A stretch of 64,000 nt of DNA, from the NCBI GenBank assembly GCA_964016885.1, contig OZ024740.1:107632001-107696000 (forward strand). Reading direction: 5' to 3'. Made by a program: the position numbers and the translations under genes. This document shows positions 1-64,000 of the stretch, one piece after another (positions within the stretch are counted from its first letter, which is position 1; every line of letters starts with the position of its first letter). Under the pieces are notes generated by a model, which saw only the letters and a program-made list of their open reading frames with translations, was not told where the DNA came from and ran no database searches. This stretch comes from Eledone cirrhosa (taxonomy: Eukaryota).

Positions 1-1459
1 GAAACCACAATAAGCCTGAAGAGCCTCTAGGCTTGTGACAGACTAACTTTTTATAGATATAAACATCAGATTTTAGTAAAGGACTAAAAACTAACAACTA
101 ACTATAGCTATTTAATTATACCAGCTGATATTGATGTCTCCCAGCTTTATTCAAGCCACTCTAGAGCTGAGAGCCCTGAAGGAATTTTCTGAGTGCTGCT
201 TACACTTAAAGAGTGGATATGGGCATTAACCACAATATTCCTGTAAGGATCAGAGACCCAAGTATTATTAGTAACACTCTGAAGAAGTGTATACTATGAG
301 GAAGTCAGAGAGGGAGGGGGCATGTTTTGGATGTATATATTCTCTGAAAAGTGGTTAGCATTAGGAAGGCAAGCAGCTGTAAAAACCATGCCAAAAATGG
401 AATGTATGAACAAAATGTTCTCTGACCCATTTACCCTTGGGCCATGACAACCTGTCCAACCCATGCCAGCATGTAAAAAAAAGGATGCATGATGATGATA
501 ATTCTCTGAAACTGCCCAATATTAGAAACTCAAAAGAACTCCATAGTTGTTCATTGTCAAAGCTGAACCTGACAAAGAAGATGACACAGGATTGAGTTGA
601 CCAGCAATTTGCTGTATTGCAAACAAGTGAGATGAATTGAGAATGCCATTTAAGCCTCCACCTTGCCAATATGCCTTTCCTCAACACTGCGTCACAACTT
701 CTTGTACCTTCTCCCAACATAATCCACACCCCCACCTACACCCCAGCACTTCCTTGATCCACACTTTTTCATTATCTAAACACTCTTTAGTTTCCTCCCT
801 TGCGGACTTGTTTTCCCCCACTAACCCATGCCAGTATGGAAAGTCAAATGCACCCCACAAAGTAGAACCAGATGCTGCTCACTCACTCTCTTCAAGACCA
901 TCTTCATGATCCAATGCTTACTACCCCAATCTCCACTGCCACCATTTACATCCTTGATTTTCCTTCCTTGTCCAACCCATGCTAGCATGAAAAGGTGAGT
1001 GCTCTCCACAATGTATTGCCAAGCGTCACTTATTCTCTGCAAGTTCATCTCCACAATCCAACACTTACTCTCCCTTCAATCTCTCACTGTGGTATGATTC
1101 CCCTCCTCTCTTGGCAAATCTCATAATTTGCCACCTTCTCATCCATCCCCATCAATACCATCCTGGCTTGCCTGAGGACACAATTAGCATCCTAGTTTTG
1201 TAAAGTGGTAGTGCTAGTATCATAATAAAATGTAAAGTGGTAGTGCTGATACAACAATAAAAATCACTCAGCCCATTCTGTAAAGTAGTAGTGTTTGTAC
1301 TATGACAAAATGCACCCAGTACAAGCTGTAGAAAATATGCCAGAATGGAATGTATGAGCAAGATGTAGTCACAACCCTGTCTAACCTCAGAATGTGACAA
1401 CCTGTTTAACATATGCATGCATGGAAAATAGATGTATGATGATGATAATGATGTCTTAC

Positions 1460-1605
1460 CTCTTGCTGCTGAAAAATATCGGTATATTTGCCAAGCCCTA
1501 ATTTACTAAATAACTCAGCCAAATCAGTTTCTGAAGAACAAGCCAATACTTTTGTTGGAAGAGTTGCACTGTCTGCATGATTGCTATTGCTTAGACCAAA
1601 TTCAA
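1460..1605 (-). CDS. BICC1: Bicaudal-C exon, start of SAM domain (gene continues beyond window start)
   Basis: ttcag|TT...GAG|gtaaga; ...DLAELFSKLGLGKYTDIFQQQE, the typical N-terminus of the BicC SAM domain; 146 nt. Confidence 0.96.
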
Positions 1606-1799
1606 CTGAAAAGAACACGAAAAACATTTTATATATATAATATAATTATATTAGGTATAAATTGAAGTTGTAGTTGCCATATAGCAGGTACTAATCGAGT
1701 TGTTTGAGGCAATCACAAAGCAGTCAATAGAGCGATACGTTAATACATTACCATCCAGAGTAAACACAACAGTTAAAAAGTGGGACACCAAATATATAT

Positions 1800-2765
1800 A
1801 CTAGCTGGCCCGTCCGGCTGGCGCCCAGCTACTATTGGTGTGTTCTACGGCATCCATATATATAGATATAGCTGACGCATCTAGCTTCACTTGGATAAAC
1901 AGAAGATAAGCCGTCTGTGTAGTATAGTATTACTGTTGAAAATATATAGTACAGTATGACTGTTGAAAATATATAGTATAGTATTACTGTTGAAAATATA
2001 TAGTATAGTATTACTGTTGAAAATATATAGTACAGTACAGTATTACTGTTGAAAATATATGGTATAGTATTACTGTTGAAAATATATAGTACAGTATTAC
2101 TGTTGAAAATATATAGTATAGTACAGTATTACTGTTGAAAATATTTAGTACAGTATTACTGTTGAAAATATATAGTATAGTATTACTGTTGAAAATATAT
2201 AGTGTAGTATTACTGTTGAAAATATATAGTATAGTATTACTGTTGAAAATATATAGTACAGTATTACTGTTTAAAATATATAGTATAGTATTACTGTTGA
2301 AAATATATAGTATAGTATTACTGTTTAAAATATATAGTATAGTATTACTGTTGAAAATATATAGTACAGTATTACTGTTGAAAATATGTACACGAATACA
2401 TAATTGTATATATATAATTAATTAAAAGTTGGTTAGAAGCGAAGTCAATGCAGACATACAGACAGATATTATAAGTGTGCGACGTTATAGCTACATATCT
2501 ATCTAAAAAGACACACTAAGAAAGAGAGAGGAATGTCATATAAGCGATTGCTAACCAGAAGTGTTGACATTTGAAAATTTTAAAGAAGTGAATAAAATAA
2601 ACAATAAAATATCTTTAATCTTTTAACAAAATTTAGTAGACAGAAAAACCCTCACTTTCTTGGAAAAAATTACATCCATGGTGCAAATTTGGTGCTGTTT
2701 GGTCCAGCCATTTGGCGAAAAGTTTGTTACATACATATGGCCGTCAGCTTTATTAATATAGATAT
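1800..2765 (-). mobile_element. Non-autonomous Helitron-like element(s) carrying a minisatellite
   Basis: Minus strand starts ATCTATATTAATAAAG (~2763) and ends in a GC-rich hairpin followed by CTAG (1801-1804) in an AT context; possibly two tandem units (junction ~1865). Confidence 0.5.
1920..2390. repeat. 27-bp minisatellite (AGTATAGTATTACTGTTGAAAATATAT)n
   Basis: About 17 near-identical tandem units; explains ORF 2135-2425. Confidence 0.95.
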
Positions 2766-3422
2766 ACAGTGGAACCTTGGTTACATGAACACCTCTCATC
2801 ACAAACAATTCTTCTCAACATAAAACATTTCAGGGGATGAATAGTGTCTCGAGTAATGAACATGCAAGCCAACAACAACAGTTGGTGACAAGCTGGGAGT
2901 ATTGGCAGGAAAACATCACTTGTTGTGTAGTTAATGACTATAGTGATATCGGTCTTTCAAACACAGTCTCTCACTCTCTCACTGTATTTCACACTCAAAA
3001 TTTCGTATGGAAAAAATAGTCTTGGTTTATGAACATTTTGCATGATGAACAGCCTTCAGAGGAACCCCATTTTAGCCACTTGTATTTGTGAGTGTATTCT
3101 TTTGGTCATTACCCAAGATTCATGACCAAAGGTACGAATACCAAATTGAAGATAGCAAGTTTGGCTTTTAAATCTACTTCCCTTTTTTTGATTACTGAAT
3201 GCTGAAGCTGGCACATTACTGCACCAGCTCCTGCAATTCTTGCACTTAATTCAGCTTCCTGTCTCACAAACGAAATGATAAAGGAAAGGGACACTGTACA
3301 TGAGAGGAGTCATCTAATCCATTCAAGCATGGAATATCAGTCATTAAAATGATAATGTTGACGATGATGATGAGATTAGCCTACCAACTGCAATAACAAG
3401 ATGGGATGAAATTAAAACTTAC

Positions 3423-3537
3423 ATCTTTTTTTAGGACTGGAATATTCCCACAAAGGCGTCGGCATTTGTGTATTTAAGGCTTTTGTTGAATCCTTCCACG
3501 GATCCCGATTAACTTCTGGAAAGTCTGTCATATTTTG
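3423..3537 (-). CDS. BICC1: Bicaudal-C exon
   Basis: ttttcacag|CAA...T|gtaagt; QNMTDFPEVNRDPWKDSTKALNTQMPTPLWEYSSPKKR; 115 nt, phase 0 to 1, bridges the neighbouring exons. Confidence 0.82.
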
Positions 3538-5073
3538 CTGTGAAAAGACGAAAAGAAAAGATAACAAAATTTCTGTTTAGTTTAATCAAGCAAAGAAACA
3601 GAACAAATTGATTTGAACTAGTTACCATATATACTCGAATAAAATGTAACCCCCCAAAAAATCGATGGTAAAATAGGGAGGGGGGGGGGAGGGTCAGCTA
3701 ATATACACCATCTAAACAATGTGTTGATTAACTGCCTCAGCTTATAAATAGGGTTGGGATTTCTGCTCATTTTTCAGACATAAAATTAGGGAGAGAGGGA
3801 GGATATATTTGAGTATAAATGATAATCCTACAAATGAAATTGTCATTGTAATAAATACCAGCTGTAGAAACCATGCCAAGAAAGCAGAGAATAGGCAGAG
3901 TCATTAGACCGTCAGATAGAATACTTTGACATATTCGTTCAGGCCCTCAGCATTCTATGAGTTCAAATACCACCAAGGTCTACTTTACCTTTCATATTTT
4001 GGGGGACAATAAAAAAAAAGGTACCAGTCCAATATTATGATAGATTCGATTCTTCCTCTTTCTCACTTTCTCTTCATCTCTGGAAGAAATTGGCTATGCT
4101 CAAACCTAAAAAGGCAATGGGCTCTGCCAGATTTAAAGTGTCCAAGACATGCTGTATGAAACTACAGTGCCCCTATGGCTCCATCTGAAATTCCGGGTGC
4201 ATACATACATCATATACAGTTGTAGCTCATCTCATTTCACTATTCTTCATAGTAAAGTAGGTGGTGGTGGTAGGTAGGTGGGTAGTGACCGTTAGCCTTT
4301 TCAGAACTTCCAAGACTAGGTTGAAGAAGGTATCTTCCAAATAAAGACCTGGCCAAAATTCTTGCAACAAAGTGAACTCTGCTTGTCTGGAGAAGAAGGA
4401 AAGGGTGTCTGAGACCTCTGTAAACTCATCTACTTCTAGACTGGTGAAATTGATGTGGTTGATAAAAAAGGGACAGTACTCATGATCTCTGCTAGCTTTC
4501 CCAGTCTAGTGAGATTGAAATGTCTGATATTCAGTAAGAACATTTCTAGGTCAATTTTATTTACAGAAATCCCATCCACTCTAAAAAACATAGGAGAGGA
4601 GTGAATTCTAGACAGTTGAAATGCTAATGAGGGCAAAAGACTGGAAAAGTGTTTCATCAGTGTGTGGGGGTGGTAGTGATGATGGGGATGGGGTTGGGGG
4701 GACAGGGGTGTTATGTTTGTTAAAAGAGCAGAGGCTGTTATAGTAGTGTTATAGGAAGTCAAAAGAGAGGACACCATAAATGTATGGGCTAGGGGTTATT
4801 CTTTTATTTTCATTTTATTCCTTTACTGGTTTCAGTTATTAAACTATGGCCATGCTGGGGCATCACTGTGAATGGTTTTTTGTTGATCACATCGATTCTA
4901 TATGTGAAGATCTCTAGTTATTAGCTATCTACAGCACATTTTAATAGTGTGGTATTCTACGTCCGTTCATTGGTTCAATTATCCCATCATCATCAGCAGT
5001 CTATCCTCAAGGTAGCATCTGTCTCTCCTCTGGTGCGAGCATAGTTTTCTTACAACCATACAACTATATATAT

Positions 5074-6131
5074 ATCATCATCATCGTTTAATGTCCATCT
5101 TCCACGCTTGCATGGGTTTGGACGGAAGTTTTCCCACTTGAGGCAAGATTGGTTGTTTTACTCGCATAGGACTGTCTGGCGGGTTTTCTACGGCTGGATG
5201 CCCTTCCTAACACCAACCACGTTTACAGTGTGGACTGGGAGGTTTTTACCGTGTTACCTACACGGCCACATTACAGCGTGGACTGTGTGTTTTTTGTCGT
5301 GACACCTACACGACCTCATTTGTTTTGGACTGGATGTTGTGGTACCAACATAACTTCACATTTAAGGGGGTGGTGTGGATGGGGTGGGGTTAGTGGGACA
5401 GGGGGGTGTATTTTGTTAGAGGTGCCTACTGATTGTAGGTTTCGCTTTTTACTTAGGCAAGACGGGTCTTCTGTATAACTGTGTAGCGCCAAAGATCTCG
5501 GTCCAATGACATTGTCTTGGAGAGGTGTAAGTGTGTGGGAGGTCGGAATTTATCAAGTCGTCCCAGGTTTTTCTGGGTCTGACCGTCTATATTATCGCCC
5601 TGCACTTTTTAATACAGCTGTCGTCTTTCATGCGCATCACGTGACCGTACCAACGTAGTCTTCTCTCGAGTAAACAACATCTGATCCCTCTTATTCCTAA
5701 TTTCTCCCTTAGTTCGTTTATGCTTTGCCGTTCACATATATTACTATTACACATCCAGCAGAGCATGCAAGCTTCGTTTCTCTCTAGTCTGCATATATCC
5801 TCTGCACACAATGCCCAGGTCTCACTGCCATGTAACATTGCTGTTCGTATGCAGGCATCATACAGCCTGCCTTTCATTTTTAGAGAGAACCCTTTAGCGG
5901 CCAATAGTGGTATAAGCTCTCTGAACTTTTTCCATCCCGTTCTGACTCTAACTACTGTACTTTCAGAGCACCCTCCCCCACTGCTGATTTTGTCACCCAG
6001 GTAACGGAAGCTGTCCACTATTTCTATAGAACCCTCTGTGCAATGGAATGAGCTAGTATTCTGTGGGCACTTGTTGCTACTTATTGCACCAGAACACCGG
6101 CCACATATAAAATCTATATTCTTAGTTAGCT
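5074..6131 (-). mobile_element. 5'-truncated RTE-clade LINE (same family as 31030-33660)
   Basis: ORF 5587-6018 nearly identical to the C-terminus of the 705-aa ORF; same 3' UTR and (GAT)n tail; flanked by (TA)n. Confidence 0.92.
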
Positions 6132-6159
6132 TATATATATATATATATATATATATATC

Positions 6160-9100
6160 TAGGGAGTGTAACTTGGAGTTACTGTAGGTTCACCCGGGTG
6201 AGCACTCGACGTTTAGGTTCACTTCTGAGTGTATTATATTGAAAAGATAACAAGGACGATTGGTTACTCCTTCATTACATTTATTGGTAGGTGACGCGCG
6301 TTTCACCACTGATCAGCTCAAGGTTCGATCTGTATCGATCTTACTCGACTCTATAATCCACAGCTCGACGGACCCCTTAAAATGTTAGTAGAAAATGAAT
6401 ACATCTGGGCTCACATCTACTGTAAAAAAGATCAGGAATAGCCCTGGCATCATCGTACCAGCTGATAAAACAGGAAACATCTACAATTTGGAGTACAAAA
6501 CTTACAACAAATTCATTACAAATGAAATTGCTAAAATATACAAAACATCAACACAGGAAAACCTAGCACACATGAACAAACAGGCGAAAACAATAATGAC
6601 GGAACTGAGCATTGATGACAAGACTCAACCCTACAACCCTAGGACACCGAGGCTATCTATTAAAGACCATAAACCGGACTTTCAGTCAAAACTACAGGTC
6701 AGACTCATAGCCCCCTCTAAATCGGACCTAGGTAGACTTAGAAAATCTATCATTGACCGGATTATACCTGAACTTAGAAATAGAATTAAACTCAGCTTCT
6801 GGTCATGTACAAAGGAGGTAATCGACTGGTTTTGTGGCATTGGAACTAAGTCGAATGTTTGATTAGTCCAATTAGACATTACGAACTACTATGCCACTAT
6901 ATCCCCAATCATCCTTAACAAGGCACAGATCTAGCCTCACTAAAAAGGAAGTGGACATTATACTAGTAGCTAGGAAAACCTTATTAGAATTTGACGGTAG
7001 ATTATGGGAGCGACAGAACAGACCAGATAGCTTCGTCATTACTATGGGATCGACTGACTCCGCGCAGGTTACAGATATAGTAGGCTTATACCTCCTGAAT
7101 ATATTAACAGACGAGATCCCCTCCTTGGGCAGTGGCTTATACCGTGACGATGCCCTACTCATGACTCGTGGACTCAATAATAGCCAATTAGATAGACTAC
7201 ACAAACGACTTAGGTATATCTTTAAGACCCAAGGATTAGCGGTAGAAATTGAACCTAACAGTAGGACAGTAAACTTTTTAGATGTCACTCTGGAATTAGA
7301 CACACGTCTCTACCGTCCATACCACAAACCTAATGAAAATCTTAAATACGTCAACAGACACTCCAACCACCCTAGGAGCATAATTAACTCAATAGTTAAA
7401 AGTGTTTCCTATAGAGTATCCACCCTGTCGGCAAATAGAACTATCTTCAACCAGCACACAGAATACTACAACTCCGCACTTGAAAAGGCTGGTTACATTG
7501 AGAAGATTTTTTTACAATGACCCAACTAGAACCGTAACGCCGCTAAACATAATCAGACCCTTAGAAACTAACATAGACGAGGACACCACACCTAGAACAA
7601 ATAATAACCTAAGACCCTCTTTAGCCGGCAGGGCAGGCAATGTCACACACAACTGCCAAGGAGATAAAGCTATACTCTCCAACCCCAATAAGGACTCTGA
7701 CTATTGCACACGTTTACGTAGTAATAGAGACAAAAGACATAACGCCAATAGATTACTAGGAACCCCTATGACATATGCTCATGACCAAAATGCACCCACA
7801 CTACCACCATCTAACCACAAAAACCTCACCAAACACCGTAAAGCACAAAGTAGACCTGTCACATGGTACAACGCCCCATATTCTATACACGTTGCCACCA
7901 ACATACCGGGAACCTTCTTCAGGGCTCTTGAACAATCTTTTCCACACACACATAAATACCACAGGCTCTTCAATAGACACACTGTAAAATTCTCTTTCTC
8001 CACAGCACCAAATCTAGGCCACACAATAGCACACATTAATAGGACAAAAATACACAAACACATGGTTGCCCCACAACAATCCACTACCACAACCCACAAC
8101 GAAACCACATACACAACACAACACAACAACCCACATGCCAGCTCCACACAGCATACCACCAACCGACAAAGTGCCACCACACCGGTAACACCCAATTGCA
8201 ACTGCAAAAAACGGGCAGAATGCCCACTAAACGGGGAGTGCCTCGTTAAAAACATTGTTTAACGGTGTGATGTCACAGCTGGCAATAAGGAGTACTCATA
8301 CATAGGTGCCACCTCCACTATATTTAAGGAGCGCTGGTATAACATAGGAGCTCCTTTAAACATAGGCTGAAATGATCCCAAACTAGACTGGTCGATTTGA
8401 TCTGGGACCTCAAGGACAGGAACATCGATTTCCAGATCACATGGTCAGTCAAAAGACGTGTGGCCCAACTCCCCAGTGACAGAAACCACTGCAGTTTATG
8501 CCTGTCCGAGGCGGCTGAGATAATTAAATAAAAATCTGCCATAAACTATAGGTCGGACATAATTATCAATTGCAGACACACCAGGTTGAACACCTTTTCT
8601 GCACAAACATTCGGCTGAGGGCCGCACACTAACCATAACCCAACATAATAATAACCACCTGTCTCACCGTCCCTCATCTCAGTGCATTTGTTTTATAACA
8701 TGTAACCCTTTGTAAGTCCAAATTTTGTATATATCATGCCACATACATCACCCCCACCAAAAGACATCGCTATACATCCTTCATATTAGTACCATTGTGT
8801 TCTATCTGTCCTCTCTGTCAGGTTTTACCTTGTAATCGATTGTAGCATCCGATCTTGTAAATATAATGTTGATCATATCACCCCATCGCCACCACCGCAC
8901 ACATTGCTATATGTCTACCATCCCACACCCACAACCTTGCTCCCCCATGTTCCCTGTCTGTTTTAACCTACAACCCTTCGTTAAATTCGATCCCGTAAAT
9001 ATACTGCCACACACACCACCACCGCCACCACTTGATACAACTCCATACTTCAATAATCATTAACATCATTAACATCACCAACACATATCACCCCTCTCTC

Positions 9101-10084
9101 CCGGAACCACTGTGTTATATCTGCCCTCTCTGTCAGCCTTACCTTGTAAACCACCGTAACATCTGATCACGCAAATATATTGTTGAACATATCACCCCAT
9201 CGCCACCACCACTACCACACACATCGCTATATATTCACAACCTTGTTTTCCCCGTGATCCCTATGTCACTTTTTAACCTGTAACCCATCGTATAATTCGA
9301 TCCTGTATATTTTTTGTCACTCACAACACCACCACCGCCACCACAAGGCACATCTCCATAATCCAACTAACATCGCCAACACATACTTTCCCTCCCTAAA
9401 CAACGCAAGTGTGTGTGTCTGTGTGTAAGTATATATATATATATATTTATATGTACAACCCCATCTCCATTGGCTCTCCCCCTCCCTCTATCTATGTACT
9501 ACGCTATCCCCACTGACACTCCCCCTCTCTCTATATACACACACACACATGTGTATATATATATGTGTGCGTATGTGTGTCTATGTCAGTGTGTATATAC
9601 GCATGTGTATGTATACAACGTTTTTGTCAGACTAAGTGTGTCTAGGTATGTATCTCCTCAATGTATTTGACACCACCATAAACACCATTACCATAAACAA
9701 CAACACCACACCCACACCACACACAATAATCAGCCACAATTACACGCCAATCTGTCTACCGACAATCCACCACCCCCACACCACAGCCCATCTCAACCTG
9801 AGACCAGCACCACCACCTTATCATCACATCCACTACAGGTGAAAACATCCCTATGATCTATTCCACCAATCAAAACAAGCCTTATTGACCAACATATGAA
9901 CTTCTGACTTTACCATATAGCATGTATTCATTTTCTACTAGCATTTTAAGGGGTCCATCGAGCTGTGGATTATAGAGTCGAGTAAGATCGATACAGATCG
10001 AACCTTGAGCTGATCAGTGGCGAAACGCGCGTCACCTACCAATAAATGTAATGAAGGAGTAACCAATCGTCCTTGTTATCTTTT

Positions 10085-10090
<6 letters not shown>
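6160..10090 (+). mobile_element. Penelope-like retroelement (RT + GIY-YIG), decayed, with inverted terminal repeat
   Basis: ORF pieces 6395-7520 with PLE RT motifs (PADKTGN, MGS..SA, YRDD, FLDV, YV..SNHP); CNC...CPLNGECLVKNIV then YIG endonuclease region ~8190-8600; 6233-6404 is the reverse complement of 9922-10090; (TA)n on both sides. Confidence 0.9.
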
Positions 10091-10104
<14 letters not shown>

Positions 10105-10124
<20 letters not shown>

Positions 10125-10290
10125 GGCTTCTGTACCGGTTCTATCTACCAAATTCCACACACAAGGCATTGGTCAATACCAAGGCTATAATAGAAGATAC
10201 ATACACAAGGTGCCATGCAGTGGGACTGAACCTAAAACCACATGGTTTCAAAGTGAACGCCTTAACCACATAGATAAGTCTATGCCTATT
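10105..10290 (-). mobile_element. Third tRNA-derived SINE family (related copies ~35925-36150, 37635-37740, 49640-49770)
   Basis: Minus strand TGTGTGGTTAAG...GGTTCAGTCCCACTGCATGGCACCTTG...TTGACCAATGCCTTGTG. Confidence 0.7.
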
Positions 10291-10586
10291 GGTCGTGTTA
10301 ATCATCATTGTTTAACATCCATTTTCCATGCTTGCATAGGTTAAATGTCACTTTATGATCAAGTCAGGTCCAGAAATCACATCTTGCTCATAAGAATCTG
10401 TATTTTGGCTTTGTTTCTATGGCTGGGTTCTTAGCACCAACCATGTTAGTGTGGACTGGGTGCATTTTGTTATGTCATCAGCACAACTTCCTTACAGTGG
10501 GGACTGAGTTAATAAAATAACAAAAGAGGTTCCCTAAAATGGTGAATAGATGAAAGAATAATAAAATAATAAAAGCAGACCCTTAC

Positions 10587-10741
10587 TTGATAGGGAGCTA
10601 TGAGATTATAGTCACCATAGTTTGATGTGCTTTGTCCAAGACGATTCCTAATAACTGATTCTGGCAAAGACTTTGAGAATCCCATGCCAGACCAAGTGTT
10701 TGTTGGAACCCGAGACTCACCAACTGGTTTCTTTTGCATTG
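10587..10741 (-). CDS. BICC1: Bicaudal-C exon
   Basis: acag|CA...CAA|gtaagg; AMQKKPVGESRVPTNTWSGMGFSKSLPES... (conserved R.PT..WSG.GFSKS.P motif); 155 nt. Confidence 0.94.
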
Positions 10742-10786
10742 CTGTTAAAAATATAAAAATAGGGATTAGAACAAATGGACAGACGG

Positions 10787-10837
<51 letters not shown>

Positions 10838-13698
10838 TACAGACAGACAGACATACAGACAGACAGACGACGACGACGACGACGACAACAACAACAACAA
10901 ACATTTTATGGTCATTTTCCCTGTTATATGGTGGCTACAATTTCATAAACATCTATCAAGTAGATCTACTTTTATTAATTTATTAACTTTTTGCCTATTT
11001 ACAAGACAAGCTTCTCTAGTTTGCTTTATCATCTGCACCCCCCCCCTCACTAACAACCAGAGTCATTTCTCCCCCCCCCCCATCATATTTAGCCATGTCT
11101 TTCTTAGTCTTCCTCTTCTTTTACTTTCTTCCACATTTACTTCCATCACTCCTCTCAACCAAGCATTATTGCCTTTCATCCTTACGGGGTCAATAAAATA
11201 AAGTACCAGTAATGTACTGGTTATTGGCTGGCCTTGTGCCAAAAGTAGAAACAATTATTGTCTTTCCTCAACACATGACCCAACCATCTCATTACATTTC
11301 TCTTCACAATATTTATTACTGACTATTCCCACTATCCCTGCAATTCATTGTTTGTCCTCCACTCTCGCAGCAATACTCCACCCAATCACTAAACCATTGA
11401 TTTTACTCCTTTATTTCTAAAATATGGCATGCAATGGAGGAGTGAGTTTGATATTTAATAGTACAGTGACAACTCCAAACGTGTTTCAGTCTTATTAGAT
11501 CTCAGCAATAGAATCTAACTATGACTGCTAGGTCTTAGAATGACTAGAGAGATGTGTAGAATTTGTGAATAAATGCAGAATGACATTATAAATTAATAGC
11601 TATGTATCTTAACTTTATTTTAGCATTGCTCTGTGCTATGAGTACTACTTCTATCATTATTCATCTGAATCTACTACCAATTGCAACACTAATAACACAC
11701 TTAAAAAATTAGGTTGGAACAGCAGGTAGCATGGTTGTACCATTCCAAAGGATTAGTTGTTATTCTTTCCACATTTTCCTAGTTGATGTCTATCTCCAAC
11801 AGGTCCTCTTGGAATGTTCTGCACCAGGTCTTTTTAATACAACCCAAATCTCAAATAAAAGCTCAAATGAAGGTTGCCTGTTTGTCTATTTGAATGACTT
11901 TACTAAAGAAAAAAAATTAACTTCTCAAACTGTTTCCTAGAATGTGCAGTACCATTTAAATGAAAAGGATTACTATGAAGAAAGAAAACAATTCTTTGAA
12001 GTTAAATTACCTCCCTTGGCATTTTATATATCATTGGAGCTTTTTATTTTAAGGAAAGGGCTACAAGGGCAGATAACTTCAGATTGTGTTGTGTCTTAAT
12101 TTATTAGGAGTTAACATCTTACTGTAAGGCTTTCACATCAGATATATATACATCTTTGGTAATAAAAAAAAAAAAAAAAAGAGTATTCAATGCATGATGT
12201 GTAGAATTTATATTTATTAGAAGACAGCTGAGGATTCACTTTGTTGCTACACAGTGATGCATGGTTGACCAGACAATATTGTCATTAATTGTTTCTACTT
12301 TTGGCACAAGGCCAGCATCACATATCCTCAATTAAGTCGCTCACCCGCCACTATTTGGGGTCAAAAATGTCTGTGTCTATATATGTGAGAGAGGTGGGGG
12401 AGAAAGAGAGAGACGTGTGTGTTATATTTGAATTCCAAAGACTATTTTTTTTTTATTAACCTTTTCGCTATGAAACTTTTAATGAATTGCACAAATAATT
12501 TTGAAAATAATCAAGAATTTAATCATTTCTTGCACCACACCTGAATGTTGGAGTTTTCATCCTCCATCCAAATCTATAGTACCAGAGTCACAGAACTTTG
12601 TTGAGGAAACCCAGACTAGATCTAGCGAGTAGCATCTGGCCTCCACTACTAGTTCCTGCTCCTTACCTGTAAAGGTTGTAATATTCTAATTACCAATGTT
12701 AAGATTTGCTCCCTTCTTTGCGGCATGCACAATCTTTGAGTGTTCATCCTACACCAACCAGGACAGGTCACAGGCCCATCACTAGATAGAGTGTGTAGCT
12801 TGTAGCTCAGGGAGTTGTTCCAAGAAGTGCTGTTATTTACCCGTAATGAGAGATCACAGCTCCGATATTATGGATGTGTGGTCAGAATGTCTAAGGAAAG
12901 AATTACTGGACTGATTTTATGGCCAAAAACCAAGTGGCAGGAGACCCAAGGGTAGATCCCTAGCAAGATGGTTCGATAACATCTATGAGCTCAGCTGGTT
13001 TTGCTTGGGGATCCTGCAAGATCAATTCGAGACAGTTGCTTCTGACAGGACCACTGGAAGGTGGGCTTGAAAACTCTGCCCCCCTTCCTCCCATACACAT
13101 ATACCAGGAATAAGCGGGCAAAGATGAAGAAGAAAAGAAGATCAAGAATTTAGAGGGATTTAGTTGTATAACTAACTTTCTCATTATTAATTTAGTTTTT
13201 GGAACATAACTTAAGAAAGGTTCTTACATAAAATTATGTTGGAAGATTATTATATAAATATAAACACTTTAAAACAAACAGCTTTGTATCATAGAACCAG
13301 GGGCAGTTTGGGGTGGTTTGGTATAAAAAAGGTTAACCCTTTTTATGGGATTGTTTTAACCCTTTCATTATCTTTGTAAACTGATGTTTGGAAGGTTACT
13401 TAACAACAATTTCTTAAATTATGATGGAAGGTTTTAATATAAGTATGAACATTTTTAGGTCATAAAAATGAACATTTTTCGATCATAAAAATGGACAGTT
13501 TCACATCATAAAAATGGACAGTTTCACATCATAAAAATGGACAGTTTCAGATCATAAAAATGGACAGTTTCAGATCATAAAAATGGACAGTTTTGAATAA
13601 TAAAACCATGGATAGAGTCTGTAATAAAAATGGTAAATGGAGTTAGGTAAATGGTAATGGAGTTAAGTAAATGAAGTAATAGCTTAATTGTTGTTTAC

Positions 13699-13871
13699 CT
13701 TTAGTAGCTAATAACTTCCTATGTTCATAATCAACATCAGTAGTTTGTTGAAGACTAGAGTTGTTTGGGAAGAAACCATTTCCACTGGTGGCACATTTCT
13801 TCCGTTCACTCCCTGGAGCCCATTTATCAGATCCTTCAGAGTCGTTGCCAGATTCAGACGATCGTTCACTG
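13699..13871 (-). CDS. BICC1: Bicaudal-C exon
   Basis: ctag|C...AAG|gtaaac; SERSSESGNDSEGSDKWAPGSER...DYEHRKLLATK (BicC motifs APGSER and DYE..KLLATKAM); 173 nt. Confidence 0.92.
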
Positions 13872-13965
13872 CTAGAATTAAACATATTTAAATACTTCTC
13901 ATATGAAGAATTTTTCAATAATAAACGCAATAATTGGGATTTTTGAGAGGAAAGAGTTGAAAGAA

Positions 13966-14009
<44 letters not shown>

Positions 14010-14199
14010 ATACAGTGAACAAATTAAAACGTTAAGGGTTTCTTTACTAAGCATATCTTATAGAGAAAATAAGGTTTCAAGCATTTTTTTATGTGTGTAA
14101 AAAATTGAGTTTTGGTTTGAATCTTATGAAAAGTCTTTCCTTACTAATCTGTTTTTCCTGGGTAATATTTTCATTATACTGGTAGAATGGGAAGACATC

Positions 14200-14810
14200 A
14201 AAATTTGGCAGAATTCGTCCTCCACATTCCTCTATATGTTGGCTTAGAGAGATCTTTCTGATGTGTAGAACCTTGATTTGTGATCTATCATTTATATTTG
14301 GAGTGAAGTGCCTGTTTGTCCAATATAATGTTCATGGCAGCCTTTACACATTATGATGTATATTAGATTCTCCAAGTTGCAGGAAAAGTCATTTTTAATT
14401 TTAATGATGGGACCGTCTTTGAAATTAAATTCATTGCCTTCTAACAGATAGTTTCTTACTCTGCAGTGAGGTTGATTGCATCGTTTTACTTCAGGTTCTT
14501 TTATAATGGTTTGTAACTTTGCATTCATTAATATCTTTTTTATAGTGATTTTGGCAGTCATTTACTTTTTCTGATTGGGTATTTTTGGAAGATGTTTTTC
14601 ATTTTCTTGTCCTTTAGTAAGATAGATAAGTTTAGTTCTATGTGTGTGTATATCTCTGTGCTCTTTGGATTGTAAGTTGAAATCTACGGTATGACTTTTT
14701 TTTCTTGTTTTGTTTTTGTTTCTCAGAGTGTTTGGATATTGATTTGATTTGCTTTTCGAATACTATTGTTGCTTAAATTCTGAGGATATTTTCTCTTATG
14801 TCATGATAAA
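14200..14810 (-). mobile_element. Penelope-like GIY-YIG endonuclease remnant (second family)
   Basis: ORF 14292-14561: C..P.C..., FSCNLENLIYIIMCKGCHEHYIGQTG. Confidence 0.8.
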
Positions 14811-15011
14811 TCTCCCTAGTGTTAGTGCCTTGATAAAGTGCAGTTAATGGAACATGGGAACACTTTGTAAGTGAAATGCTTAGTCTTGGCTATACAAGAA
14901 CCCTGTACAGTGTGGAAATATAAGTAAGTGAGATGCAGTCCCCTGGCCCATCTGAGAGGTCTGTAGTCCCACATTAGTACTGACTCAGTCAGTGGAAACA
15001 TGTCCAACCCT

Positions 15012-15071
<60 letters not shown>

Positions 15072-15176
15072 TCATCATCACCATTTTTACGTCCATTGTT
15101 CCATGCTAGCATGGGTTAGACAGGTCTTGTTGTGGGCAGTGTCTGGTCGGCTGACCTTGTCTTGCCCATACGAGAA

Positions 15177-15223
<47 letters not shown>

Positions 15224-15575
15224 CATATATATATCATCATCACCATCATCATTTAACGTCTATCTTCCACGCTAGCATGGGTTAGATGGATTTGTCCCAT
15301 TTGAGGCAAGTTTGGTTTGGTGACCATATCTCGCTTGTATAGGACTGTTTCTGGCTGGATGCCCTTCCTAACACACACACACACACACATATAACATATT
15401 AAACTTAAGCCAAAATCCCAATTTGTTGGGATATAAGCTTCTTGTTCTTTTTCTTGAGTCATTCCTCTTTCGAAGGTAAAGCATTTTCTTCCTCTTTTTC
15501 TAATGACTAGAATATATGAGGCTCACCACACCTGCATATATATAAGCTAAACAAATTAAAATAAATCAGTTTTAC

Positions 15576-15602
15576 TCATAATTTGATTCCCAACCATGGT
15601 TT
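15576..15602 (-). CDS. BICC1: Candidate 27-nt Bicaudal-C micro-exon
   Basis: ttgtttcttaattctag|AAACCATGGTTGGGAATCAAATTATGA|gtaaaa; phase 2-2, reads (Q)NHGWESNY(D) without a stop. Confidence 0.6.
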   Translation of the reverse strand, partial: KPWLGIKL

Positions 15603-15861
15603 CTAGAATTAAGAAACAACATTAATTATTTCAATCCATTAAAATAATCATAACCAATATTGGAAGAATTATTCCGTCTTCAGGTTGAAATTTTTTGGAA
15701 GCAGAGAAAATATTGAATAAATAGCATACAGACCATGTTGTTTTGAAACTGGATGGTGTGTCATCATTGAACTACTAAATGAACATATATCCCTTGCAAA
15801 CAAATTGAATATTATTATTATTCAATATAAAACTCATGAATGCATATATATAATTATATAT

Positions 15862-16745
15862 ACTAGCTGGACCAGTGAAAAATTCACGGATAATTTCCTC
15901 TCTCTAAATATATTAACCCCCCCTCCCTCTATATATAAACCCATCCCTTTTTCTATATATTAAAACCACCCTCTCTATATATTATAACACCCCCTCTCTC
16001 TATATATATATTTAACCCCCTCTCTCTATATATATTTAACCCTCCTTTCTCTATATTATAAGCCCCTCTCTCTATATTATAATCCCTTCTCTTTATATAT
16101 TATAACCCATCCCTTTCTCTATATTATAACCACCTCTCTCTAAATATATTATAACCCCCCATCTCTCTCCTTTCCAAACGTTGCAACATTCTTTGATTTT
16201 CTTTCGCCATAGATTGTTTGCCACCCCACTTCCATTGGTTTAGCACGTCTCACGGACGTCATTCGACTTTTATTTATATTACTGAAAGCGTGACACACGC
16301 AGTCGGACGTATGGTACGGTGCGTAGGTATTAGCGTATTAATATATTGGTGGGTGTGTGTGTGTGTGTGTGTGTGTGTATATTGGCTAACAGTGGGCCTT
16401 TTCTTGCTTCCATCTCACTCACGTCGGACGTCTGTACTAATCGCTCATGAAATCCACCCAGCTTATGCTGACCAGGACTACCATGTTGCTTATTTATTTC
16501 CTTTCTTTGGTTTGTTTTTATCCTTCTAAGTTGTTCACTTGTCCCCCTCGCTTTACACGATTACTGGTCCTAATAACTTTGTTTAGCTTATTGCTCGCAC
16601 CAACCTGAGGTATCTGATTTTTAATGCGATGAAATACCAATGATGGTTGGCAAATCACTGACGAAGGACTATTTTTATCATATGTAACCCATGTGCAAGC
16701 CACGCAGTATTCTTCTTTCTTCTCATGTTTTATATATATATATAT
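15862..16745 (-). mobile_element. Helitron-like non-autonomous element
   Basis: CTAG at 15863-15866 next to a hairpin (CCAGTGAA-AAA-TTCACGG); internal (CCCCTCTCTATATATT)-like repeats 15895-16165; AT-rich opposite end. Confidence 0.4.
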
Positions 16746-16781
16746 ATAAGTGTTAAATAGGCAAACTGACAGATTACTTAC

Positions 16782-16923
16782 TGAAGAGAAGATGCTAGTT
16801 CTCCGTTTGGAATATTTGACTGTAATTTAGTCATAGGTGAAGAAGGTTTACCAAGGTCAAGTAAACCTAAGGTCAGGTCATTGTTAAACATGTTATTGAA
16901 TTTACTGGAATACTGAAAATCAA
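16782..16923 (-). CDS. BICC1: Bicaudal-C linker exon
   Basis: Polypyrimidine tract + ttcag|TT...CA|gtaagt; (V)DFQYSSKFNNMFNNDLTLGLLDLGKPSSPMTKLQSNIPNGELASSL; 142 nt, phase 1 to 2, needed to join the flanking phases. Confidence 0.8.
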
Positions 16924-16957
16924 CTGAAATACAAGACAGAAAACAACTTTATATATA

Positions 16958-17010
<53 letters not shown>

Positions 17011-17082
17011 AATATATTACATTTAAAAGTATATATGTCATGTTTGAGATAATCTCGAACACGCGCCTTATCACCATAGAAA

Positions 17083-17132
<50 letters not shown>

Positions 17133-17133
<1 letters not shown>

Positions 17134-17932
17134 GGGTAAGAATGGGATGGAAGGAGTTCAGGGAGCTACTGCCACTGCTAGCTGCAAAAGGCTTTTCCCT
17201 CAAAATGAAAGGCAGACTGTATGATGCGTGTATACGAACAGCAATGTTACATGGTAGTGAGACCTGGGTGCTGTCTGTGGAAGACTTGTGCAGATTAGAA
17301 AGAAATGAAGCCTGCATGCTCCGATGGATGTGTAATAGTAATATACACGAACGACAAAGTATAAATGAATTGAAAGAGAGACTGAGCATAAGAGGAATCA
17401 AATGCTGTGTGCAGGAGAGGCGGTTGCATTGGTATGGACATGTGATGCGTATGAAGGATGACAGCTGCATAAAAAGGTGCAGAGCACTAGAAGTCAATGG
17501 AAACCACGGATTGGGGAGACCCAAGAAGACCTGGGATGAGGTGATAAAAGCCGACCTTACCCAATTGTACCTCTCAAAGGCGATGACACAGGACTGTGAC
17601 ATCTGGCGTCACGCAGTAATACAGAAGAACCGAGCCCCACAGGAACAAGCCGAAGCTGAAGCATATAGACAATATGCCCTCACACCCTCCCACAGCAGAA
17701 AAGCACCCAGCCCACACTATAAAGTGGACGTGTAGGCGTCATGGAAAAAAGCACCCAGCACTCACTGTAAATGAGGTTGGTGTTAGGAAGGGCATCCAGC
17801 TGTAGAAATCAAGCCAAAATCAGTTCCCGTATGAGCAAGACAAGGTCAGCCGACCGGACACTACCCACAACAGGACAACCCGTCTAACCCATGCTAGCGT
17901 GGAAGAACGGACTTAAAACGGTGATGATGATA
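17133..17932 (+). mobile_element. 5'-truncated RTE-clade LINE, second subfamily
   Basis: RVRMGWKEFRELLPLL...RRLHWYGHVMR...GRPKKTW; 3' UTR and GAT tail; inserted in (TA)n. Confidence 0.92.
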
Positions 17933-17954
17933 TATATATACACACATATATGTG

Positions 17955-18200
17955 GAGGAACATGGCCTAGTGGTAAGAGTGTTGCACTTACGATCATAAT
18001 GTCATGGGTTCGATTCCTGGGCTGGGTTGTGTTCTTGAGCAAAACACTTCATTTCACATTGCTCCAGTATACTCAGCTGAACATGAGTACCAACAATAGC
18101 TGGAGGTTTAACCCTATGATGGACTGGCGTCCTATCCGGGATGGGGAAGTCTTGTACCGAGATAAGCACTGGCCAAATGAGCCTTCTGGCTTAAGACAGA
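17955..18200 (+). mobile_element. Diverged tRNA-derived SINE
   Basis: A box TGGCCTAGTGG, B box GGTTCGATTCC, followed by TTCTTGAGCAAAACACTT core. Confidence 0.75.
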
Positions 18201-18365
18201 CATATATACATCATCATCATTTAACGTCTATTTTCCACGCTAAGATGGGTTTGTCTCATTAGACGCAAGTTGAGTCAGGTGACCGTGTCTCGCTACATAT
18301 ATATACATATATACACATGTATATACATATATATATACATGTATATACATTATATAGATATATAT

Positions 18366-18438
<73 letters not shown>

Positions 18439-18459
18439 CACACATACACACATATATAG

Positions 18460-18910
18460 CATGATTAGAAGTCCCAAGTCAACAATCGAAACCAAAAGTA
18501 AGCTGTTTAATGACATATGGAAGTGAGACATGGACACTCAACATCACCACTGTAGAGATTCTTGCGGTGACCCAACGTAAAATGGAGTGAATCATGCTTG
18601 ACATCACCTTATGGGACAAGAATGGCAACACCTAGATTCAACAGCAGCCAGGAATGAAGGACATAATTGAGACCATCAAGAAAAGCAAAGATAGATGGGC
18701 TGGCGGCGTCTCTCGGTTCAGAGACAAAAGGTGGACTATTCGAATGACAGAGTGGACACCAAGGCAGTGGAGAGGAACCTGACAGAAACCAGAAGCCAGA
18801 TGGCATGACAATCTGACCCAATATCTCGGCATCATATGGCCCAATATGGTCAGAGATAGGAAGCGGTGGAGGTCAACTAGATAAGGGTTCCTCCAACAGG
18901 AGCAACAAGG
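18460..18910 (+). mobile_element. Old RTE-like LINE 3' fragment
   Basis: Degenerate AGATGGGCTGG / GAGTGGACACCAAG (RWAG...EWTPR) C-terminal motifs with frameshifts. Confidence 0.55.
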
Positions 18911-18950
18911 CCTTGGATTTTGTGTGTATGTATATAAATATGTATGTATA

Positions 18951-19011
<61 letters not shown>

Positions 19012-19279
19012 TCATCATCATCACTGTTTAACGTCAATTTTTTCATGCTGGCATGGGTTAGATGAGTTATCCTGTTGTGAGCAATGCTAGGTCATGCTCA
19101 TACAGAACCGATTTTGGCTTGATTTCTACAGCTGGATGCCTTTACAACCTTATTTACAGTGAGTAGTGGCTGTTTTTTGTCATGGCGCCTACACAACCAC
19201 TTTACAGTATGGACTGGGTGCTTTTGCTATGACACCTACACATCCACTTTATGTATATATATATACATATATATATATA

Positions 19280-19541
19280 TGTTGGTAAACGGAATAGAAA
19301 ATGCTGACAAATTGTTCATCTGAGCAAACATCGCGGACGCTCTATCTCAAAATTATTTTTGAAAAGCATTAGAAATGCGCAACCGGTAAAACTTAAAACC
19401 AAAACTGAATACTAACCAATACAATTACTAATTCTCACTTATTCCTATTTAAACTATTTTTCACTGTGAACAATTTGTCAGCATTTTCTATTCCGTTTAC
19501 CAATATATAATAACTTGTGTGTTACACCTCTATTCTTTTAA
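19280..19541 (+). mobile_element. Short fold-back element (family A), short inverted arm
   Basis: 19281-19318 is the reverse complement of ~19467-19504; body matches 21400-21634; in (TA)n. Confidence 0.8.
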
Positions 19542-19572
<31 letters not shown>

Positions 19573-20551
19573 TAAGAAAATCTGAACTACAAGTGAAATG
19601 TGGATGCTTAAAGCTGCAGTAAAGACAATCCATCTAGGAGAGCAAAACAATTATACAGTGCAGACTTGAAACCTCTCTAGGTCTTGTGCAATAAAATGTG
19701 CCCAGTACACTCTCTAAAATGGTTGGTATTAAAAAGAGTATGCAGCCAATAAAACCCAGTCAAAAGTATGAATAATGCATATATTCACACACATACATAC
19801 ATACATATATATATAAACTGAGTTATTTAATTTGTTGATTATTCAACAAAGTTAATTTATAACAGATTAGAAGCACTCAACAGATTTCTTCTGCAGTATA
19901 ATATTTATTTAATTCTTTCTATACCCATGTAGATATGTTCGGACATATATATGCATATTTCTATAAATATTCTGAAAGAGGCTTTAGTTATTTTTTTTTT
20001 ATTTTTTATTCAATTTTTTTTTTCTTCAATTTTAATCGGAAACCTCTCTTTTAAAAAATAATTGTGATAATTATTTAAATATATATAGCGTCTAAACATA
20101 ATGGTCCTTTTAACGTTATCCTCATTTTAAAGATTTATTCACTATCTACATTGAACTCATAACATTAAGTTCATATGTCGATATGTCATTATCTGTAAAC
20201 CAAATATTGTATTTTATCTGACAATAGTGTACCAAAATACTGGTACCCTTGAAATATGTGTAATAAAATAAATATGGTTTTATAAAGATATTTTCCATTT
20301 ATTAATATTATTGATATTATATATATAATTAAGTTTACAGAGAAAAAGAAAAAGTACTCAATACAGAAGTAGAACGTAAACATTTTTGTTGTGTTAAAAT
20401 ACCTCTCTATTACTATTGAGGGTACATTATTTCTACATTATTTTTATACAAAGACATACAGACACACATACATTTTTATGCATTCATATACACACTCACA
20501 CGCACCGATAAACACCCACCCACACACACACACCGATAAACACACACACAC

Positions 20552-20612
<61 letters not shown>

Positions 20613-21027
20613 AAGTGACTGAGGGGAGAGAGGGAGAGATGAGAAAGAAAACAGAAAAATGTTCCACGAATAACCAAAATCAGCTGAGAAAATATCTACA
20701 TTTTGCTGAATTCTAAATAATGAAGTTTAATAAACAACATAAACAACAGTTAAAAGAAGTATAAATTATAAAAATATGAGAGTTCAGTTGAGCTACAAGA
20801 TATCTGTTTGTTGACAGCAGTTTCATTTAGTCAGTGTAAGTATTTAATATAGAGCAACCCGAGGCAATGTGTGAAAGTAATTTATAAATTAACTGGTACA
20901 TAACCTGTTGTTTTACACAACGAATAATAAGTATTTGGTTTCTACTTCAAATTGTAAATTGTAACAAAGCCATGTTTTTAAAATCTGTCTGTCTGCCTCC
21001 CCCTCCTCACTCTCTCTCTCTCTCTCC

Positions 21028-21058
<31 letters not shown>

Positions 21059-21216
21059 AAGAGAAAGAGATTGGATGATTCAGTAGATTTGTGGTTTACC
21101 AAAGAAGGTACCAATATTAGCACTCCATGGTATAGCAGAGTGTATATATTAAGAACAAATCAAGGTTTCACATTGAGGTTTTTATTGATTAGGCTCAGTT
21201 ATATATATATATATAT

Positions 21217-21634
21217 ATTGGTAAACAGAATAGAAAATGCTGACAAATTGTTCACAGTTGAAAAATGGTTTAATTAGGAATAAAAGAGTATTAGTGATTG
21301 TATGGGTTAGTATTCAGTTGTGGTTTTAAGTTTTTAAGTTTTTACCGGTTGCGCATTTCTAAATGCTTTTCAAAAATAATGTCTGTGCTGTTTGCCCAGA
21401 TCAGAGCAAACAGCACGGACACTCTATCTCAAAATTATTTTTGAAAAGCATTTAGAAATGCGCAACCGGTAAAAACTTAAAAACTTAAAACCACAACTGA
21501 ATACTAACCCATACAATCACTAATACTCTTTTATTCCTAATTAAACCATTTTTCAACTGTGAACAATTTGTCAGCATTTTCTATTCCGTTTACCAATATA
21601 TAATAACTTGTGTGTTACACCTCTATTCTTTTAA
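21217..21634 (+). mobile_element. Fold-back element (family A), ~165-bp inverted arms
   Basis: 21217-21380 is the reverse complement of 21434-21598; spacer has a 15-bp hairpin; ~35-nt unpaired tail; (TA)n flanks. Confidence 0.85.
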
Positions 21635-22551
21635 CTATATATATATATATATATATAATTGGTACTACGGCTCTTAGATTCATCAGTAGAGCTTATTATT
21701 ATGTTGAAAGGTATCGGCTCTTATTTCTATCTGCCAATAAATCTATTCATGCTACTGGCTTGACAGCTGGGCAATGTGTGTTTTTTTAAAATCACATGTG
21801 CTTTTACACTGTTATACCTGGATTTGCTTTGAGTGTGTAATCATACACACCGATGATCCAAGATTTGACATTTATGATTCACTGATTAATGGTGAAATAT
21901 ATTTCTTCAATGGAATATATACAAAAGAGATTAATCATTATTGCGAAGTATCTATATTCAAAGTTCTTGTTTAATTTTTAATATGTTACCTCCGTAACTA
22001 TTTGTCGTTATGCTCTTTAAAAATTATCCCCTGTAATTGTTTGATGTGTTTATTTTATATATATATATCATCCTACTTTTGATTTAATATAAATGCTCCG
22101 ATTTACTACTTGGAATCTTTGAGCATATTCCACAGGTGGTATGGCACATGATTCTGATATTCTCAGACATGACATCCTTAATATAATTTTGGTATATATA
22201 TATATAGGTGGATTGGTGATGTAGATTGGGAGGTGACCACAATTAAAAAGATATTCTATATGTTAGTAGAGTATAGGCATATTTATCTTATAGAAATTAC
22301 TTCTACAGGACTAGAACGGTTTCATTCATAAGAAATCATCAAGAGAGTCTTGTGTGTGTGTGTGTGTATATAGAAGGAGGATGTTTTCTTGACTTATAGA
22401 AAAGTAGAAAGTAGAAAAGTAGAAAGTAAAAAAAATTACCTGGAATATCACAATGATTTTGAATGAGACTTGGTGATATATTTTCATTGGGGATTTGATT
22501 ACCTTGAATGGGAAAAAACAAAATATTATTGAATCAAATTCTCTCTCACAA

Positions 22552-22775
22552 TCCAAAATAGTGCAAGTGTGCAAGTGTAAAATAGTGCGAGTGCAAAATA
22601 GTGTAAGTGTAAAATAGTGTGAATGCAAGTGTAAAATAATGCGAGTGCAAAATAGTGTAAGTGTAAAATAGTGTGAATGCAAGTGTAAAATAATGCGAGT
22701 GCAAAATAGTGTAAGTGTAAAATAGTGTGAATGCAAGTGTAAAATAATGCAAGTGTAAAATAGTGCAAGTGCAAA
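22552..22775. repeat. Minisatellite, ~57-bp period built from AAAATAGTG(T/C)AAGTG subunits
   Basis: Visible tandem periodicity; explains ORFs 22326-22822. Confidence 0.9.
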
Positions 22776-23097
22776 GATAAGAAAATGATTAAATAAAAAA
22801 TAATTAGTAAAATACACTCCATGGCAAAATGTTCTGCTTAAAATATGTCATCTATAGTTTATTACATGATTGATTACTAAAGTAAAGCAGTTGATTTGGT
22901 AGAACTGTTAGAGGATTGAAAATGTGCGTCTTGACTCTCTGAACTCTGAGCTCAAATGCTACTCAGGTATATTTTGCCATTTATTCATTTGGGGATCAAT
23001 AAGAAAATTCCAGAGTTCAGAGAGTCAAAACAGATACCAGAAATTATTTCACCTATAGTTTTTAATAGATTCTTGTAAAAATTTGCAATCATTTTTC

Positions 23098-23462
23098 ATC
23101 ATTTTACGTCCGCTTTTCCCTGCTTGCAAGGGTGGGATGGGAACTGATTCTGGCTTGATTTCTACAGCTGGATGCCCTTCCTAACACCAACCTCATTTAC
23201 AGTAAGTGCTGGGTGCTTTTTTTCCATGGCGCCTACACGTCCACTTTACAGTGTGGGCTGGGTGCTTTTTTGCCGTGGCACCTCCACGACCACTTTGCAG
23301 TGGAATGTAGGGACTCCAGTCCTATCATCTCATTTCTACAGCTGAGTAAACTGGAGCAATGTGAAATAGTGTCTTGCTCAAGGAAAAAACACATCACCCG
23401 GTCTGAGAATTGAACTTACAACCTTTCGATTGCAGGCCCAATGCTCTAACCATGTGCCTCCA
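23098..23462 (-). mobile_element. tRNA-derived SINE with RTE-derived 3' tail (young family)
   Basis: Reverse complement of 26689-27015, with an extra RTE-UTR segment. Confidence 0.9.
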
Positions 23463-24081
23463 TATAATATTAAACTAAATATTTTAATATCTGATGTGAT
23501 GCAGTGAATTATGCTAAAAACATAGTGTTACATACACATGCAACAACAACAACAACAACAACACGTGTTGTAAGGCTATCTTCCCTGTTAAAGAAGGGGT
23601 TAGCCTTGCAGGCCCTACAAGCTCCCCCCACCCCATTGTTTGCAAACCCCATCATCAACCTTCTGGTTTTCATTTCCTCTACATTTATTTTCACCACTCT
23701 TCTCACCCAATTACTTTCATCCTTTCCCATCACAACCATCTCATTCCATTTCTCTTCACAACATTCATCACTGCCTCTAGTCCTCTCATCCAGTAACTTT
23801 TATCCTTCCTCAACACATGACCTAGCCATTTCATTCCATTTCCCTTTACAACAAAAATTTAATAAATACAATGCAAATAGTAACTCACATTATTACAAAC
23901 ATCACAAAACATCTTCAAAGGCAAAATATACTTATTAGCTATTATTCACTTATTAAATTGTCAATATTCTTCATCAACTATTTTTTAAAGTAGTGAATAC
24001 AAGAGGGAACATTAACTGATATGTTTCAACAACACACTAAAGACAAGGAGGACACAGTCCACTGAAACAGTCATCAACACA

Positions 24082-24283
24082 TACAAGAGTCTGATGAAAA
24101 GTTCATAGGCTGGCTATGAAGGATAGATGCTAGGGCTGTGAAATCTTGCATGCAATAATTTCAACTCTTCTTATTAATAACTGCATTGTTCCTCTCCAGG
24201 GACGATGTTGAAAAATAAACCTCATTTGGTCATTCCATGAGAGTATCTTGGTCAGCTTATGAACTTTTCAGCTGACCCATGTA
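24082..24283 (-). mobile_element. Tc1/mariner MITE
   Basis: Inverted copy of 60495-60694; TIR-like ends GATGAAAAGTTCATAGGC / GCTTATGAACTTTTCAG. Confidence 0.75.
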
Positions 24284-25185
24284 CTCATCCTCTCGTACAT
24301 TATTTTATCAAACCTACAGTGGCCCTGCCATTACCATATTTCTAATGAAAGGAACTGCTTACCATTTTCAAATCATTTTGAAAATATCAAGAATTTGGAG
24401 GGATTTAGTAATGTAACTAACTTCCTCATAAAGTTGATACTTGGAATATAACTTATCAAAGGTTCTTACATAAAAATTATGATGGAAGTATTTTTAGATA
24501 AATATAAACACGGATGAATACCACTACATACATTTCCCATTGATGGATACCTCTGAACAACCAATTAAACTGTTATTTGAATTAATATTTTCTTCACTTT
24601 TATTTACATAAATTACTGAAAGATTAACAATTTGCAGTTCATGATTTACTAATTAGTTAATTTTGTCTTGAACAAGCTAGCCTATTTATAATTGATTGCT
24701 CTACTAAAATTAATAACTAAATCCAAACATGCCCTACCACCTTGATATAAAAGAGAAGAAAATGAGATTTCATGGCCTTTGATTATAGGTCTGCTGAATC
24801 AGGGCTGAACTGGGGTAGTGACCAAAGAATGAACACACGGAGTCCTTTTACTCTACTACAGTAGGGGTTAGCCTTGTAGGTTCACATAGGGTCTTTTTTG
24901 AAAATATTTTATGGCTAGATGCTTTTCCTGGAGCCAATCCTTTTAGTCACCTCTTACAACATGCAGGTATCTCTTATAAACTGGACATACACAGAGTAAC
25001 CACACACACACACAGAGTAACCAGACACATACAATAATAACCATACACAAACCATAACTGGACACACACTAATCAAATACACACAGTAATAAAACACACA
25101 GCAACCAGACATACACAGTAACTAAACCAGAAACACACACACACAGAGTTACCAAAGAATGAATGTCAGTAAATGTTTTCTTTAC

Positions 25186-25353
25186 CTTGATCTGTATTAG
25201 TAGATGTGGTTGGAATAGTTTGGCAGGCTGAGCCATTAGTCTGGTTAGTGTATCCTTTGTGGAGACCATTACGCTGTGAGAAAATATCTAATGTTGAAGG
25301 TATGGAGTTTTGACTAGCTGGGTTTATTACCATCATACGGTGACCATACACAC
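25186..25353 (-). CDS. BICC1: Bicaudal-C linker exon
   Basis: ccag|GT...AAG|gtaaag; VYGHRMMVINPASQNSIPSTLDIFSQRNG...STNTDQ; 168 nt, phase 1-1. Confidence 0.78.
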
Positions 25354-26688
25354 CTGGTGAAGACAAAAATAAATTTAAATATTAAATGGGGAAAACTGCA
25401 ATGTTGTCAGTAATTGCAGGTAGAAGAACGTGAGGAAGGACATGGTGGAAAAATGTTTAAACAATATTTGAAATTTAACAAACAATACAGTGAAAGTTAC
25501 TTATAACACTTTTAAATAACAATAGCAGACTGTTAACATTAATCAAATAAAGAGGTTAGAATTGACTAATTTTGATATCAATAATTGACTGATAATTATC
25601 AGTCAATTATTGATATCAAAATTAGTAATATTATAATATTAAAATTTTTGTTGCCTTGCCATATTTCTCATGAAAAACACTGCCTATCATTACATCAGTT
25701 ATCAAGTCCAGAGTACTCAAACTATATGGTTATATAAACAGATCAACTCATGGTGTGAGTAGGCTATGCCTGGAATGAAGGTTGGCTGGTAAGAGAATCA
25801 GAGGCTGGCAGCCAAAATGATGGCTTGATAATGTCAACCTATGGACTGGACTTGATCTTTGCTCTTTAAACTCTGCTGTTGGTGGTCGAACTTTGTGGAG
25901 AAAAATATCTCATGTTGATGCATAGTCTGCAACTGGTGGAGTTTAGTGTCAAGAAAAATAATTTTAAAATAATTTTGAAAATAATCAAGTATTTGGAGGG
26001 ATTTAGTAATATAACTTTCTTGTATTTTAGCTGATATTTAGAACATAATTTAACAAAAGTTCTTACATGAAATTATAATAGAAAGTCTATAGATGAATAT
26101 AAACACTTTAAGATAAATATCTTAACATTGTGTAGCCAGAGACAGTTTCATGTTAAGAAAGAATTAACATATGGCTTGTATAGAAAATTAGATACCTTAT
26201 TACAGTCCAGGTCAGTTCTGGGTGATGATTACTGAGTTGTAGAAAATGCAAGTGTCTTTTGTGGTTACAGAAACGGAAAAGGAAGGCAAGGGCTCTAGGG
26301 TCACATGTGGTTTGGTATCATCATCATCATCGTTTAATGCCTATCTTCCACGCTAGCATGGGTTCAAAAGAACTAATAAACAGTCTTTCTGAACAGACTC
26401 TATATAGAAGTTATTTTGATATGATTGTCAAGTGTGTCTGATATTGTCAAATTTAATAACAGTGTCTGTGCTATTAAAAAATGAAAAATATTGCATGCCT
26501 CTCTTCATAGAAAGATATGATCTAGATATCTTATGAAGAAGGCGCAGTAGTGACATGTACGTACAAAGTACCTTAAATTTCAACATGTCCATACACTAGC
26601 TATAGTGGCCTCAAGTTTATTTCTAAACATTGAAACAAGCTTGCATATATGAGTATATCAATAAAAAAATCAAAATGTAGTTCAAAAT

Positions 26689-27037
26689 GGAGGCACATGG
26701 CTTAGTGGTTAGAGCATTGGGCTTGCAATCGAAAGGTTGTGAGTTCAATTCTCAGACCGGGTGATGTGTTGTTTCCTTGAGCAAGACACTTTATTTCACA
26801 TTGCTCCAGTTTACTCAGCTGTAGAAATGAGATGATAGGGACTGGGGTCCATATCATTCCACTGCAAAGTGGTTGTGGAGGTGCCACGGCAAAAAAGCAC
26901 CCAGCACTCACTGTAAATGAGGTTGGTGTTAGGAAGGGCATCCAGCTGTAGAAATCAAGCCAGAATCAGTTCCTGTCCCACCCTTGCAAGCAGGGAAAAG
27001 CGGACGTAAAATGAAATAAAATGAAAATGAAATGAAA
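26689..27037 (+). mobile_element. tRNA-derived SINE with RTE-derived 3' tail (young family)
   Basis: GGAGGCACATGGCTTAGTGG (A box), GAGTTCAATTC (B box), CORE-like CCTTGAGCAAGACACTT; 3' end GTTGGTGTTAGGAAGGGCATCCAGCTGTAGAAA shared with the RTE UTR; (AATGA)n tail. Confidence 0.92.
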
Positions 27038-27387
27038 GTTCACAATATAGCCCTTTTTATACCAAACTGACTGAAACTGCCCCTAGTTATATGATATTAA
27101 GTTGTTCATTTTAAAGTGTTTATATTTATCTAAATCTTTCCATCATAATTTTGTGCAAGAACTTCAGTTATATTCCAAACACCAGCTTAACTAGAAAGTT
27201 AATTATCACACTAAATCCCTCCAAATTCTTGATTATTTTCTAATCTATTTGAAAACCATTAAAAATATGGAGACAAAAGTGTTAAAGTGTTTATATTTAT
27301 CTAAAAACCTTTCATCATAATTGCATGCAAGAACCATTTAGTTATGTTCCAAACATAAGCTTAATAAGAAAATTAGTTATATTACTA

Positions 27388-27805
27388 TGTAGCGAAGCGA
27401 CACCTGTCGTGTGCTTGGGGACAGCTATGCAGAGTTATCTGCACATAGCTCTGACGTCACCAAAAATAATTCACTCTCCGGCGGCGACTTGCGAAGAGAC
27501 AACACACATAATTTTGGAGCTGACTTCTGCCTATGAAGAGATGATTTCTGCCTTTTCTCTCTAGAGATGACTTCTGCCTTCTCTCCCTAGAGATGACTCC
27601 TGCCTTCTCTCTCTCTTCTTTAAACGTTCCAGTCTTGGAGTCAAGACCAACTCACTAACTACACCATCACGACACATTGTAAAATATTTCTATTGTGTTA
27701 TTATTGACTCCTGTGATATAAAACTTTGTACAAACACGCACCAGCCATTCTTATTCTTTTTAATATTATTACAAGTAATATATACACCAATACTAGGCAT
27801 CTAAA
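27388..27805. mobile_element. Probable solo LTR inserted in a TTAA-type MITE
   Basis: Starts TGTAG, ends CTAAA (one mismatch from CTACA); 4-bp direct repeat ACTA at 27384-87 and 27806-09; host MITE sequence TATTACTA|AATCCCT resumes on the other side. Confidence 0.6.
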
Positions 27806-27946
27806 ACTAAATCCCTATTTTCATAAAATTAGAAATATGGTAAGGAAAGGGATAAAGATGAAGAAAACAGAAGAGTAGAGATGATGTTTGAGATAAAGGG
27901 AAAAGACAGACATAAGACAATTCCTACATTGTATCAGAGAACTTAC

Positions 27947-28048
27947 TTGGTGGAGTTGCAACCCATTGGTTCAATTGACAGTTTGAACTTGGGCTGTTAG
28001 TTGGACTGAGCATTGTTGACAAATTACTGTGGCCATTCATCAGATAAC
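27947..28048 (-). CDS. BICC1: Bicaudal-C linker exon
   Basis: gaag|GT...A|gtaagt; (G)YLMNGHSNLSTMLSPTNSPSSNCQLNQWVATPP; 102 nt, phase 1-1, open frame. Confidence 0.75.
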
Positions 28049-28437
28049 CTTCACAGAAATATTAAATAATGCAAATTATTCATAGAAATAGTTGAAAAGG
28101 TGATTGAATCGTATGAAAAGTAGAATATAAGTAAAATTATGTTAAAATAATAACAATGATATTTTCAAATTAGATTGGTTCCACTCATTTGACTGTGGTA
28201 ATGGAGATGGGCTCAGCCAGGTTTAAAAATGCCCTAGAAATATCAAATGTTACGGGTCCATACATACACCTCCCCCTCCTCCTCCATTTTACCATTGATT
28301 TTTTGGTCACATATTCCTTGACTTATATTTGAGTATATGCGGTATGTTATTATCAAACTGGCGCCCTCATCTACATTCTTGTAAGAGAATGGACTCCACT
28401 TAAGGCACACAAGGTAAAAACAAAATGTTGTACACAC

Positions 28438-28609
28438 CAAGTGAAGATAAATCAAGTATGTTGGTATTTGGAGTATTTATGGTACCATTAGTGCCAGCAC
28501 TGCAGGGTGGTAAGTTGTTGTTGTTGGTTTCTTTATCCAGGCCCAGCAACTGGATACGGGCATCATACATGTTAGCTGCATTCCTCTCAACACTCTTCAC
28601 AATAACAGA
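28438..28609 (-). CDS. BICC1: Bicaudal-C exon
   Basis: acag|TCT; SVIVKSVERNAANMYDARIQLLGLDKE...LDLSSL; donor read as G|gtgtgt (weak), chosen because its phase fits the next exon; 172 nt. Confidence 0.88.
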
Positions 28610-28920
28610 CTGTTCAGGTAAAGAAATATAGACAATATTATTACAGGATATACAAACTTCCTTCAAAATCACACCCTACCAACTTGAAAATGGAAGGATG
28701 CATTGCATAATGTAGCTCTAAATAAACTATAGCTGAATAAATGATAAGGGCAGGAATGATGGTCATAGCTGGAATATTTTTAGTCAGGGCTCTCATGACG
28801 CTAAACAACAATTACAATTTATTTTAATTTTTTCATTACCATATTTCTAATGAAAGACACTGCCTATGATTTTTCAATTAATTTTGAAAGCAATAAGTAA
28901 TCTGGAAGGATTTAGTAATA

Positions 28921-29060
28921 TACAAGGGTTGGCTGAAAAGTTTATAGACTAAATAAGATACTCTCATGGAATGTTATCAAATGAGGTTTATTTTCAACGT
29001 AGTCCCCTTTGTGATCCACACACTTCTTCCATCTGTATTGCAGTGCTTGGATCCCATTTC
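28921..29060. mobile_element. Mariner terminal fragment nested in a TTAA-type MITE
   Basis: TACAAGGGTTGGCTGAAAAGT TIR; minus strand encodes GIQALQYRWKKCVDHKGDYVE, a typical mariner transposase C-terminus. Confidence 0.8.
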
Positions 29061-29629
29061 CAGTAATCATGGTACTCAGGAGCTCAGGATCCTTGTTGGT
29101 AGTATTAGGCAAAATAAAAATGTGAGAAGTAAGTGGAACTGACTGCTTGACAGTAACAGACACATCCAGTGAGTTCACCCAAAACCACACATGAGCATGA
29201 ATGTATGCAGTTCCACACTGTTCACTTTTTGTCTTCCTAACATCATTACTTCCTACAGAAAAAAAATTGAAGTCATATTTTTTCAACAGATCTTGTAACT
29301 AATTTTTTCATTAAGCTGGTGATTCTAATAAGAATTGAGAACATTTTTTTTACATTAAATTATGATGAATGGTTGAAATTTAAATGTGACTACTTTAAAA
29401 CAAATAGCTTTGTATCATAGAATTAGAGTCTTGTAGTTTGGTATCAGGTTAGCCGTCCACCAAAAAGCGTCATTGACTAGTTCTATATAGATATGGAATA
29501 TTGCCCTGCTGACCTCCTGAAAGCTAGGAAGAAGCATGATGGGTGGCATGATCAAGACAGACAAATCCACGTAAGCCAAGCTTGACCAGAAAACTCAGCA
29601 GTTGAAGAAATATCCAAACTATGCTAATA

Positions 29630-29664
<35 letters not shown>

Positions 29665-29711
29665 CAGCTCCTGATTATTACTGGAATACTATAAGAATCC
29701 AGCTTCTATAA

Positions 29712-29801
29712 TTTTCGGCGGAAGCAGGGGGTGCGTGGCTCTGATGATCGCCAGCCAGCATGAAACAGACTGTTAGCATCTCTTCCTTCTTTCGCCGAAA
29801 A
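29712..29801 (+). ncRNA. Candidate type I hammerhead ribozyme
   Basis: CTGATGA (29741-47) - short stem II - GAAA (29762-65) - CAG-A-CTG stem III - TT - stem I GCT/AGC extended by TTTTCGGCGGAAG/CTTTCGCCGAAAA. Confidence 0.7.
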
Positions 29802-29985
29802 GCAGAGACATAGTCACTACTTTAAAACCGATAGCGTATGGTCTTCTAAATGTTTTTTAATTAAACATGGTATATTGCCAAATTTACCGTACATACATTC
29901 ATATATATATATAATAGAAAAAACGAGGAAGTTTTGTTTACATAAGAAAAATATTTATTGCGTATCGATTTATTGCGTATATATA

Positions 29986-30610
29986 TATATTTATTAAAAT
30001 AACAGATTAAAGTTTAAGCAAAGAATCGCTGCTTTCACCCTTAACGGGATCTTCTGAAACTAACAAAGTCAATCTGTAAACGCAGAACTGGATATTTCAA
30101 AAAACGTTGCAACCGGAGGAAGACAGAAGACGATACTTTGGTTCGTGGAAACGTTCGCTGGCAAAGAACGGGAAAAAACGAATATAATACGTCATTAATA
30201 GGAGCGGTGAAAAACAATTACGCGCAAAGACAGAACCACGTTTATGGTATAAAAGAGGTCGTAGACTAATGTTCTCTTAGGTGGTGCATAGAGACGACCA
30301 CCTAAGAGAACATTAGTCTACGACCTCTTTTATACCATAAACGTGGTTCTGTCTTTGCGCGTAATTGCTTTTCACCGCTCCTATTAATGACGTATTATAT
30401 TCTTTTTTTCCCGTTCTTAGCCAGCGAACGTTTCCATGAGCCAAAGTATCGTCTTCCTCCGGTTGCAACGTTTTTTGAAATATCCAGTTCTGCGTTTACA
30501 GATGGACTTTGTTAGTTTCAGAAGATCCCGTTAAGGGTAAAGTAGCGATTCTTTGCTTAAACTTTAATCTGTTATTTTAATAAATATTTGCTCTACGGTT
30601 CTTATATATT

Positions 30611-30612
<2 letters not shown>
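29986..30612. mobile_element. Fold-back element (family B), ~300-bp inverted arms, 11-nt loop
   Basis: 29986-30285 is the reverse complement of 30297-30587; short unpaired tail; (TA)n flanks; further fragment at 33664-33725. Confidence 0.9.
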
Positions 30613-30655
<43 letters not shown>

Positions 30656-30658
<3 letters not shown>

Positions 30659-30998
30659 GCATATGGCTTAGTGGTTAGAGCATTGGCCTTGCAATCGAAA
30701 GGTTGTGAGTTCAATTCTCAGACCAGGTGATGTGTTGTTTCCTTAAGCAAGACACTTTATTTCACATTGCTCCAGTTTACTCAGCTGTAGAAATGAGATG
30801 GTAGGGACTGGGGTCCATATCATTCCACTGCAAAGTGGTCGTGGAGGTGCCACAGCAAAAAAGCACCCACCACTCACTGTAAATGAGGTTGGTGTTAGGA
30901 AGGGCATCCAGCTGTAGAAATCAAGCCAGCATCAGTTCCCGTCCCACCCTTGCAAGCAGGGAAAAAGCGGACGTAAAATGAAATGATGATGATGATGA

Positions 30999-31000
<2 letters not shown>
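30656..31000 (+). mobile_element. tRNA-derived SINE (young family)
   Basis: Near-identical to 26689-27015; GAT tail. Confidence 0.92.
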
Positions 31001-31029
<29 letters not shown>

Positions 31030-31030
<1 letters not shown>

Positions 31031-33660
31031 CCAGGAATAAATTTCAAAGCATATTACTTGATGCTTTCGACAGTAAGGAAGAACATTTAGAGTCGGACAA
31101 TATAGAGGGAGAGTGGGAATTTCTGAAAGCAAACCTGCTGTTGGCGACAGACGAGGTCTGTGGCTGGAGCAGGCCTGTAGGCAGGAGGAGAGTAACATGG
31201 TGGTGGAACAGTAAGGTGGAGGGGTCAATTAAGGCCAAAAAGCAGGCTTGGAAAGTATGGCGGGATGGGGGAAGTAGAGAGGACTATCAAGTGGCCAGGA
31301 GGGAAGCTAGGAGACAAGTGTACTTAGCAAGAAGGGAAGCTGAGGAAAGAAAGTTCAAGCATGTTCTACAACGCGATGACCAAAAACGTGAGGTGTTCAG
31401 GATTGCTAGGCAATGCGTCAAGGAAAACCGTGATATTGTCGGGGAGAAGTGTGTACTAAACGACGATGGCACACTTGCCATCACCGACGCTGATAAGAAG
31501 GTAGCTTGGAAGTGTCACTATGAAAGGCTACTAAATGAGGAGAATAATTGGGAGAAAGGCAGTCTCCCCCATATCGACCCAATAGAGGGACCAGCAGTGT
31601 TAGTCGAGGGGAGTATAATAAGTAAGGCAATCAAGGATATGAAGACTGGTAAGGCGGCTGGGCCTTCGGAAATAGTTGCTGAGATGCTGAAGGCATCTGG
31701 CACGGTGGGACACAGCATGGTCACCCGCATAGTTAACCAAGTCGTACAGAATGGGGTTGTTCCGAAGGACTGGCATAGCAGCATCATCGTTAACTGTTAT
31801 AAGGGTAAAGGAGACGCCCTAGATAGGAGTAACTATAGAGGCATTAAATTAATCGACCAGGTCATGAAGGTCACGGAAAAAGTAATAGCGCAACTAATCA
31901 GAGAGAGAATTGACCTAGATGAAATGCAGTTCGGGTTTGTGTCAGGCAAAAGTACCACAGACGCTCTTTTCATAGTACGACAACTACAGGAGAAGTACCT
32001 AGCTAAAGGTAAACCCCTCTACTTAGCTTTTGTCGACTTGGAGAAAGCCTTCGACAGAGTCCCCCGCTCCATTATCTGGTGGGCTCTTAGAAAACTAGGC
32101 GTTGACGAATGGCTTGTGAGGGCTATACAAGCCATGTATAAAGAAACAGTCAGCAAGGTTAGAATTAACAACGAATATAGTGAAGAGTTTAGCGTAAAAG
32201 TTGGCGTCCATCAGGGCTCTGTTCTCAGTCCACTACTATTTATTATTGCCCTTCAGGCTATAACAGAGGAGTTCAAGACAGGCTGCCCATGGGAACGCCT
32301 ATACGCAGACGACCTGACACTCATAGCGGAATCAATGGCCGAGCTAGAGAAGAAATTCCAAACATGGAAGCACGGCCTAGAGTCAAAAGGACTTAAAATT
32401 AACCTGGCTAAGACCAAAGTACTAGTTTGTAGGAAAGAAAACAAGGCGGCGGTCCCTTCTGGGAAATGGTCGTGCTCGGTGTGTAGGAAAGGCGTAGGTA
32501 GAAACTCCATTTTATGTCCTAAATGCAAAGTATGGGTGCATAAAAGATGTAGTGGGATCACAGGTAAGCTAACTAAGAACATAGATTTTACATGTGGCCG
32601 GTGCTCTGGTGCAATAAGTAGCAGCAAGTGCCCACAAACTACTAGCTCTTTCAATTGCGCAGAGGGTTCTGTAGAAATAGTGGACAGCTTCCGTTACCTG
32701 GGCGATAAAATCAGCAGTGGGGGAGGGTGCTCTGAAAGTACTGTAGCTAGAGTCAGAACTGGTTGGAAAAAGTTCAGAGAGCTTATACCACTATTAGCTG
32801 CTAAAGGGTTCTCACTAAAAATGAAAGGCAGGTTGTACGATGCCTGCATACGAACAGCAATGCTGCATGGCAGTGAGACCTGGGCATTGTGTGCAGAGGA
32901 TATACGCAGACTAGAGAGGAACGAAGCTTGCATGCTCCGCTGGATGTGTAACAGTAATATACGTGAACGGCAAAGCATAAACGAACTAAGGAAAAAATTA
33001 GAGATAAGAGGGATCAGATGTTGTTTACTCGAGAGAAGGCTACGTTGGTATGGACACGTGATGCGCATGAAAGTCGATAGCTGTATAACAAAGTGCAGGG
33101 CAATAAAGATAGACGGTAGTCACGGAATAGGCAGACCTAGAAAAACCTGGGACGAGCTGATAAACTCCGACATCACACACTTACACCTCTCCAAGACAAT
33201 GTCACTGGACCGAGACCTTTGGCGGTACTCAGTAACAGAGAAGACCCGCCTTACCTAAATATATAGTAAAACCTACTCCAGCCAGTAGGCATTTCTAACA
33301 AAATACACCCCGCCCCACCACCACCACCCCCACCCGATCCACACCACCCCGTTCTATGTAAAGTTATGTTGGTGCCGCGCCATCGAGGCCGAAACAAATG
33401 AGATCGTGTAGGTGTCACGACAAAAAAACACACAGTCCACGCTGTAATGTGGCCGTGTAGGCAACACGGTAAAAACCTCCCAGACCCACACTGTAAATGT
33501 GGTTGGTGTTAGGAAGGGCATCCAACTGTAGAAAACCTGCCAGACAGTCCTATGCGAGCAAGACAATCACTCTTGCCTCAAGTGGGACTACCCCCGTCCA
33601 AACCCATGCAAGCGTGGAACACGGACGTTAAACGTTGATGATGATGATGATGATGATGAT
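31030..33660 (+). mobile_element. RTE-clade LINE, 5'-truncated, with uninterrupted RT ORF 31141-33258 (705 aa)
   Basis: NYRGI, QFGF, FVDLEKAFD, GVHQGSVLSP and YADD motifs; C4HC3 finger after RT; RRLRWYGHV/GRPRKTW C-terminus; (GAT)n tail; no endonuclease domain; (TA)n flanks. Confidence 0.96.
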
Positions 33661-34058
33661 ATATATTAAAATAACAGATTAAAGTTTAAGCAAAGAATCA
33701 GTGTTTTCACCCTTAACGGGATCTATCGAGCCCTCTTTGGATTTTAGTCTTCAAATTTATTATTATTACTATATATATATATTATATATATATATATATT
33801 CGCCAGGTGGTGTTATTAAGTTAGACGTGGCCTTGACCAATACTGGCTGAAACCTATCAAAGTTATATAAGCTCGACCAGAAAAATTAGTAGTTGAAGAA
33901 ATATCAGCTGTAGAAACTGAACCAAAATACAGATCCATAAGAGCAAGACATGGTCTCTGAACTTGACTTGTCTCATAATGTGACAACTTATCTAACACAT
34001 GTAAGCATGGAAAATGGACATTAAAACGATGGTGATGATGATGATATAAAGGTTTTAC

Positions 34059-34132
34059 CTTGCTGGGTTGCTTTGGTTTGGACTTGATACTGATAAATAC
34101 ATCCAATTGTTCCATCAACAGGCTTATTCTGG
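34059..34132 (-). CDS. BICC1: Bicaudal-C exon
   Basis: acag|CC...AAG|gtaaaa; (A)RISLLMEQLDVFISIKSKPKQPSK; 74 nt, phase 1 to 0. Confidence 0.94.
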
Positions 34133-34273
34133 CTGTAATAAACAGATTTATAATTTCTGGTAATTTAAGGAATATTTCTGTAACACTAGGTAAAATTGTT
34201 ATTTTTGTTGCTACAACTTATGCCTATCAGGAGCTTTATTGGGTGTATTAATGACAGGAGCCTTGTGGTGAGA

Positions 34274-34321
<48 letters not shown>

Positions 34322-34708
34322 ATCTCAAATTAAATGGTACGATCCATTAATCTGAAAATAAAGTCATATGGGCTAGTTGTGAGGGAGTTGGTCTCAGGAT
34401 CATAAGGTATTGGGTTCGATTCCCAGTCTGAGTGAAGTATTTTATCCTTGAGTAAGGGATTTCATTTCACATTGCTTCAATTCAGGCTGCAGGAAATGAG
34501 TACTAGTCGCATTCCATCATGTATGTTCAATCACTTAACAGCCAAGAAACTGGCATAATCTCTGAGCTTCATCCAGCCCATGCAAAAACATGGAAAAATG
34601 GACACAAAACAACAACTCAAACACTATATCTTAAAATGGCAAATACAGAAGATTGTAGAGCACATAGAAGGAAGTATTTTAACAAAAAAATAAATCACTG
34701 TTACTTAC

Positions 34709-34766
34709 CAGGTTCAATTTCAATATCTTCTTTGATATCAAACATCAATACAAGGGGCAAACATCC
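34709..34766 (-). CDS. BICC1: Bicaudal-C exon
   Basis: tcag|GGA...CTG|gtaagt; GCLPLVLMFDIKEDIEIEP; 58 nt, phase 0 to 1. Confidence 0.94.
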
Positions 34767-37700
34767 CTGATAACAAGAAAACAACAAAATTGTTTCATTA
34801 AGAAATTTGTTAATAATCTGTGAATCAAAGATAAGTTAGAAACATATTTTATAAGTTAAGAGGACTAAGATCCATGAACTCAGCTAGTCTCATCACTTGG
34901 AGATCCAGCCAGATGAATTGGAGGCAGTGGCTTCTGACAGGAATTGCTGGCAGGTATGCTTGGTTGATCTCTGCCTCCACAACTATGTAGGAGGAAGAGA
35001 TCAGTGTTTATTACCTTTGTTCTTTGTTTCAGCCTGTGGGATCAATGTGGTTGATGTTCAGTGTATGAACATCTGTAGGAAAATGTGGGAGGTGGTGAGA
35101 TATGGGTGGAATGATGAAGGGAAAGGAGATGAGTAGTTTGGTTAAGTTAATAAGGGGTGAAGAAGGGTGGTATCATCATTAGTGGCTTACTTGATCTCTA
35201 TACTGGTTAAGTTAAGGAGGAGTGGAAAAGGGTGTCTTACCTCTTCTCTATACACATATTGTTATGTTGGAACTCTGTCAATACTGACAACTATTCCAGT
35301 TAATTCAATCAATGGAACAGCTTGCTCATGAAGTTAATGTGAAAGTGACTGAACACTCCATAGACATATTTACCCTCAGGAAGATTCAGCATGACACTTT
35401 TGCCAGCTGAGTGAAATAAACTGTCTTGGTGAAGGACACAACACATCACCAGGAATGAAACTCACAACATTACAATCATGAGCCAAACACCTTAACTACT
35501 AAGCCATACATACACAAACACACATATACACCTATAGATATATGTACACACATGCACACACATATATACATCTATCTATAGATATATGTACATACACATA
35601 CACAAATACACATAATCTTTACAAAGAACTGACCCCCTCCAGGGACTCACTCATCTCCATCAACAGTTCTGTTGTATTCAAACTGAACATTAAAATACAT
35701 CAATATCCCATAGTTTTGCCTCAAGCTAGAGCAAGGGAGTGGCAATAGGAATGAGATCAACAGTACTGCCTTTCTTCATCATATAAAATAAATAAGGGTT
35801 TCCAAATGAACGTAATAACCATGTGTTTTATACCCTGCACAATAGCAATTGATGTAAACAGCATTTACTTCCAGCTTCCATAGAAACAAACTAATATTAA
35901 ATACTCATTTGTTACTGCTATAAGAATGGGTACGGAACCACACTTCAAGCCCATGGTTTTGGCTTCAATTTCATTGCATGGGCCCCTTTGGTAATCTTCT
36001 ACTATATACTTGGGTTGACCAATACCTTGTTAGCAAAGGTATTGGTCCACTCAAGGTTATAGTAGTAGACTCTTGCACACGGTGTCATGCAGTGGGATTG
36101 AACTCAAAATCACATGGATGTGAAATGAACTCCTAAACCACACAGACATTCCAGTTTATTGAATTTGTTTGTCTACTTATTTGCTTTTTCAATGAAAATA
36201 TAATATTCTGTGGGTCTTGATAAACTTGGTTTTACCATAGCAACAACTTATTAGAAAGACATATTACATTGTTACTAACCATTGCTTATGTCAACCAATA
36301 ATATTGTTACATAAACATATAATTATATACATGTCTACAGAGAAATATATATGAAGTTTTTACTACAATTTACTAATTTGGCATTCAACTAGAACTTATG
36401 GAGTTGATTTTCCCAACAGCAGTAACAGCATCAGGATTTAATTAGTCAGCTGCAGTAAGTTTGACTGCTGAGGAGAAGAAATATCATGACCTACAACTGC
36501 AACACAAAGGTATCTTTATCTACACATCACTGCTCATAATAATTACAATAAGTTGAATGCCATATAAAAGTTGGCTTGGAGTAAAACAGAAACAATAGGT
36601 AAAGAAAGTAGTCCAACACATGAGAATTAATGAAATGGGGCTGTTCTATAACAGCTGAGGACAATATGTAAAAAAAAAAAAGAAATCAAAGTTTTTATTG
36701 TCAACATTTCATTACACCAGACATTTTAAGGTAATCTTCCCCACTAAAGCAGAGGTTAGTTAAGTAAAGCAAATTAGTAGTAGTTAGAATATTGGATTAA
36801 AGTGTTTTATGGTATTCTGGCTGTCTGTGCTCTGAGTTCAAACTACACCAAAGTCAACTTTGCTTTCATCTATTGGGGTCAATAAATAAAATGCTAGTCC
36901 AGGGCAATAGATTGGCAGAAGTGTTAGAGTATCAGGCATGATGCTTTGCAGTATCTCTTTCAACTTATTGTGTCTTGAGTTTGTCAGCAAAATCACTGGT
37001 GGTGTCAATCAGTTTCAGTTTTTAAGACTCCCTTGGATAACCTCGGTGATATAGAGTGGGGAAATTTGCATGCATCAGTGACTGCTAGTGCTTCACAAAA
37101 TTCCTTGCTCAGGCTTGCACCTTGGAGAGTGTCTTTCCAAGTGTAAACCCATAGTCAAACATGACAGAAGTAGATGGGGGAGGGGTGGCTATATCATCCT
37201 TGGAACCTCAAGGCAAGCTTCACACTCATTATGGAGTCATTTTTTAAAGCAATGTTTTATGGTTGAATGCTCTTCTTGGCACTAACCCTTTCAGTTGCCT
37301 TTTATAATGTGCAGAGATAGGGAATACTTATTTTAAACCTGATACACATTTGATTACTATAAAGAATATCAGAAAGCAGCAGCAGCAACTATTGTCCCTG
37401 TTGTTCTTTTCACATTGGCATAGATTCGAGAAAACTTTTCTGATGATATTCTATGGTTTGAAACCAGTCCTGATGCCAACCCATACATTATTTATAAATA
37501 TAGTATATACTGTTGACCATTGTCAAACTACTACATTGTGGGTATGTAATGTTTATGAAGCACATAAACAAATATCACTACTTCCTTTATACAGTGCCAG
37601 TGTGAAAACATGCAGACACCCACTCACACACACAATTTCGGTGTACCAAATTCATTCATAAGGTTATTAATTAACTTGGGGTGAGATTGAACCCAAAACC

Positions 37701-38391
37701 ACATGGTTGTAAAACAAACTTCTTAACCACACAGCCATGCTTGTGTAAATAAATAATTTAAGAATGTTCTTTACATTATGTTTTCCAGGTTGACATGTGT
37801 CAAATTGCTCTACATGTTTTGCTAGTTGTCTGAATTCATAATTATCTTACAAATGAATGCCTTTCTCCCTACAACAACTAATGTGACTGTGGCACTTTAG
37901 TTATTCTTAGGCAAGTAAGTTAATACATCTTGTCAAGAAACATTATGACTGGTTTTAAATAAACAACTTGAAGAGTGAGGCCAAGGCAATAAGTATTTGA
38001 ACATAACTTGTTTCATTTACTTTGAAATATTTAATTAGAAAAAAAAATATTTGTTCTAAATGCAAACTAATGATGTTAATTAATTTTTTAATTTTTGGAA
38101 ATCTATTTTTGATGAATATTTTAATAAAGTACTGTACTTTATAACAAACCAGTCATCAGAACTCTAAGCTCATCATCATCCTCACCATCACCAGTTTTAC
38201 AGCCATTTTCTCCCTTGCTAGTATGGTTTGGACAAGACTTTTGAGGCAAAATTCTATAGTTGGATGTCCTTCCTGATGCCAACCCTCACTTGTTTTTTTT
38301 AACACTGGCATTACCATATTTCTAATGAAAAATAAATTACCTATAATTTTCAAATCATTTTGAAAATTATCAAGAATTTTGAAGGATTTAG

Positions 38392-41300
38392 CTGGTGAAA
38401 CATGGAAAAGAGATACCAGCTGGTCTGAAAACACTGTACCCACAACAACTGACAATAAAGAAACTGAAAAAACTCTGGGAAACTAAATCAGAACAACCTG
38501 CCATCCCCTGCACATAATCATATACTGGAATCAAGGTACAAATTGTTGTCCTTTAATGCATGTAGTATATGCAATAAGATTTATCTTTTTGACTCCTACG
38601 TCAAAAGCATCAACCCTGACTTTATTACAGTCACGGAAACTTGGCCACATCCCTTACTCTGTGATGGGGTTTTCAGCATAACTGGCTACAACCTGTTTTG
38701 TAAAGACCACATTAATCGTGGTGGTGGTGGTGGTGTAATGGTCTACATTCGGTCAAATTTGTCGGCAATTCCTTGTGTTGATTTGAACCAATCACAGCAG
38801 GAAGCTTTTTTCTGCGATATACGTATGACCATGTCAACACTGTTACTTGGAGTCGTTTACCGTCCCCCAAATTACCATCAGGATACTCAACTTTGTGATA
38901 TCCTCAGAGCTGCTGCCAGGAAAACAGCCACTTATCTTTTCATTGCAGGAGACTTCAATCACCCTGAGATTGACTGGGAAACCTTTCGTTGGCCGCCAAG
39001 TGCAAATGACTTCCTTGAGCTAGTGCTGGACTCGAATTGGTCCCAAGTAGTCACCTCCCCAACAAGAGGGGACAACACTTTGGACCTACTCTTCACCACT
39101 ACTCCTGAAACGGTCATTAGTGTTACTGCTGAGGAACCTTTAGGTGACTCTGATCATTGCCAACCTATCCCTCATGGGCAGTAACAAGAACCACAACCAT
39201 CTCCAAACTGCTCACTTTGACTGGAATAAAGCAGACTGGAACTGTTACTGCACCGAGTTGCAACAGCCAAACTGGCTTGAGTTCTACGACTCTGGAGATG
39301 TCAACACTGTACTCAAGAACATCCTGAGCTCAATATGGACAGCATGTGCAGCATCGGTGCCACGTAAGCGTAAAAAACATCCCAAAAGTGCAATTTGGGA
39401 GACGGCAACAGTCCGTCTTGCCAGAAAAGAACAAGAGTACAAACGTGAGTACAAACTGCACAAATCAGACATTAATAGGAAGAGGCGAAATAGATCGTCC
39501 AACTACCTCAAACAGGTGACAAAAAAGGTAGTGCTTCAATTTGAGCAGCGCATAGCAACCAGCCCTGACAGTAAGGTGTTCTGGAAGTATGTTCACTCAA
39601 AGCAGAGGCCTCACTCTCCAGTTGGTCCTCTTCACAATCCCCACACAAACCAGGTTACTGACGACCCCAAGGAATGCGCAGAGCTCATTGCTGAATGCTA
39701 TGCAGGCATTTTCACTATTGAAGACCAGAGTGTACCGTCTCCACCACCTATGACACCGGATTCTATTACAACCATGGAATTTACACCTGCAATGCTGCGA
39801 CGTCACCTAAAAAATAAACACAACCATGCTTCTCCTGGTCTTGATGGTGTTACGTACCTGCTTCTTAAAAGTGGTGGGTACTTCCTTCTGCACCAGTTAT
39901 CACGCTTCTTCCAATTCTGTCTGAACAACGGTGCTACTCCAGAACAGTGGAAAACTGCCAGTGTCATTCCTCTGTTCAAAAAGGATGACCACACATCACC
40001 TGTGAACTATCGTCCAGTCAGTCTTACTAGTTGCATTGCCAAACTGATGGAATCCTGTGTCAGAGAAACACTTTGGAACTTCTGGAACTCTCACAGTCTT
40101 ATCCGGCCCTCGCAATTTGGATTTATCCCCAACTCCAGCTGCCGTGATCAACTTATCGAGTTTCTTGAAGACATCACCCAGATCACTGATGGCAGCTCAT
40201 GGGTGGATGTTGTTTACCTTGACTTTGCAAAAGCTTTCAATTCTGTGCCACACAAAAGGCTTATGGCAAAACTCTCTGCAATGGGTGTGAAGGATGATCT
40301 TTTTAATTGGTTGAAGTCCTTCATTCTCAGTTGAAGAGAGGTAGTCACGGTTCTGGGACAGCATTCCTCACCATATAAGATGTCATCTGGTGTACCACAG
40401 GGATCTGTTCTTGGCCCCCTTTTGTTTGTGGCATATATTAATGACATAGATGCCAACTTAAAGAATGCCACAGTACTAAAGTACGCAGATGACATCAAGC
40501 TGTACCTTGAGATAAAAAGGACAGATCCTGAACACTATAGATCTTGCTTGCAGTCTGACCTGGACGCAATGCAACAATGGATCTCAGACTGGCAACTCAA
40601 GCTAGCTGTGGACAAGTGCACCACCATGCATTTTGGGAGTAAAAACCCAGCGTCCACATACTCCCTCCACAGCACTAATATCAAGAAGTCTTCTTGTGAA
40701 TGTGACCTGGGCATTACGGTCAGCAGCGATTTGCGTTGGACGAAGCACGTCTCTAAAATTGTCAAGAGAGCCGAGGGTGTCTTAGCATCACTCAGCAAGA
40801 CCTTTGTCAGCCGCTCTCCAGCTATCTATTTAAGGCTGTACATGGCTATGGTGCGGCCACACTTAGAATTTGCATCACCAGTCTGGAACCCCTATCTTGC
40901 TCAGAACATTGACCACCTGGAAACTGTTCAGAGACGTGCAACCAAGCGAATACCCTCCATCAGGCATCTACCATACTCTGAGCGCCTTGCTTCCCTGGGT
41001 ATGGATACATTGAAGCTCCGACGCCTGGCAACTGACTTGGTAAACACCCACAAAATTATTAACCATCTTGCCAACAACAACACTGAGTACCTTTTTGATT
41101 TCCATGTGTCTAACACATGTGGGCATGCTCACAAAGTCAGAAAACAGTACAGTTCCCATGACTTTTGGAAGCATTTTTTCACGCTCAGAGTTGCTGAAGC
41201 ATGGAACAAACTACCTGTATCAGTTGTTAACTGTCGAGACACTGCATCCTTTAAGGCCTCCATGCTTCCCGAGATTCGCCAACACTACACCTAATGTTCC

Positions 41301-42082
41301 TCCTCCATACACATACACGCATGTATATCATGACTCATACACTGCTCCGATGGATGTGTAACAGTAATATACATGAACGACAGAGCATAAATGAATTGAG
41401 AGAGAGACTGAGCATAAGAGGAATCAAATGCTGTGTGCAGGAGAGGCGGTTGCGCTGGTATGGACATGTGATGCGTATGAAGGATGACAGCTGCATAAAA
41501 AGGTGCAGAGCACTAGAAGTTGATGGAAACCGCGGAGTGGGGAGACCCAAGATGACCTGGGATGAGGTGATAAAAGCCGACCTTACCCAATTACACCTCT
41601 CAAAGGCAATGACACACGACCGTGACTTCTGGCATCACGCAGTAATACAGAGTACCCGACCTCCCATGGGTACAAGCTGAAGCATATAAACAATATGCCC
41701 CCACACCCTCCACCGCAAGGTGGTCGTGGAGGTGCCACGGCAAAAAAGCACCCAGCCCACACTGTAAAGTGGACGTGTAGGCGCCATGAAAAAGCACCCA
41801 GCACTCACTGTAAATGAGGTTGGTGTTAGGAAGGGCATCCAGCTGTAGAAATCAAGCCAAATCAGTTCCTGTATGAGCAAGGCATGGTCAGCCGACCAGA
41901 CACTGCCCACAACAGGACAACCCGTCTAACCCATGCTAGCGTGGAAGAAGGCACGTAAAACGGTGATGATGATGATGATGATACACTATTCACTTCCCTG
42001 ACATTTGTGTATTATTCTATGTACTATACATGCACCTTTGACGAGTTGTAGTGCACCTGCGCACTTTACACAATAATTTCTT
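38392..42082 (+). mobile_element. CR1/Jockey-group LINE (APE endonuclease + RT), one frameshift and one stop, 3' UTR interrupted by an RTE copy
   Basis: ORF 38543-39184: TETW, GGGV, YRPP, GDFN, LDL, SDH (APE); ORFs 39144-41294: NYRPVSLTS, LDFAKAF, GVPQGSVLGP, YADD, WN.LP. Confidence 0.93.
41344..41980 (+). mobile_element. 5'-truncated RTE LINE with 7-bp target-site duplication
   Basis: Same subfamily as 17133-17932; ATACACT at 41337-43 and 41981-87; GAT tail. Confidence 0.92.
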
Positions 42083-42186
42083 TACTTTCTCATTAAACTG
42101 AAGTATAATTTAAAGGTTCTTACATAAAATTCTGATTTTTAGATAAAATTCTGGTTTTTAGATAAATATAAATACTTTAAAATAAA

Positions 42187-42480
42187 CAGCCTGGTAACTT
42201 GAAACACGTGTGTCCTAATACAAATGACCATAACAAAAGTCGATCACTATAAATAATAGTTGAGAAAAGAGGTAAAGTTCCCCGGGAGACAGTAAATAGT
42301 TGACAGAGATGTTTGTGAAGAATCAGACCCCACATTTCTTGGATGCCAGGCAAGTGCATTAAACACTACACTAAAAAGCACCCAGACACTAATTCCATCT
42401 TTTATAAAGACTTTAAACCTGTAGCTAGTAGTGTAAACAAAGTGGTTGGCTTAAGAAGCATTGGAAATATTTTAAATTTG
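42187..42480 (-). repeat. ~295-bp repeat with internal tRNA-like segment (inverted partner of 45520-45817)
   Basis: Alignable base by base to the reverse complement of 45520-45817. Confidence 0.85.
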
Positions 42481-44018
42481 AAATGTGTGTCTCCCAACAC
42501 AACTGATTTTCTCAACTGATATTTATAGGGATCAACTCTTATTATGGTCATTTGTGTTGGGTGGCACACATTAATTTCTTATCTGTTGTTTTGAATATAA
42601 CCTAATAAAGGTTCTTATATAAAATTACGATGGAAGGTTTTTAAATACTTTAAAACAAACAATTTTGCATCATAGAAACCAGGGATGGTTTGGTGTTAAA
42701 AGAGTTAAACAAGTAGATCTATTTTGTGTGTAGATGTGAAGATACAAATTTGAGTGAAAACATCCCATAAAAATTAAGAAAATAATTCCTCAAGAATATG
42801 ATAAAGAAAAAATATTACAATAAAGTAAGAGCTCTTCACAACACTTCCTACAGTTGGAAATATTTTAGATGTGTTCACAGAACACTAAAAATAGCAGTTA
42901 GTGTTGTTGTGTCATTGTAACCATTTCCTAAGGAACTCTAGGAGGCTAATCTTTCACGCAAGGCAGTACTTATAAGATTCGTTTTACCATTTTTTTTTTT
43001 TTTCTTAAGAATTACCATTACCAAAATACTTCAACTGATGACTACAACAGCTACTTTCAGGAATCACATTCTTATTATTTATTACACACCCTATATTGAA
43101 GAACTCAGCAAGGCTTCTTATATAGTTGCAAGATGCTTGCGGATAAATAATATGCATAATCCTATCTGTAATTTTATACATAATTTTAAGCTAAAAAAGA
43201 TATGCATAATTTTATGTTTTTGCTTAGAAAATATATGCCCAAATTTATATGTATTCACTAAGAAAAGAAAACAAATTGTTATTAAATATTTTGGGAATTA
43301 GGTAGGTGGTGTCAAGTTCAAATAAATGGCTTATTATTTTACTGGTTTCAGTCATTAGACTGTTATCAGGTTGGGTATCACCTTAAATGGATTTAGTCAA
43401 TCATATTAACCCCAGAAATTATTTTTTTCAAGTCTAATACTTATTTTATCAATTTAGACTTGGACACACACACATGTATACATACATACATGTATACATA
43501 CATATAGACACATATGTCAGTGGCAAAGGGTAACCCGGAAAGCAGGTCATGCAGTCCAATCGCCATGGCGGAAAGTGGGGCTGTGCAGCCTTACCCCCCC
43601 CCCCCCAATTCCCTCTAAATGACCCTCCCGGTCAAAGCCGCACGTAGTGTTATCTAGTGTGTGTGTGTGTGTTATCTTTTTATGTGTCTACAATTTAGTA
43701 AGCAACCAATATTCTGCCTGCTTCAACCGACGCTGTCATGTGTTTGTGTGTATATGTGTGTGTGTATGTGTGTGTTATCTTTTTATGTGTCTACGGTTTA
43801 GCAAGCAGCCAAAATTCTGCTTGCTTCAACCGACGCAATTGATCAACTCAAGATTCTATAATACATGCACACACCCTTCGCCCCTGACATATGTATATGT
43901 ACAAACACATATGTATATGTATTATCATCATCATCATCATCATTGTTTTACGTCTATATTCCATGCTTGAACAGGTTAGATATATATACATATTTATGTG
44001 TGTGTATATATATATATA

Positions 44019-44180
44019 AGGTGGTGAATTGGCAGAATCTTTAGAATGTCAGATAGAATACTTTGCTGTATTTGTTTCGGCTCTCTACTCTCTGTGTTCA
44101 AATCCCACTGAGATCAACTTTGCCTTTCATCCATTTGAAGTTGATAAAAAAATACGTCTAGTGCTGGGCTCGATTATTCC
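44019..44180 (+). mobile_element. Second tRNA-derived SINE family (other copies ~3890-4050, 22890-23010, 36780-36900, 55245-55350(-), 58095-58310, 59810-60110)
   Basis: TGGCAGAAT A box, GTTCAAATCC B box, conserved central AACTTTGCCTTTCATCC...GATAAAA..GTACCAG domain. Confidence 0.75.
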
Positions 44181-45519
44181 ATGCTTGCATAGGTTAGACA
44201 GGCCTATGGAAAATGGACGTTAAACAGCGATGATGATGATATCTATACAGGTATGTGTGTGTAGGTGTGTATATGCAGTGGTAGAAACTTGCCCAACATG
44301 CCCAACAGTGTGACTGCAAAGTGAACCCTTTTAACAACAGTCATACCTGCACCTATGTAAACCCCTATGTAGCAGTGCCTCTGCATGATTTTATATGTAT
44401 CTACTTAGAGAAGAAAACCAAAATATAATACATTTTAGAATTAGATAGGTGGTGTCAAGTTTAAATAAATGGTTTAAATTTCTAAGAAATCTTTAATTAA
44501 TTTTCATTTGTAGGTTACAAGATAAGTTTATAATCAAAGAACATTTCCTGGATTAAGATAATCAACAGAATGTAGTTAATTTAGCAGACTTAGTATATGA
44601 TTCCAAGTAATGTTATATAACTTTAAAAGTCTCTGACTAATATTTCACACCAATTTTGAGGAATATAAATCGTCATTTGTTTTCATAGGAAAACTCTGAT
44701 AACTATAATTCTACTTTTAGTTGTAAAAGTGAAATTAATCTTTTACCAAAATACCTTTATCTTTAGTTTACGTAGAAGTAAGGCCCCAAGCAATCATAGT
44801 TTTAGTTATCTTTTCATTGCCATATTTCTAATGAAAAACATTGCCTAAGATTTTGAAATCATTTGGAAAATAATCAAAATTTGAAGATAATTAGTAATGT
44901 AACCAACTTACTCATCAAGCTGTACTGCATAATTTGTTTCACTTTTTTCTTGTTTGTTTCGAGGGTGCACAGTATACACCATAACTAAATGTTATACACC
45001 AAAACTAAACTTTTCCAGACATTCTTCTGGTCAAAAAGGGATGCACGCTATACACAAATGCATGCAATACACAGAAGAATACAGCATTTAAAATATAACT
45101 TAACAAAACCCTTACATAAAATTATGATGAAAGGCTTTAGATAAATACAAACTATTTAAAACAAATAAAACCATGGACAGTTTCAAGAAATTTAATATTA
45201 AAAGGGTTAAGATTAACCAAAGATTAAATATATCCAGAATATGGATTCTTTCAATATGAAATATTTCAATTTTGTCTGGATCTCTAAGATGAGAAATTAT
45301 CATTATTATACACTAATTTATTCAACTCTGAGCAGAGATTGATTGAAGCCTTGTCCTATCCCACCCATCTATACATTGTCCCAATCATAATATATAGATT
45401 CACCTCTAACTAGACACACAACCACTTAATGTCAAAGAGCTTTGGAGTGTTTGTTACGTTGTTTTACATTCTCAATTCAAATCTCAGATATCAACTTTAC
45501 TTTTCATTCCAAATTTCTC

Positions 45520-45817
45520 CTAAATTAAAAATATTCCCAATGCTTCTTAAGCCAACCACTTTGTTTACATTACTAACTACAGGTTTAAAGTCTTTATAAA
45601 AGATGGAATTAGTGTCTGAGGGCTTTTTAGTGTAGTGGTTAATGCACTTGCCTGGCATCCAATAAATGTGGTTTCTGATTCTTCACAAGCACCTCTGTCA
45701 ACTATTTACTGTCTCCAGGGGAACTTTACCAGATTTCTCAACTATTATTTATAGTGATCAACTTTTGTTATGGTCATTTGTATTGGGACACACACACGTT
45801 TCAAATTATCAGGCTGA
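45520..45817 (+). repeat. ~295-bp repeat with internal tRNA-like segment
   Basis: Contains TAGTGTAGTGGTTAA A-box-like motif; related tandem copies at 61640-62075. Confidence 0.85.
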
Positions 45818-46151
45818 AACACCAGTCAAGTAGCTAGATCAATTTAATTGACTTTCATTACCTCTTAAATTGCTGGCTAATATTAGAAATCATTATTTTA
45901 CATACGAGGTCGATAAAATAAAGTACCAGTAATGCACTGGGATAATTGCTGGCCTTGTGCCAAAAGTAGAAACAATTACTTTACATTGATTTATTCAAAC
46001 TAGTGGTTGTTATAGTCACAACCAAGAAGAGGGCACCAATCTGAATTATTCTAAGGAAATATTTAACAAATGGTTTATTTTGATATGATGTGAATCTAGC
46101 ACTAGCAAGTCTAGAAATCAAACCTTATAACCTGTACACCTTTTTATATCT

Positions 46152-46414
46152 TTAACCATTTCATAGCAACCTGCTTGAAACTATTACTGGTTCTATGATA
46201 TTAAGCTGTTTGGTTTGAAGTGTGTATATTTATCTAAAAAGCTTCCATCACAATTTTATGGAAGATCTTTTGTCAAATTATGCTCTAAATACCAACTTGA
46301 TAATGAGAAAGTTAATTATATAACTAAATTTTTCCAAATTCTTGATTGTTTTCAAAAGGATTTTAAAATAATAAGCAGTGTCTTTCATTAAAAATATAGT
46401 AATGAAAGGGTTAA
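46152..46414 (-). mobile_element. Abundant ~260-bp TTAA/CCC-ended MITE family (representative; more than 10 full or partial copies, e.g. 13140-13338, 24330-24510, 25960-26168, 27050-27285, 44810-45210, 58735-58950)
   Basis: Shared core TTACCATATTTCTAATGAAAGACACTGCC...TTCTTACATAAAATTATGATGGAAG; ends TTAACC / GGGTTAA. Confidence 0.75.
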
Positions 46415-47480
46415 TTATCTGTTGTTTGAGAAATGGAATTAATAGGAAGTACTAAAATCAAAATGTCATGTTTTTTTGTTTTTTAAACTTCATCTATCAT
46501 ATATTTACTCTCTTGCATTCCACTACTCCACATTCCATAAAACAACATATCAATAGTTCTTTTAACATCCTGTAATGATTTAGCAGAAAATATCTATGTT
46601 AATTCAAATATTTATAGTATCAACAGTGGACAGATCATTGTGAAAATTTGCAATATTAGAGGAAAGGCTTTTAATGTGATGCAGTCATAGTGTTGTTTTG
46701 TACTTTTCAAGAATGTCTTGTAAATGTTATTTCATGTAGTACAGGGTATTATGTGTTAATACCAACCCAACTGTATTAAAGTGCTTCTATTTAAATTGTT
46801 ATCTTGATCAAAATCTCATAACATGTAAGATATTGTGAGTTCTGAGTTTATTAACATCAACAAGTATTTCAATATTTAAATTTTCAAGTATTTAACTAAA
46901 GCCTCAAAAATATCTTGCTTAAATTAAAAATTAATTGAAACATGTAGATAGACTATGCACTAGAAGTAGATACAATCACTTAAGAGTTTAAATAGTTTGT
47001 CCTATCTGGTTCCTATCAGAAGTATTTCATACAAAGAGTTATAAGAACTCTTCAGTTGTGTCTAGGACATGATAACCTCCCTAATGTTGGTGCCATGATA
47101 AAATGCACCCACTGCACACTGTAAAATGGTTGGTAATACAAATGGAATCCAGCTGTCAAAACCATGCCAAAACATTAGCCCGTCTGGGAGGACAGTAGCT
47201 CTAATTAAATATTGATTTGGTTTGTAATGGCCTGCCTAACCCATACCAGCATGGAAAACAATGTTAAAGGATGATGTTAATGATGATGATGAGGATGATG
47301 GTAACACTTCTGTGACTCATTTCCCAACACACCATTTATTCAGTCACTAAATGTGACAAATTCTCCAGACACTTGAGTTGATCCAAACCTCCACTTTCCA
47401 TCTTAAAAAAAAGGACTCACTGAAATAAGTTAAGATGAGATGGTCATTGCTTGACTGCTGCTGATTATAATTCTGCTTCA

Positions 47481-47696
47481 TTAACCCTTTAGCATTTTCA
47501 TTACTCCATATATACTTTTGTATTTTCGTAGTAAAGGCTTTACCTCACATAATATCAAATCTATCAGATCTTGGTATTATTTATTTTGAGAACAATACCT
47601 TAACATCAGTATGAGTGGCCGATTACAGCCAGTTTGAACAGAAAGAGGTGAGAGAATAATGGCCAGATACAGCTGGTTTAAATGCTAAAGGGTTAA
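47481..47696. mobile_element. piggyBac-like MITE with TTAA target duplication
   Basis: TTAA-CCCTTTAGCATT ... AATGCTAAAGGG-TTAA; inverted copy at ~56180-56407. Confidence 0.85.
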
Positions 47697-48292
47697 AGCT
47701 AACTTGAGATGTTAAACAATGACATTCACTCTACCAAACAGGTCTGAAACCGCCTGATTCTATGATATAAAACTGCCCGTTTCTAAACTGTTCATCATCA
47801 TAATGATCATCGTTTTTAGATCTACTTTTCCATGCTGACATGATTTGGATGAGATGTTTTGTGTCAATATTTTACAGCCAGATACCCTTCCTGAAACTAA
47901 TTTTTTTACAATATGCAGGGATCTGGTGTACTTATTTTTAAAACCAAGATATACATGTTGATAATTATATCTTCCATCATAATTTTCTGTACAGATTTTT
48001 TGTTGAGTAATGCCCCAAGTATCAGTTTAATATATTCCTCCATTTTTTTTTTATTATTCTAATTGAAACAACATTGACAGAGGTTTTCATAAGAAATATT
48101 GTAAGAGAGGGTTAAATGTTATTTACTTTCAGTAAACAGTCCTTACCCCATATTTAAAAAAAAAGAACAACTTAGACACTCTCGTCAACAATGCACATCC
48201 GGCATAAATAAGGTGAGTGTGGGGAGGGAGTCACCAAAATATTTTACAATGGAAATATGATGGCTAAGTATTGTTAAAAAATTTGATAACTC

Positions 48293-48650
48293 CCCCATCA
48301 CTGACATCACCATTACTAACAACAACACAACTACCACTACCTCCACCACCATCATTACCAACAACAATACCTCTACTGCCATCACCACCAACACTAACAA
48401 TACTACTACCACCATCACTACCACCACCTCCATCATTACCAACAACAGCAACACTATTACCACCACTACCACCACCATCACCACCAACAACAACAACTAC
48501 AACTACCAACAACAGCAACACTACCACCACCACCACCACCACCAACAGCAACACCAGTGTCGCCGCCACCACCACCACAATCACCACCACCACCACCACC
48601 ACCACCACCACCACTAGCACCACCACCACCACCACCACCACCACCACCAC
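48293..48650. repeat. (CAC/CAA)n degenerate trinucleotide repeat
   Basis: Direct inspection; explains the poly-V/T/P/G ORFs. Confidence 0.95.
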
Positions 48651-48804
48651 TAGAACTAGTCAGCTCTTTACACATGTTAAGCCTTAATCTTCTGTATTAT
48701 TTAAAACATATAGAATATCATGGCACGAAATATCGTTAATAGTTATTTGGAAATGTCACACTGCCATCTCACACTTCAAAAAGGAATTTGAAAAAAAGAA
48801 ATGT

Positions 48805-48835
<31 letters not shown>

Positions 48836-51018
48836 ATGCATATGCATGCGTATGTGTTGTCATATGTCATTCTTTTACTGGTTTCAGTCACTAGCCTGCG
48901 GGTATGCTGGAGCTCTGCCTTGAAGAGATATTAGTCAATCATATAAACTTTGCTACTTATTTTTCAAGTCTAGTACTTCTTTTAATCGATTTCATTAGTG
49001 TCAAACTGCTAAGTGGTGTGACATAAACAAACAATAAAAATAAACTCAGACATTGACACATATAAATACCTGTATACACACACACAGATATACATGCACA
49101 TATATACACACACAATCATCATCAACATCATCATATAACATCCTTTTCCCTTGCTAGCAAGGGTTGGATTGTTCATCACAGACCAAGTCAGTACTTAAAA
49201 CGACTGACCACTCAGATAACTGGGGCCCAATCTCTCTTACATACATTGCTGCACTTAACAGAGTGCACCAACTGCATTTTATCATGACACCAGCACTAGA
49301 GAGGTTGTCATACTTTTGACACATCTAAAGAATCCTTCTGACCATCTATTTAGCATGTTTTCTATGGCTGGATGTCATGTCTTTCCTATCACCTGCCACT
49401 TTACAGTAAGTGTTTATCTTGTAGATCGATAATGTTGTCAACCTTTTCTATCACCTACCACCTTACAGAGTGTAGTGGGTGCATTTTTTATGACACAGCA
49501 CTAGAGTGGTCGCTGTGTTGTGGCTGGATTGTCCTCTCAACTCTTTTGGGCATAGTTTCTATGGCAGGAAGTCCTTCTTAATACCAACCATTTTACAGTG
49601 TTAGTGGGTGTATTTTATCATAGCACAACAGGAGTCCACAATTTCCATTTACCAAATTTCATTCACAAAGCAAAGCACTAGTAGAAGACACTTGCCCATG
49701 TAGCCTACAGTGGGAGTAAACTCAAAATCATGTGGTTGTGAAATGAACTTCATAACTATAGTCATGCGTCATTGTTTGAGAATATTTGTTTACTCTAAAG
49801 TAATATTCCAACAATACTTTACAGAATGCTACAATTTTGAAAACACTTTTCATACTAAACTGCTTGAAACAAATTCCTTGTCCTACAATACAAGTTGTTT
49901 GATGTTCCTAATTTTAAGGAAGAATCAGTTATGTTCCATACACTAACTTAATCATGAAAAAGTTAGTTATATTACTAAATCCTTTCAAATTCTTGACTAT
50001 ATTGAAAATCATTTGAAAATTATAGGCAGTGTCTTTCATTAGAAATATGACAACAAAAGGGTTAAGTTATGCTCCAGCTAAATAATGAGAAAGATAGTTA
50101 TTTTGATAAAACCCTCCAAATACTTCATTATTTTCTAAATTATTTGAAAATCATAGGCAGTGTCTTTTACATGAAGGATCCACCCAACCCATGCAAGTAC
50201 GAATGTAAAATGACGATGACAATAGTAACGAAAAGGTTAAATAAATGTTGTTGCTGTTGTTGTTTAACCCAAGGTGAGTCATGATTAAGCAAACCTTTGA
50301 TCAAAGACATTCCAACTATGAACATACACTCTTTTTCTTCTTCAGACATAGTGTATCAAGCACTATATTATCCAATGTGTTCTTCCTTTTTTTTAAGTCA
50401 GTAGGACATGTTTTGAGGGAGATTTAGCTGCTGCTTCTAGTAGTTTGAGCAATTACATAGATAGAGGCTATTTTATTGTGTCATTGAGACTGATTGTGGA
50501 GGCACATGGCTGAGTGGTTAGAGAATTAGATTTGCAATCATGAGTTTGATTCCCAGATAGGGTGATGCATTATATCCTTGAGCAAAACACTTTATTTCAC
50601 GTTACTCTTTCTGCCTCTTTTTGCGACCGGTAGATAGAATTAGCAATTGGAAAGACCAATGGAAACATTGTTTCCTCAGTCTGATATCGTGTCAATCGAC
50701 TGTCGATTGAGACTGAAACAGTTAAAATATCATCCTCCTGATCGTCATCATTTAATGTCCATTTTTCCATGCTGGCATGGGTTGAATCAGTTTTGGCATG
50801 TCTTCTTGCATTTGAATACCCTTCCTATCACTAACCACTTTATAGAGTATTGGGTGTATTTTATCATGACACCAGCACAAGAGAAGTTGTGGTGTTTATG
50901 ATGTGACTGAGGAGTCCTCTCAACTTTTTTTAGCATGGCTTCTATGGTAGGATACTCTTCTGAACACTAACCTCTTTACTGTAAATAGCTAAAGTATAAA
51001 AGAAACAAATTGTAGACA

Positions 51019-51365
51019 ATCATGATCATCATCATCACCACTACAGATACCAGCACCCTCATCATCATCATTACTGTCACAACTACCATCATAATCATCA
51101 TCAATGCCATCATCATCTTCACTGATACCATCAACAATATCATCATCATTGTTACAGTGTACAAATCAGTAAAGATCATCGCCTCCACCACCACTACCAT
51201 CAACATAGTCATTATCAACACTACCACCATTATTATCATCATCATCCTCATCACTGCCACCACCATCACCACCATCATCGCTCCCACCACCACTACCACC
51301 ATTATCATCATCATCATCACCAGCACCATCGCCACCATTGCCACCGCCATCACCATCACCACCAA
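51019..51365. repeat. (CAT/CAC)n degenerate trinucleotide repeat
   Basis: Direct inspection; abuts the donor of exon 51392-51604. Confidence 0.95.
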
Positions 51366-51391
51366 TAGAGAAGATATAAATGATAACTCAC

Positions 51392-51604
51392 AATCAGTTG
51401 CTGTCTGGCTTGATAGACACTCTCAATGGGTCCAGTTATGTAGACTGTACCTTTCCGTAAGGGGTTTACATTGTTGGGGTCAGGAAAGTAAACATTGGCC
51501 CCTGTCCTCTGCATAATCTGTTTAATATTCATATCTCCACGACCAATCATGAACAAGTGGTGCTGAGGAGCAATTTCCAGCTGCATGCTGACAGTGAGGC
51601 TAAC
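51392..51604 (-). CDS. BICC1: Bicaudal-C exon, KH domain
   Basis: ttag|GTT...ATT|gtgagt; VSLTVSMQLEIAPQHHLFMIGRGDMNIKQIMQRTGANVYFPDP...ESVYQARQQLI; 213 nt. Confidence 0.96.
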
Positions 51605-51634
51605 CTAAAGTAAAAACATAGACAAGCAAACAAC

Positions 51635-52040
51635 AGTCATCACCAGCATCATTACCATCATCATCATCATTACCATCAACATCATCATCCCCATCGTCAA
51701 CCTCATCAACACCATTACCCACCCCCACCACCATTGTCACCCCCCCCCCATGACCATCATCCTCATCATCACCACCACTACCACCATCATCCCTCTGACC
51801 ATCACCACCATCACTAGCATCATCACCTTAATCACCACCACCACCACCACTACCATTGCCTTCATTACCACCATCACCACTATCATCATCATCTTAATCA
51901 CTACTACTACTACCACCACCATTGCCACTATCATCATCATCTTAATCACTGCCACTACCACCACCAACACCATCATCATCATTTTAATCGCTGCCACCAC
52001 TACCACCACCACCACCACCAACATAATCATCATCTTCACT
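51635..52040. repeat. (CAT/CAC)n degenerate trinucleotide repeat
   Basis: Direct inspection; abuts the acceptor of exon 51392-51604. Confidence 0.95.
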
Positions 52041-52129
52041 AAAATCAGCACTAGTTGGTTGGCTGGTTACAGTAGGGAAATAGTATTGTTTACAGATCTT
52101 CATGCAATGAACTGTTTGTAATTTTACAC

Positions 52130-54572
52130 AAGACACCATATTAACCATCATACCCCCACCTCCAGCATGTCACCATATTAACCATCATACCCCACCACCA
52201 GCATGTCATTAACCATCATACCACCACCTCAAGTATGGCATAATTAACCATCATATCCCCACATCCAGCATGACACCATATTAACTATCATACCCACACC
52301 TCAAGCATGGCATAATTAACCATCATACCCACACATCAAGCATGGCATAATTAACCATCATATCCCCACATCCAGCATGTCACCATATTAACCATCATAC
52401 CCACACCTCAAGCATGGCATAATTAACCATCATACCCACACATCAGCATGGCATAATTAACCATCATATCCCCACATCCAGCATGACACCATATTAACTA
52501 TCATACCCACACCTCAAGCATGGCATAATTAACCATCATACCCACACATCAAGCATGGCATAATTAACCATCATATCCCCACATCCAGCATGTCACCATA
52601 TTAACCATCATACCCACACCTCAAGCATGGCATAATTAACCATCATACCCACACATCAAGCATGGCATAATTAACCATCATATCCCCACATCCAGCATGT
52701 CACCATATTAACCATCATATCCCCACATCCAGCATGTCACCATATTAACCATCATACCCACACCTCAAGCATGGCATAATTAACCATCATACTCCCACAT
52801 CCAGCATGACACCATATTAACCATCATACCCCACCTCAAGCATTGCATAATCAACCATATTACCCACACCTCAAGCATGGCATAATTAACCATCATACCC
52901 ACACCTCCAGCACAACACCATATTAACCATCATACTCCCACATCCAGGATGACACCATATTAACCATCATACCCCCACCTCAAGTATGTCATAATTAACC
53001 ATCATACCCCCACCTCCGGCATGACACCATATTAACCATCATACCCACACCTCAGCATGGCATAATTAACCATCATACCCACACATCAAGCATGGCATAA
53101 TTAACCATCATATCCCCACATCCAGCATGTCACCATATTAACCATCATACCCACACCTCAAGCATGGCATAATTAACCATCATACCCACATATCAAGCAT
53201 GGCATAATTAACCATCATATCCCCACATCCAGCATGTCACCATATTAACCATCATACCCACACCTCAAGCATGGCATAATTAACCATCATACTCCCACAT
53301 CCAGCATGACACCATATTAACCATCATACCCCACCTCAAGCATTGCATAATCAACCATATTACCCACACCTCAAGCATGGCATAATTAACCATCATATCC
53401 CCACATCCAGCATGTCACCATATTAACCATCATACCCACACCTCAAGCATGGCATAATTAACCATCATACTCCCACATCCAGCATGACACCATATTAACC
53501 ATCATACCCCACCTCAAGCATTGCATAATCAACCATATTACCCACACCTCAAGCATGGCATAATTAACCATCATACCCACACCTCCAGCACAACACCATA
53601 TTAACCATCATACTCCCACATCCAGGATGACACCATATTAACCCTCATACCCCCACCTCAAGTATGTCATAATTAACCATCATACCCCCACCTCCGGCAT
53701 GATACCATATTAACCATCATACCCACACCTCAAGCATGGCATAATTAACCATCATACCTCCACCTCCAGCATGACACCATATTAACCATCATACCAACAC
53801 CTCAAGCATGTCATTAACCATCATACACTCACTTCCAGCACCATAATAGCAATCGTAGCCATACCTCCAACATGTCTATAACCATCGTAACCACACCTCC
53901 AACACATCAGTAACCATCATACCCACACCTCCAGCACCATAATAGCAATCATACCACACCTCCAACACATCGGTAACCATCATACCCACACCACCAACAC
54001 ATCGGTAACCATCACACCCACACCTCCAACACATTGGTAACCATCATACCCACACCTCCAGCACCATAATAGCAATCATACCCACACCTCCAGCACCATA
54101 ATAGCAATCATACCCACACCTCCATCATGCCTTTAATCATCATACCCACACCTTCAACACATCATTAACCATCATACCCACACCTCCAACAAATCAATAA
54201 CCATCATACCCACACCTCCAGCATGACACAACCATCATACTTACACTTCCAACATCTTTAACCACCATACCCACACTGTAGAAATGACAAATTAACCATC
54301 ATACTCACACTTCCAACAAATCAATAACCATCATACCCACACCTCCAGCATGACACAACCATCATACTTACACTTCCAACATCTTTAACCACCATACCCA
54401 CACTGTAGAAATGACAAATTAACCATCATACTCACACCTCCAACAAATCAATAACCATCATACCCACACCTCCAGCATGACACAACCATCATACTTACAC
54501 TTCCAACATCTTTAACCACCATACCCACACTGTAGAAATGACAAATTAACCATCATACTCACACCTCCAACA
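52130..54572. repeat. ~30-37-bp minisatellite with higher-order structure, overlapping the exon 54563 splice donor
   Basis: Unit TTAACCATCATACCCACACCTC(A/C)AGCAT...; 127-bp higher-order repeat x3 at the exon-proximal end. Confidence 0.95.
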
Positions 54573-54796
54573 TTATTTAACAAATGTTCCATAAGACGGG
54601 CTGTTGCTTCCTTCACCATCTTGGCATTATAGACAGAGCCTCGCACCATTATGATGGTCATATATGACCGAGGTTTCTGTTTGAAGGTGATTGTCACATT
54701 GTAGACCTTCTGTAAATGAACCAGCTGTGATGAAGCTGGATCTGATAATGGAGGTGACAAAGACATTTCAAATATAAAAACCAGTGGAAGTAAGTC
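54563..54796 (-). CDS. BICC1: Bicaudal-C exon, KH-like domain
   Basis: gcag|GAC...GGT|gtgagt; DLLPLVFIFE...ITFKQKPRSY...EATARLMEHLLNNVGG; 234 nt, within ORF 54512-54802. Confidence 0.93.
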
Positions 54797-54961
54797 CTGC
54801 AATTAAAAAGAAAGAAAGTAAGAAATAGATTAATATTAGACACAAGGACTTAAAATGTGTAGGATGGATATATTCAATTAAATATACCCAAGTAAAATAC
54901 CAGTTAACTATTTGGGTATATTTAAGCTCTACACGCATATACATATATATATATATATACA

Positions 54962-55240
54962 AATTGGAAAAAAATGAAGTTGGGATGCTTCAATGAATGT
55001 GTAATAGTAATATACGTAAATGGCAAAGCCTAAATGAACTGAGAGAGAAACTAGGCATAAGAGGGATCAGATGCAGTATGCAGGAGAGGAGACTGTGTTG
55101 GTATGGACATGTGATGCGTATGAAGGATGACAGCTGTATAAAAAGATGTAGAGGGCTCAAAGTTGATGGAAGCTATGGAGTAGCAAGACCTAGAAAAACT
55201 TGGGATAAGGTGATAAAAGCTGACCTTTCTCTGAAAAGAT
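54962..55240 (+). mobile_element. RTE LINE C-terminal fragment
   Basis: ORF 54997-55242 MCNSNIR...RRLCWYGHVMR. Confidence 0.85.
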
Positions 55241-55678
55241 GAAAAGCAATGTTGACCATGGCAGCATTTGAACCCAGAATGCAGAGAATGTGAACAAATG
55301 CCAAGGTATTTAATGTGGCTCTCTAACAACTCTGCCAATCTGTTGCCTTTCTTCGCTAAGATAACAGACACCTAATAACACCTTTGGTTATTTTATTTCT
55401 CTGAGATGACAGATATGTCAAACGATATGTTCCGTTTATTGAAATATATTTTAAAGATCTCAGGTGAATTAAACGTCCTCATAAAGGTGTTAGGTGACAT
55501 TTGTCCACATAAATCTACATCTGTCCACTAATAAATGAGGATAAATATAGTAACCAGTGATGTCTCATAAAAAAATTACAGTAAATTAATTAATGTAATA
55601 TAATTTCAGTCGTCAAATTAAACTAATTACAGTCAATTAATTAAACTAATTTCAATAAACAATTTCATTTAGTCTTAC

Positions 55679-55732
55679 CCTTATTTGTATCCGTGCACTT
55701 TCAACTCCAGTTGGTTGACCAGCAATAGAAAC
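55679..55732 (-). CDS. BICC1: Bicaudal-C exon, end of KH domain
   Basis: tcag|GTT...AGG|gtaaga; VSIAGQPTGVESARIQIR; 54 nt. Confidence 0.95.
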
Positions 55733-56772
55733 CTGAAGGATAAATAGAAATTAATTATTACAATGATATTATAGCAATGTGTATATGTATACACATATAA
55801 TGCATGTGTGTGTGTGTGTGTGAGAGAGAGAAATGCATATATATAAACCCGTAAAATATTTTATTTCAGATATTTTTCTGTTAAACCAAACCTTATAATT
55901 TTGTTGATATCTACAGCTTAAAGCGAGTTATATTTTTGAGTGACTTATTATTGAAATATGTTTTTTCTATTCTGAAGACGGTGTAGAGTTTTGTGAGTTT
56001 GCCGAGTATTTTAACAGTCAAAGTAAATTTGCCAGTTATTCTTGGCAGAAAAACTCATGATGCTATGCACCAGAAACAATTGTAAATGATTAACCCTTTT
56101 GCATTTAAACCAGCCATATCTCACATTTAAACCGATCAGAATGCACCATGATGTTATGCACCAGAAACAATTGTAAATGATTAACCCTTTTGCATTTAAA
56201 CCGGCTATATCTCACATTTAAACCGGCCAGAATTCTCTCACCTCTTTCTGTTCAAACTGGTCGTAACTAGCCACTCATACTGATGTTAAGGTATTTTTCT
56301 TAAAATAAATAACATCAAAATCTCGTAGATTTGATATTATGTTAGGAAAAGCCTTTTATGTGAAAATACAATAGTAAATATAGAGTAATGTGAATGCTAA
56401 ATAGTTAAACAGTTTTAATGAAAGTTGGTTGATTTTCTTTCAAATAATTTTGAATATATATTATGCTCTGCTTATTTCCTAAATGCTTCACTAACTCTTT
56501 CCAAGCTCTAACCTAGCTTCTCTCTAACTCTTGTTTTGCATGAAATAAATATTGAGCAATCACTCAATATTTATTTCTGAGGCTAGCAATTACATCTTAT
56601 ATATCTGTCTTTACTGTCCTTTGAGATTTGATTATATTCTTCCATTTTATACATATATTATATATATAATAGAACACTGAGTCCATGGGACGAGTTTGGT
56701 AGAAGTAATTCCACAACAGTTAATTCACCATTTCCGAGAAATAATAAATATATATATATATCTATATATATA

Positions 56773-57122
56773 TATCATCATCATTATCATCATTTCATTT
56801 TACGTCCGCTTTTTCCCTGCTTGCAAGGGTGGGACGGGAACTGATTCTGGCTTGATTTCTACAGCTGGATGCCCTTCCTAACACCAACCTCATTTACAGT
56901 GAGTGCTGGGTGCTTTTTTGCCGTGGCACCTCCACGACCACTTTGTAGTGGAATGATATGGACCCCAGTCCCTATCATCTCATTTCTACAGCTGAGTAAA
57001 CTGGAGCAATGTGAAATAAAGTGTCTTGCTCAAGGAAACAACACATCACCCGGTCTGAGAATTGAACTCACAACCTTTCGATTGCAAGCCCAATGCTCTA
57101 ACCACTAAGCCATGTGCCTCCA
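56773..57122 (-). mobile_element. tRNA-derived SINE (young family)
   Basis: Reverse complement near-identical to 26689-27015; in (TA)n. Confidence 0.92.
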
Positions 57123-57437
57123 TATATATATATATATATACACACAATATATTTAATATAGAATTGGCTTCTACAGGACTAGAATTGTTTCATTCGAAGG
57201 AAATCATACATGCACACTAATACATATACACACATACATAGATACACTCATACAGTTATTTGGGTGCCTTTATTTGAGTTCACTTAGTTACAAACATGTA
57301 GGTGTTCCCTTTCACCTATCACAGAGGCCCTTAAAAGGGTCATAGATACTGCCCTTCCTTCCATGAATAGATAGTAAAAAAAACAAAAAAAACAGCTACA
57401 AGTCAGCTTTGAATGTGAAGATTTAAAGATGGCTTAC

Positions 57438-57599
57438 CTGGTTGCTTTTTTCTTGGACATTGTTGCCTCGATTAGAATCTGGGAAATGGATATGGCAGCC
57501 TGTCCCTTGCATTACTTTCTTAATGTTATTACCCCCTTTACCAATCACATGAGAATGGTCAGTATGAGAAACATCCATTTTCAGTGTAACACGGTTGCC
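57438..57599 (-). CDS. BICC1: Bicaudal-C exon, KH domain with GxxG loop
   Basis: ag|GGC...CAG|gtaagc; GNRVTLKMDVSHTDHSHVIGKGGNNIKKVMQGTGCHIHFPDSNRGNNVQEKSNQ; 162 nt. Confidence 0.97.
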
Positions 57600-60315
57600 C
57601 TAGAATGTCATAATAAAAACAAAATTACATGATTACCATATTTCTAATTGAAACATTGTTTCCTTGGTTCAATTTGACAAGTTCCACCCCACACAATAAG
57701 TGAGTGAGGTAAAATCTTGTTCATATATATATATATTTTTTTAATGAGTATGATGATGATTGGAACATTACTTCAGAATTTCTTTAATAAAATTATGATG
57801 GAAGAGTGTTTTCAAGTGGAATGGTATCTACCCATAATGTAGTAACACAATATTACACTGTTAACCCATACTAACCAGTAATACAATATTACATAGTTAA
57901 CCCATACTAACCAGTAATACAATATTAGACAGTTAACCCTTACTAACCAGTAATAAATACAATAGTTAATCCTTAATGATCAGTTCCTCCACAAATAATC
58001 TACTAAAGCCAACAGGATGTGACATGGAAAGCAAGGAAAGATAATTGAAAACTATAAAGTACCACTATCCTTATTTTTCCATGTTCTAAGAGTGGTGGAT
58101 TGGTAGTATCAGTAAAATATTGGACAACATGCTTTGTGGCATAAAGTTATGTCCATTTGTAGTCTGAGTTTAAATCCTGCCATGGTTAACTTTGTCTTTC
58201 ATCCTTATGGGGTCGATAGAATAAAGTACCAGTAACGCACTGGGGTTGATTTAATCGACTTTCCCTTTCCTCCAAATTGTTGGCCTTGTGCCTAAATCAG
58301 AAACCATTTTTCCCCATGCTCTCATGAATTGGACAAGACATTTGAGGTAGCTTTTATACAACCAAATGCTCTTCTCAATGTCAACTCCTAGCTTATTTTA
58401 AGTATGGTACAAATATCTCTGACTTTCAGTGCACTGTTATGCTGGTGGAGGAGGAGGAGCTACAGTAAAGTACTCCCCACACCACCCAGATATATCAATA
58501 TATCACATGGAGACAAATACTTCAGTGTCCCCTAACAACACAACAATGTGTTATAGGAGTCACTATGGCCCATATTTAGAGGTATTGTTACACATACAAG
58601 ACAACATTAAGCAGTTAGGTCCCATGGAAGATCTGCCAACTCCCACCTCATTTTCTCCTATATTGTTTATTCCTAAAGAGTTCTGAAGTTTGAGCACAAA
58701 TTACTATAGGATTGTATTGATATTCTAAATACTTAACATTTTATTGCCATATTCTTAATGAAAGACACTGCCTATGATTTTCAAATATACCTGATTTTCT
58801 CATTATCAAGTTAATGTTTGGAACATAACAAAAGTTCTTACATAAAATTATGACGGAAGGGTTTTAGATAAATATAAACACTTTAAAATATATAGTTTTC
58901 TTTAGTAGAAACAGGGGTGGTTTCAGGTGATTTGATATCAAAAGGATTAAGGTGGTTTCATTGTAGACATTCTGTAGGCAATTAGATGTAATCTGTCTTG
59001 ACTAAAGCAAGAATACATTGAGTAGATGATCTAGTATTTCTCTAGATATTTCACATATTTTACATGTTTTCCCAATTACCATATTTACAACACATTATTA
59101 GCTACAGTGACATAAGAGAACCCACCAGTGTAGTGTTGCTATTATTTATCTTCCAGTTTCAGTTGGTGGTAGTGGTGGTTCATTCAGTATGTCACAGTCA
59201 TATGGACTAATCTTATTACCTACATCTTACATCTTGACATAAATGTTATATTTTCCAATTTCATTCATATTGCCACCTGAGCTTTTCTCCTTTATTATTT
59301 TCCTAACTTTCTGCTGCTGTTGTTACAGCCATATTTATTGCTATCTTAGTATTTGTGACATCTCAATGTTCTGTTGAGATTCTTGTTTCTCCTGCCTATA
59401 CTAAACATTCCCGCCTCCTTATAAATACAATTAAGGGAATTAAGAATGTTGATTTTATTTACAATATGTATATGTATCCTATATGTGCCCAAGGAATATG
59501 TGACCAAAACATTGATGGTAAAATGGGAGGTTGGCTTATATATGCCATCTAAACATTGTGATTGGCTATTAATAATGGGGTTTGGAGTTTTGCCTATTTA
59601 TCAGATATAAAATAGGGGGGGGGGGGGCGTCTCTTATATTCGAGTATACACAATAATCTAAAGCAGTTGCTCTTATATTATGGTTGTTGATGTTTTGTTA
59701 TATTTCCTTTGTCCCCTTTGTTGATTTCCTCCTCAATATAACCCCTACTTTCTGTTGTTTTTCCATCTGGTATTGTCCCCAACATTCTGCACCCTTCTGA
59801 CTAATAAAAGAAGGTGGATTGGCAGAATCAGTAGAGCATCAGACAACATGTTATTATGCAGTATTTAGTTACAACCCTTTAAATCCTGAGTTCAAATCCC
59901 GTTGAGGTTTATTTACTTTTCGTGCTTATGGGATCGATAAAATAAAGTACCAGTAACATACTGGGATCAATATAACCGCCAAGGTTAACTTTGCCTTTCA
60001 TCCTTATGGGGTCGATAAAATAAAGTACCAGTAACACACTGGGGTCGATTTAATTGACTTCCCCTCCCCTTCAAATTGCTGGCCTTGTGCTTAAAATAGA
60101 AACAATTATTATTATCATTATTCCTTCTTTTGTGAGATTTATACAATCTCTCAGTGGGTCATTAGCTATTACTTAGGGCAGGAGAAAGTAAATGAGCTAG
60201 TAATTGCTTTCAGTTACCTGCATAGGAGTTGCCATAGTAATAATTACTGCAGCAGCAGTAGTAGTAGTAGTAATGGTGGTGGTGGAGGTAGTAGTAGCGG
60301 GGAAAGTGGTGGTGA

Positions 60316-60350
<35 letters not shown>

Positions 60351-60494
60351 AGAAATATCCCTTGATTAATTACTTTCCAATATTTCAGTTTCTATCCTTC
60401 ACTTTCCCCCATCACCAATAAAATATATGGAAGGACATAACTCCACCCACCCACAACCATACATCTCTTCTTACAAAGTCACTACCAACATTAT

Positions 60495-60694
60495 ACGAGG
60501 GTTGGCTGAAAGGTTTATAGGCGGACCAACATACTCTCATGGAATGACCAAATGAGATTTATTTTTCAACATAGTCCCTGGAAGGAAACAATGCAGTTAT
60601 TAACAAGAAGAGTTGAAATTAATGCATGCAAGATTTCACAGCTTTAGCATCAGTCCTTCATAGTCAGCCTATGAACTTTTCAGTTCACCCTCGT
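60495..60694. mobile_element. Tc1/mariner MITE with TA target duplication
   Basis: TA-CGAGGGTTGGCTGAAAGGTTTATAGGC ... GCCTATGAACTTTTCAGTTCACCCTCG-TA. Confidence 0.85.
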
Positions 60695-60795
60695 AATTAT
60701 TATTGTAAGCAGCAGCAGCTTGTTATATACATTCATACAAAGTTCGGAAGACATGCAAACATCCTCAAAGATATACTTATATATGTAGTACGTAC

Positions 60796-60875
60796 CTTTG
60801 TATCTAAGATACTCATTATTTTATCTTTGGCAACCTTGACATTATTGGGCATTCCAATTACTTTGATGTGAGGAT
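60796..60875 (-). CDS. BICC1: Bicaudal-C exon
   Basis: tccag|ATC...AAG|gtacgt; (D)PHIKVIGMPNNVKVAKDKIMSILDTK; 80 nt, phase 1 to 0. Confidence 0.95.
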
Positions 60876-63219
60876 CTGGAGAGATAAGCAGAGAGAGAAA
60901 ATAGAATTACATGTGATGCATCACAGAATAAAGAAGGCGGTGCGTGAGTGAACTGAACGTTTTATCAGATTGATAGAGCTTTCTTCCTCTTAGTTAACAC
61001 TCACACACACATGCACATACACATACACATATATATATGGCTGACTGAATACACATGTGCCTTTTCTCAAAATATTTTTTCCATTCCTTCCTCTTCTCAT
61101 TCTCTATTTTTCAATTTCATCTTTTATTTCTCATTCTATCTTTTGATGAAGGACTAATGTCCAACATTTAAAGACTCTTTTCCTACTGTACCTACATGTA
61201 GCAATCCAGGTTTATTTGAGTAGTCGATGGTGGAGTATACAAACAGTAAATATTAGCAAAGACCATGTGAAGTTGTGTATAAATTTATTCAGCAATTATA
61301 CATATTTTTCTGAGGTCAATGATTAGGTAATATGATCACCAGGGAACCATGATGGTTATATGGTGATCACATCACCTAAACATCGACCCCATGCTAGCAG
61401 GAAAAATGGATGTTAAACAGTGATGATGATGATAATGATGTATATATATATCATCATCAAAGGAACTGACCATCAGATTGAACCAAGGAAACTAAGCTTC
61501 CATAGCTGATACTGTCTACTGGTTGCAAATCATGGCAGAAGGAGGTGGGATTGACATCTGTAGGGTTTCAACTCAGAGTACAGAGAGATGGAACATATAC
61601 CAAAGTATTTAATCCATCTCTCTAACGACTTTGCCAAATTTCAAATTTTCCCAGTGCTTCTTAAAGTAACTGCTTTGTTTACACTTCTAGGTACAGGCTT
61701 AACATCTTTTTTAAAAAAAAAATGACAGAACTGGTGACCAGTGACTCTGTTAACATAGTGATTAACACACTAGCTTGGAATCTGAGAGTTGTAGAGTTCA
61801 ATTCCTCACAATGCCTCTGTCCACTTTTTTTCATCTCCAGAGGTACTTTATCCAACTATTTCAACTATTATTTATAGTGATCAACTATTATTATGGTCAT
61901 TCGGGACACACACATTTCAATTTTTTTAAATTTCTCCAATGCTTCTTAAGTCAATCACTTTGTTTACACTTCTAGCCATAAAAAAAAGATGGAATTGTCG
62001 GCCAGCAGCCCTTTAGTGTGGTGGTTAACACACTTACCCAACATCTTAAAGATGTAGGGTTCAATTCTTTGCAGGCTAACCTCTCGGAGGCTGAAGTCAC
62101 AATACTACAGTTATCTCCATATGTATAACATGAAATATATAAACATACAACAGCTTTTATTACAAGAGTGATTGAGTATTAGACATTATGTGGACTGTTT
62201 CCTACCATCTACCAATCAAAAATGAAATAAAATGTACAAATGTGAAAAGAAAATTTGCTCTAATTGGAGGATGTTGTTCTTGTTACTGTAGCTGTTTAAC
62301 CCTGATCTAGCAGACATATATATGGCCATCAATTGTTTTGTTTGTTTTTATAAATCAGGATATACATTTTCTAACATACTTTTCTTTATTTAAGATGGTA
62401 GGGTGTGATATGAAGGAAATTTGGCTGCTATTTCTAGCATAGTGGGATTGACATCTGTAGGGTTTCAACTCAGAGTACAGAGATGGAATAGCTCCAGCAT
62501 TAACTTCATTGTAGAATGTTTGGGGTTAGAGTGTCTGTAGATACAGATAATTACATTGATGATGATGATATGAGAAAATAGATATATTGTCTTGAATTAT
62601 AATTGATTTACTTGCTTGAAAAAACAAACAAACCAAAAACATATTCTGCATTTGCCACCCCACCCTCCCCTCCTTACAAAATAAATGAAATCATACACAT
62701 AATCAATTATGAAATATTATATCTGGTGCCAGTTCATCCTGTGAGGTGGTCATTTCTGTGCCTCGATAAATAGCACTCTGACCACACTGAAAAACATTTG
62801 GTGTTAGGAAAGGCATCCAGCTGTAGAAACGAAGCCAAAATACAGATCTGTATGAGCAAAATGTGGTCTCTGGATCTGACTTATCTCATAATGTGACAAC
62901 CCATCTAACCCATGCGTGGAAAATGGACATTAAATGGTGATGATGATGATATACAGAAACTATATGTTTAGTATATAATAGTTATGCTCTATTATTTGTT
63001 ACTAATGTGAAGAGGGAAGAATACATAAAGGAAATCAAAGACATTGTTATGTAATTGAGGAATATTAGTTGGAAAATATTGGTAAATTCTGGAGATATAA
63101 ATAATGATGCCATCTGAGGCTTAATCAACAGCAGGCTTTTCTTACTGGTCTAGGGTTAAACATTTAATTAAATAGAATTGTGCATGGCAGGCAACATGAT
63201 TGTCTGTGTACATGTGTGT

Positions 63220-63278
<59 letters not shown>

Positions 63279-63630
63279 AATGTGTATATGACTGCATGTG
63301 CGAGAGAGAGAGGGGGGAGGGAGAAAGAGAGAGATCTTCATATCATATAATCTTATGAATTAATTGCTATGCCAATGAGGGAGCCTTTAATCAAGCAGTT
63401 ATTTAACCTGCTAGAAATAGCAGCCAAATCTTTCTCAAATCACATGTTATCATCTTAAAAGAAAAAAGGATACATTAAATAATGTCCTAGATATTCTATT
63501 CCTGAAAACAAAAAGAAGTGGTCATAACTGGAAAGCCTTAGATTACAGGTGCTCTCAATGAAAGCTATCATGGGATAATCAACAACATATTTTAATATAA
63601 ATTATGTAAGAACATTTTAATGAGAATTAC

Positions 63631-63700
63631 CTTTCTTAGATTTGGCCCCAATCTTCAATTTGGATGGCCAGGTGACGTCTGTATTAGTTTCTTTCATGAT
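63631..63700 (-). CDS. BICC1: Bicaudal-C exon (first exon visible in window; gene continues upstream)
   Basis: ttcag|ATC...AAG|gtaatt; encodes IMKETNTDVTWPSKLKIGAKSKK, matching the conserved BicC motif WPSKLKIGAKSKKD; 70 nt, phase 0 to 1. Confidence 0.95.
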
Positions 63701-64000
63701 CTGAATACAGAAATAAATGAATGGTTAAATATAATATATATACATGAATACATACACAAACACAATAAAAATCTTAAGGCCATTTTTTTCTTGCTAAAAC
63801 TGAAGTTTACCTTCCAGGCCCCCACAATAGGCTTGATGATAGGAAAGACATCCTGCTGTAGACACCCATCTTACTGATGATCTAACTCTGGATCAGATCA
63901 ATCCCATTAAACTATGGTTAGGTTTCATTTGAGTCAGAGACTTAAGAATAATGAATAAAGTGGATTAATGCAGTGTTGAGATATGGTTTGACATCATCTC

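Follow-up and report, generated by a model that had tools for sequence, protein, structure and literature searches.

The closest described systems are minisatellites whose first repeat unit lies over an exon-intron junction. Human F7 carries in IVS7 a VNTR of 37-bp units, the first of which lies across the donor of exon 7, and splicing uses the most upstream donor alone (Borensztajn et al. 2006, PMC1557585); the portion of that paper drawn on here also names junction minisatellites in 6-16 (IFI6) intron 2, CBS intron 13, LMNB2 (100 bp) and PDGF intron 4 (81 bp), and gives two proximal pseudo-donors as used in CBS and 6-16. In amphioxus, the cited passages describe "mirages" in Adh3 and in the globin genes BflGb6 and BflGb9, where exon-intron boundaries are tandemly duplicated and normal splicing is undisturbed (PMC3087553), and according to Hellsten et al. 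(2011, PMC3265369) a segmental duplication can create a functional intron. Our literature searches returned no report of a junction-spanning repeat in a cephalopod.

The window, the whole 64,000-nucleotide stretch of Eledone cirrhosa DNA that was analysed (contig OZ024740.1, positions 107,632,001 to 107,696,000), contains an array of this kind on its minus strand, in an intron of BicC1. An earlier note made from the sequence had reported an exon junction and an adjoining array; both were found where it had put them, and the minus-strand exon end enters the array unbroken. The gene features at the junction are the following (a slash marks the splice junction here and below):
54563..54796, minus strand: BicC1 coding exon for the KH_BICC1 KH-like domain, 78 codons, phase 0 at both ends (PF22985, E 9e-22)
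54563-54573, minus strand: exonic part of unit 0, the last 11 nt of the KH_BICC1 exon
54555..54565, minus strand: authentic 5' splice site GGT/GTGAGTAT, with intron position +1 at 54562
51392..51604, minus strand: next BicC1 exon, KH_1 domain, starting GTT in phase 0 (PF00013, E 4e-13)

The closest relatives of the gene are the BicC1 proteins of Octopus sinensis (94%) and Argonauta (90%) and a Sepia-containing cluster (84%), and a search of solved structures gave weak matches to KH domains. BicC1 as a whole maps here, and its first matched exon is about 400 kb upstream; measured from the window, the first matched coding exon lies ~390 kb away (G000:C1:107696000-108084921), which implies a very long 5' intron region. 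The exon ends as NNVGG/VSLT in each of the 14 full-length proteins from the Octopus cluster and in Argonauta, and the 4/4 Sepia-type proteins read NSVG/VSL, one glycine shorter. The extra octopod glycine codon (54563-54568, minus strand) falls within the repeat unit and, since it is present in both Octopus and Argonauta, it is old. Two small minisatellites elsewhere in the gene, at 22569-22798 and 13445-13593, lie 63-95 nt from BicC1 exon ends, and neither spans a junction.

Because the next exon begins in phase 0, the donor is fixed after 54563. A 3,499-nt contig from run X1 covers 54561-54795 with 0 differences and then continues into 2,508 letters of other sequence; the 2 nt by which it overlaps the intron are GT, which are also the first letters of the next exon. 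Run X1 is not recorded as RNA and is treated as such from its exon-limited cover and its size, and the contig fits use of the first donor, with the proviso that assembled contigs drop rare forms. The same run has 0 cover on 54440-54529 and 52036-52235, where blank cover is no proof. The first unit of the array spans a real exon-intron boundary, with 11 exonic nt inside the unit and the boundary set by the homologous proteins and by the exit point of the X1 contig. The true donor has a matrix score of 4.5 (gene median 7.3) and a U1 duplex energy of -7.4 kcal/mol (median -6.8).

The array itself is made up of head-to-tail units of minisatellite size and divides into zones of different structure:
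52130..54573, minus strand: whole minisatellite, 71 units of 30-38 bp with 42 distinct unit sequences, each unit corresponding to -11 to about +23 of the junction
54182..54562, minus strand: proximal zone, in which a 127-bp block of units 0-3 occurs three times as a higher-order repeat, with 0-1 differences between copies
53810..54181, minus strand: middle zone, units 12-23 of about 32 bp, with mean nearest-neighbour identity 0.89 and 82% of 31-mers unique
52130..53809, minus strand: distal zone, units 24-70, mostly of 35/37 bp, with nested higher-order repeats of 178, 213 and 678 bp
51605..52129, minus strand: remaining intron, about 90 nt of unique sequence and degenerate GGT/GAT triplet repeats (here the slash separates two triplets), with the acceptor AG at 51606-51605

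Splitting the ~2.44-kb array on its core motif gave 71 units including the true junction and so 70 intronic copies, at the upper end of the 65-70 that the earlier note had estimated from length. The intron runs from 54562 to 51605 (2,958 nt) and the array fills 82% of it. In TRF the array spans 52134-54581, and scores reach about 1900-2070. The likeness of the copies to the exon stops sharply at -11 (54573), with 52/70 copies matching at -11 and 0/70 at -12. The nested blocks of distal units 24-70 are near-perfect (0.98), and the longest exact repeat among them is 259 nt. In short-read runs X2 and X4, which are one sample and possibly the assembly's own, contig depths are about 2-6 times that of the unique flank and match assembled multiplicities of 3 to about 7; because the depths fit in this way, the array is not an assembly artefact. 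No canonical G-quadruplex motif was found in the array.

All matches to the unit lie at this locus: 23/23 in a BLAST search, and 10/10 and 25/25 in two exact-pattern searches of the 3-Gb genome, with 0 matches for the reversed controls. The BLAST search skips very common words and the two exact-pattern searches count every match; none of the three found the unit at another locus in the 3 Gb. The unit extends from -11 to about +23 of the junction and has an AT dinucleotide at each end, which suggests duplication by slippage. Its exonic 11 nt encode residues conserved in Octopus and Argonauta (V-G also in Sepia), and because these bases encode conserved residues, sequence would have passed from the junction into the array. 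The true junction likely seeded the array. The earlier note had proposed just this, that a functional splice junction seeded the satellite, and the proposal is supported by a unit that occurs at a single locus, holds exactly the last 11 exon bases and encodes conserved residues.

We are rather confident, on these grounds, that the repeat is a single-locus, junction-spanning BicC1 minisatellite that began with a duplication of ~34 bp and grew neutrally, and that its extra donor-like copies are ignored, most likely because the first donor is the one used. The early event would have been a tandem duplication of -11..+23 at the BicC1 junction, older than the split from the related species called organism B below and possibly older than that from Octopus. 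Neutral slippage and unequal exchange would account for growth, and later bursts would have produced the triplication of 127 bp and the distal zone of 35/37-bp units. Donor 0 would be chosen by exon definition or by upstream-first choice, and rare mis-splicing would be cleared by nonsense-mediated decay.

The relative ages of the parts of the array were assessed by comparison with other species. A contig of organism B, 1,049 nt long, follows this locus colinearly over 54441-54928 and has a further 510 bases, so the proximal units that it covers predate the split from organism B. Counting listed differences only (8 of the contig's 27 differences are unlisted), there are 10 substitutions (8%) and 1 insertion in the 122 array nt of the first 127-bp copy, 11 substitutions in 175 nt of unique upstream intron (6%) and 7 in the 234-nt exon (3%), so the divergence of the array appears to resemble the unique intron rate rather than the exon rate. 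The first 34 intron bases have 0 listed differences from organism B and the first 48 are colinear with an Octopus-like peptide, which could reflect constraint. Organism B has 0 cover on 52036-52235, a blank that is no proof, and RAD-seq run X6 has 1-2 reads on the part of the array examined.

The Octopus-like peptide is the 16-residue tail of a protein that reads through the donor (P0027). Back-translated, the tail has 12/42 mismatches to the intron start, where 22.5 are expected (p about 3e-4 under two nulls). When its second half is placed against the junction itself, the best of 40 offsets tried is 34, with 8/24 mismatches; the p of about 0.011 applies to offset 34 alone, which was preset from the length of unit 0, and the back-translation is degenerate. 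A search for further cephalopod read-through peptides returned one candidate, P0027 itself. The tail gives modest evidence that the first duplication is older than the split from Octopus. Within the array, the 127-bp triplication, with its 0-1 differences, looks very recent, the distal 1.7 kb is likely a recent expansion, and middle-zone units 12-23 are likely older.

How good are the copies as donors? Read in the donor register, the 70 copies give GTGGGT (35), GGGGAT (9), GGGGGT (5), GGGAGT (5), TGGGGT (4), GTAAGT (3) and GTGAGT (2), with 7 singletons. GTRAGT is kept in 5/70, G stands at +4 in 58/70, and T at +2 is present in 48/70 and absent from 22. The five unit-register GTRAGT copies (54498, 54435, 54371, 54308 and 54244) all lie in the proximal zone, within the proximal 320 nt, and the distal zone has none in unit register. 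The splice signal is therefore reiterated into the intron in a form more degenerate than that of F7. The earlier note had given GTGGGT or GTGGGG for most distal units; the first is indeed the commonest hexamer, while GTGGGG does occur, but in a register offset by 2 nt.

All 312 GT sites were scored with a matrix built from the gene's 16 other donors and by pairing with the U1 5' end of the same genome. (The U1 snRNA genes of this genome form tandem arrays with about 2.67-kb spacing, at G000:C2:180973544-180995099 and on C1128.) At a matrix score of at least 6.85 there are 6 array sites (2.5 per kb, compared with 1.0 in the gene's other introns), at 4.5 or more, the score of the true donor, 48 (19.7 compared with 5.5 per kb), and with U1 pairing equal to that of the true donor 12 (4.9 compared with 1.05 per kb). 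At the stricter thresholds donor-like sites are 2.4-4.7 times denser in the array than in the other introns. Three proximal copies, AGT/GTAAGTAT, have a matrix score of 7.1 against 4.5 for the true donor, with about equal U1 duplex energies. The array is enriched in weak donors and has few strong ones; unit-by-unit donor scoring, which the earlier note had recommended, found most copies weakened, with the exception of three proximal copies that exceed the true donor on a small matrix. The enrichment in donor-like sites and the proximal copies that outscore the true donor run counter to a neutral reading.

Splicing from units 1-4 or from the -2 site would meet a stop at the exon end or no more than 16 codons beyond it, and an in-frame TAA at +49 precedes every donor from unit 2 onward. 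Because of these stops no productive alternative protein is possible from those sites, and productive alternative isoforms were rejected, each alternative donor tested giving a premature stop.

The earlier note went on to suggest that the copies act as U1 decoys, take part in telescripting or exert length-dependent control of BicC, and these suggestions found no support, given that most copies are weakened and the tested alternative donors yield stops. In the described class with this architecture, splicing normally takes the first donor (PMC1557585, PMC3087553). In the broader form of this idea, the array would modulate splicing or elongation at a weak donor through U1 snRNP or through proteins that bind G-runs or UG, serving as a decoy, in telescripting or as an intronic enhancer. 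The true donor does lie below the gene's matrix median, the 12 array sites that pair with U1 as well as it does are over-represented by computed energy (densities above), GGG runs number 24 per kb in the array and 7 elsewhere, and human tandem repeats associated with splicing variation have been catalogued, according to the part of that catalogue cited here (PMC10078293). We nevertheless think such modulation unlikely, since G occupies +4 in 58/70 copies, T is missing from +2 in 22, no unit-register GTRAGT occurs in the recently expanded distal zone, divergence from organism B appears neutral-like, and the intron is merely 3 kb long with two ATTAAA/AATAAA-type hexamers. Telescripting is expected to matter more in the ~400-kb upstream region than in a 3-kb intron.

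A second alternative concerns the recent triplication, which places the following candidate in the proximal zone:
54372..54402, minus strand: candidate 31-nt stop-containing micro-exon, with an acceptor-like site before it and GTAAGTAT after it

The segment lies between an acceptor-like tail in unit 0 and the GTAAGT in unit 2, and its copies at 54529-54499, 54402-54372 and 54275-54245 are 33, 160 and 287 nt past the true donor; the first, at 33 nt, is likely too close to it to be spliced. If the triplication had made a working poison micro-exon, copies 2 and 3 would be spliceable, and a share of the BicC mRNA, scaled by copy number, would be lost to decay. The sites around this stop-introducing segment are of near-median strength: the acceptor scores 9.9 (median 10.2 for 14 real acceptors) and ranks among the best 0.5% of 3,266 intronic AGs, the donor scores 7.1 (median 7.3), and inclusion is predicted to bring a stop 5 codons past the exon. 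Pseudo-exons as strong as this one, however, arise by chance in 57 kb of other introns (1 of 25-60 nt, 3 of up to 150 nt and 6 of up to 300 nt), the matrices were built on 14-16 sites, and the X1 contig, RNA by inference, passes unbranched through the junction without the micro-exon. The triplication, moreover, is very recent, at 0-1 differences in 127 nt, so the micro-exon is not an old regulatory element. We regard a working poison micro-exon as very unlikely, and give the same low standing to the fuller proposal that a seed as old as the Octopus split and a recent 127-bp triplication produced a 31-nt poison micro-exon by which BicC dosage is tunable by copy number through nonsense-mediated decay. 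Were it true, a regulatory exon would have been caught at birth within a "mirage", and repeat copy number would be tied to the dosage of a conserved developmental RNA-binding protein.

The last alternative, that a pre-existing dispersed satellite inserted or spread beside the exon and either converged on the junction or overwrote it, might explain the extra octopod glycine, whose codon lies inside the repeat unit (NNVGG/VSL in octopods, NSVG/VSL in the Sepia cluster), but it is highly improbable because there is no other copy of the unit in 3 Gb and because the extra glycine, being common to Argonauta and all Octopus entries, is old. With every unit match at this locus, a dispersed satellite is rejected, and the genome-wide search that the earlier note had advised, with a common dispersed satellite as its counter-case, leads back to this locus only.

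The preferred reading, a minisatellite seeded by the BicC1 junction, agrees with the general abundance of minisatellites in this genome. Sampling at round coordinates (20 stretches of 10 kb requested, 2 absent) gave 10 minisatellites in 18 stretches, 6 of them of at least 500 bp, that cover 15% of the bases. On scaling to 3 Gb, with 100,000-200,000 donors assumed, chance alone would, as a rough figure, place the start of some hundreds of arrays on a junction. Triple AG/GTRAGT arrays, sought across the genome, gave 10,624 matches, and the reversed control gave 3,666; these counts are driven by copy number and yield no usable enrichment. For 4/4 listed AG/GTRAGT arrays, no coding exon was evident by eye in three-frame translation of the 420 nt upstream. 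One of the arrays seen (L082, G000:C1:664644-666986, minus strand) is a 41-bp minisatellite with 57 perfect AG/GTGAGT copies, beside which no coding exon is evident; a short AT-rich stretch, possibly the end of a non-coding exon, precedes its first, diverged unit. Another (L083, G000:C1:37421400-37426000+, plus strand) is a 30-bp minisatellite with at least 143 CAG/GTGAGT copies and no coding exon evident upstream.

Other repeats were observed in the window. A fragment of a very high-copy dispersed element, with thousands of matching contigs, lies in the upstream intron at 54970-55340 and has kin at about 41300-41640, beside a LINE. A LINE-like reverse transcriptase ORF at 39144-41294 (plus strand, one stop, 396 + 319 aa) lies antisense to BicC1 in an intron. 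A unit of 47-49 bp occurs as dimers at 5223-5320, 19153-19251 and 23196-23302 and as a 20-copy array on another chromosome (L067:327-1291), and is a dispersed satellite or an element-borne repeat.

Set beside the known systems, the BicC1 array is closest to F7 as far as the cited portion of that work describes it: in both, the first monomer lies over the exon-intron boundary, the units are similar in length and the donor is reiterated into the intron. The F7 donor hexamer given there is GTGGGT, the commonest hexamer in the BicC1 array, and because that donor works in F7 the GTGGGT copies of BicC1 are not necessarily dead. F7 is described as having 5-9 copies, each with an exact copy of the true donor and 4 exonic nt, whereas in the BicC1 array the copies number 70, take in 11 exonic nt, have for the most part changed donors and show nested higher-order repeats. 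BicC1 also differs from CBS and 6-16 as summarized in the same source, in that any pseudo-donor tested would truncate the protein and none appears in the single X1 contig (RNA by inference). The amphioxus mirages, in the cited excerpts, are like it in being boundary duplications in an invertebrate, with units of 10-160 bp and concerted evolution, and BflGb6, at 3-6 units, has far fewer than BicC1. The intron in the cited part of Hellsten et al. resembles the 127-bp triplication on paper, since duplication sets a donor and an acceptor at a splice-competent distance, but that intron is functional and the BicC1 triplication offers candidate sites only. The recent triplication is nonetheless a concrete case for the question of whether junction repeats spawn poison exons or new introns, and the array's layers of different age, with a seed apparently common to species, offer a handle on how long such repeats persist. 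On its likely reading the array matters little beyond adding a cephalopod example, and upstream-first donor choice probably holds in a mollusc as well. The BicC1 array is a new and large example of a described class, that of F7 IVS7 and the amphioxus mirages, and most likely a neutral one; it has 70 copies against up to 25 in the cases given in the cited portions of the literature.
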